Part shown: in pieces, positions 1-44,440 of the stretch | Layout: each line of letters starts with the position of its first letter | Numbering within the stretch: the first letter of the stretch is position 1 | Source: Clostridia bacterium | GTDB taxonomy: Bacteria; Bacillota; Clostridia; Christensenellales; CAMQZB01 | Length of the DNA: 44,440 nt | NCBI GenBank assembly: GCA_045579195.1 | Contig: JAZNLR010000018.1 | Location: 1-44,440, forward strand | Reading direction: 5' to 3' | The notes under the pieces: model-generated | Told to the model about the DNA's origin: nothing | Seen by the model: the letters and a program-made list of their open reading frames with translations, nothing else | Database searches by the model: none | Made by a program: the position numbers and the translations under genes

Positions 1-556
1 CTTCTGCGATGCCCCACTGTTCGCCAACGTAATCAGCGGTCACGTCAACAGGATCGCCAACTGCCATTGCAGGAACGAGCTTGTAACCATCTTTGGTCTC
101 GTTGTAATCGAACGTGTAGAAGCCATCGGAGATGTATCCCAAGAGGTCGCTATCCGTTGCGGTCTGATAAACGAACATGTTCCAAACGGTCGGGAAAACG
201 CTTGCTGCCAAGGAATACGTGTTGCCATCACCGGTGATGAGGCCCTTGGAAACGAACGTTCCGTAAAGCGAGAGGTTGCCGGTTACAGCAGTCTCAACGT
301 CGTACGGTTCGGGATCGTTTTCTGCATCGTCGTCAGTTGCCAATGCATAGTCTTCAGCGCTCGTAAAGAAATCACCGTCCGTGAAGTATCCTTCGAGCTC
401 GGTTGCTACGGTCTTTCCTTCCTTGACAGGCAATTCTGCAATTTTCTCGGTGCCGTTGTAGTACGTAACGGTGTACGTAGGCTTACATCCAGCAAACAGA
501 GAGCAGAGCATTGCAACAGCAATCAGAAGAGAAAGCACTTTTGCCAGTTTCTTCAT
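1..556 (-). CDS. Lipoprotein, probable OppA-like ABC transporter substrate-binding protein (runs off the left edge; absent from the ORF track)
   Basis: Manual translation from ATG at 556: MKKLAKVLSLLIAVAMLCSLFAGC (signal peptide with lipobox FAGC) ... GFYTFDYNETKDGYKLVPAMA; SD GGAGGAG upstream. Confidence 0.7.
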   Translation of the reverse strand, partial: MKKLAKVLSLLIAVAMLCSLFAGCKPTYTVTYYNGTEKIAELPVKEGKTVATELEGYFTDGDFFTSAEDYALATDDDAENDPEPYDVETAVTGNLSLYGTFVSKGLITGDGNTYSLAASVFPTVWNMFVYQTATDSDLLGYISDGFYTFDYNETKDGYKLVPAMAVGDPVDVTADYVGEQWGIAE

Positions 557-774
557 AAATTCTACTCCTCCATAATTATGGTCTATTGAATATTAGTTTC
601 TGCTTTCGCAGGGAAACCCAACGTTTGTTTTTCGGAATCCTTCCGAAAAGGGGAAAAGGGCGTCAACGGAATTCTTAAAAACACGAACAACTGCTTGTCC
701 GCTTCCCTTCCGAAGTTTCGCCACGGTTCATAAAATGCACACGCACGCACGCGCGCGCATCCTTATTTTTTAAT

Positions 775-804
775 ATAATACCACCAACCGGCGGAAGGTG
801 TCAA
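775..804 (-). promoter_or_regulatory. sigmaA-type promoter for the lipoprotein gene
   Basis: Minus strand TTGACA-18 nt-TATTAT with extended -10 TG. Confidence 0.6.
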
Positions 805-1018
805 GAAATTTGCCTTGCTCTTTGCGCTTTTTTCACTTTTTTCGCATTTTTTATGCCGCTTTGTTGATTTTTATGCGGATTTTTTGTCAGATTGGAAAAT
901 TTTGATTCTCTTTCTTCCTTCGACCTTTGCGGTTGCATTTTTGTCAACTTTTCTTTGCTTTTCTCGCTTTTCGCGTCCAACTTTCCGCAACGCATCGTTG
1001 CGAATATTTATGCAAAAC

Positions 1019-1058
1019 AAAAAGGCGCGCCCTCTTTTGGACACGCCTTCTCTCTGTT
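1019..1058 (-). terminator. Intrinsic terminator after rpsR
   Basis: Minus strand AAGGCGTGTCC-AAAAGA-GGGCGCGCCTT hairpin followed by a T tract. Confidence 0.65.
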
Positions 1059-1067
1059 TTTTTTGAA

Positions 1068-1316
1068 TTAGTCTGCCTTGAACGGGAGCAATGCCATCAC
1101 GCGCGCACGCTTAATTGCAACGGTGAGCATTCTCTGGTGCATCGCACAAGTTCCGGTCATACGACGGGGCAGGATCTTACCCTTTTCGGTGATGAACTTT
1201 CTCAGCTTTGCAACATCTTTATAGTCGATCTCGGTCGCCTTTTCCTGGCAGAACACGCAAACTTTTCTTCTCGGAGCTTTCTTAATAAAGCGCTTCGGAG
1301 CTCTTTCGTCAGCCAT
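1068..1316 (-). CDS. rpsR: 30S ribosomal protein S18
   Basis: RRKVCVFC...IDYKD...[17 protein letters not shown]...[13 protein letters not shown]. Confidence 0.98.
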
Positions 1317-1345
1317 TGAACGTTACCTCCTTATTTTTTGAACAA

Positions 1346-1774
1346 TCAGAATGGCAAGCCGTCCTCATCTTCGATGGGCGGCAAATCCGCAAAGTTGGTC
1401 TTTTTCGACGGCGCAGCCTTCGCGGGAGCGGGAGTGTAAGCTTCGTCATCTCCCTGGGAGCGAGGAGAGCTGAGGAACTCAACCTCATCAGCAATGATTT
1501 CGGTGACGTAACGCTTGACGCCTTCCTTGTCGTCATAGGTTCTGGTCTGCAGACGGCCGACAACACCTGCTTTGCTGCCCTTTCTCAGGTAACGATTGCA
1601 GTTTTCGCCCTGCTCTCTCCAAACAATGACGGTGAAGAAATCAGCATTGTTCTCTTCCGAGTTGGAAAAACGTCTGGACACCGCAAGCGTGAAACGGCAA
1701 ATCGAGATGCCGCTCGTCGTGGTGGTCAGTTCAGGATCACGGACAAGATTGCCCACTAAAATCACTCTGTTCAT
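1346..1774 (-). CDS. ssb: Single-stranded DNA-binding protein
   Basis: MNRVILVGNLVRDPEL, acidic tail DEDGLPF; lies in rpsF-ssb-rpsR. Confidence 0.98.
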   Translation of the reverse strand: MNRVILVGNLVRDPELTTTTSGISICRFTLAVSRRFSNSEENNADFFTVIVWREQGENCNRYLRKGSKAGVVGRLQTRTYDDKEGVKRYVTEIIADEVEFLSSPRSQGDDEAYTPAPAKAAPSKKTNFADLPPIEDEDGLPF

Positions 1775-1820
1775 ATGTTCTCCTCATCTTGCCGCAATTT
1801 TTGCGGCGCTTATTACAAAT

Positions 1821-2225
1821 TTACGCGTTTTCTGCTTCGTCAGTTTCTTCCGTAACGACAGCAGCTTCTTCGGGCTTCGCCTCAACGGGTGCGACTTCCT
1901 CAACCTTTGCAGGTTCAGCCTTCGCAACCTTCACCGGCTTCTCGTATGCCAAGGTAACCATATAGCGAACGATTCTGTCGGACAGGCGCATCTTGCGTTC
2001 CATTTCCGCAAGTCCCTCATTTCCGCTTTCAAACGTCATGAGCACGTAAAAACCTTCGTTCTGGAAGTTGATGGGGTACATAAATTTCTTCATGCCCCAT
2101 TTGTCGATGCTCTCGACGGATCCGCCGTGGCTTACGATGATGTCTTCATACTTTTTGAAGATACCCTCTCTGTCTGCCTCGGGAACCTTGGTGGAAATGA
2201 TGTAAAGCACTTCATACTTCTTCAT
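1821..2225 (-). CDS. rpsF: 30S ribosomal protein S6 with acidic C-terminal extension
   Basis: MKKYEVLYII...KWGMKKFMYPI...GFYVL; operon context. Confidence 0.96.
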   Translation of the reverse strand: MKKYEVLYIISTKVPEADREGIFKKYEDIIVSHGGSVESIDKWGMKKFMYPINFQNEGFYVLMTFESGNEGLAEMERKMRLSDRIVRYMVTLAYEKPVKVAKAEPAKVEEVAPVEAKPEEAAVVTEETDEAENA

Positions 2226-2229
2226 TTTG

Positions 2230-2292
2230 TTTCACCTCCCTGTGGACTGATGGCCTTGGTCGCTCAAAAATTTCAACCAAAGCAAGGATGTT
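2230..2292 (-). promoter_or_regulatory. Probable S6:S18 ribosomal-protein autoregulatory leader
   Basis: Minus strand ATCCTTGCTTTGG...CCAAGGCCATCAGTCCACAGGGAGGTG directly before rpsF; resembles the Firmicute rpsF leader, with CCTTG able to pair with the SD region. Confidence 0.6.
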
Positions 2293-2506
2293 CGCTTCAA
2301 TCCTTTTCGATCCTGCGGATTCAAGCGATTTGCCGAACATATCTCGGCGTTTGATTATTTTATCACATTTTTGCAAGAAAGACAAGTGTTTTTCTGCCAT
2401 TCCGTCAAAAAAATCGGGTAAACCCCTTGGGAATTCCCCGTTTTTTGCAAGAAAAAGGGCGAGCGTTTTTCTTGCCGGAAAAGCGTTCGCCCATTCGTTT
2501 TCGTTC

Positions 2507-4207
2507 TTACAGCGAAAAGTACGCGCGCACCGTCTTGGACAGCGCGTCATACGCAGCTTTGCTCTCTTCTTTGCTTGCCCCGACCGTCGTGTAATAAAGC
2601 TTGATCTTCGGCTCCGTTCCCGACGGGCGGATGATGAGCTTTCCGCCGCCAACAAACTCAAACGCAAGCACGTTGGACGAGGGAAGGTCGATCTCCTCTT
2701 CCGTTCCGTTTGCGAGGTCAAACGCCTTCTTCGCGCGGTAATCGCGGAAGCGGACAAGCTCCTTGACGCCGCGGAAGCGATCCTCTCTTGCGAAATCCAT
2801 CAGCTCTGCCATCTTCTTCATGCCGACCGAGCCTTCGAATTGATAATTCTCCAGGTGATTGAGGAAGTACCCATGCTCTTCGTACATCTCTTTGCGGACG
2901 TCAAGAAGGGTCTTTCCTTCCAATGCATAGAACGCCGCCATCTCGCAGATCAGCATGGACGCAACCACTGCATCCTTGTCGCGGACGTACGTTCCGGCAA
3001 GATAGCCATAGCTCTCCTCAAAGCCGAGAAGGAAGGCATCTTCTCTTCCCGCCGCCTCAAGCTTTGCGATCTGCTCGCCGATGAACTTGAATCCCGTGAG
3101 AACGTCGGCAAGATGCACGCCGTACTTCTTGGCGATCTTCATCGCGATGTCTGTCGAAACGATGGTCTTGACCGCAACGGGATCTTTGGGCATCGTTCCG
3201 TTTGCGATGCGGCTCTTGCAAATATAGTCCAGCATCATCGCGCCCACCTCATTGCCCGTGACCAGCTCGAAGCCGTTTTCTCCGCGCACGGCAATGCCCA
3301 TGCGGTCGGCGTCGGGGTCGGTTGCAACCAAGAGGTCTGCGTTTTGCTCTTCGCACACCTTCAAACCAAGCGCGAGCGCCTCACGGATCTCGGGGTTTGG
3401 GAAGGGACAGGTGGTGAAATTCGAATCGGGAAGCTCCTGCTCTTTGACGACGGTCACGTTCCCGTGCCCAGCGCGCTTGAGCACCTCACGCACGTGCACG
3501 TTGCCCGTTCCGTTCAAGGGGGAGTAAACGATCTTGAGGCCCGCAGCCTTGGGGGCTTCCGCATTGATCCTGCGGGAGAGAACCTTCTCGTAGAACGCCT
3601 CAACGACGTCTTGCCCGATATATTCGATCTTCTTTTCTGCAAGCGCCGTTTCGAAATCCACGGTCTTGACGCCTTCAAAGACGTCAACGCTTGCGATCTT
3701 TGCGAGAACGGCATCCGCTTCGACCACGCCAAACTGGCAGCCATCCGGGCCGTACGCCTTATATCCGTTGTACTTTGCGGGGTTGTGGGATGCTGTGACG
3801 ACGATTCCTCCCGAGGTCTTCAAATGACGCACCGCAAAGGAGAGCATGGGCGTGGGCGCAAGCGTGGGGTACAGCCACACTTTGATGCCGTTTGCCGCAA
3901 ACACGCTTGCTGTGTGGCGCGCGAACACGTCCGAGAACTTACGCGAGTCGTACGCAACCGCAACCGAAGGGGACGTGAAGCTCTCGTTGATGTAATCGGA
4001 AAGGCCCTGGGTCGCCTTGCCGACGGTGTAAACGTTCATACGGTTCGTTCCTGCCGCGATCACACCGCGCAGTCCGCCCGTTCCGAACTCCAATTCCTTA
4101 TAAAACCGCTCGTAGATCTCCTTATCGTTTCCTTCGAGCGCAAGAAGCTCCTCTTTGAGCGCCTCATCCGTCACTTTTTCTTTCCACAGTTCATAAATCT
4201 GGTTCAT
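2507..4207 (-). CDS. pgm: Phosphoglucomutase/phosphomannomutase (phospho-sugar mutase)
   Basis: FGTGGLRG, TASHNP, DPDADR, GFEESYG, IRPSGTEPKIK motifs. Confidence 0.93.
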   Translation of the reverse strand: MNQIYELWKEKVTDEALKEELLALEGNDKEIYERFYKELEFGTGGLRGVIAAGTNRMNVYTVGKATQGLSDYINESFTSPSVAVAYDSRKFSDVFARHTASVFAANGIKVWLYPTLAPTPMLSFAVRHLKTSGGIVVTASHNPAKYNGYKAYGPDGCQFGVVEADAVLAKIASVDVFEGVKTVDFETALAEKKIEYIGQDVVEAFYEKVLSRRINAEAPKAAGLKIVYSPLNGTGNVHVREVLKRAGHGNVTVVKEQELPDSNFTTCPFPNPEIREALALGLKVCEEQNADLLVATDPDADRMGIAVRGENGFELVTGNEVGAMMLDYICKSRIANGTMPKDPVAVKTIVSTDIAMKIAKKYGVHLADVLTGFKFIGEQIAKLEAAGREDAFLLGFEESYGYLAGTYVRDKDAVVASMLICEMAAFYALEGKTLLDVRKEMYEEHGYFLNHLENYQFEGSVGMKKMAELMDFAREDRFRGVKELVRFRDYRAKKAFDLANGTEEEIDLPSSNVLAFEFVGGGKLIIRPSGTEPKIKLYYTTVGASKEESKAAYDALSKTVRAYFSL

Positions 4208-4274
4208 CTTAAATTCGGTCCTCCTGCTTCAAAAAGAAGGCGAAGAGCACTCTTCGCCTTACAAGCTTTTCTCT

Positions 4275-5132
4275 TTATTCGTAAACTTTATCGCTGTTGA
4301 GGAAGAGAACGCCCAACGTTCCGCGTCCGCAATGACTGGTGATGACGCTTCCTGCAACCGTCACAAGGACTTCTTCAAAGTCAAAGACCTCTTTCACGAG
4401 ATCCACGACGAGATCCACAATGGAGGGATCGCAGTACGAATGGGTGACGAACACGCGGCGCTTCTCCGGGTGGGGGAACATCTCGTGAAGGTCGTTGACG
4501 TACGCGCGCAGCACCTTCTGCATCGACCCGCGGTACTTCTTCAAAACGGACAGCTTTCCGTCCTTCATGCGAATATACGGTTTGAGCTTGAGAAGGTTTG
4601 CTCCAAGCATTGCAACGGAAGAGCATCTTCCGCCTTTATGTAAGTACTCCAGCGTGTCCACCACGAAAGAAGTCTGAACGTGGGATGCGATCCTATTTGC
4701 TTCCGCCACCGCATCTTTTGCGCTCATGCCGCCTTCAACGAGGTCAAGCGTGTGCAACAAGAGCAAGCTCGTTCCTGTCGAGAGCACGCGGGAATCTACG
4801 ACGTAAACTCCCTTCATCTCTTCCGCCGCAAGGCGAGCGCCCTGGTGGGATGAGGACATATCGCTGGAAATGTTGAAGTGGATGACTTCCATTCCCTGAT
4901 CGGTGAACTGCTTGAAGAACGCGCCGTACTCATTCATATTCGCTGCGGCGGTCTTGGGAAGCTGCTTGGTTTCGGAAACGTACTGGAAAATGTCCGGGGG
5001 CGTGATGTTCTGTCCGTCAAAGTAAGTCTTCTCTCCCAAAGTGACTTTGAGAGGAACGATGCTGATTTGATATCGCTCCAAGAGTTCCGGGGAAAGATCG
5101 CAAGTGGAATCTGCCGTGAATTTGACTTTCAT
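4275..5132 (-). CDS. DegV family fatty-acid-binding protein
   Basis: TADSTCDL, PKTAA, VVDS, YLHKGGR, HCGRGTLG. Confidence 0.93.
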   Translation of the reverse strand: MKVKFTADSTCDLSPELLERYQISIVPLKVTLGEKTYFDGQNITPPDIFQYVSETKQLPKTAAANMNEYGAFFKQFTDQGMEVIHFNISSDMSSSHQGARLAAEEMKGVYVVDSRVLSTGTSLLLLHTLDLVEGGMSAKDAVAEANRIASHVQTSFVVDTLEYLHKGGRCSSVAMLGANLLKLKPYIRMKDGKLSVLKKYRGSMQKVLRAYVNDLHEMFPHPEKRRVFVTHSYCDPSIVDLVVDLVKEVFDFEEVLVTVAGSVITSHCGRGTLGVLFLNSDKVYE

Positions 5133-5166
5133 CGTCTTTGTTTTTCTCCTTGTCTTGTGAAATGTT

Positions 5167-5736
5167 TCAATAGTTTATGATAACGACGCCGTAGAGTAAG
5201 CTCTGAGGAATGGGGCCAAACTCGGTGGAATCGTAACTTTCGGAACGATTATCCCCCAAGACGAACATATAACCTTTGGGAACGTGGGTCTTGGAAAAGC
5301 GGAAACTTGCGCAGGCAGGGTTGACGTACGGCTCGGCCGTGCGGATCACCGCATCTCCCCCGTCTTTCTGGCGGCAGAGGTATCCTTCTTCATCCACCCA
5401 GACAGTCTCCCCGCCCATAGAGACGACGCGTTTGATGTAAAGCGCGCCCTCCTCGGTCGGGCTGTGGATCACGACGACGTCACCCGGCTTTGGGGCAAAG
5501 ATCTTGCAGATGCCCACCATCTGCCCGTCACGGTACGTGGGGAACATCGACGTCTTCTGAACGCGGATGTTCTCAAAGACGAACGTGAGGATGAAAATAC
5601 CGATCAAAATGCCAACGAGAAACAGGATGATCAGCCCTCTTAACTCCCGACGGGAAAAGTACGACGGGTCACGCCGTGTTATCACCGCGGCATAGCGTCC
5701 GTTGCTGTCGCGGAAGCGGTGTTTATAACTGATCAT
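5167..5736 (-). CDS. lepB: Signal peptidase I
   Basis: TM helix, SMFPT, YIKRVV, GDNRSESYDS. Confidence 0.92.
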   Translation of the reverse strand: MISYKHRFRDSNGRYAAVITRRDPSYFSRRELRGLIILFLVGILIGIFILTFVFENIRVQKTSMFPTYRDGQMVGICKIFAPKPGDVVVIHSPTEEGALYIKRVVSMGGETVWVDEEGYLCRQKDGGDAVIRTAEPYVNPACASFRFSKTHVPKGYMFVLGDNRSESYDSTEFGPIPQSLLYGVVIINY

Positions 5737-5908
5737 TTTTCTTCTTCACCGCCTTTTTGAACTTTTCGATGGGTAACATCACAATGTGGCCGCACTTCTT
5801 GCACTTGAGCTTGAAGTCTGCCCCCGTTCTTAGGATCTCCCACTCGTTGCCTCCGCAGGGGTGAACCTTTTTTGTCGTTACCGAATCGCCAACTTGAAAT
5901 TCCATCAA
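5723..5908 (-). CDS. DUF951 (YyzM-like) small protein
   Basis: KKVHPCGGNEWEILRTGADFKLKCKKCGH. Confidence 0.9.
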   Translation of the reverse strand: MMEFQVGDSVTTKKVHPCGGNEWEILRTGADFKLKCKKCGHIVMLPIEKFKKAVKKKNDQL

Positions 5909-5953
5909 AACCTCTAAGATTTTAGCACTTGTTTGTGATGCCTTTGTTAAAAA

Positions 5954-7633
5954 TCAGAGCCACAACATATTGTTGATCACAACTTTTGTCTCTCCGCTGA
6001 TTGAAAGGAAGGTGCAACGGGAGAAATCCTGCAAAGAAAGTCCGTCTGCCGTCTTGAAGTCCTTTGCGGAAAACTCCATCTTTTCCCAAATCTCGCCACC
6101 CACGGCCTCACGGGTCGCAACAAAAATCTGTTCGTCTTCCAGGCCGCAGTTTGAACGAAGCTCAACGCGCACCGTCTGTGCGGTCAAGGAATAAAGGTCG
6201 AAGAGGAGAAGTTGCTCCGCTTCGCCGCGGAACGTGCTGTTTGCGATCTTATGCGTGGAAAGGGGGAACATCGACGTGATTCCGTCAATGCCGTTCGGCC
6301 CTTTTTGAACAAGAACGGGGTCTCCCTCAAGGAAGCAGTCCACAAAGGATTCCGCTTCGAACTTTGCGGACGGGAAGAACGTGTCCTTTCCCATCATTCC
6401 GTTATAGAGAATCTTCTGTTTTCGCACCGTTGGAACGGAAAGACCGAGTGCTTCAGGGGTCGCGACGAGATAGTTGCTCGAAAGAACGAGCCCGTCTTCA
6501 TATTCTGTGGAGACGAACGCAAAGATATGCCCTGTCGACGTGAGCTTAAGCGTTGCAAAGAAAATTCCCGAACCGCCGTCTTCCATCTTGACTTCCTGCC
6601 AATTGCGCTCGTGTGGATTGAGGTTCTCCTGTGCGTAAAACAGGGTTGCGCACTTTACGGTTTCGGGCTTTTCAAACTGTGCGGAAATGCGAAGCTCTCC
6701 GTTGGATGCGACGAACTCCGCAAGCGCGGGAACATCCTCAATGAACACATCAGTCAAGAGTTTTTTCAAAAAACCGACCATCGTTCTGACGTTGTTTTTC
6801 CCCAGGAGACCGTTGGTTCTCGGCGCGATGCTGACGAGAGAGAGAACGCTTCCGGGAACGCGAGCCATCGTGTCGAACGCACGGTCGACGTCACCAAGCC
6901 TGTCGTTGGTTGCCCCAACATACAGCATGGGGCAATTCAGTTTATGCGCGTATGCCTGGGGCGCAACGCCTGCAAGCCATCTGCCGCGTTCTACGTCGAT
7001 TTCAATCTGATTGTTTTCGCTATATTTAAAGTGCCCGCGGTACTCTTCCCATCCCGCCCCGAACACGGTGACGGCGCAGGTGAGGTCGGGCTCGCAATAT
7101 CCAAGTTGCCAGACGATGTTCGCACCGTTTCCGATGCCGATGACGCCGATCTTCTCGGAGAGGTTCTTCTTGGCGAACGAAACGGCGTGCCGCATGGCAA
7201 CCGTCCATTCATACCACGGCGTTTCCTTCGCGTTTGGCTCTGCACGGAAAAGGCGCTCTTTGGCAAGCGCGGTGTTCGCAAACTCCAAACTTTCCGGCCA
7301 GAAGGTAAATCTTTTGCGATCCGAGAGGCCCGCAAGGTCGCAGGACATTGCAATGAATCCCTGCTTTGCAAAAAAAGCAAGAAGACGATCGTCAACCGAA
7401 CGATCTACCGGGTTGACGATGAGGACGCACGGAAGGGCAGCTTCCTCTCCTTCAGGACGTGCAACCGTTGTAAACAGGCGAACGACTCCGTCCTCCTTTT
7501 TCTGTCCGTTGAAGAAAAACTGCGTAAAGCGAACGCCATTTTGGGAGCGCTCGGAAAGAACGTCTTCGCAAAAATCTTCCGAAACGCCCTCAAAATCCTC
7601 CCATATCATTGTCGGTGTCAATAAATTTTCCAA
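5954..7633 (-). CDS. Alpha/beta-hydrolase-fold protein with C-terminal beta-rich domains, probably catalytically degenerate
   Basis: FAKQGFIAMSCDL, KIGVIGIGNGA at the nucleophile elbow, PMLYVGATND; TTG start with SD GGAGA. Confidence 0.6.
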   Translation of the reverse strand: MENLLTPTMIWEDFEGVSEDFCEDVLSERSQNGVRFTQFFFNGQKKEDGVVRLFTTVARPEGEEAALPCVLIVNPVDRSVDDRLLAFFAKQGFIAMSCDLAGLSDRKRFTFWPESLEFANTALAKERLFRAEPNAKETPWYEWTVAMRHAVSFAKKNLSEKIGVIGIGNGANIVWQLGYCEPDLTCAVTVFGAGWEEYRGHFKYSENNQIEIDVERGRWLAGVAPQAYAHKLNCPMLYVGATNDRLGDVDRAFDTMARVPGSVLSLVSIAPRTNGLLGKNNVRTMVGFLKKLLTDVFIEDVPALAEFVASNGELRISAQFEKPETVKCATLFYAQENLNPHERNWQEVKMEDGGSGIFFATLKLTSTGHIFAFVSTEYEDGLVLSSNYLVATPEALGLSVPTVRKQKILYNGMMGKDTFFPSAKFEAESFVDCFLEGDPVLVQKGPNGIDGITSMFPLSTHKIANSTFRGEAEQLLLFDLYSLTAQTVRVELRSNCGLEDEQIFVATREAVGGEIWEKMEFSAKDFKTADGLSLQDFSRCTFLSISGETKVVINNMLWL

Positions 7634-7791
7634 AATTTCTCCAAAAAATCAAGGAAAAGCAAACGAATTTTTCTCTGCGCTTGCTTTCTTGCCCAAAAAG
7701 TGATAGAATAAATATCCCAGTCGAACTGTACTCTTATTATACAGTTTCGCGGAACAAATTGCAAGCATTCGGCTTAAAAGAGGTAAAATTT

Positions 7792-9234
7792 ATGTCCCTT
7801 TGCAGACTTTCCCCCGAATTCGTTCTCGGCGGTTTCACCCCGGTCGACAACGTCTTCCTCTGTGAATATATGCGTGACGCGCCCGAAAATTACGTGCGCG
7901 TGTACCTCTATGGCCTTTATCTTTCCCATTGCGGCGGAAGAGAAAACTCCATTGCGGACTTTTCCGCGGCGCTGAAGCTGGGGGAAGGCGAGGTCCTTGC
8001 CGCTTTTCAGTACTGGAACGAGCTCGGCCTTTGCAACTTGCTTTCCGAATCCCCCATTGAGGTGGTTTACGTTCCCGTGTCCATCACGTCGAAGCCGCGC
8101 AAGATCAAGGCGGGGAAATATACCGAATTCAACAAACAGCTTCAGGCGCTTTTGCCTGCGCGCATGATCACGCCCACCGAGTTTGCGGAATATTACAACG
8201 TGATGGAGTCTTTCCACGTTCAGCCCGAGGCAATGATCATGATCGTGAAGTACTGCGTGGACTTGAAGGGAGAATCGGTCAGCTATCGGTACGTGCTGAC
8301 AGTTGCTCGCAACTTTGCAACCCGACACATCACCACCCTTTCGGCGGTGGAAGAAGAACTCAGCGGATACGTCCGTCAGTCGGGCGCGACCGCAGAACTC
8401 GTCCGTGCGATGGGTTCGCGCCGCAGAATTGAAATTGAAGACAACGATTATTATAAGCGCTGGACGCAGGAACTCGGCTTTGACCACAAGACCCTTCTCT
8501 TCGTCGCTTCCAACTTGCAAAAGGGAAGCAACATGAAGGCGTTCGACGCGACCTTAAAAGAGCTTTATGCTCACCGTCTCTTCACGCAGGAGGAGATCGC
8601 ACGTTATCGCGAAACGAAGGCCGCGCTCCGCGAGCTTGCGTACGCCGTCAACCGCGCGCTCGGCATCTATTACGAGCTCGTGGACACCGAGATCGAACGC
8701 TACATCGTCAAGTGGTTGGACAAGGGCTTCACACACGAGGCGCTCATCCGCATCGCGGTCTACTGCGAGGCGAACGGTATGCGCCAGCTCGACCGTATGG
8801 GCGAGACGGTGGACAAGTTTGCAAAGCTCGGCCTCTTCACCGTGGAAAGCATCGAGGAATACGTCCGGCAGGCGCTTGCGCGCGACGAGCGCATCGCAAA
8901 GATGCTGGAGATCCTCGGCATCGACCGCCGTGTCAATCGCTTCGACCGCGAGAGCTTCCGCCGTTGGTCGGTCTCGTGGGGCTTTACGGACGAAGTCATC
9001 TTATACGCCGCAGAGATTTCCGCAGGAAGCGCGCATCCTTTGCAGTATATGAACGTCGTTCTCTCCAAGTGGCGCGCAAACGACGTCTTCTCCTTGGAGG
9101 CTGCGAAAGAATTCCGCCCCGAAACGGGGAGCGCACCCGACAAAAAGCCTGCCGACCTTGCATACGTCAGCCGCGATCCTTCCCAAGCAGAGGCGGCTTC
9201 CCTGTTTGCGAGCCTTGACGACGTTGACTTTTAA
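7792..9234 (+). CDS. DnaD/DnaB_2-repeat replication protein
   Basis: N-terminal VDNVFLCEYM...YVRVYLYGL...YWNELGL then four DnaD-like repeats (last YMNVVLSKW); SD GAGG before ATG 7792. Confidence 0.85.
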   Translation: MSLCRLSPEFVLGGFTPVDNVFLCEYMRDAPENYVRVYLYGLYLSHCGGRENSIADFSAALKLGEGEVLAAFQYWNELGLCNLLSESPIEVVYVPVSITSKPRKIKAGKYTEFNKQLQALLPARMITPTEFAEYYNVMESFHVQPEAMIMIVKYCVDLKGESVSYRYVLTVARNFATRHITTLSAVEEELSGYVRQSGATAELVRAMGSRRRIEIEDNDYYKRWTQELGFDHKTLLFVASNLQKGSNMKAFDATLKELYAHRLFTQEEIARYRETKAALRELAYAVNRALGIYYELVDTEIERYIVKWLDKGFTHEALIRIAVYCEANGMRQLDRMGETVDKFAKLGLFTVESIEEYVRQALARDERIAKMLEILGIDRRVNRFDRESFRRWSVSWGFTDEVILYAAEISAGSAHPLQYMNVVLSKWRANDVFSLEAAKEFRPETGSAPDKKPADLAYVSRDPSQAEAASLFASLDDVDF

Positions 9235-9284
9235 TTGTTCTTTATCTAACCGTTAGTTTTCTAACTATTTTATGAGGTAATTCC

Positions 9285-10232
9285 ATGAATCGCATTCTCA
9301 TTGACGCAGAAAACGCCATCCGCGCAAGACGCCAGCACAATGAAGACGTCCACGAGCAAAAGCTCGCGGCGCTTTTTGCTGCAGACAACGCGCTCAAAGA
9401 GGCGTTTTATGCAAAGAAGGCGCTCATTGTTTCTCTCTCGAAGAACCGCGCGTTTGGAAATCTTGCAAAGGCAAAGGCGGATGAAGAAGCCCTTGCGGCA
9501 AGCGAAAAGAAGATCTCCGAGCGTCTGTCAGCACACGGGCTAGACGAAAGCGCACTTTCGCCTTCCTGGAGCTGTCCTCTCTGCGAGGATCGCGGCGTGA
9601 AGGACGGCATTCGCTGTCAATGCCTGGAAAAGGAGATCCGCGCACGCATCTTGGAGCAGTCCAACTTGGGTGAACAGCCTCTTCTCCGCTTCTCGGATTG
9701 CGACCTCTCCCGCTTTGACGAGGAAAACCGCGAAAAGATGACAACCCTTTATGCGAAGATGCAAAGTTATGTCTCTCGCTTCCCGCAAAGCCGCGTCAAG
9801 ACCTTCGTCTTCTCAGGCGCACCCGCAACGGGAAAGACCCACCTTGCAAAGACGATGTTTTCCGAACTCGTCTTGAAAGAGGTCAACGCGGTGTTCCTTT
9901 CTGCGTTCGAGCTTGGAAACGCTTTCTTGAAGTTCCACACCACCTTTGAAGAGAACAAAAACCTCTTCCTCGACGTCCTTTTGGAGAGCGAAGCGGTGTT
10001 CCTCGACGATCTCGGAACGGAACCCATCTTAAAGAACGTCACCTTGCCGTACTTATACTCCTTCGTGGCAGAGCGCACGTCGCGCGGCCTTCTCACGGTC
10101 ATCACAACAAACTTAAGCCCGGCGCAGCTGCAGGCGCGGTATGGCGAGCGCATCACCTCCCGTCTCTTCGACAAGGCGCACGCGCTTTTCGTTCCCTTTG
10201 AGAACGCATCCGACCTTCGCATTGGAAAGTGA
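9285..10232 (+). CDS. DnaC/DnaI-like helicase-loader AAA+ ATPase
   Basis: CPLCEDRG...CQC zinc site, Walker A GAPATGKT, Walker B FLDDLGTE, ITTNL, RITSRL; follows the DnaD gene. Confidence 0.85.
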   Translation: MNRILIDAENAIRARRQHNEDVHEQKLAALFAADNALKEAFYAKKALIVSLSKNRAFGNLAKAKADEEALAASEKKISERLSAHGLDESALSPSWSCPLCEDRGVKDGIRCQCLEKEIRARILEQSNLGEQPLLRFSDCDLSRFDEENREKMTTLYAKMQSYVSRFPQSRVKTFVFSGAPATGKTHLAKTMFSELVLKEVNAVFLSAFELGNAFLKFHTTFEENKNLFLDVLLESEAVFLDDLGTEPILKNVTLPYLYSFVAERTSRGLLTVITTNLSPAQLQARYGERITSRLFDKAHALFVPFENASDLRIGK

Positions 10233-10245
10233 TCCATAAACAAAA

Positions 10246-10285
10246 AAAACAAGGCCCTTCTCGTTTGAGAAAGGCCTTTTGTTTT
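10246..10285. terminator. Bidirectional terminator between the loader ATPase gene and prs
   Basis: AAAACAAGGCCCTTCTC...GAGAAAGGCCTTTTGTTTT inverted repeat between convergent genes. Confidence 0.65.
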
Positions 10286-10292
10286 GCTTTTT

Positions 10293-11453
10293 TTACTTCG
10301 ATTCGGTCGGGAAAGACATCTGCTCTGCTTTGCCCTTGTCCTTTTCCGCGATGAGGCGTTTGAGACGAACGGTCGCATCGAGGAGCGGGGAGATGGATTC
10401 ATCCTTATGCAAGGTGGAGATGATCTTCGCAACGAACTTGGAGAGATCCACCTCGCAGAACCACGGTGCCTGCTTGAGGGAATCGGGGAGATACGAGAGG
10501 TTGGTGGAATAAAGTCTGGTGAGCGCACCCTCTTCATAGAGCGCATTGAACTTTTCCAAGCCCTCGGTGAAGAACGCGAAGGTGGAAGCGACGTAGATCT
10601 TGCTTGCCTTGCGCTTCTTAAGCTCGTGCACAATGTCGATGACGGATTCACCCGAAGCGATCATGTCGTCCACGATGAGAACGGTCTTGCCCTCAACGTC
10701 ACGCCCGACATACTCATGCTGGATGATGGGGTTCTTTCCGTTGATAATAACGGAGTAATCACGGCGCTTATAGAACATACCGACGTCCAAGCCGAGGACG
10801 TTTGCGTAATAGATCGCGCGGCCCATCGCACCCGTGTCCGGGCTGATGACCAACATATTGTCTTTGTCGATCTGCTCACGCTCGTTCTGAATGAAGTACT
10901 TCAGAATGGTGTAAGTCGGATAGACGCTCTCGAAAGAGCTCAATGCAATTGCGTTCTGAATGGTGGGGTCATGTGCGTCAAAGGTGATGATCGCCTTAAC
11001 GCCCATGCGCTCGATCTCCTGCAACGCCATTGCGCAGTCGAGCGACTCTCTTCCCGCGCGCTTATGCTGACGGGATGCATAAAGGAGGGGCATCACGACC
11101 GTGACGCGGTTTGCCTTCCCAGAAATTGCGGAAATCGCACGGCAGACGTCCTGGAAGTGCTCATCGGGGCCCATATGGTTCTCGAAACCGAACATCTTAT
11201 AGGTGCAGCTGTAATTTCCCACGTCGCAGAGGATGAAGATATCCTTTCCGCGAACGGATTCCTTCAAGCGAATCTTTCCTTCGCCGTTGGAGAAGCGAAC
11301 CTGCTCCATCTTGATGATGTGCGACGTTCCTTCCGGTTCGTTGCAGATGTTGCGAATGTACTGATCGACCTTTTCGCCGAGCTCTTGAGCTCCACGCAAA
11401 ACGACCAATCCCAGATCACCGTGAATCGTCTTCGTGTTTTTTTCTTCTGTCAT
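10293..11453 (-). CDS. prs: Ribose-phosphate pyrophosphokinase (long clostridial form)
   Basis: RFSNGEG, ESVRGKD, FDAH, SPDTG, IVDDMIASG. Confidence 0.95.
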   Translation of the reverse strand: MTEEKNTKTIHGDLGLVVLRGAQELGEKVDQYIRNICNEPEGTSHIIKMEQVRFSNGEGKIRLKESVRGKDIFILCDVGNYSCTYKMFGFENHMGPDEHFQDVCRAISAISGKANRVTVVMPLLYASRQHKRAGRESLDCAMALQEIERMGVKAIITFDAHDPTIQNAIALSSFESVYPTYTILKYFIQNEREQIDKDNMLVISPDTGAMGRAIYYANVLGLDVGMFYKRRDYSVIINGKNPIIQHEYVGRDVEGKTVLIVDDMIASGESVIDIVHELKKRKASKIYVASTFAFFTEGLEKFNALYEEGALTRLYSTNLSYLPDSLKQAPWFCEVDLSKFVAKIISTLHKDESISPLLDATVRLKRLIAEKDKGKAEQMSFPTESK

Positions 11454-11563
11454 TCGTTGCGCCCGCCTTTTAATTTTTTCTTCTTTTATTTTACCCTTTT
11501 CACAAGATATTTGTCAAGTTTGGAAAAAGGGGATTTTCTGTTCTGTGAAAATTTTTCAATGCG

Positions 11564-11604
11564 TAAAAAAGGATTGAAACAAATTCGTTTCAATCCTCTC
11601 TTTT
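11564..11604 (-). terminator. Intrinsic terminator after jag
   Basis: AGGATTGAAAC/GTTTCAATCCT inverted repeat with flanking A/T runs. Confidence 0.7.
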
Positions 11605-11609
11605 CGATT

Positions 11610-12476
11610 TTATTCCTCGCCGAAATGATCCTTTCTCTCAAAGGATTCCTCGCTAACTTCAGAGAAGCCCGACGTGCGCGTGTTCCCAAGGTACGTTCCA
11701 AACGAGGAGAAGCCGCTCGTCTTAGGAGCAGGGCGATTTTCCTTCTTCATTCCCATTGCCGTTCCCTTTGCGCTAGAAGAATCTCTTCTCGGTCCGCGGT
11801 TGCGGCGATCGTTGCGACGGTCATTGCGGCCATGGTCACGTCCTCCGCGGCGATCGTTGCGGTCACGGGAGAAGCGCTTTTCGTTCTTCGGGATGATGAC
11901 AACGTAGCGCGACGGCTCTTCGCCTTCGCTGGTGGTGGTGACGCGCTCATCCTCAGAAAGTGCTGCGTGGATGATGCGGCGCTCATAGGGGTTCATCGGC
12001 TCAAGGCGAACTCTGCGCGCGTTGCGCTCTGCCTTGTCTGCAAGGCGGGTTGCCAAAGCCTTCAAAGATCCCTTTCTCTTTTCGCGGTAATTCTCGCAAT
12101 CCACGACGATGCGTTTGAACTCCGCCTTTTCGCGATTTGCGACCAAAGACGCTAAGTACTGAATGGCATCAAGAACGTCGCCTCTGTGTCCGATGATCGC
12201 ACCGGTATCCGTTCCGATGACGTTGATCTTTGCGGTTTCCTCATCTTCTTCCAGTTCGCAAACGCAAGAAAAGCCCATCTTTTCGGTCAGCTGCTCAACA
12301 AACGCGAGCGCACGCTCTCCTTCCGTTTTCTTCTTAACGATCGAAACCTTTGCCTTTCTCAAGAAACCGCCCTGATCCAAAACGGTGATCTCGGCCTGTT
12401 CTCTGCTGATGTTCAGTGCGGACAAACCTTCTGCGATTGCCCCTTCTACCGTCTTTGCGGTAAACTCATTGTTCAT
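11610..12476 (-). CDS. jag: RNA-binding protein Jag/EloR (KhpB)
   Basis: AKTVEGAI N-terminus, KH motif IIGHRG, R3H motif ERRIIH; follows yidC; start taken at MNNEF. Confidence 0.93.
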   Translation of the reverse strand: MNNEFTAKTVEGAIAEGLSALNISREQAEITVLDQGGFLRKAKVSIVKKKTEGERALAFVEQLTEKMGFSCVCELEEDEETAKINVIGTDTGAIIGHRGDVLDAIQYLASLVANREKAEFKRIVVDCENYREKRKGSLKALATRLADKAERNARRVRLEPMNPYERRIIHAALSEDERVTTTSEGEEPSRYVVIIPKNEKRFSRDRNDRRGGRDHGRNDRRNDRRNRGPRRDSSSAKGTAMGMKKENRPAPKTSGFSSFGTYLGNTRTSGFSEVSEESFERKDHFGEE

Positions 12477-12569
12477 TTCTCTTCTCTCCTGCTCTTTCGT
12501 GCGCCTCGACTTTGATTTTTCGGCCTTTGCCCATTTTTGCGCACGCTCTATCAAAAACAGCACCCGTTT

Positions 12570-13631
12570 TTAGCGTCGATACGACGTACGTCTGTTTTTC
12601 TCCATTTCATCCAACTTCTTTCCAAACACCTTTTCGACGATCTTATTGATGAGGAGGGTGGAAAGCAAGGAATAAATCGAACCGATAACGATGTAAAGCG
12701 CGAATGCGGAAGTGTACATCAACGTGAAGAATCCCATCATCAACGGCATCATCACCATCATGGTCTTCTGGGAGCTCTGCTGCCCCTGCAATTCCATCTG
12801 CGCTTTTTGGGTCTTATTTGTGATTGCCTGCGAAAGGATGGAAAATCCAACCGCGAGCAACGGCAAAATCAGGAATCCGTTCGCACGGTTTCCCTCCTCA
12901 AACGGCGCCATAATTCTCTCATACTCCTGGGTGTCGATGGTTCCCTCGGTGAGGCCTGCGTTTGCAAGGAATTGCGAGGTGTTCATCACGGACTTGTTCC
13001 AGGGGACATCAGGACGCCAAATATTGTCGATCCAAAGGAATTCGGGCATGACCATCTCTTTGAGAGAAAGTGCTTCTTCTGCCCAAGCTTCCGCGTGCTT
13101 TTTGTCTTTATAGACAGCTTTTTCATCGTCAGAGGTGAGCGCGTTATAAGCTGCATCGCTTGCGAGCTCTCCCTCAACTTCAATTCCAACCTGCGTCCAA
13201 GCGGCGTGCATGTTGTTATATCCGTCGATGACGTTATACTTCAAGTACGAGTTGAAAGCGTTGAAGATGATGATGAAGACAATCAGGGAAACGATGGTGG
13301 GCAAGCACGCGCCGAACATCGAGTATCCTTCCTTCTTATAAAGCTCCATCGTCTTCATCTGAAGAAGGTTTCTGTCGTGACCGTACTGCTTCTGCATCTT
13401 GTCGAGCTGAGGCTTCATGCGGTCCATCTTCATGCTGTTTTTCTTCATGCTGACGCGCGACCAATAATCCAGCGGCGACATCAAGATCTTGATGGCAAAC
13501 GTAAAAATAACGACAGCCCATCCCATGCTTCCGAGCCAGGACACCAACATGTTCAAAAACGGCCCGATAACGGGGTAGAGCTTGGGTAAGGTCAGGGGAC
13601 CTTCCGCCAAAAGTGCGGTGAAAATGTTCAT
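12570..13631 (-). CDS. yidC: Membrane protein insertase YidC
   Basis: GWAVVIFTFAIK, MELYKKEG, CLP, FLWI, ALYI. Confidence 0.93.
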   Translation of the reverse strand: MNIFTALLAEGPLTLPKLYPVIGPFLNMLVSWLGSMGWAVVIFTFAIKILMSPLDYWSRVSMKKNSMKMDRMKPQLDKMQKQYGHDRNLLQMKTMELYKKEGYSMFGACLPTIVSLIVFIIIFNAFNSYLKYNVIDGYNNMHAAWTQVGIEVEGELASDAAYNALTSDDEKAVYKDKKHAEAWAEEALSLKEMVMPEFLWIDNIWRPDVPWNKSVMNTSQFLANAGLTEGTIDTQEYERIMAPFEEGNRANGFLILPLLAVGFSILSQAITNKTQKAQMELQGQQSSQKTMMVMMPLMMGFFTLMYTSAFALYIVIGSIYSLLSTLLINKIVEKVFGKKLDEMEKNRRTSYRR

Positions 13632-13664
13632 GGAACTACGTTCTCCTTACGGGTTAAAGCGAGT

Positions 13665-13904
13665 TTAAAGCACCCACTTGATCTTTTTCATATTGTACGG
13701 AACGGGGTCGTACCCGCCGTGCGTAAACGGATTGCAACGCAAAATGCGCCAAGTTCCGAGCAAGATCCCTTTGATCACGCCGTGTTCCTCGATCGCACCC
13801 ATCATATAGTGCGAACAGCTTGGCGTATAAGGGCAGTTGGACGGAATCAGCGGGGAAATGAATTTTTGATAAAAGCGGATCAACAAAAAACAGAGTTGTT
13901 TCAT
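13665..13904 (-). CDS. yidD: Membrane protein insertion efficiency factor
   Basis: [32 protein letters not shown]. Confidence 0.96.
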
Positions 13905-13906
13905 TG

Positions 13907-14251
13907 TCAGTTCCCTTCTTTTTGCAAAAGTCCCGCCTTGTTCAAAAGATAGAGCAAGGTCTTTTCGATCGCGTGGTAGTCTGCTTTGACGATCCCTTCT
14001 CGCGCGATGATCACAAAGTGAAAAGAGGGGTTGATGCGGTGCATATTGAGGCGAAACGCCTCGCGAAGGCGGCGCTTGACAGCGTTTCTCGTCACGCTGT
14101 TTCCCACCTTTTTGCTCACCGAAAAGCCAACCCGGATTCCGCCTTTTGCACTCGTATATAGCAGCACCATCTCTCTTCCGGCAAGGTTCTTTCCCTTGCG
14201 GTATAGGTACTGAAACTGATATGATTTTTTCAGGCGAAATTTCTTATTCAT
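13907..14251 (-). CDS. rnpA: Ribonuclease P protein component
   Basis: [25 protein letters not shown]. Confidence 0.96.
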
Positions 14252-14285
14252 CTTATCATTATCCTAAGAAAAGGGAAAAGAAAAC

Positions 14286-14322
14286 AAAACAGCTGCTGGA
14301 TTGACCCTTCGGCAGCTGTTTT
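14286..14322 (-). terminator. Hairpin/partial terminator between rpmH and rnpA
   Basis: AAAACAGCTGC...GCAGCTGTTTT inverted repeat. Confidence 0.55.
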
Positions 14323-14335
14323 CGGTTGTCGTAAA

Positions 14336-14470
14336 TTAGACCGTCAACGCCTTTCTTCCTTTTCTGCGGCGTGCAGCGAGAACGCGGCGGCCATTTGCCG
14401 TTCTCATTCTCTGTCTAAATCCGTGCACTTTGTTTCTGTGTCTCTTTTTCGGCTGATAAGTTCTCTTCAT
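14336..14470 (-). CDS. rpmH: 50S ribosomal protein L34 (44 aa, below the ORF-track cutoff)
   Basis: Manual translation [44 protein letters not shown]; SD GGAGG. Confidence 0.98.
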
Positions 14471-14557
14471 GTTTCTATCCTCTCCGTTTCAATAATTTTC
14501 TAAGTTTTCGTTCTTTCAATGGATTTTCCGCATAACAATCCATTTTCATACCATATC

Positions 14558-14586
14558 ATTATATCTTTCGAGCCCTCAATTGTCAA
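14558..14586 (-). promoter_or_regulatory. Consensus sigmaA promoter of rpmH
   Basis: Minus strand TTGACA-17 nt-TATAAT. Confidence 0.8.
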
Positions 14587-14665
14587 GTCTTTGCGCGCTC
14601 ATTTTCAGTTTGACACCCGTAAAATTCGGGGATTTCCCCCGTTTTTGCGGTGCTGTCTGCGGTTT

Positions 14666-15553
14666 TTAGCGCGAAATGATGTCAAAAATGCGGTCGAGGT
14701 CATCGCTGTTATAATAGTCGATGACGATCTTGCCCTTCTGTTCAGAGCCGTTGATGGTGACTTTCGTTCCAAAATAGCGTGTGAGACGCTCGCAAAAATC
14801 GCGAAGCTCAATGGACTGCTCCGGCTTTCTTACCTTCTCCTTCGGCTTCAAAAACTCCTTGACAAAGCGCTCAAACTCACGAACGGACATCTTTTTGTCA
14901 AGACAGTGATGCGCAAGACGCTCCTGATCCCGCCTGTTTTCCACGACGACGAGGCAACGCGCGTGCCCTGCGGAGAGCAGATTCTTTTCAATCAACATCA
15001 GAACCTCGGAAGAGAGGTTCAAAAGACGCAAGAGGTTGGCAACGGCAGGGCGGCTCATACCAAGCGCTTCCGCAACCTGTTCCTGCGTGTAATCAAACGT
15101 CTCCATCAAAGAGCGCATTCCTCTTGCCGCTTCCACGGGGTTGAGGTCTTCTCTCTGTAAGTTTTCGATGAGGGCAACCTCTTTGACCGTCTGCTCGTCA
15201 AAATCCTTGACGATCGCAGGGATGGTCTCCTTTTCTGCGATGCGCGCTGCCCTCCAACGACGCTCGCCGGCAACGATCATATATCCGTCGTTTGTGGGTT
15301 TGACAATGATGGGGGAAATAACACCGTGGCGCGCGATAGACGTTGCAAGTTCTGCAAGTGCATCACGGTCAAAAATCTTTCGCGGCTGATCCGGATTGGG
15401 ATAAACTTTGATAATGTCCAGCTCGACCGGGCCTTTGTTGTTCGTTTTTTCCTTCTTTTCTTGCTCTTTTTCACCGATTGCGCTTGCGTACTCCGCTTCT
15501 GTTTCGCCAAAGAGCGCCTCCAGCCCTCTTCCTAAACCTCTTTTTCCTGCCAT
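14666..15553 (-). CDS. parB: Chromosome partitioning protein ParB/Spo0J
   Basis: GLGRGL, NPDQPRK, AGERRWRAA, LIENLQREDL, HTH SRPAVANLLRLL. Confidence 0.96.
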   Translation of the reverse strand: MAGKRGLGRGLEALFGETEAEYASAIGEKEQEKKEKTNNKGPVELDIIKVYPNPDQPRKIFDRDALAELATSIARHGVISPIIVKPTNDGYMIVAGERRWRAARIAEKETIPAIVKDFDEQTVKEVALIENLQREDLNPVEAARGMRSLMETFDYTQEQVAEALGMSRPAVANLLRLLNLSSEVLMLIEKNLLSAGHARCLVVVENRRDQERLAHHCLDKKMSVREFERFVKEFLKPKEKVRKPEQSIELRDFCERLTRYFGTKVTINGSEQKGKIVIDYYNSDDLDRIFDIISR

Positions 15554-15595
15554 AAAATCCTCCTAATTCCCTTATCTTTCGGTGTTTTATCCTAC

Positions 15596-16396
15596 TTATT
15601 TATCACTTTGTAAACTTTCTTTCTCTTCACGCTTCTTTGTGCGCTCAATAAACTCGTTTGTGAGCGCGCGATAAGCCTTCGCACCTGCGCATTTTGGGTC
15701 GTGCAGCAAGATTGGAACGCCGTGGCTGGGCGCTTCGCTCAAGCGAATGTTGCGCGGAACGGGGTTTTCGAACACTTTATCTCCGAAAAATTTGCGAATC
15801 TGCTCAGAAATCTGTCTGGAAATGACGGAACGCATGTCATACATCGTCAAAACAACGCCGTCAACGATCAATTTCGGGTTCAAATGCTTGATAACGAGCT
15901 TGATCGTGTTCATCAGCTGACTTAAGCCCTCCAATGCAAAGAATTCAGACTGGATGGGAATAATCGTGCAATCGGCTGCCGTGAGCGCGTTGATGGTCAA
16001 AAGTCCGAGCGAAGGCGGACAGTCAATGGTAATATAGTCATATTCGTCCTTCAGTTCCGCAATCGCTTCTTTGAGAATCTTTTCTCTGTTCTTCATATAG
16101 ACAAGTTCCACTTCTGCACCGGCAAGATCGATATTGGACGGAATGATGTCCAAATTTTCAATCAACGTCGGCATTACGTAAGTCGAAGCGGGTTCGTCTT
16201 CCACCAAGAGATTATATGACGAAGCAGAGAGTTCATTTTTGCGAATTCCCAAGCCCGTCGTCGCGTTTCCCTGAGGATCTAAGTCAATGAGCAATGTTTT
16301 CTTGCCTGCAACTGCAAGGTAAGCAGACATATTCACACAGGTCGTGGTTTTTCCTACGCCGCCCTTCTGATTCGAGAATGAAACAACCTTTCCCAT
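15596..16396 (-). CDS. parA: Chromosome partitioning ATPase ParA/Soj
   Basis: NQKGGVGKTTT, DLDPQGN, DCPPSLG, LSEAPSHG. Confidence 0.96.
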   Translation of the reverse strand: MGKVVSFSNQKGGVGKTTTCVNMSAYLAVAGKKTLLIDLDPQGNATTGLGIRKNELSASSYNLLVEDEPASTYVMPTLIENLDIIPSNIDLAGAEVELVYMKNREKILKEAIAELKDEYDYITIDCPPSLGLLTINALTAADCTIIPIQSEFFALEGLSQLMNTIKLVIKHLNPKLIVDGVVLTMYDMRSVISRQISEQIRKFFGDKVFENPVPRNIRLSEAPSHGVPILLHDPKCAGAKAYRALTNEFIERTKKREEKESLQSDK

Positions 16397-16506
16397 AGTT
16401 TACCTCATGTTTGATTTTTGGTAATTCATATTATATCATACTTCTTTTTGCTTGAAAATCGTTTTTTGAATATTTTTGCCTAATTTTTCAAAAATTTTTA
16501 TCTTTT

Positions 16507-16522
16507 TGTTTCACGTGAAACA
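16507..16522. promoter_or_regulatory. parS site 1
   Basis: Perfect palindrome TGTTTCACGTGAAACA. Confidence 0.93.
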
Positions 16523-16581
16523 TTTTTTGCCATTTTTATTTGATCGCGAAATAATTTCCGTGACACTCCTTTGTGCCACGT

Positions 16582-16597
16582 TGTTTCACGTGAAACA
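16582..16597. promoter_or_regulatory. parS site 2
   Basis: Perfect palindrome TGTTTCACGTGAAACA. Confidence 0.93.
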
Positions 16598-16654
16598 TTT
16601 TTTTGATTCAAAGATTCATTTACACAATGAAACCATCATAATGAAAAAGGTCAT

Positions 16655-16670
16655 TGTTTCACGTGAAACA
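16655..16670. promoter_or_regulatory. parS site 3
   Basis: Perfect palindrome TGTTTCACGTGAAACA. Confidence 0.93.
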
Positions 16671-16715
16671 TTCTATAAAAATAAAAAGTTTTCCTTTGAA
16701 ACATTCAAATCAGCA

Positions 16716-16744
16716 TTGACACCCATTTTCTGTTGTGTTATACT
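16716..16744 (+). promoter_or_regulatory. sigmaA promoter of rsmG (probably leaderless transcript)
   Basis: TTGACA-17 nt-TATACT with extended TG; ATG follows the -10 after 6 nt. Confidence 0.7.
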
Positions 16745-16750
16745 TTGACT

Positions 16751-17470
16751 ATGGAACAAAAAAACTATCAAGACCAAGAAATTTTCAAAGAAGAGGCAAA
16801 AAAACTCGGTGTCACAGTCACAGACGAACAATTTGCCAAATTCTGCACATATTATGAGTTTTTGGTCGAAGAAAACGAAAAATATAATCTCACGGCAATC
16901 ACAGAAAAGAACGAAGTCTTTTTAAAACACTTTTTAGATTGCATTTCAGGTGCACCTTTGTTTTCAGAGGGTGCAACCGTTGCAGATGTCGGAAGTGGCG
17001 CAGGTTTCCCTGCAATTCCTCTGAAAATCGTTCGTCCTGATCTTAAGATCACCTGTATGGACGCACTTCAAAAGCGCGTCAACTTCCTCAACGAGCTGAT
17101 TTCACGTTTGGAGCTAACAGAAATCACAGCGATCCATCAGAGAGCAGAAGATGCCGGAAGATCTCCTCTTCGTGAAACCTTTGACTTCGTCACGGCACGC
17201 GCAGTGTCAAATTTGTCCTCCCTTTTAGAATATACTTCTCCGCTCTGCAAAAAAAGTGGATTTATCTTGGCATATAAGGGTGACGCAGACGAAGAGATCG
17301 CAGCGGCAAAAAATGCACTCTTCCTCTTAAAATGCAAAATTGCAAAGAAGATACAAATTGTCATTGATGAGAACGTTTCAAAAAGAACGTTGCTGTTAAT
17401 TGAGAAATTTGACAAGACTCCAAAGCTTTACCCACGCGGAAAAGGAAAAGAAAAAAAATCACCGCTTTAA
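16751..17470 (+). CDS. rsmG: 16S rRNA m7G527 methyltransferase RsmG (GidB)
   Basis: YNLTAIT, KHFLD, DVGSGAGFP, RAED, TARAV, YPR; start at MEQKNY. Confidence 0.96.
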   Translation: MEQKNYQDQEIFKEEAKKLGVTVTDEQFAKFCTYYEFLVEENEKYNLTAITEKNEVFLKHFLDCISGAPLFSEGATVADVGSGAGFPAIPLKIVRPDLKITCMDALQKRVNFLNELISRLELTEITAIHQRAEDAGRSPLRETFDFVTARAVSNLSSLLEYTSPLCKKSGFILAYKGDADEEIAAAKNALFLLKCKIAKKIQIVIDENVSKRTLLLIEKFDKTPKLYPRGKGKEKKSPL

Positions 17471-17800
17471 TGTGGAAAAGTGTGGATATGTGGACAAAAG
17501 TTTTGTTAATTTGTTGATAAAACTGTGCTTTTTACATTTATCGACAAAAAATTATCTTTTAAAAAAGAAAACTTTTGTAAAGAAGTGTGGATAACTTCAA
17601 AGAAAAGTTGACAAAAATTTTTTATTTTCCACAGAAAAATATCATAGGTTTCCTTGCAAATCAACCCTTTTTTTGGTATAATAAAGCTAGAAAAAATCTA
17701 AGGTTTTCGCTGTTTTTCACTTTTAAAATTTTGGTGAAAAAATTGATTTCCACAAATCCACGCTGCCTATAACTACGACTGTTAAAAGAAAGAATATATA
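17471..17800. other. Chromosomal replication origin oriC
   Basis: Perfect DnaA box TGTGGATAA at 17586-17594; 1-mismatch boxes at 17471, 17481, 17489, 17512, 17538, 17625; tandem boxes plus GC spacer and trios ATTTCCACAAATCCACG-CTGCC-TAT-AAC-TAC-GAC at 17746-17779; AT-rich, upstream of dnaN, at the gene-strand switch. Confidence 0.88.
17654..17682 (+). promoter_or_regulatory. sigmaA promoter inside oriC, oriented toward dnaN
   Basis: TTGCAA-17 nt-TATAAT with extended TG. Confidence 0.65.
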
Positions 17801-17823
17801 GAACAAGAAGGAGGATCAAGAAA

Positions 17824-18927
17824 ATGAAATTGATCTGTGACGGATTGGATATTGCTGATGCAATTGCAAAAGTTTCCAAAGCAATCAGCGCCCACACGAT
17901 GAATCCGATTTTAGAGGGAATTAAAATGCAGGCAATGGGAGATCATCTCATTTTGACTGCAACGAATTTAGAGTTGTCCATTGAAGTAAAGATCAACGCA
18001 GAAGTTCTTCAGGAAGGCCAGACGGTTGCTCCCGGAAAGTACTTCGGAGATTTCGTTCGCAAGCTGACGAATGAGAGAATTATGCTCACTGCAAGCGATG
18101 AAAATCGTTTGAGCATCAAATATATGGATTCGGAAGGAACACTCCAGTGCTTCAATGCAGATGATTTCCCAAAATTGACCAAGATCGAAGAGGGAGAGAT
18201 CATCTCTTTGAAGAAAAAAGACTTAAAAGACATCATTTCTAAGACGATTTTCTCGGTTTTAACAGAAGACACGCGTCCGATCTTGAAAGGATGCCTCTTT
18301 GAGATCAAAGATAACACGTTGACTGCCGTTGCAATCGACGGATATCGCTTGGCAATGGCAAAAAAAGAGCTTTTGAAGACAACGAAGGATATGTCGATCA
18401 TCATTCCTGCGACTTCTTTGAGCGAAATTTCCAAGTTCTTGAGCGACACGGATGAGGAGATCAACCTTTATTTACACAACAACACGTTGATGGTTGAAGT
18501 TGACAACGTCGTTGTCATCACGAGATTGCTCGAAGGTGAATTCATTAAGTACCGTAATATCATTCCGAATGAGTTCTTGACAAGCGTTGTCATTGATAAG
18601 AAGATGTTTGATTCCGGTCTTGACCGTGCTTCCATCGTTTCAAGAATGCTGAAAAACAATATCGTAAGCTTTGATATTAAGGAAAACCTCATCACCATTT
18701 CTTCTGTTTCTGATATCGGAAAGATGAAAGAAAACATCAACATTAAAGAAGAGGGCAAAGATCTGCAGATTTCCTTCAACCCGAGATACTTCCAAGAAGC
18801 AATCAAAGTTGTTGATGATGAATTCATCAAAATGCAATTCAACACCAACACTTCTCCTGCTGTTATCACGCCGGTTGAAGGAGATGATTATCTCTTCTTG
18901 ATTCTGCCGATACGTTTGATGAATTAG
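17824..18927 (+). CDS. dnaN: DNA polymerase III beta sliding clamp
   Basis: PILEGI, ATNLEL, RPILKG, AIDGYRLA, RLLEGEF, FNPRY, LILPIR; SD AGGAGG. Confidence 0.97.
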   Translation: MKLICDGLDIADAIAKVSKAISAHTMNPILEGIKMQAMGDHLILTATNLELSIEVKINAEVLQEGQTVAPGKYFGDFVRKLTNERIMLTASDENRLSIKYMDSEGTLQCFNADDFPKLTKIEEGEIISLKKKDLKDIISKTIFSVLTEDTRPILKGCLFEIKDNTLTAVAIDGYRLAMAKKELLKTTKDMSIIIPATSLSEISKFLSDTDEEINLYLHNNTLMVEVDNVVVITRLLEGEFIKYRNIIPNEFLTSVVIDKKMFDSGLDRASIVSRMLKNNIVSFDIKENLITISSVSDIGKMKENINIKEEGKDLQISFNPRYFQEAIKVVDDEFIKMQFNTNTSPAVITPVEGDDYLFLILPIRLMN

Positions 18928-18988
18928 TTTTATTTTACAAAATGTAAAATAGATTTAGTTTTTTTTAAGCTTTAAACAAATTAATTTT

Positions 18989-19022
18989 TAAAACTCGACT
19001 TTTCATAAGTCGAGTTTTTTTT
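18989..19022 (+). terminator. Intrinsic terminator after dnaN
   Basis: AAAACTCGACTT-TTCAT-AAGTCGAGTTTT followed by a T run. Confidence 0.8.
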
Positions 19023-19309
19023 ATTTTGTCAAAACACTTGATAATAATTGAATTTTAATATATAATGTTTTTGCCAAACAATCTGAATATTCGTAGCAAT
19101 GGGTGTTTTTTCTTTTATAGGAATCGTATACCTTTTTTTGGTAATACCATTAAGAGAACCAAATGAAAAAAATGTGGCTCCTTCTTGATGGTATGGTACA
19201 CCTATACTGCGATGGATTGTTTGGCGACAATTGGAGTCTGCGTTTTTGTGCGTCGACTTTAGTTGGCGCACTTTTTATTTTTAATAAACTTTTGGAGGAA
19301 GAAATTGAA

Positions 19310-20731
19310 ATGAAACGAATTATTGCATTGTTGTTGTCATTATGCATATGCATAAGCGTTGCAACTGTGTTTACAGCTTGTGAGAAGCATGAACATATGT
19401 ATACGGAAATAGAGGCGACAGAAACATTTCTGAAATCATCCGCATCTTGCACAAAGAAAGCCGTTTATTATAAATCTTGTCTATGCGGTGAAATGGGAAC
19501 CGAAACGTTTGAAGCCGGAGAGCTTGGCAAACATAACTTTTCTTCCGCTTGGACAATTGATGAAGAAAAGCATTGGCACGTTTGTGAAACGGAAGGATGT
19601 TCTGCAATCTCAGAAGAAGAAACTCATTCATACATTAACGGTGTTTGCATTTGTGATTATGAAAAGCAAAGAATATCGAAAAAAGAATGGGAAGATGCTT
19701 TTAAATTCGAGAACGTAACGATAAACGAATATGAAATAATTGATCAAGAAAAAGAACTTTCTATGACATATTTGCTTGACGGTGATGACTGTGCGATGAG
19801 TCTTGAAGGGATGATTCTTCCTATGGCAGACTATGCAGAATATTTGCGTGATCGATTTGATTTCTCTCGTTTATATAGTGATATTTCCGGTGAAGATGGT
19901 ACGTATTTCTTAGAAAGTGCTTCGCTGTTTTATGATACGTATAAGTATAAGAACATTACGATTGTGATTGAAAATGACGTTATTATTTCATTGTCGGCAA
20001 TCGTTTTTGAAGAAGATATTGAATATGATGACGAAGGAAATATCATAGGAACAAAGGAGGTTGAAGTCAATCGATACTATGAGTTTGTTAAATACGGAAC
20101 GACAAGCATAGAAATCGATAGTGATTTGCCCATTTCTCAAAGTGAATGGAATGACTTATTTGATGTAGAGAACTTTACGAACATGACGTTAAAACTTGAA
20201 GGTGTCATTCCGGAAAGCGGTTCGCTTGTTTACGAAGATGGAAGTGAAACATATTTAGAATGGACAACAACTATAAAAACAACGGTTTACAATGTCAATG
20301 GAGAATTGAAAATAACACTTGACAGTGTAAGTGCAGACCGGTCCGATATCATTACATTCTTTTTATATGATGAAATGTACTTAGTGGATGATATTTGGTA
20401 TGGTTATAAAATTGATGAACAAGAATATTTCGAAATTGATATAATGTCTGATTCGCAGGAATCGCAGGCAGCTGGGAGATACGATGACTTTTTAGATATC
20501 TTGTCTTCGTTACAAATGCCGTATATCTATATTAGCTTATCGTACGATAGCGAAAACGATGTATACTATATCGGGGATGAAGAATTGATGATCTACGTAA
20601 AAGTGAAAAACGGTCGTCTTTATTCGATTACAAATGAGCTTTCGTTTGACGGAACAGTGACGTCACTTACGTACACGGTTTCTAATTATGGAACGACCGC
20701 ACCGTTTACGGTTCCGTTTGAAGTAAATTAA
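19310..20731 (+). CDS. Acidic, AT-rich lipoprotein with a Cys/His-rich N-terminal region and a duplicated domain
   Basis: SD GGAGGA then MKRIIALLLSLCICISVATVFTAC (lipobox); CLCG, HWHVC, CICD motifs; start placed at 19310 rather than 19163. Confidence 0.75.
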   Translation: MKRIIALLLSLCICISVATVFTACEKHEHMYTEIEATETFLKSSASCTKKAVYYKSCLCGEMGTETFEAGELGKHNFSSAWTIDEEKHWHVCETEGCSAISEEETHSYINGVCICDYEKQRISKKEWEDAFKFENVTINEYEIIDQEKELSMTYLLDGDDCAMSLEGMILPMADYAEYLRDRFDFSRLYSDISGEDGTYFLESASLFYDTYKYKNITIVIENDVIISLSAIVFEEDIEYDDEGNIIGTKEVEVNRYYEFVKYGTTSIEIDSDLPISQSEWNDLFDVENFTNMTLKLEGVIPESGSLVYEDGSETYLEWTTTIKTTVYNVNGELKITLDSVSADRSDIITFFLYDEMYLVDDIWYGYKIDEQEYFEIDIMSDSQESQAAGRYDDFLDILSSLQMPYIYISLSYDSENDVYYIGDEELMIYVKVKNGRLYSITNELSFDGTVTSLTYTVSNYGTTAPFTVPFEVN

Positions 20732-20761
20732 TTTTTTTGAAATCAATTAAATTTTAGCAAC

Positions 20762-20810
20762 AAAAAAGCCTACTTTGTTTCGTTACTTGTGAAGCAAAGT
20801 AGGCTTTTTT
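20762..20810 (+). terminator. Intrinsic terminator after the lipoprotein gene
   Basis: AAAAAAGCCTACTTTG...CAAAGTAGGCTTTTTT. Confidence 0.8.
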
Positions 20811-20944
20811 AAGTAATTTTATGTGAAAGAAAAATAAACTCGATTTTGATAAAAAGATTTCAGACAGAAATCGACAAAATATGAAAAAGTGTTGAAATTG
20901 TGATGGGATTATAGTAAAATAAAAGAAAAACGAACGAGTGGAAG

Positions 20945-22222
20945 ATGAAAATCAAAGTAAAAGAAGCAAAGTTTGAAGACTTTCTGAAAATAGTGCCGGA
21001 AAAAAGCGGAAAATTGAGAAAGCCGAGCAGTTTGTTCCGCCTGCTCGTTCGCATTCTTGCCATTCCGGAGCTTTTGAAAACGCGTTTTTCTTACACAAAA
21101 AAGAGAATGGATGAAGTGAAGGGAAAGCCTTGTTTGATTTTGATGAATCATTCGAGTTTTTTGGATCTGAAGATCGCATCCAAACTGTTTTTCGGGAGAA
21201 GATATTTCATCATTACAACGTCAGACGGATTTGTCGGAAAAGAGTGGCTAATGAGAAAATTAGGGTGTATTCCAACCAAGAAGTTTACAACCGAATTATC
21301 CCTCGTTCAAGCCATGAAAAGTGCGGTCAATGATCACAAGGGAAGCATTCTTCTCTTTCCTGAGGCAAGTTACACGTTTGACGGCTGCGCAACACCCCTT
21401 CCAAAGAGCGTTGGAACGTTCATCAAGACGTTAAAAATTCCTGTCGTCACCGTTATCACAAAGGGTGCGTTCCTCTATCAGCCGCTTTACAACAATTTGC
21501 GCATTCGCAAGACAAAAGTGAGCGCAGAGGTGCAATGTCTTTTGAATGAAGAGGAAATTGCAGAACTTTCAGCGGAAGAGATCAATGAAAAGCTGTTTGA
21601 CGTCTTCACGTTTGACGGATTTCAGCAGCAGATCGAAACAAAAACAGTCATTGACGATCCCAACCGTGCCGAAGGGCTTCACCGCGTTTTATACCGTTGT
21701 CCTCGTTGTCTCTCAGAGGGAACGACAAAGGGAGAAGGAACAAGCATCTCCTGTTCAAACTGTGGCACAATTTACGATATGGACGTATACGGGCGCTTAA
21801 AAGCGCGCGAAGGTGTGACTGAGTTTGAACACATTCCCGATTGGTTCAAATGGGAGCGCGCATGCGTTAAAACTGAAATTGAAGGGGGGGCGTACCGCTT
21901 TGAAGACGAGGTTGACGTTGCTGCAATGGCGGATTTCAGCGCAATCTACCGCGTCGGAACGGGAAGATTGACGCATTCAGAAGAGGGTTTCTTTGTGGAG
22001 GGATGTGATGGGGCGTTGAGCTTCAAAAAATCACCGTTGGAGTCATATGGGTTGTATGCAGACTACAATTGGTATGAGCTCGGAGACATCGTTTCATTGG
22101 AAAACCAAGGGCGAGTCTATTACTGTTTTCCGAAGAAAGAAAATGTGGTGGCAAAATTGAGATTTGCAGCAGAGGAGCTGTATAAGATCAAGAAAGCGCA
22201 GATCAAAAAGAGAAAAGGATAA
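20945..22222 (+). CDS. PlsC-like 1-acyl-sn-glycerol-3-phosphate acyltransferase family protein with a zinc-ribbon-like region
   Basis: NHSSFLD, FPEA, IPVV; CPRC...CSNC. Confidence 0.85.
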   Translation: MKIKVKEAKFEDFLKIVPEKSGKLRKPSSLFRLLVRILAIPELLKTRFSYTKKRMDEVKGKPCLILMNHSSFLDLKIASKLFFGRRYFIITTSDGFVGKEWLMRKLGCIPTKKFTTELSLVQAMKSAVNDHKGSILLFPEASYTFDGCATPLPKSVGTFIKTLKIPVVTVITKGAFLYQPLYNNLRIRKTKVSAEVQCLLNEEEIAELSAEEINEKLFDVFTFDGFQQQIETKTVIDDPNRAEGLHRVLYRCPRCLSEGTTKGEGTSISCSNCGTIYDMDVYGRLKAREGVTEFEHIPDWFKWERACVKTEIEGGAYRFEDEVDVAAMADFSAIYRVGTGRLTHSEEGFFVEGCDGALSFKKSPLESYGLYADYNWYELGDIVSLENQGRVYYCFPKKENVVAKLRFAAEELYKIKKAQIKKRKG

Positions 22223-22228
22223 AAAAGA

Positions 22229-22257
22229 AAGGAAGCAGTTTTTGCTTCCTTTTTTTA
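22229..22257. terminator. Bidirectional terminator
   Basis: AAGGAAGCA-GTTTT-TGCTTCCTT between convergent genes. Confidence 0.7.
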
Positions 22258-22293
22258 TACACAAATGAGAAATGGTTGTTGAAAACCTTTGCC

Positions 22294-23022
22294 TTAAGCC
22301 GCAGCAACAGCTGCAATTGCGTTTTGGATGATCGTGGGAACGTCGATGTTGGAAACGAGAAGACGGCCAACGATGTTGATGTTGTCAACCTGGCGAACGA
22401 TAGCAGAAGCCTCATAGAGCTCGGTGACGGCAGGAATGATGCCGGACGTCAAGAAGAACGAGCCAATGGAGAGGAGAAGGAAAAAGACCAACGCACCTCT
22501 TGCAGCGTTCACAACGAAGCCCAAAATCTGCGAGAAGATGGGAACTTTCGGAAATTTGATGTTCTTGAAAATGTTCAAGATCAGCGTGACGATCGCATGA
22601 ATGATAGAGTAACAAAGAATGGTGACGAGCAAGGTCACTAAGTACCGCATCAGAACGGGACCAACAAGCTCAGCAAATGTCATTGCTTCGCCTGCATACG
22701 AAGCGATTGCCGCTTCAGCAATGGGTTTTGCGAGGTAAGACGGGAGGAGGGCAAGAAGATCTGCTTCCAAGGATGCTGCGGAGACGGCAGCGGTGAAGGG
22801 AGCAAACTTGCCAAGAAGACCGGTTGAGACCTTATTGATGAGGCCGGCAAGGAAATCGATTCCGAAAATGTAATTCACGGCGAGTTTCGCAACAAGAAGG
22901 CCGAGGAAAAGCGAGCCCGCAAAGCCGACAAGCTGCAAAAGGGGCTTGAACATACCGCGGAAAATTCCGATCAATGCAAAGAGACCGACAAAGCCCAAAA
23001 AAACAAGATCTAAAACGTTCAT
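22294..23022 (-). CDS. CvpA (colicin V production) family membrane protein
   Basis: N-terminal LDLVFL...GIFRG, QILGFVVNAARG, several TM segments. Confidence 0.7.
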   Translation of the reverse strand: MNVLDLVFLGFVGLFALIGIFRGMFKPLLQLVGFAGSLFLGLLVAKLAVNYIFGIDFLAGLINKVSTGLLGKFAPFTAAVSAASLEADLLALLPSYLAKPIAEAAIASYAGEAMTFAELVGPVLMRYLVTLLVTILCYSIIHAIVTLILNIFKNIKFPKVPIFSQILGFVVNAARGALVFFLLLSIGSFFLTSGIIPAVTELYEASAIVRQVDNINIVGRLLVSNIDVPTIIQNAIAAVAAA

Positions 23023-23208
23023 TTGATTCCTCCGAACGAAAAATTTGCAAAAGGTGATTCTATATTTCTTATTATATCATAAAATCTCGAAAAGTCAATT
23101 AAACGCAAAAGAGAGAATGAACAGTTTTTCTTCTGCGAAAAAATTGCGACAAAACAGTATATTCCCAAAAAACGCGGATATAATCTCCCAAAAAACGAGG
23201 AGATTCGA

Positions 23209-23754
23209 ATGGAAGGGATCCATATATATTCCAACGTTTGCAAAAAGTACTTAAAAGAAGAGTTGAAAAGGCGGTTTTCGGAGAGCAGAAAGCCGCCTGT
23301 TATCGTGTGCATCGGAAGCGACCGCGTGACCGGAGATTGTTTGGGGCCGATCACGGGGGAGTTGCTCAAAGAGCGTGGCATCCCAACGTTCGTTTACGGA
23401 ACTCTGAAACAGACGGTAAGCGCAAAAGAGGCGCGCATTTTGGGAGAATTTTTGAAAAAAGTGCATCCGGGAAGGAAGATCCTTGCAGTCGACGCCGCCA
23501 TTGGCAAGGAGGAAGACGTTGGAAAAGTCCGCGTTGTGCGCGGCGGCGTCAAACCGGGTGCAGGTGCAAACAAGGATCTGCCGCGCGTGGGGGACGTTTC
23601 CGTGATGGGCGTGGTAAATTTCGGAAGCTTTCTTGATTTTGCCTTGCTCAAAGCGACAAAACTTGGGTTTGTTCGCTTAATGGCGGAAGAAATTGCCGGC
23701 GCAATTGAGGAATTTCTTGCCGAATCCGCTCTCATTTTCCAAAAAAACGGATGA
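23209..23754 (+). CDS. yyaC: Spore protease YyaC family protein
   Basis: CIGSDRVTGDCLGP, VYGTL, AVDAAIG, PGAGANKDLPRVGD. Confidence 0.9.
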   Translation: MEGIHIYSNVCKKYLKEELKRRFSESRKPPVIVCIGSDRVTGDCLGPITGELLKERGIPTFVYGTLKQTVSAKEARILGEFLKKVHPGRKILAVDAAIGKEEDVGKVRVVRGGVKPGAGANKDLPRVGDVSVMGVVNFGSFLDFALLKATKLGFVRLMAEEIAGAIEEFLAESALIFQKNG

Positions 23755-23924
23755 AAATGTGAAAAGAATATGAGGAAAGTTTGAGTTTTGTGTGACTTGG
23801 GCTTCATTTGTGTCGATTGGCTTGATAAACTCTTTTTTTTGTGTTACAATATCCGCGAAATCAAAAATGAAAAAACCGTGTGTCGGAAAGCTTCCGACAT
23901 AACGAAACGGAGGATTTTGGAAAA

Positions 23925-25895
<1,971 letters not shown>

Positions 25896-25992
25896 CTGAA
25901 ACAAAAAACACTTTGCGCACAGAGAGGAAACTTTTTGTGCGCTCTTCTTTTGAAAAGAGGACAAAATCGAAAAAAACGTGTATAATAAGGGC

Positions 25993-27105
25993 ATGAGAGA
26001 ACAAAAAAGGAAACAATCTAATCTGGTCGCCGTCTGCGCCGTTCTTTCCGCGCTCTTTGCGGTCTCGCTGGTCGTTTTGGGCATACTCAAAAAAGATGCC
26101 GCACTCTGCGAACGCATCACGCGCGGCCTTTCGCGCAAGATCACGACCTTCTTTTCCCGCCTTACGGACACGTTTTCCTTCTCCCTCTTTGAATGGATCT
26201 ATGTCCTGCTTCTGCTCGGCGCAGTCACGTTCGTCGTCTTCGGCATCGTGATGCTGATCAAGGGGAAGCACAGGCGCGTTTTGAGAACAGCTGCCGTCAT
26301 CTTGGCGGTGGCACTCGGCGTCATCAACGCATATCAGCTGGCGTGCGGGTTTGCCTACAACCGCGCCCCGCTTTACGAGGCGCTTTCCCTGCCTTCCGTG
26401 ACGGTGGATGCAGAGCTGATGGACGATGCCGCCGTGTTTTACGTGGAATCCTTGAACGCCCTTGCGGACGAAGTGGAGCGCGATGAGAGCGGGAACATCC
26501 GGCTTCCCTGGAGCTTTTCCGAGCTTGCGGACGTCTTGAAGAAGGAGTACGCACGGCTTGCGGACAATGCGTACTTCAATCCGTACACCCCCACCGCAAA
26601 GCCCATTTTGCTCAGCGTTCCCATGACGTACACGAAGATCACGGGCATCTATCAGAGTCTTACGGGGGAAGCCAACGTCAACACCAACATCCCGCCGTAC
26701 GACCTTCCCGTCACGATGGCGCATGAGCTTGCCCACGCAAAGGGCGTGATGCGGGAGAACGAGGCAAACTTCCTTGCCTACTTTTTGCTCATCACCTCAA
26801 AAGACCCCACCTTGCGGTACTGCGGGCTGATGTGCGCGGTGAATTCGTCTGTGGTCGCGCTGTACGATGCGGACGCGCCCGAGCGCTTTTACGAGGTGCG
26901 GGACAGCATCTCCCCCCTCGTTCGGCAGGAGTTTCAGAACTATTCGGAGCATTTCGACCGCTATGACGGCATCATTGACGAAATCTCCTCCTTCTTTAAC
27001 GATCTATATCTCAAATCTTCAGGGGTGAAAGAAGGGGAGAAGAGTTACTCCATGACCGATCGCTTCCTTGCCGGGCTCTATGTGATGCTCACAGAAAATG
27101 TTTGA
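25993..27105 (+). CDS. DUF3810 family membrane-anchored putative zinc metallopeptidase
   Basis: FSFSLFE, TGEANVN, HELAH..G..RENEANF. Confidence 0.8.
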   Translation: MREQKRKQSNLVAVCAVLSALFAVSLVVLGILKKDAALCERITRGLSRKITTFFSRLTDTFSFSLFEWIYVLLLLGAVTFVVFGIVMLIKGKHRRVLRTAAVILAVALGVINAYQLACGFAYNRAPLYEALSLPSVTVDAELMDDAAVFYVESLNALADEVERDESGNIRLPWSFSELADVLKKEYARLADNAYFNPYTPTAKPILLSVPMTYTKITGIYQSLTGEANVNTNIPPYDLPVTMAHELAHAKGVMRENEANFLAYFLLITSKDPTLRYCGLMCAVNSSVVALYDADAPERFYEVRDSISPLVRQEFQNYSEHFDRYDGIIDEISSFFNDLYLKSSGVKEGEKSYSMTDRFLAGLYVMLTENV

Positions 27106-27162
27106 TTCCAAACTGTTAGAAATCTAATCGTTTCGCGCGAAATTCGCGCAAAAGGAGAACAA

Positions 27163-28389
27163 ATGAAGCTCATCATCATCGGTGGCGGCGCGGCAGGACT
27201 CACCGCCGCAATCGCAGCAAAACGGAAAGCCCCCTTGGCGGACGTTATCATTTTGGAGGGGAACGACCGTGTCGGGCGCAAGCTCAACGCAACGGGAAAC
27301 GGAAGGGGAAACCTCTCCAATCTCGATGCGGATGGCGCACATTACCACGGCGAGGAAAATCTTGCGCGTGGCGTTCTTGCGGCATTTCCGCTTTCCGAAA
27401 CGCTGGATTTTTTCCACAGCATCGGCATCGAGGTGACCGAGGAGGAGAAGAAGCTCTATCCCTGCGGGCTGCAGGCGTCCTCCCTTACGGATGCACTTCG
27501 GTTTGAATGCGAGAAGCTGGGCGTGAAGACCCTCTTGGGCGTTCACGTTCACACCCTTTCCTTTGATGGAAAGAGGAATTCCTTTGTTCTCACCGCCGAG
27601 GATGGCGCAAAGCACGTTGCAGACCGCGTGATCGTTGCAACGGGCGGTGCGGCCGCGCCCCACACGGGTTCTGACGGCAATGGGTACGCGCTGTTGGAGG
27701 GCTTTGGGCACAGCAAGACCGAGATCTTGCCTGCGCTCGTTCAGCTCAAGGCAGACAGCCCTTTTAAGACCCTCAAGGGGATCAAGACGGAGGTTCGCGC
27801 AACGCTGGTGACGGGCGGATCGTACGGCGTGTTCTCGGAAGGGGAGATCCACTTCGCAGATTATGGACTAAGCGGCCCCGTCATCTTTGCGATCTCTTCC
27901 CACGTTTCGCGCGCAAACGCGGAAGGGATGAAGTGTGAAGTTGCGTTGGATTTCTTCCCCAATCTTTCGGTGGAGCGCCTTCGCGAGCGCTTGACCGAGC
28001 GAAAAAACCTCTTGGAAAACAGACCGCTTGAACACTTCTTTGCCGGCCTTTTGAATAAGCAGGTCGGGCGCCTTGCACTCAAGGTGTGCGGATTCGACAA
28101 AGATCGCGCGGTGAAGAGCCTCACGTCCAACGAGATCGAGATCCTTGCGCGCAGGCTCAAGGATTGGCACGTTCCCGTGTCAGGAACGGCGGGCTTTGCG
28201 TACGCTCAGGTGACGGCAGGTGGCGTTCTTCTTGCGGAGTTTTCGGAAACGCTGGAGTCCAAGAAACAAAAGGGGCTCTATGCCGCAGGTGAGATCTTGA
28301 ACGTGGACGGCGATTGCGGCGGCTTCAATCTGCAATGGGCGTGGTCGTCGGGAACGGTCGCAGGACGTGCGGCGGTCTCGGTTTTGTGA
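27163..28389 (+). CDS. BaiN/HI0933-family flavoprotein oxidoreductase
   Basis: GGGAAG, GRKLNATGNGRGN, ATGG, GSDGNG, VTAGGV, GEILNVDGDCGGFNLQWAWSSG. Confidence 0.92.
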   Translation: MKLIIIGGGAAGLTAAIAAKRKAPLADVIILEGNDRVGRKLNATGNGRGNLSNLDADGAHYHGEENLARGVLAAFPLSETLDFFHSIGIEVTEEEKKLYPCGLQASSLTDALRFECEKLGVKTLLGVHVHTLSFDGKRNSFVLTAEDGAKHVADRVIVATGGAAAPHTGSDGNGYALLEGFGHSKTEILPALVQLKADSPFKTLKGIKTEVRATLVTGGSYGVFSEGEIHFADYGLSGPVIFAISSHVSRANAEGMKCEVALDFFPNLSVERLRERLTERKNLLENRPLEHFFAGLLNKQVGRLALKVCGFDKDRAVKSLTSNEIEILARRLKDWHVPVSGTAGFAYAQVTAGGVLLAEFSETLESKKQKGLYAAGEILNVDGDCGGFNLQWAWSSGTVAGRAAVSVL

Positions 28390-28459
28390 AAAAGGGTGCA
28401 TTTTGTTGACAGCTCTGAAAAAAAAGAGTATGATGAAGAAAAAACGAAGGAATTTTGCA

Positions 28460-28537
28460 ATGAAAAAGCTTTTTAACAGCGGATATGCCTATTATTTCCC
28501 CAACGATTACCGTCTGGGTTTTTTGGCGTTGCTGTGA
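28460..28537 (+). CDS. Putative aroF leader peptide, 25 aa: MKKLFNSGYAYYFPNDYRLGFLALL
   Basis: Manual translation; 4 Tyr + 3 Phe; SD-like AAGGA upstream; precedes a terminator and aroF. Confidence 0.75.
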   Translation: MKKLFNSGYAYYFPNDYRLGFLALL

Positions 28538-28574
28538 AAAGAGAGGAAGCAAAGTTCGAAGCGATCGAAACGAT

Positions 28575-28611
28575 AAGCCGACGTTCTCATTCACAGGACG
28601 GCGGCTTTTTT
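28575..28611 (+). terminator. Attenuator terminator upstream of aroF
   Basis: AAGCCG-A-CGTTCT / AGGACG-G-CGGCTT stem followed by a T run, 20 nt before the aroF ATG. Confidence 0.75.
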
Positions 28612-28631
28612 AATTGCAAAGGAGAGATGGC

Positions 28632-29645
28632 ATGATTATCGTATTCAAAAAAGGTGCAAAGAAGGAAAATGTTGAAAGCTTAAAGGCGCGCGTCGAGGGG
28701 CTTGGCCTTTCGGTGCACGAATCACACGGTGAGGAAACCCTGCTTTGGGGACTCATCGGTGACACGAGCACTGTCAACGTCGATCAGCTCGTCGCAAACG
28801 ACGCTGTTGAAACCGTCAAGCGCATTCAAGAGCCGTATAAACAGGCAAATCGCAACTTTCACCCGACCGATTCGGTCATTTCCGTGGGAGGAAAGAAGAT
28901 CGGCGGCGGACACTTCCAAGTTATCGCAGGGCCTTGCTCCATTGAGAATGCGGATCAAATGAACGAGGTCGCCGCTTCCGTGCAGAAGAGCGGAGCGGGA
29001 CTTCTTCGCGGCGGTGCGTTCAAACCGCGCACCTCGCCGTACGCTTTTCAGGGCTTGCACGACGAGGGATTGAAGCTCCTTCTCGGCGCAAAGGAAAAGA
29101 GCGGACTTCCCATCGTCACCGAGCTGATGTCGCCGGAGCATATTGACCTCTTTGAAAACGTCGACCTCATCCAGATCGGAACGCGCAATATGCAGAACTT
29201 TGAGCTTCTCAAGGCGGTCGGCAGGCTCAAGACCCCCGTTCTTCTCAAGCGTGGAATGTCCAACACCATCGACGAATGGCTGATGAGCGCGGAGTACATC
29301 ATGGCGGGCGGCAACGAGAACGTCATCCTCTGTGAGCGCGGCATCCGAACGTTCGAAACGGCGTACCGCAACACGTTGGATCTCTCCTCCATTCCGATGC
29401 TCAAGAAGAAGACGCACCTTCCTGTCATTGTTGACCCGTCCCACGCGGCTGGGATCCGCTGGATGGTCGAACCCCTTTCGATGGCGGCGATCGCGGCCGG
29501 AGCAGACGGCTTGATGATTGAGGTTCACAATCATCCCGAGTGCGCGCTCTGTGACGGACCGCAGTCCTTGACGCCTGACGGGTTCGATCAGCTGATGAAG
29601 AAGATCAGAAAAACTGCAACCTTCTTCGGAAAGGAAGTGGAGTAA
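28632..29645 (+). CDS. aroF: 3-deoxy-7-phosphoheptulonate (DAHP) synthase, type I-beta with N-terminal ACT-like domain
   Basis: IAGPCSIE, GAFKPRTSPYAFQG, QIGTRNMQNF, CERGIRTFE, DPSH; SD AGGAG. Confidence 0.95.
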   Translation: MIIVFKKGAKKENVESLKARVEGLGLSVHESHGEETLLWGLIGDTSTVNVDQLVANDAVETVKRIQEPYKQANRNFHPTDSVISVGGKKIGGGHFQVIAGPCSIENADQMNEVAASVQKSGAGLLRGGAFKPRTSPYAFQGLHDEGLKLLLGAKEKSGLPIVTELMSPEHIDLFENVDLIQIGTRNMQNFELLKAVGRLKTPVLLKRGMSNTIDEWLMSAEYIMAGGNENVILCERGIRTFETAYRNTLDLSSIPMLKKKTHLPVIVDPSHAAGIRWMVEPLSMAAIAAGADGLMIEVHNHPECALCDGPQSLTPDGFDQLMKKIRKTATFFGKEVE

Positions 29646-29731
29646 CAGGGAATCGGGAGTTCTTTTTTAGCAACAATTTCACAGAATTTTACAACATTAT
29701 ACAATGGAATTGACAACATTCCTATGGTAAA

Positions 29732-31012
29732 ATGAAGTTGAAAAACTTGAAACTCGAAGGAATAAGCGAGAAAAAGGAGGCTCTTTTGAAAAAAGATTGG
29801 GAACGGTTGCGTTTTCTTGCAAACAAAAAGAGGGAGCTGGCAAACTCGAAACGAAATGAAGAAATCCTGGAGATGTGGAGGGCGCAAGCGCGCGGCGAAA
29901 GAGCGACCCCCACGGTGCGCTTGCTCTTTTCCAACTTTCCTGACGAGGTCATCGACGCACGGCTTTGCTGTGAGGGAAAGGAGGAGCGCAAGTTGGAGGC
30001 AAGATTGCTGTCTTCCATGGTCGGGCGAGAGCTGTTTGACGATGACACACCCCTTTCCGAAAACTTGGAGATCGGACTTTTTACGCGAGTTTCCCCGTTT
30101 GGTGCGCTTGCAAAGACAACGGCTGCAGCGAATTCCAAAGGATTTCACATTGATCCGCTGACGGATGACATTGAAGCGGACTTCCACCTCTTTTGCGACG
30201 GATCGTTTTCAATCCTCCGAAAGGAAACGGAGGAGTACTGTACGTGGGCAAACGAGATCATCGGAGACATTCTCCCGGCGAAGATTGTCGGAAACTCTCT
30301 TCCCGGCGCGATCACGAATCCGCTTGTTTTCTTGATCGGAATGGAGAATTACTATCTCGCGATGTACGATGCGCCCGAAACGTTGCACAAGATCATGGAG
30401 ATGGCAACAAAGGTCTATCTTTCGTATTACGACACTTTGGAGCGGGAAAACCTGCTTTTGCCGACGAATGAATTTAGCGGAGTCGCACAAGAGTCCTTTG
30501 CGTTCACGGAGGAGTTGCCAAAAGAAGGCCCGACCCTCTCGACAAAACAAGTTTGGGGCTTCTTGGAATCACAGGAGACGACGGCGGTTTCTCCGGAAAT
30601 GTACGGGGAGTTTGTCTATCCCTATCTGGATCAAATGGTTGCGCGCTTCGGGCTTTTGTCATACGGCTGCTGCGAGCGCGTGGACGCGCTTTGGGAAGAT
30701 TATCTTTCCAAGTGGAAAAACTTAAGAAAGCTTTCCGTGTCACCCTTCAACGACGAGCGGAAAATCGGTGAGTTTTTGCGCGGGACAAACGTGGTGTATT
30801 ACAGCAAGCCGCGCGCAGAGTTCGTGACCAACCCGGGCCCCTTGGATGAAGATGCGCTCAAAAAGTACTTCCGCACGGTGGCGGAAAATGCGAGCGGATG
30901 TCTGCTTGAGGTCGCACAGCGTGAGGTGGGAACGATCTTTGGAGATTTTGAACGCGGCAGGAAGTATGTCGAGATCGCCAAGCAGACGATCGACACGTTC
31001 TGGAAGCCGTAA
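29732..31012 (+). CDS. Hypothetical protein, uroporphyrinogen-decarboxylase/MtaA-like barrel
   Basis: GMENYYLAMYDAPE, VSPEMYGEFVYPY, YGCCE, SVSPF motifs. Confidence 0.55.
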   Translation: MKLKNLKLEGISEKKEALLKKDWERLRFLANKKRELANSKRNEEILEMWRAQARGERATPTVRLLFSNFPDEVIDARLCCEGKEERKLEARLLSSMVGRELFDDDTPLSENLEIGLFTRVSPFGALAKTTAAANSKGFHIDPLTDDIEADFHLFCDGSFSILRKETEEYCTWANEIIGDILPAKIVGNSLPGAITNPLVFLIGMENYYLAMYDAPETLHKIMEMATKVYLSYYDTLERENLLLPTNEFSGVAQESFAFTEELPKEGPTLSTKQVWGFLESQETTAVSPEMYGEFVYPYLDQMVARFGLLSYGCCERVDALWEDYLSKWKNLRKLSVSPFNDERKIGEFLRGTNVVYYSKPRAEFVTNPGPLDEDALKKYFRTVAENASGCLLEVAQREVGTIFGDFERGRKYVEIAKQTIDTFWKP

Positions 31013-31026
31013 AAATAGGAGGGAAT

Positions 31027-31461
31027 ATGCAAAAACTGTCTTTGAAAAAGTATCGCAATATGGCCTTGAAGTATTTCGCGGCTGCCGCATTTATTGAGTT
31101 GTTCGGCATCTTTTCGGGGATGCTGGAAGGGCTGGAGATCGAGCTTTCGTTGATCATTGCAACCGTCATCTGCGTGATCTTTCTCGTGATTCCCGGCTTT
31201 GTTTGGCTCGGGTTGTTCTTTTCATACCGCAAAAAGAGCGCGAACGTTGAGCCGAGAGTGGGATACATCAAAAATTGGGAGGCGACGAGAAGGATGGGCA
31301 AGGTCGTGATGATCGTTGACGGCAAGGAGGTCGCAACCCCGGCATATTTTTCGCACAGCGAGGCAAAAGAACTTGTGGGAAAGACGGTGGAATTTGCTGT
31401 CTTTGAAGACGTTTTGTTCCTCTTCGGCGAAGCGGGAGAAAATAACTTCCTTGCGGAATAA
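31027..31461 (+). CDS. Hypothetical membrane protein (2 TM)
   Basis: SD AGGAGG, two hydrophobic segments, followed by a terminator. Confidence 0.7.
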   Translation: MQKLSLKKYRNMALKYFAAAAFIELFGIFSGMLEGLEIELSLIIATVICVIFLVIPGFVWLGLFFSYRKKSANVEPRVGYIKNWEATRRMGKVVMIVDGKEVATPAYFSHSEAKELVGKTVEFAVFEDVLFLFGEAGENNFLAE

Positions 31462-31475
31462 AAGAATAAAGATCA

Positions 31476-31518
31476 AAAAAAGATCCCCGACAAACTGCTG
31501 TCTGTCGGGGATCTTTTT
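31476..31518. terminator. Bidirectional terminator
   Basis: AAAAAGATCCCCGACA...TGTCGGGGATCTTTTT. Confidence 0.8.
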
Positions 31519-31523
31519 GCGTC

Positions 31524-31670
31524 TTAGAGGTCGTCTGCATCCTGCGTGGGACGGTCTTTTCCGGAAGCTCTTCCGGTATAGCTGCCCATCGGGTCGCTCT
31601 TGCTTCGTTTTGAAGCTTCCTTGACGGTCTCCTTGACGCGCTTTCTTTCGTTTACGTTCTTTTTTGCCAT
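31524..31670 (-). CDS. Small 48-aa protein MAKKNVNERKRVKETVKEASKRSKSDPMGSYTGRASGKDRPTQDADDL (not in the ORF track)
   Basis: Manual translation; SD AAGGAG; own promoter candidate and downstream terminator. Confidence 0.75.
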   Translation of the reverse strand: MAKKNVNERKRVKETVKEASKRSKSDPMGSYTGRASGKDRPTQDADDL

Positions 31671-31706
31671 CTTCTTTTCTCCTTGCCGCAAGAGGTGCGG
31701 CAGTCA

Positions 31707-31737
31707 TAGTATGGCACGAGATTCGAAAAAAGATACG
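31707..31737 (-). promoter_or_regulatory. sigmaG-like (forespore) promoter candidate
   Basis: Minus strand CGTATC-18 nt-CATACTA. Confidence 0.5.
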
Positions 31738-31787
31738 AAAAAAGCCCGACCTTTTTGAAAGTCGGGCAGTTTGTCGTGTTTTGAAGG

Positions 31788-32858
31788 TTAATCGCCGAAG
31801 CAAATCCCCATGTCGCGCGCAACGGCAACCATCTGGTTGTCCTTCTCGACGAGCTTGGTCTTGCCGGCAACTTCGGAGAGGGGGTTGTGCGTGATCTTGT
31901 TGTTGACCTTTGCAACCGTCGTTCCAAATTCGCCGCGCTTGATGAGGCCTGCCGCGTAAACGCCGAACTGCGTGGAGAGAACGCGGTCGTATGCCGACGG
32001 GCTTCCGCCGCGCTGAATGTGACCGGGAACGACCATACGCGCCTCAATGCCCGTTTCCTCTTGGATGGTGCGGGTGATGAGGGAAGTGAGCGTGCCGATG
32101 CCCTTTTCCTGACGGAGCGCCGCACGTTCTTTCTTCTTCATTGCCGCCTCCTCCTTGGTCATTGCTCCCTCTGCAACCGCGAGGATGGAGAACGCCTTGC
32201 TCTTCTTTTCACGCGCCTCGACGGCCTTGATGATGTTTTCCATCTCGAATGGGATCTCGGGAAGGATGATCGCATCTGCGCCGCCCGCCATGCCTGCATA
32301 GAGGGTCAGCCAACCTGCCTTGTTGCCCATGATCTCCGCAACGATGACGCGACCGTGGCTTGCGGCGGTGGTGTGGAGGCGGTCAAGACAGTCGGTTGCG
32401 ATGTCCACAGCGGAATGGAAACCGAAGGTGACGTCCGTCCCCCAGATGTCGTTGTCGATGGTCTTGGGAAGGCCGATGACGTTGAGCCCCTCTTCGGAGA
32501 GAAGGCCGGCCGTCTTATGCGTTCCGTTGCCGCCCAGCGTGAGCAAGCAGTCAAGCTTCATCTTCTTATAGTTCTCTTTCATCCGCGCAACCTTGTCCAC
32601 GTTGTCCTCTTCGACGACGCGCATCTTCTTGAACGGACGGCGAGAAGTTCCGAGAATGGTTCCGCCCAGCGTGAGGATGCCGGAAAACTCCGATTTCTTC
32701 ATCTCACGCCATTCGCCGTCGATCAGGCCGGCATATCCGTCCTGAATGCCGACGATCTCAACGTTTTTCATCATTTCGAACGACGCCTTTGCAACGCCGC
32801 GAATGACCGCGTTCAGGCCGGGGCAATCTCCGCCACTCGTTAAAATACCGATTCTCAT
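31788..32858 (-). CDS. 6-phosphofructokinase, atypical (GGNG/PKTIDND) type
   Basis: TSGGDCPG, GGTILGTSR, GGNGT, LPKTIDND, EIMG, GHIQRGG. Confidence 0.9.
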   Translation of the reverse strand: MRIGILTSGGDCPGLNAVIRGVAKASFEMMKNVEIVGIQDGYAGLIDGEWREMKKSEFSGILTLGGTILGTSRRPFKKMRVVEEDNVDKVARMKENYKKMKLDCLLTLGGNGTHKTAGLLSEEGLNVIGLPKTIDNDIWGTDVTFGFHSAVDIATDCLDRLHTTAASHGRVIVAEIMGNKAGWLTLYAGMAGGADAIILPEIPFEMENIIKAVEAREKKSKAFSILAVAEGAMTKEEAAMKKKERAALRQEKGIGTLTSLITRTIQEETGIEARMVVPGHIQRGGSPSAYDRVLSTQFGVYAAGLIKRGEFGTTVAKVNNKITHNPLSEVAGKTKLVEKDNQMVAVARDMGICFGD

Positions 32859-32960
32859 TGTTGAACCTCCGCGAAATTATTTTTCTTTTTTCTTCATTTT
32901 AACACGATTTTTCCCGAGTTTCAAGTGTTCTACCCCAAAAAGAAGGTCAAAAGTGCAAAG

Positions 32961-32986
32961 AAAAAGGCGGCAAACGCCGCCCTTTT
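32961..32986 (-). terminator. Intrinsic terminator after the hydrolase gene
   Basis: AAAAAGGCGGC-AAAC-GCCGCCCTTTT. Confidence 0.65.
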
Positions 32987-33006
32987 GTTGTTTTATACAA
33001 TTTTGA

Positions 33007-33753
33007 TCACTTCAGCATCGGGAATTTACCGAAGACGACGTGCAAGAAGTCCTTGCAGAGCGGCATCCACTTTGCAAAATTCTCGTTGAGAAGCCAGGGC
33101 TCTCCCTTGCCGGTGACGTCGTTGGAAAGCGCAAGGCCATGAATTCCTTTCAAGAAGATATGCACTTCGCAAGGGCGCTTGTGCGCGTCCATCGCGTTTG
33201 CGAACGCAAGGGAATGCTCGATGGGAACGAGGTTGTCTTCCCACGTCGAAGCGATGAATGCAGGCGGCGTGTTTTCGTCCACCGCGGCAGCGACGTCGGG
33301 GATGGGATGCGCGAGAATGGGGCTGATGGAAGGGAGCGTGCAGGGGTAAACGAGCAACAGTGCGTTTGCCCGTTCGGTTGCAAGCGTTCCAAGCGCCGCG
33401 CAGAGATGACCGCCTGCGGAGAAGCCGATTGCGGCGATCTTGTCGGGGATGACCCCCCAATCCTCTGCGTTTTCGCGGATCAGGCGAAGGCAGGCCTCTG
33501 CCTCGTCAAGCGGACGGGGGAAGAGGGAATCTTCCTTCACGGAGTAATGCAAGACGAACGCGTGATACCCCATGGCAAGAAACTCCATTGCGATGGGCTC
33601 TGCTTCGCGTTCGGACGTGCGATGGTATCCGCCGCCCGGCAGGATGAGAACGGCAGGGCGAACCTTGGCGTTCGGCATCTCGTCGTGTGCGTCGAGAATG
33701 TATCCCAACAGGCGCGCGTTCTTTTCACCGATGTGTTTTTCAAAAAATCTCAT
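33007..33753 (-). CDS. Alpha/beta hydrolase (esterase/lipase-like)
   Basis: PGGGY, GFSAGG nucleophile, D (WEDNLV) and H (GIHG); start at MRFF after SD GAGG. Confidence 0.88.
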   Translation of the reverse strand: MRFFEKHIGEKNARLLGYILDAHDEMPNAKVRPAVLILPGGGYHRTSEREAEPIAMEFLAMGYHAFVLHYSVKEDSLFPRPLDEAEACLRLIRENAEDWGVIPDKIAAIGFSAGGHLCAALGTLATERANALLLVYPCTLPSISPILAHPIPDVAAAVDENTPPAFIASTWEDNLVPIEHSLAFANAMDAHKRPCEVHIFLKGIHGLALSNDVTGKGEPWLLNENFAKWMPLCKDFLHVVFGKFPMLK

Positions 33754-33905
33754 ATTGCTTTCCTCTTTTTTCAAAACTGCTCGTGTTTGTCGGGCGTTGC
33801 CTTCAGTTTACATCAAATTATTCAAAGAATCAAGAGTTTTTCAAAAAATTTGCAAATCGTGATGAATCGGGGGAAAGTCGAATATACTAACCGAAAGGAG
33901 GGGAT

Positions 33906-34931
33906 ATGGACGGGAAAAAGTTTACGCTGAAAAACGGGATCGCACTTCTTCTGCTTTTCTTGAGTGTGCTTCTTTTGCCCCTTGCCTTTTCGGGTGGATT
34001 TTCGGAGTTTCCAAGCGTGAAAAACGACGTGCGCGTTCTGGAGCTTTGGAGCGTGGACACCTTCGAGGGAGGAAAGAATTCGCGCGCGGATTTTCTGAAG
34101 CGATGCGGCATGCTCTTTTCAGAGCGCGGCGGGGAGCGCATTCTCGTTCGGAGCATGACGAAGGAGCAGTTTTTGCTCAACTTTGAAAGCGCGCGCCCCG
34201 ACCTTATCTCCTTCGGCGCAGGGATCGCGGAAGAGCTTTCGGATTTTCTCCTCCCTTACGGCGGCGCGGTGAACGTTCGGGATGCGTTTGTTGAGAGCGG
34301 AAGGAAAAACGGCGTTCTTCTCGCGCTTCCCTGGTGCACGGGGGGATACGGGACGGTGGAGCGGAGCGAAAAGAAAAGAGGAGGCGTTCTCGTCGGTCAG
34401 GCAGAGGGGCATCTTCCCCTTTGCGCGGCGTACTTTTCGGGATGCGCGGCGTTGAGCGGTGGTTTTGAAGTGCTTTCTCAGTTCGACGCGTACGAAGGGT
34501 TTCTTTGCGGCGAGGGGGACGTCCTCTTTGGAAGCCAGAGGGATTTCATTCGCATTTCGGAGCGCGTTGCGCGCGGCACGTTTTCTGCGCCCACCTATGC
34601 GCCGCTTGCGGGATATACGGACCTTGTCTGCTATCTCGGCGTGTTGGCAAACGAGGAAGGGACGAAAGGCGCGGAAAAGTTCCTTGCGTTCGTCACGTCA
34701 GACGAGTGTCAGCGCGAGCTATACCGCATCGGAATGTTTCCCGTTGCGGATGGACTTTCCGTCTATACACAGTCTCCGCTTGCCGAGATGGAGCGCGCGT
34801 TAGCAAGACCCGTTCTCGTGCCTTCCGTCTTTCTTCCGAAAGAGGAGCGGCAAGCGCTTGCAAGAGCGGCGCAAAATGCCTTGCGCGGAGAGGAAAATGC
34901 ACGGAAGTTTTTGGACAATTTCGTGTGGTAA
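33906..34931 (+). CDS. Membrane-anchored protein, possible solute-binding fold
   Basis: SD AGGAGG, N-terminal TM, ALPWCTGGY and AEKFLAFVTSDECQ resemble family-1 SBP segments. Confidence 0.5.
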   Translation: MDGKKFTLKNGIALLLLFLSVLLLPLAFSGGFSEFPSVKNDVRVLELWSVDTFEGGKNSRADFLKRCGMLFSERGGERILVRSMTKEQFLLNFESARPDLISFGAGIAEELSDFLLPYGGAVNVRDAFVESGRKNGVLLALPWCTGGYGTVERSEKKRGGVLVGQAEGHLPLCAAYFSGCAALSGGFEVLSQFDAYEGFLCGEGDVLFGSQRDFIRISERVARGTFSAPTYAPLAGYTDLVCYLGVLANEEGTKGAEKFLAFVTSDECQRELYRIGMFPVADGLSVYTQSPLAEMERALARPVLVPSVFLPKEERQALARAAQNALRGEENARKFLDNFVW

Positions 34932-34978
34932 CAGTTGAATTATTGAGCGCAATGTTGTAAAATAAAAGGAGGAAAAGA

Positions 34979-35884
34979 ATGGATCGGTTGGATATTGCGG
35001 CACACAAGCTTTGGGAGTTTCTTCCCTTTTCGCGGTGTCTGCGATCGGAACCCATGAGCAAGCACACGACCTTCCGCATTGGAGGCGCGTGCGACCTGTT
35101 CACACAGCCCGCCACCTTTGAGGAGATCGAACAGATCTTCGCCGCGGCGGAATTCTTCTCCCTGCCCCTTTTCGTGATGGGGCAAGGGTCGAATGTTCTC
35201 GTTCCCGACGAGGGGCTTTCGGGCATCGTTCTCTGTCTGTCAGATGCGTTTTCTGCCATCCGAATGGATGGGGAGAGCGTCTTTGCGGAAGCAGGGGCAA
35301 GGCTTGCGAGCCTGTGTTCCGCCGCCGCACAGAACGGTCTTTCGGGCTTAGAGGAGCTCGGTGGCATCCCCGGGCGGTTGGGCGGCGCACTTCGGATGAA
35401 CGCAGGTGCGTTCGGAACGTGCATTGGGGACGTGGTTGAGAGCGTGACCGTGCTTCGCGAAGGCAAGACGCAGGAGCTTTCCAGGGAGGCTTGCTCGTTT
35501 TCTTACCGCTCGACGGGCTTTTTGAAGAGCGACGTCATCTTGGGCGCGCGCCTAAAGCTTCGAAAGGAACAAAAGGAGCGCATTGCAAGCCGCATTCGAA
35601 GCGCACAGGAAGCGCGCGTTCGGACGCAACCCCTTTCCCTTCCCTCGGCAGGAAGCGTCTTTCGGCGTGCGGAACGTCCGGCAGGGGAGCTCGTTGAAAA
35701 AGTGGGCTTGAAGGGGATGAAGATCGGAAACGCACAGATTTCCGAAAAGCACGCAAACTTTATCGTCAATTTGGGCGGCGCAACCGCAAAGGACGTCCGT
35801 GCGCTCATCGAGCTTGCGAAATTGCGCGTGTTCGAGGAGAGCGGCGTTCAACTCAAAGAAGAAATCGTTTTGCTGGGCGGATAG
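34979..35884 (+). CDS. murB: UDP-N-acetylenolpyruvoylglucosamine reductase
   Basis: HTTFRIGG, GSNVL, GIPG..GGA..MNAGA, SAGSVF, HANFIVN. Confidence 0.96.
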   Translation: MDRLDIAAHKLWEFLPFSRCLRSEPMSKHTTFRIGGACDLFTQPATFEEIEQIFAAAEFFSLPLFVMGQGSNVLVPDEGLSGIVLCLSDAFSAIRMDGESVFAEAGARLASLCSAAAQNGLSGLEELGGIPGRLGGALRMNAGAFGTCIGDVVESVTVLREGKTQELSREACSFSYRSTGFLKSDVILGARLKLRKEQKERIASRIRSAQEARVRTQPLSLPSAGSVFRRAERPAGELVEKVGLKGMKIGNAQISEKHANFIVNLGGATAKDVRALIELAKLRVFEESGVQLKEEIVLLGG

Positions 35885-35908
35885 CGCGGCAAAAGAATCG
35901 GAGAAAGC

Positions 35909-36664
35909 ATGATTTACGGAGATTACCACACGCACACAACGTATAGCCACGGCAAAGGCAGCATCGAGGAAAACGTGCGCGCGGCGGCGGAAAAGGGATT
36001 AAAGGAGATCGCCATCACGGATCACGGCCTTGATCACCTCGCGTTTGGCTTGAAGCGCGCAAAAATTGCAGAGGTGCGCGCAACGGTTGACGCGCTCAAC
36101 AAAAGTCAGCCCGTTCGCGTTCTCTTCGGGATCGAGGCAAACGTCTTAAACGAAGAGGGTGCAATTGACGTCCGCCCCGAGGAGGTCGGGGAGTTCGACG
36201 TCATTTTGGCGGGATTTCACAAGATGGTGAAAGGACAAGCAGGCTTCATCCTTCCCAACGTGGTGCAGGGGACGTTGCAGATTCCCTTGAGCGATTCACG
36301 CATTCGCAAGAACACCGCGGCGCTCGTCCGCGCCATTCGCAAAAACCCCATTGACGTTCTTGCGCACATCAATCACGATTTGGGCGTTGACCCCGTTGAG
36401 GTTGCAAAAGCCGCCGCAGATTACGGAGTCCTTCTCGAGCTCAACGGAACGAAAAGCCACCTTTCGGACGAGCAGTTGTTCCGTATGAACGAAACGGGGG
36501 TCACCTTCCTTCTCAACTCGGACGCACACGTTCCCGAGAAGGTGGGCGAGGTGGAATTGCCGCTCGCGCAGACAAAGCGCGTCGGCATCACGAGAATTGC
36601 AAATTGGAACGCCTTCCCGACGTTTCGCGTACGGGAAGAGGCGCGCAAAGGATACAGAAGATGA
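35909..36664 (+). CDS. PHP domain phosphoesterase
   Basis: DYHTHT..SHG, ITDH, GIEAN, NSDAH. Confidence 0.9.
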   Translation: MIYGDYHTHTTYSHGKGSIEENVRAAAEKGLKEIAITDHGLDHLAFGLKRAKIAEVRATVDALNKSQPVRVLFGIEANVLNEEGAIDVRPEEVGEFDVILAGFHKMVKGQAGFILPNVVQGTLQIPLSDSRIRKNTAALVRAIRKNPIDVLAHINHDLGVDPVEVAKAAADYGVLLELNGTKSHLSDEQLFRMNETGVTFLLNSDAHVPEKVGEVELPLAQTKRVGITRIANWNAFPTFRVREEARKGYRR

Positions 36665-37626
36665 CATTTACGGCACAGATCAAAGAGGAAATCTTAAAGG
36701 CCCCGCTCGGCGGAAGCGCGTGTGAACGCGCCTTTTTGTCTGCGCTCATCCACACCGCAGGCTCGTTGAGCATCGGTGCGTTCGGGCTCGGATTTGAGAT
36801 GACGGGAGAAAATGAAGCCTTGATGCGAAAGGTCTCGGAACTTTTCGTCAAGCTGTTTGCCATCAAACCCGCGTTCGGAAGAGAGGAGAGCAATTTGCGC
36901 GGTCGATATCGCTATACCGTTTCCTGTTCGGACGCGCGCACCGGCAAGGTTTTGGAGCGCCTTGGCATTCTCCGCCGCCATGAAGACGGCATTGAGCTCA
37001 TCCGCGGCATTGACGACGAGATCATCGAGGCGGAGGGCTGTGCGGAAAGTTATATCAAGGGCATTTTCTTGGGCTCAGGCGCGGTGCTCGTTCCGTCTGC
37101 AAAGGCGAAGGGGCAGACGCGCTATCACCTCGAATTCTCCTTCTCCAGCGAGAGCCTTGCCGAGGATTTTTCTCATCTCCTTGCGCAGTTTGACTTCCTT
37201 CCGAAGATGACGGAGCGCAAGAATGCATTCGTTGTGTACTTCAAAGAGAGCGAAACCATCAGCGACTTGCTTGCGTTCTTGGGGTCGAGTGACGGAGTCT
37301 TACGGTTAAATGAGATCTATGCCGAACGGCAGATGCGAAACGTCATCAACCGACAGAGCAACTGTCAGGTGGCGAACATCGACCGGACGATGGGCGCATC
37401 CGCGCGGCAATGCGCGGCGATCGCCGTGATAGAAAGCCTCTCGGGGTTGGAAAAGCTCCCCGAAAACCTGCAGGAAATGGCACGCCTGCGCAAGGAAAAC
37501 CCGACGCTCGGAACGGAAGAGCTCGGAAAACGCACCACGCCGCCCATCGGAAAGAGCGGCGCAAACCATCGCCTACGCAAACTCGTCGAGATCGCCGAGA
37601 CATTGCGCGGCGGAAAACGGCTGTAA
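36661..37626 (+). CDS. whiA: DNA-binding protein WhiA
   Basis: MTFTAQIKEE, GIFLGSG, YHLEF, NRQSNCQVAN, KSGANHRLRK; ATGA overlap with the PHP gene stop. Confidence 0.93.
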   Translation: MTFTAQIKEEILKAPLGGSACERAFLSALIHTAGSLSIGAFGLGFEMTGENEALMRKVSELFVKLFAIKPAFGREESNLRGRYRYTVSCSDARTGKVLERLGILRRHEDGIELIRGIDDEIIEAEGCAESYIKGIFLGSGAVLVPSAKAKGQTRYHLEFSFSSESLAEDFSHLLAQFDFLPKMTERKNAFVVYFKESETISDLLAFLGSSDGVLRLNEIYAERQMRNVINRQSNCQVANIDRTMGASARQCAAIAVIESLSGLEKLPENLQEMARLRKENPTLGTEELGKRTTPPIGKSGANHRLRKLVEIAETLRGGKRL

Positions 37627-37644
37627 GACAAAGGAGGAGAGAAC

Positions 37645-40600
37645 ATGGCTGAAGAAAACGTAAAATCCATTGCGGAAACCCCAACCTCATCCTTTGTGCA
37701 TCTGCATGTCCACACGGAGTACAGCCTGCTGGACGGCGCGGCCCGCATCGAGGAGTTGGTTGCAAAATGCGCGCGCCTCGGAATGCCCGGCGTTGCCATC
37801 ACGGACCACGGCGTAATGTTTGGCTGCGTGGACTTTTTGAAGAAGTGCAAAAGCGCAGGCATCAAGGGTATCGTCGGTTGCGAGTTTTACGTCTGTGACG
37901 ATATGTACGACAAGAGCGGAAAGGCCGAGCTTGAGCATCTCGTTTTGCTTGCAAAGAACGACGTGGGATATAAAAACCTCGTCAAGTTGGATTCCCTTGC
38001 GTTCACCGAGGGCTTTTACTATAAGCCCCGCATCGACTTGAACCTCTTGAAGGACCACACGGACGGCGTCATCTGTTTGACCGCGTGTCTTGCGGGAAAG
38101 ATACCCCGCCTTCTCGTCGAGGGCAAGTATGATGCGGCAAAAGAGTACCTTCTGACTCTAAAGGGCATGTTCGGAGAGGACCTCTATGTCGAGATCCAGG
38201 ATCACGGCCTTGCAGAGCAGAGGATGATCCTCCCCCTTCTTGCGCGCCTTGCGAAGGAGACGGAAACGAAGCTCGTTGCGACCAACGACGCGCACTATAT
38301 CGACCGCGAAGACGCAGAGATGCACGACGTTCTTCTCTGCATGCAGATGGGCAAGACAATTTCGGATGAAAACCGAATGCGCTTCACGGGCTCGGAGTTC
38401 TTCATCAAGAGCGAAGAAGAGATGCGCTCCCTTTTCCCGGCATACCCCGAGGCGATCACCAACACGCTCGAGGTCTTGGACAAGTGTGACGTCAAGATCG
38501 TCCGAGAAGAGCTGTTGCCGGGCTATACGCCCCCTGACGGACTCACGCCCCCGCAGTACTTACGCAAGCTCACCGACGAGGGGCTTGCGCGAAGATATCC
38601 GAACATCACCCCCGAGATCCGCGAGCGCGCGGAGTACGAGTTGGACATCATCGAAAGCATGGGGTACGTGGAGTACTTCCTGATCGTTTGGGACTTCATC
38701 AACTATGCAAAGAGCATTGACATTGCCGTGGGATATGGCCGCGGCTCGGGCGTTGGAAGCATCGTTGCATACAGCATCGGCATCACCAACGTCGACCCCT
38801 TGCGCTTCGACTTGCTGTTTGAGCGATTCTTAAACCCGGAAAGAAAGACCATGCCGGACTTCGACATCGACTTCTGCTTCGAGCGTCGCGGCGAGGTCAT
38901 TGATTACGTTATCAAGAAGTACGGCAAGGACAACGTCTGTCAGATCGTCACCTTCAACCGCCTTGCGGCAAAGGCGGCCATCAAGGACGTGGCGCGCGTT
39001 TACAACGTGCCCCTCAACGACGTCAATGCCGTCACGAAGCTCATTCCCACCAACCCTGCGCTCAAGGTCAACTTGAAGAAGGTCTTTGGCAAGGTGGACC
39101 CTGCGACGTTGGACAAGAAACTCATCATCCCCGAGCTTTTGGAGATCTACGAAACCGACGATCTCATGCGAAAGACGGTGGATATGGCCATCAAGGTGGA
39201 GGGAATGCCCCGCAACACCGGAATGCACGCGGCAGGCGTCGTAATTTGCCGAGAGCCCATTGCAGACCACGTTCCGTTGCAGAAGAGCGGAGCGGACGTC
39301 ACCACGCAGTACACAATGGTCGAGGTTGAGGAGCTTGGGCTTCTCAAGATGGACTTCCTTGGCCTTCGCACGATGACGGATATCAAAAAGGCCATCACGT
39401 ACGTCAAGGAAACGACGGGGCGGGAGATCGACTTTAAGGACATCCCCGACGACGACCCCGAAGTTTATAGGCTCATTTCCAGCGGCGACACAGACGCCGT
39501 GTTCCAGCTGGAAGGCGAGGGCATGAAGGCGTTTATGCGCCAGCTCAAGCCGACCTGCATGGAGGATATCATCGCAGGAATCTCCCTTTACCGCCCCGGC
39601 CCGATGGATTCCATCCCGGAGTACGTTGCGGCAAAGAACAACCCCGCCAACATTCACTATGCCCACCCCTTGCTTGAACCCATCCTGAAGGTCACATATG
39701 GCGTTATCATCTATCAGGAGCAGGTCATGCAGATCGTGCGCTCACTTGCAGGCTTCTCGTTCGGACAGGCAGACCTTGTCCGCCGCGCGATGAGCAAAAA
39801 GAAGACGTACGAAATGCCGAAGTACCGCGAGTGGTTCCTCCACGGCGGAAAGGACGGCGAACGCGTCATCGAAGGCGCGGAGAAGCGAGGGGTCCCGGAG
39901 GAGATCGCATCCAACGTCTTTGACAAGATGGAGAGCTTCGCAAAGTACGCCTTCAACAAGTCTCACGCGGCGGCGTATGCGACCATTTCCTTCCAGACGG
40001 CGTACTTAAAGCGATATTACCCCGTTCAGTTTCTCGCGTCGGTCTTGAACAACCGCATCAGCGACCAGGCCGAGGTCACGAAGTACACCAACTACGCAAA
40101 AGAGCGCGGCATCGACGTTTTGCCTCCCGACATCAACAAGTCACAGGAGTTCTTCTCGGTTGAGGGAGAGGCGCTCCGCTTCGGTCTTGCCGCCATCAAG
40201 AACGTGGGCGTTGCTGCCGTTCAGGACATCCTTGCAGAGAGAAAGCGCGGGGGCGAATTCGTCGACCTTGCTGACTTCTTGATGCGCTCGGGCGAATATA
40301 CGAACAAGCGTATGCTTGAAAACCTCATCAAGGGCGGCGCGTTTGACTGCTTCGGCAAGACGAGAAGCCAGCTGATGAGCGTCTATGAAGTGCTGCACGA
40401 CCGCACAAGCACCGACCGCAAGAACCGAGCAAGCGGACAAGTTTCCCTCTTTGACGAGCTGGTGGACAGCCCCGTCACCGTGGAATATCCCATTATGGAT
40501 GAGTACCCTGCGCGCATTCGCCTTGCGATGGAGAAGGAAGTGAACGGCATCTATATTTCCGGACATCCGCTGGATGAATACCGCGAGCAGCTTTCCAGCT

Positions 40601-41157
40601 TCTCGTTCAACACGTCGATGGTCACCGTCGAAAGCGACGAGGAAGACGAGGAGAGCTTCCGCGAAGTTGCGGTGGAAGACGGCGCGTTCGTCACGGCGGG
40701 CGGCATCCTCACGGGCATTCGCAGAAACCAGACGGCGCAGGGAAAGAATATGGCAACGGCGCATTTGGAAGATCTCTTCGGGCAGATCGACGTCGTTCTC
40801 TTCCCGAATGAGTTTGAGAAGTTCCGCAACATCTTGGAAGACGACGTTGTGGTCCGCATCGAGGGGCGGTATTCCTCGCGTGGCGACCGCCATCAGATCA
40901 CCGTTCGCAACCTTGCGAAGATGGAAGTGAAGAAGGCGGCGGAACCCAAGGGGAAAGAGCGGCTGTACTTAAGGCTTCCGAGCGAAGACGTCTTTGACGA
41001 GATCGTGGATATCCTCTCGGCGTATCCGGGCGGCTCGGACGTCATCATCGTCTTAAACGGACAGCGGAGAATGCTCAACCTGAAAATCGGCTATGAGCGC
41101 GCGTTGCAAAACGAATTGCTCTCGGTTTTGGAGCGAAAGGATATTGTTTTTCAGTGA
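37645..41157 (+). CDS. dnaE: DNA polymerase III alpha subunit
   Basis: HLHVHTEYSLLDG, GRGSGVGS, PDFDIDF, KMDFLGL, YAFNKSH. Confidence 0.97.
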   Translation: MAEENVKSIAETPTSSFVHLHVHTEYSLLDGAARIEELVAKCARLGMPGVAITDHGVMFGCVDFLKKCKSAGIKGIVGCEFYVCDDMYDKSGKAELEHLVLLAKNDVGYKNLVKLDSLAFTEGFYYKPRIDLNLLKDHTDGVICLTACLAGKIPRLLVEGKYDAAKEYLLTLKGMFGEDLYVEIQDHGLAEQRMILPLLARLAKETETKLVATNDAHYIDREDAEMHDVLLCMQMGKTISDENRMRFTGSEFFIKSEEEMRSLFPAYPEAITNTLEVLDKCDVKIVREELLPGYTPPDGLTPPQYLRKLTDEGLARRYPNITPEIRERAEYELDIIESMGYVEYFLIVWDFINYAKSIDIAVGYGRGSGVGSIVAYSIGITNVDPLRFDLLFERFLNPERKTMPDFDIDFCFERRGEVIDYVIKKYGKDNVCQIVTFNRLAAKAAIKDVARVYNVPLNDVNAVTKLIPTNPALKVNLKKVFGKVDPATLDKKLIIPELLEIYETDDLMRKTVDMAIKVEGMPRNTGMHAAGVVICREPIADHVPLQKSGADVTTQYTMVEVEELGLLKMDFLGLRTMTDIKKAITYVKETTGREIDFKDIPDDDPEVYRLISSGDTDAVFQLEGEGMKAFMRQLKPTCMEDIIAGISLYRPGPMDSIPEYVAAKNNPANIHYAHPLLEPILKVTYGVIIYQEQVMQIVRSLAGFSFGQADLVRRAMSKKKTYEMPKYREWFLHGGKDGERVIEGAEKRGVPEEIASNVFDKMESFAKYAFNKSHAAAYATISFQTAYLKRYYPVQFLASVLNNRISDQAEVTKYTNYAKERGIDVLPPDINKSQEFFSVEGEALRFGLAAIKNVGVAAVQDILAERKRGGEFVDLADFLMRSGEYTNKRMLENLIKGGAFDCFGKTRSQLMSVYEVLHDRTSTDRKNRASGQVSLFDELVDSPVTVEYPIMDEYPARIRLAMEKEVNGIYISGHPLDEYREQLSSFSFNTSMVTVESDEEDEESFREVAVEDGAFVTAGGILTGIRRNQTAQGKNMATAHLEDLFGQIDVVLFPNEFEKFRNILEDDVVVRIEGRYSSRGDRHQITVRNLAKMEVKKAAEPKGKERLYLRLPSEDVFDEIVDILSAYPGGSDVIIVLNGQRRMLNLKIGYERALQNELLSVLERKDIVFQ

Positions 41158-41254
41158 CAAACAGTTGGCTTTTTGAGTCGAGTTTGCTATAATTGAGGAA
41201 AACGTTTCACAAAGTGAAACGAAAAAAGATCAATCATTTTACAGGAGATAGAAA

Positions 41255-42211
41255 ATGAAGAGAATCGGAGTTCTGACAAGCGGTGGAGACGCGCCCGGAA
41301 TGAACGCGGCAATCCGTGCGGTCGTTCGCGGTGCAATTGACAACGACATCGAAGTTTACGGCATCATGCGTGGATACGCAGGACTGCTTGCGGACGACAT
41401 GATCCCCATGACGCGCAGTTCGGTTTCCAACATCATTCAGCGTGGCGGAACCATTTTGAAGACCGCGCGCTGTGAGGAATTCACGACGCACGAAGGGCGC
41501 CTTCCTGCCATTGAAAACATCAAGAAGCGCGGCCTGGACGGCATCGTCGTCATCGGCGGAGACGGTTCGTTCCGCGGCGCAAAGGCGTTGAGCGAAGCGG
41601 GCGTCCCGGCGATCGGCATCCCCGGAACCATCGACAACGACATTGCGTACACCGATTATACCCTCGGCTTTGACACGGCTTGCAACACCGTTTTGTACTG
41701 CATCAACAACTTGCGCGACACCATGGAATCCCACGAGCGCATCAACATCGTTGAGGTCATGGGAAGAAACTGCGGCGACATCGCGCTTTACACGGGAATC
41801 ACCGGCGGTGCGGAGGCGATCGTTCTCCCCGAAGATCCGATGAGCGTTGCTGAGGTCGCAGAGGCTCTGCGCCGCAGCCGTGCGCGCGGAAAGCGCTCCC
41901 ACATCGTGGTTTTGGCAGAGGGCGCAGGCAAGGCGGCGGACTTCGAAAAGGAGCTTTCCGTGCTCGGCCTTGACGTTCGCTCCACCGTCGTCGGACACAT
42001 TCAGCGCGGCGGCGCACCCACGATGACGGACAGAATGCTTGGCTCTCGCTTTGGATATCACGCAGTTCAGCTCCTCAAAGAGGGCATCGGGAACCGCGTT
42101 ATCGGAATCGTCGGCAACGAGATCCGTGACTTCGACATCATCGAAGCGCTCTCCAAGCCGCGCGTGTTCAACAGCGAGCTTTACCACGCATCGAAAGTTT
42201 TGGGAATGTAA
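41255..42211 (+). CDS. pfkA: ATP-dependent 6-phosphofructokinase (classical)
   Basis: TSGGDAPGMN, GGDGS, IPGTIDND, EVMGR, GHIQRGG. Confidence 0.96.
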   Translation: MKRIGVLTSGGDAPGMNAAIRAVVRGAIDNDIEVYGIMRGYAGLLADDMIPMTRSSVSNIIQRGGTILKTARCEEFTTHEGRLPAIENIKKRGLDGIVVIGGDGSFRGAKALSEAGVPAIGIPGTIDNDIAYTDYTLGFDTACNTVLYCINNLRDTMESHERINIVEVMGRNCGDIALYTGITGGAEAIVLPEDPMSVAEVAEALRRSRARGKRSHIVVLAEGAGKAADFEKELSVLGLDVRSTVVGHIQRGGAPTMTDRMLGSRFGYHAVQLLKEGIGNRVIGIVGNEIRDFDIIEALSKPRVFNSELYHASKVLGM

Positions 42212-42252
42212 AGAAAAAGTGCGGCAAGGATGCCGTGCGTGAAAAGGGACCG

Positions 42253-43662
42253 ATGGAGAAGAATCAACAAATCCAAGTGACGATTGAGGCGCTCTCCAGC
42301 AAGGGAGAGGGAATCGCAACGGTCGACGGAATGAAGGTTTTCGTTCCGTTCGCTTTGGTTGGAGAAAAGGTTACTGCAAAGGTTATTTTTGTGCGCAAGA
42401 CGTACGCGATCGCAAAGTTGATCGAGGTGCACACGCCCGCTGAGGACCGTGTGCGCCCGTTTTGCCCTGTCTTTCAGAAGTGCGGTGGGTGTCAATTGCA
42501 ACACATAAAGTACCCCATGCAACTTCGCATCAAAACGAAAAACGTGAGTGACTGTCTGAAGAAGATCGCCAAGCTGGACGTGAACGTTCCGCTCTGCGTC
42601 AAATGCGACAGCACCAAAGAATATCGCAACAAAATGCAGCTCCCTGTCGCGCAAAACGGCAAGGAGCTGCTTGTCGGTTTTTTTGCACCGAATTCGCACC
42701 GCATCGTTCCCACAAAGGAGTGTAAACTGCACGGAGATTGGTGCGAAAAGGTGATCGACGCCATCACGGCATACGCAAAGATCGAGAACGTTTCGGGATA
42801 TGACGAGATGACGGGAACGGGGCTTTTGCGCCACGTTGTCGTTCGCTCGGTCAATCAGAAACTCCTCATCACGCTCGTCATCAACGGGCAAGAGCTTCCG
42901 CGCAGCGAAACCCTGATCTCCTTGCTCGAAAAGCGCATCGGGGAGTTCGGGCTTTACATCAACGTCAACCGCACGCAGAGCAACGTCATTTTGGGTGATT
43001 ATTTCTTCCATTGTCACGGGCTCACCGAGCTTACCATCACGGGCAAGGGCTTGACGTACCGCGTGGGGCCAAAGTCCTTTGTTCAGGTGAACGACCAGAT
43101 CGCCGCCAAGATATATGACCGCGCCGTTTTGGAGGCGGACTTGACGGAGGAGGACGTCGTCATCAATGCGTATAGCGGGGCAGGGCTTTTGACCGCCCAG
43201 TTTGCGCGCGCTTGCAAGATGGCGTACGGCGTGGAGATCATCGACGAAGCAACGAAAAGCGCCAATGCGCTCGCGCGTGAAAACGGCCTCGAAAACAAGA
43301 TGTGCAACATCACGGGAGACTGTGCAAAGGAAGTTGCGCGCATCTTAAAGGAAACGAAAGAAACCGCAGGAAGGCGCGTTCTCGTTCTCGATCCGCCGAG
43401 AAAGGGCTGCGACCTCGCCGTCCTTTCCGCCGCAAGAGAGGAACTTCCCGAGCGCATCATCTATATCTCTTGCAACCCCGCGACCCTCGCACGCGACGTC
43501 GGCATTCTGATGGGCACCCTTGCGTACGACGAAAACGGCGAACTTCTTCCCGTTCCCGAGCCGACCTTGCTTTACGAGCTCTCCTTTGTTCAGCCCTACG
43601 ATATGTTCCCGCAGACGGCGCACGTGGAAAGTTTAGTTTGTCTGCAAAGGCAGACAAACTAA
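42253..43662 (+). CDS. rlmD: 23S rRNA (uracil-5)-methyltransferase RlmD/RumA
   Basis: TRAM domain, CPVFQKCGGCQLQH, SFVQVN, DPPRKG, YISCNPATLARD, DMFPQTAHVE. Confidence 0.95.
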   Translation: MEKNQQIQVTIEALSSKGEGIATVDGMKVFVPFALVGEKVTAKVIFVRKTYAIAKLIEVHTPAEDRVRPFCPVFQKCGGCQLQHIKYPMQLRIKTKNVSDCLKKIAKLDVNVPLCVKCDSTKEYRNKMQLPVAQNGKELLVGFFAPNSHRIVPTKECKLHGDWCEKVIDAITAYAKIENVSGYDEMTGTGLLRHVVVRSVNQKLLITLVINGQELPRSETLISLLEKRIGEFGLYINVNRTQSNVILGDYFFHCHGLTELTITGKGLTYRVGPKSFVQVNDQIAAKIYDRAVLEADLTEEDVVINAYSGAGLLTAQFARACKMAYGVEIIDEATKSANALARENGLENKMCNITGDCAKEVARILKETKETAGRRVLVLDPPRKGCDLAVLSAAREELPERIIYISCNPATLARDVGILMGTLAYDENGELLPVPEPTLLYELSFVQPYDMFPQTAHVESLVCLQRQTN

Positions 43663-43663
43663 A

Positions 43664-43913
43664 GCGATATAAATCCCTTGCAGGATTTGCGATATACGCT
43701 ACATTTCATTCGCGTGCGATATGCCTGCGGCGCGATATGTGCCTTCGGCACGTGAGCGCACTGCGTGCGCAAGGTCGCGGGGATTTATATTCGCGTACTT
43801 TCCACCATGTTCGCCAAAGGCGAACATATCGCTGTTTCGCAATGTGAAACAATATCGCGCTTGCGAGAGCAAGCATATCGCGCACCAAAGGTGCATATCG
43901 CGTGAGCGAAGCG
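43664..43913. repeat. Structured multi-hairpin element (4x GCGATAT then 4x ATATCGC); candidate MITE/REP-like element or ncRNA
   Basis: GCGATAT at 43664, 43689, 43716, 43732; ATATCGC at 43826, 43852, 43875, 43895; short hairpins between motifs; AACTAAA on both flanks. Confidence 0.6.
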
Positions 43914-43931
43914 AACTAAAAGGAGATTGAA

Positions 43932-44378
43932 ATGAAAAACAAATCTGTTTCTATTCCAATGGCGATGGTAACCAAAAAGTTTTATTGCCACAAATGCGGA
44001 GAACGGTTAAGCAAACATCCCAAAACAAGAACGGTAAAACCGGGGGATCCAGATTATAGAAAACATAATAGAATCAACCACAGAACTCATATGATTGGCG
44101 ATGTTGAAGTCACGGAATATGATTTTCAGTGTCCTGCTTGCGGAAATGTTGTCGAATATGATGAGCAATGTGTTATTGGAAAAATTCAAAAGCAGCTTCG
44201 TAAAAATATACTATCCGATGAAGAAGTTCTCAACAATAGAGGAAAAGTAGAAGATTCGATGAATAGAAACGCAAAAATTTTCAAAGTGATTTTGTCTTTG
44301 CTTGCATTAGCGGTAATTGGGTTGATCCTTTATAGCACAATCAAATCGGGGGATTTTTCATTTACATTTAACTTCTAA
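43932..44378 (+). CDS. Hypothetical zinc-ribbon protein with C-terminal TM helix (AT-rich)
   Basis: SD AGGAG; CHKC...CPAC; hydrophobic C-terminus. Confidence 0.7.
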   Translation: MKNKSVSIPMAMVTKKFYCHKCGERLSKHPKTRTVKPGDPDYRKHNRINHRTHMIGDVEVTEYDFQCPACGNVVEYDEQCVIGKIQKQLRKNILSDEEVLNNRGKVEDSMNRNAKIFKVILSLLALAVIGLILYSTIKSGDFSFTFNF

Positions 44379-44433
44379 AAATATACCTTTTGGCTTTACA
44401 ACCGCCGTTTTTGGCATAAAAATATACCTTTTG
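44376..44433 (+). repeat. 17-bp direct repeat, two copies, 41-bp period
   Basis: TAAAAATATACCTTTTG at 44376-44392 and 44417-44433. Confidence 0.7.
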
Positions 44434-44440
44434 CTCTCTT

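Follow-up and report, generated by a model that had tools for sequence, protein, structure and literature searches.

The enterobacterial attenuators pheL-pheA and trpL-trp are represented in Rfam by Phe_leader and Trp_leader. The attenuation mechanism of this trp/phe type, a textbook one in which a translated leader peptide decides over transcription, is summarised in the text of PMC11802643, and according to the same summary, the aroR leader of Corynebacterium glutamicum (Neshat et al. 2014) responds to Phe and not to Tyr. A C. glutamicum aroF leader peptide containing Phe-Tyr-Phe has also been described (Mentz et al. 2013, PMC4046766). In Acholeplasma, the uORFC-13-1 motif precedes aroF and is described as a candidate upstream open reading frame (uORF) with a promoter, a ribosome-binding site and a start codon, for which the authors propose that the rate at which Phe is incorporated is sensed (Brewer et al. 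2021, PMC8632094). As for the Firmicutes, His leader peptides were reported in bacilli at a time when such systems were thought absent from the phylum (Naville and Gautheret 2010, PMC2965389). The aroF 5' UTR of Clostridioides difficile is listed with a premature termination event, for which the main text gives no mechanism (Fuchs et al. 2021, PMC8237595). No description of a clostridial family of Tyr/Phe leaders of aroF was found in the main text of open-access papers.

The locus analysed here lies in a window of 44,440 nucleotides, by which we mean the whole stretch of DNA under study, from a clostridial metagenome-assembled genome (MAG; 1.48 Mb in 158 contigs). The aroF gene (28632–29645) encodes a 3-deoxy-7-phosphoheptulonate (DAHP) synthase with an N-terminal ferredoxin-like regulatory domain, assigned with Pfam (DAHP_synth_1 and DAHP_snth_FXD) and NCBIfam (NF006421, 489.5 bits at a cut-off of 335). 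The region between an HI0933-like flavoprotein gene (27163–28389) and aroF contains, in this order, a promoter, a Shine-Dalgarno sequence (SD), a leader ORF, a hairpin and a U6 tract, and all these elements, as well as aroF, are on the + strand. The promoter is of the sigma-70 type (28406–28434, TTGACA-17 nt-TATGAT) and agrees with the consensus at 11 of 12 positions; from its position, transcription probably starts near 28441. The sequence of the region was compared over 28350–28700 with contigs X1–X3 from sequencing runs, among which no RNA run is listed as containing it. Contig X1 spans the whole leader and is identical, X3 is identical over 28536–28700, and X2 overlaps 28641–28700 only; the sole difference among the three is G>A at 28661, within aroF.

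The leader ORF (28460–28537) starts with ATG at 28460, 8 nt downstream of the SD GAAGGA (28446–28451), and comprises 25 codons and a TGA stop (28535–28537). It encodes the peptide MKKLFNSGYAYYFPNDYRLGFLALL, in which Tyr and Phe occupy positions 5, 9, 11, 12, 13, 17 and 21, i.e., seven of 25 codons. The central cluster Tyr9-Ala-Tyr11-Tyr12-Phe13 (YAYYF; 28484–28498), read from the sequence as UAU GCC UAU UAU UUC, is accompanied by F5, Y17 (codon UAC, 28508–28510) and F21. Thus, a short ORF with a promoter and an SD close by, and a cluster of codons for the end products of the pathway, both characteristic of leader-peptide attenuators, are present, and the density of the cluster (four Tyr/Phe in eight codons) places this leader among the weakest members of the family described below. 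A loose genome-wide scan for an aromatic cluster with SD and terminator (1.48 Mb, both strands) returned 13 matches, among which the aroF leader alone adjoins an aromatic-pathway gene. The first-pass annotation had reported the ORF with its 7/25 Tyr/Phe codons and the YAYYF cluster, as well as a terminator just before aroF, and direct reading of the sequence finds all its observed items to be correct.

The terminator in question (28575–28611) is intrinsic and is positioned between the leader ORF and aroF, as is typical of this class of attenuator. Its stem of 12 bp with one mismatch (28575–28587/28595–28607) encloses the loop 28588–28594, is followed by the U6 tract (28606–28611), and has a predicted folding energy of -15.2 kcal/mol. 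Three further segments can be defined in the leader. Segment 1 (28469–28489) is the 5' strand of a predicted anti-antiterminator and overlaps codons 4–10, including Tyr9. Segment 2 (28523–28545) spans the final four codons together with the UGA stop, and can pair with either of the other two. Segment 3 (28584–28604) overlaps the inner 5' arm, the loop and the 3' arm of the terminator. The 1:2 helix is formed by 28469–28489 with 28525–28541 in a predicted hairpin at 28462–28547 (-23.6 kcal/mol), and gives the leader the anti-antiterminator expected of leader-peptide attenuators, with Tyr9 inside segment 1. Its duplex energy of -18.2 compares with a mean of -11.2 for dinucleotide shuffles (z -2.82; 1 of 200 shuffles as good). 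The 2:3 helix pairs 28523–28545 with 28584–28604 in a predicted hairpin at 28521–28607 (-23.1 kcal/mol), with a duplex energy of -20.5 against a shuffle mean of -14.5 (z -2.35; 4 of 200 dinucleotide shuffles as good). In the folding predictions, this helix is the strongest antiterminator in the window; it straddles the stop codon and excludes the terminator.

The alternative helix proposed in the first-pass annotation, between 28511–28530 and 28569–28583, is different. The pairing exists, with a duplex energy of -11.3, but as an antiterminator it is weak, and pairing with the terminator 5' arm in the truncated transcript is no better than in shuffles (z +0.94). On the other hand, when the transcript is truncated ahead of the 3' arm and the ribosome is placed at codons 11–13, this pairing is the predicted minimum free energy (MFE) structure (-16.9), and it may help as a helix that forms early. 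Judged by the predicted structures, the helix between 28523–28545 and 28584–28604 fits the masking logic better. Two further comparisons, of the spacer with the loop and 3' arm (z -0.85) and of the spacer with the 5' arm (z +1.24), are not significant. Because two other tests on the window fail, the p value of about 0.02 for the antiterminator has to be read as one of several uncorrected tests. Support for the 1:2 and 2:3 helices in this one sequence is thus moderate and depends on the folding test used, and with such mixed results the helix assignment should be regarded as a reasoned model rather than a demonstrated structure.

Based on this arrangement, we interpret the element as a ribosome-mediated (leader-peptide) transcription attenuator of aroF that senses charged tRNA-Tyr and tRNA-Phe, and put the probability of this reading at roughly 0.85. 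The core proposal of the first-pass annotation was the same, and is supported by the layout of alternative helices and by recurrence of the module in relatives. We infer that the uORF is translated, that ribosomes stall on it, and that stalling affects readthrough. On a leader free of ribosomes, segment 1 would pair with 28525–28541 and the terminator would form. When Tyr and Phe are plentiful, the ribosome would reach the UGA at 28535–28537 and, since this stop lies in segment 2, the terminating ribosome would mask that segment, so that the terminator forms and aroF expression stays low. If charged tRNA-Tyr or tRNA-Phe becomes scarce, the ribosome would stall in Y9-A-Y-Y-F13 or at Y17 and occupy segment 1; for a stall at Tyr9–Tyr12, this is expected because segment 1 holds codons 4–10. 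The freed segment 2 would then pair with 28584–28604 and block the terminator, allowing RNA polymerase to read into aroF.

The model was evaluated by folding the leader with a placed ribosome, assumed to protect the mRNA as far as 12 nt downstream of the first nucleotide of the A-site codon, with the RNA downstream allowed to fold. In the leader without a ribosome, the predicted MFE structure combines the 1:2 helix and the terminator (-41.9). With the A site at codons 6–9 or 17–18, the MFE structure of the full transcript is the antiterminator and the terminator is lost; for a stall at Tyr17, the antiterminator alone is present. From codon 19 to the stop, the terminator is kept. It is also kept in the equilibrium MFE structure with the A site at codons 10–16, which include Y11, Y12 and F13. 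At these positions a competing hairpin (28511–28572) is compatible with the terminator, and MFE energies range from -24.4 to -28.6, compared with -23.1 for the 2:3 hairpin folded alone. Folding of the alternatives, a check suggested together with the original proposal, yields mutually exclusive helices, and the terminator persists in the MFE structure for stalls at codons 10–16. Two other measures were discarded. A footprint-only mask gave a terminator probability of at least 0.80 at every codon and is uninformative, as it left the 5' UTR free to pair across the ribosome, and a forced-terminator ensemble measure saturates near +/-1 kcal/mol and was not used.

The design resembles that of the enterobacterial pheL-pheA and trpL-trp systems, with a short leader carrying a run of end-product codons, an intrinsic terminator, three mutually exclusive helices (1:2, 2:3 and 3:4, predicted in our case) and a stop codon in segment 2. 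Unlike these systems, where the regulatory codons specify one amino acid, the present leader mixes Tyr and Phe; its target is DAHP synthase at the entry step of the pathway, the host is a clostridial Firmicute, and there is no covariance-model similarity at E<=10. Another parallel is the aroR leader of C. glutamicum, which as described also carries Phe and Tyr codons before a DAHP synthase gene, and for which stalling is the mode of action we propose here as well. The likeness is one of description: the aroR leader is actinobacterial with three regulatory codons, whereas the present leader has seven Tyr/Phe among 25. As for uORFC-13-1, the text describes a candidate uORF immediately 5' of the terminator and aroF, as in the window. 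That motif is limited to Acholeplasma and environmental sequences (24 representatives), and compared by its text description, its signature is a U-run coding for at least one Phe, while the clostridial leader features a Tyr-rich cluster. The C. difficile aroF 5' UTR shares both gene and bacterial class with our locus; there, going by the published listing, the short terminated transcript was seen experimentally, and here the terminator is predicted.

Among the T-boxes (RF00230), the likeness concerns the proposed function, i.e., sensing of tRNA charging to control a terminator before amino acid genes in Firmicutes. T-boxes, however, bind uncharged tRNA directly and without translation, and the window contains no T-box match. 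The first-pass annotation had noted no T-box and expected a negative Rfam scan, which was indeed the outcome: there were no matches in the whole window at gathering thresholds, and at E<=10 within 28250–28800 only noise far below gathering, BcKCsr2 (E 0.13) and sR44 (E 6.3). The curated amino acid leader models (Phe, Trp, His, Leu, Thr and others) gave no match at E<=10 in this same interval. Six T-box matches are present on other contigs of the same genome.

A DNA search with the leader in 60 genomes of the same order produced only short chance matches (E ~1e-3 to 1e-2). Because the leader has no nucleotide-level relatives in these genomes, aroF orthologues were located by protein and their upstream regions were read. 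From the 62 matching places in the order, the 30 best-scoring were taken, corresponding to 29 of 61 non-self loci. A short Tyr/Phe-rich uORF, a hairpin and a U-tract precede aroF in 20 of these 29 best-scoring non-self loci, distributed over 17 of 23 families, and the uORF occurs in all three loci fetched from the family of the window itself. Examples of the peptides encoded at the order-level loci are MKNVLSNNFYFYFTAYFYGRSSLICG, MKNYANQNFYYFYFFFNKQ and MNNAVWATKYGYYYYLFTDWGRSVFVV. When the order loci were pooled with 79 named loci from genome contigs, 103 upstream regions of at least 400 nt from Clostridia-type genomes were available. An ATG-initiated ORF of 10–70 codons with at least five Tyr/Phe in eight codons is found in 72 of the 103, a number that overstates independence because the loci are interrelated and some are near-identical, and that is also a lower bound, with the locus L040 uncounted yet carrying MTALKPIHSFHFGFEYGYYYPGNDRADFLCCIGTATRHSQ. 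The controls gave 1/103 for the reverse complement and 28/2060 for mononucleotide shuffles. The recurrence of a Tyr/Phe-rich uORF in the aroF upstream regions of relatives, another check suggested at the outset, is thereby confirmed. In metagenome contigs, such an ORF lies before aroF in 50 of 68 cases.

The other parts of the module recur as well. A hairpin with a U-tract follows the stop codon in 78 of 80 candidates (defined by at least four Tyr/Phe in eight codons), and an SD precedes the in-frame ATG in 73 of 78 related leaders, compared with 46 of 363 control ATGs. The related peptides are 16 to about 60 residues long and differ widely in sequence save for their richness in Tyr and Phe (12.4 and 11.5% of residues), and sometimes Trp. 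Carriers include Blautia producta DSM 2950, Anaerostipes hominis, Massiliimalia and Fumia, together with many MAGs of the Oscillospiraceae, Ruminococcaceae and Lachnospiraceae. The closest aroF relatives are those of loci L040, L042 and L043 (75–77% identity). In an alignment of these with the window (A1, four sequences), GGATATGCCTATTATTTCCC and GGTTTTTTG of the window align with the corresponding regions of the relatives, which encode a peptide containing EYGYYYPGNDRADFLCC. With both the module and nucleotide similarity in the cluster region, the leader groups with the uncatalogued clostridial family of Tyr/Phe leaders of aroF. Only the uORF half of A1 aligns; as the terminator half is misaligned, pair counts were not attempted. 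A metagenome search with aroF found no relative above 74% identity, and a degenerate-pattern search of genome contigs matched only the contig of L040. With 77% as the best identity overall, and at most 74% in metagenomes, the relatives are too distant for covariation. The element in the window is real and well formed, is most probably an attenuator, and belongs to a widespread, apparently uncatalogued clostridial family.

At the level of the family, the predicted pairing between upstream RNA and the 5' arm of the terminator depends on the position of the ribosome: it averages -8.7 kcal/mol for a ribosome at the cluster compared with -2.8 for a ribosome at the stop, and the two values differ by 3 kcal/mol or more in 61 of the 78 leaders. 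Relative to dinucleotide shuffles, 5'-arm pairing has a mean z of -1.5, and 30 of the 78 leaders are matched by no more than two of 40 shuffles. Helices that capture a terminator arm are significant at the 5% level for the 5' arm in 33 of 78, for the 3' arm in 11, and for either arm in 41. Twelve Oscillospiraceae leaders form a subgroup in which CATCTTTCG is conserved in the uORF and mimics, by eye, the terminator 5' arm CATCTTTGG, and a Merdivicinus-like group has CAUCUUUCG in the uORF and CAUCUUUGG in the terminator. In the window, CGUU at 28527–28530 mimics 28582–28585 of the 5' arm. To judge from the sequences, the mimics in the Oscillospiraceae subgroup and the window hint at a shared, as yet unquantified, design. 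A speculative extension, which we regard as rather doubtful, is that the clostridial aroF leaders form one old homologous family in which the uORF, in its 3' part, carries a mimic of the 5' arm that competes for the terminator 3' arm, and in which the outcome depends on the Tyr or Phe codon at which the ribosome stalls. If so, stalls at Tyr9 and Tyr17 would favour readthrough at equilibrium and those at Tyr11, Tyr12 and Phe13 would not, so that the element would respond chiefly to Tyr, with Phe contributing in a graded manner, and would be matched to an enzyme feedback-inhibited by Tyr and Phe.

Of the other ways to explain the locus, the one that fares best assumes a terminator-based attenuator operated by a trans-acting RNA-binding protein or by an unrecognised ligand-binding RNA, with the Tyr/Phe ORF being incidental. 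The mixed antiterminator statistics of the single window would agree with this, and because Rfam covers described families only, an undescribed riboswitch would escape it. The scans did, on the other hand, detect neither a TRAP-like repeat nor a T-box, and what the relatives retain is the in-frame enrichment of Tyr and Phe, the SD and the start codon, and not the nucleotide sequence. Such conservation characterises a translated sensor and not a ligand pocket, and we consider this explanation very improbable. An Rfam scan of 20 aroF loci without a strong uORF likewise gave no matches, and hence nothing to suggest that a T-box takes the place of the leader in them. Control exerted chiefly at translation or via mRNA stability, for instance if translation of the uORF altered access to the aroF ribosome-binding site, is slightly harder still to accept, given the strong hairpin and U6 tract between the uORF and aroF, and an aroF SD (AAAGGAGAG, 28618–28626) that is unpaired in the predicted folds. 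The good promoter and SD, and the existence of aromatic-rich small proteins, would also suit a functional small hydrophobic peptide whose hairpin ends its own short transcript while aroF is expressed from elsewhere, but this is the least credible explanation in view of peptides unconserved beyond composition with lengths of 16 to about 60 residues, a module that is always directly 5' of aroF, and the failure of a promoter search to find a second promoter between 28611 and 28632. A leader-peptide attenuator thus remains the preferred reading.

In this genome, the genes aroC (chorismate synthase), pheA (prephenate dehydratase) and tyrA (prephenate dehydrogenase) are located on other contigs, and the loose scan found no second aromatic leader. 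On this basis, aroF appears to be the one attenuated aromatic step, as far as can be read from the sequence. The ferredoxin-like domain of this type of DAHP synthase mediates feedback inhibition by Tyr and Phe in Thermotoga. If the same role holds here, the enzyme and its leader would sense the same end products.

The first-pass annotation had regarded a Tyr/Phe leader on a clostridial DAHP synthase as a notable rarity. The survey indicates the opposite, with such leaders being common before aroF in Clostridia, and because of this, and of the published aroF analogues in C. glutamicum and Acholeplasma, the novelty is lower than assumed. Taken alone, the window represents a modest gain, i.e., a further well-formed case in a sparsely sampled lineage. 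The family as a whole corrects the rule of thumb that aromatic amino acid genes in Firmicutes are under the control of T-boxes or TRAP. With its members catalogued, small ORFs and 5' UTRs would be better annotated in gut metagenomes, and a natural Tyr/Phe-responsive switch would become available for engineering of cultured relatives such as Blautia and Anaerostipes. In many gut Clostridia, DAHP synthase, the committed step of the pathway, appears to be under the control of a translated sensor for Tyr and Phe that escapes both genome annotation and Rfam.

Many of the leader ORFs at the aroF loci on named public contigs (L040–L118) have in common an F/L-L-C-C or F-C-C motif (UUUUUGUGUUGC-like), positioned a few codons 3' of the aromatic cluster. 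The nucleotides of this motif are the same in the leader of the window, where they fall in a shifted reading frame (UUUUUUGGCGUUGCUG). Judged from these sequences, the motif looks to be conserved at the RNA level, as part of segment 2 (28523–28545), which is predicted to pair with either segment 1 or segment 3 (the antiterminator), and not at the level of the peptide.

The window aroF (28632–29645) shares 70–77% identity with aroF genes assigned to Candidatus Scybalocola, Anaerostipes and Blautia, as compared with at most 65% with the copies from 60 sampled genomes of the window's order. Either the true neighbours are absent from this 60-genome sample, or aroF and its leader have moved laterally together. 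Clostridia-type aroF genes were also seen under the labels Phocaeicola dorei, thaumarchaeote, Pyramidobacter piscolens and Paludibacteraceae (L080, L093, L101, L109), on what are probably mis-binned contigs in public MAGs. The Tyr/Phe leader is present in the first three of these loci; in L109, the region upstream of aroF is cut off.

Two same-order relatives, G049 (locus L015) and G009 (L016), each carry two divergently arranged aroF copies separated by ~0.6–1.5 kb. Upstream of one copy lie a shorter, Phe-rich ORF, MIFFNIMFLQYHNF, and a hairpin with a U-tract; from its sequence, this ORF may represent a Phe-biased leader variant on one paralogue. At three further loci (L027, L029, L030), aroF lies within an operon and has no leader of its own; the gene immediately before it is dehydroquinase-like or shikimate dehydrogenase-like, and a leader, if any, would be placed further upstream.

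Two ORFs follow aroF on the + strand of the window, the first directly downstream (29732–31012, 426 aa) and the second after it (31027–31461, 144 aa). Pfam assigned no family to either, and NCBIfam gave only a sub-threshold, CyoA-like match. Because a promoter-like site (29678–29705) lies between aroF and the 426-aa ORF, and no terminator was seen there, leader control may or may not extend to the two downstream ORFs.
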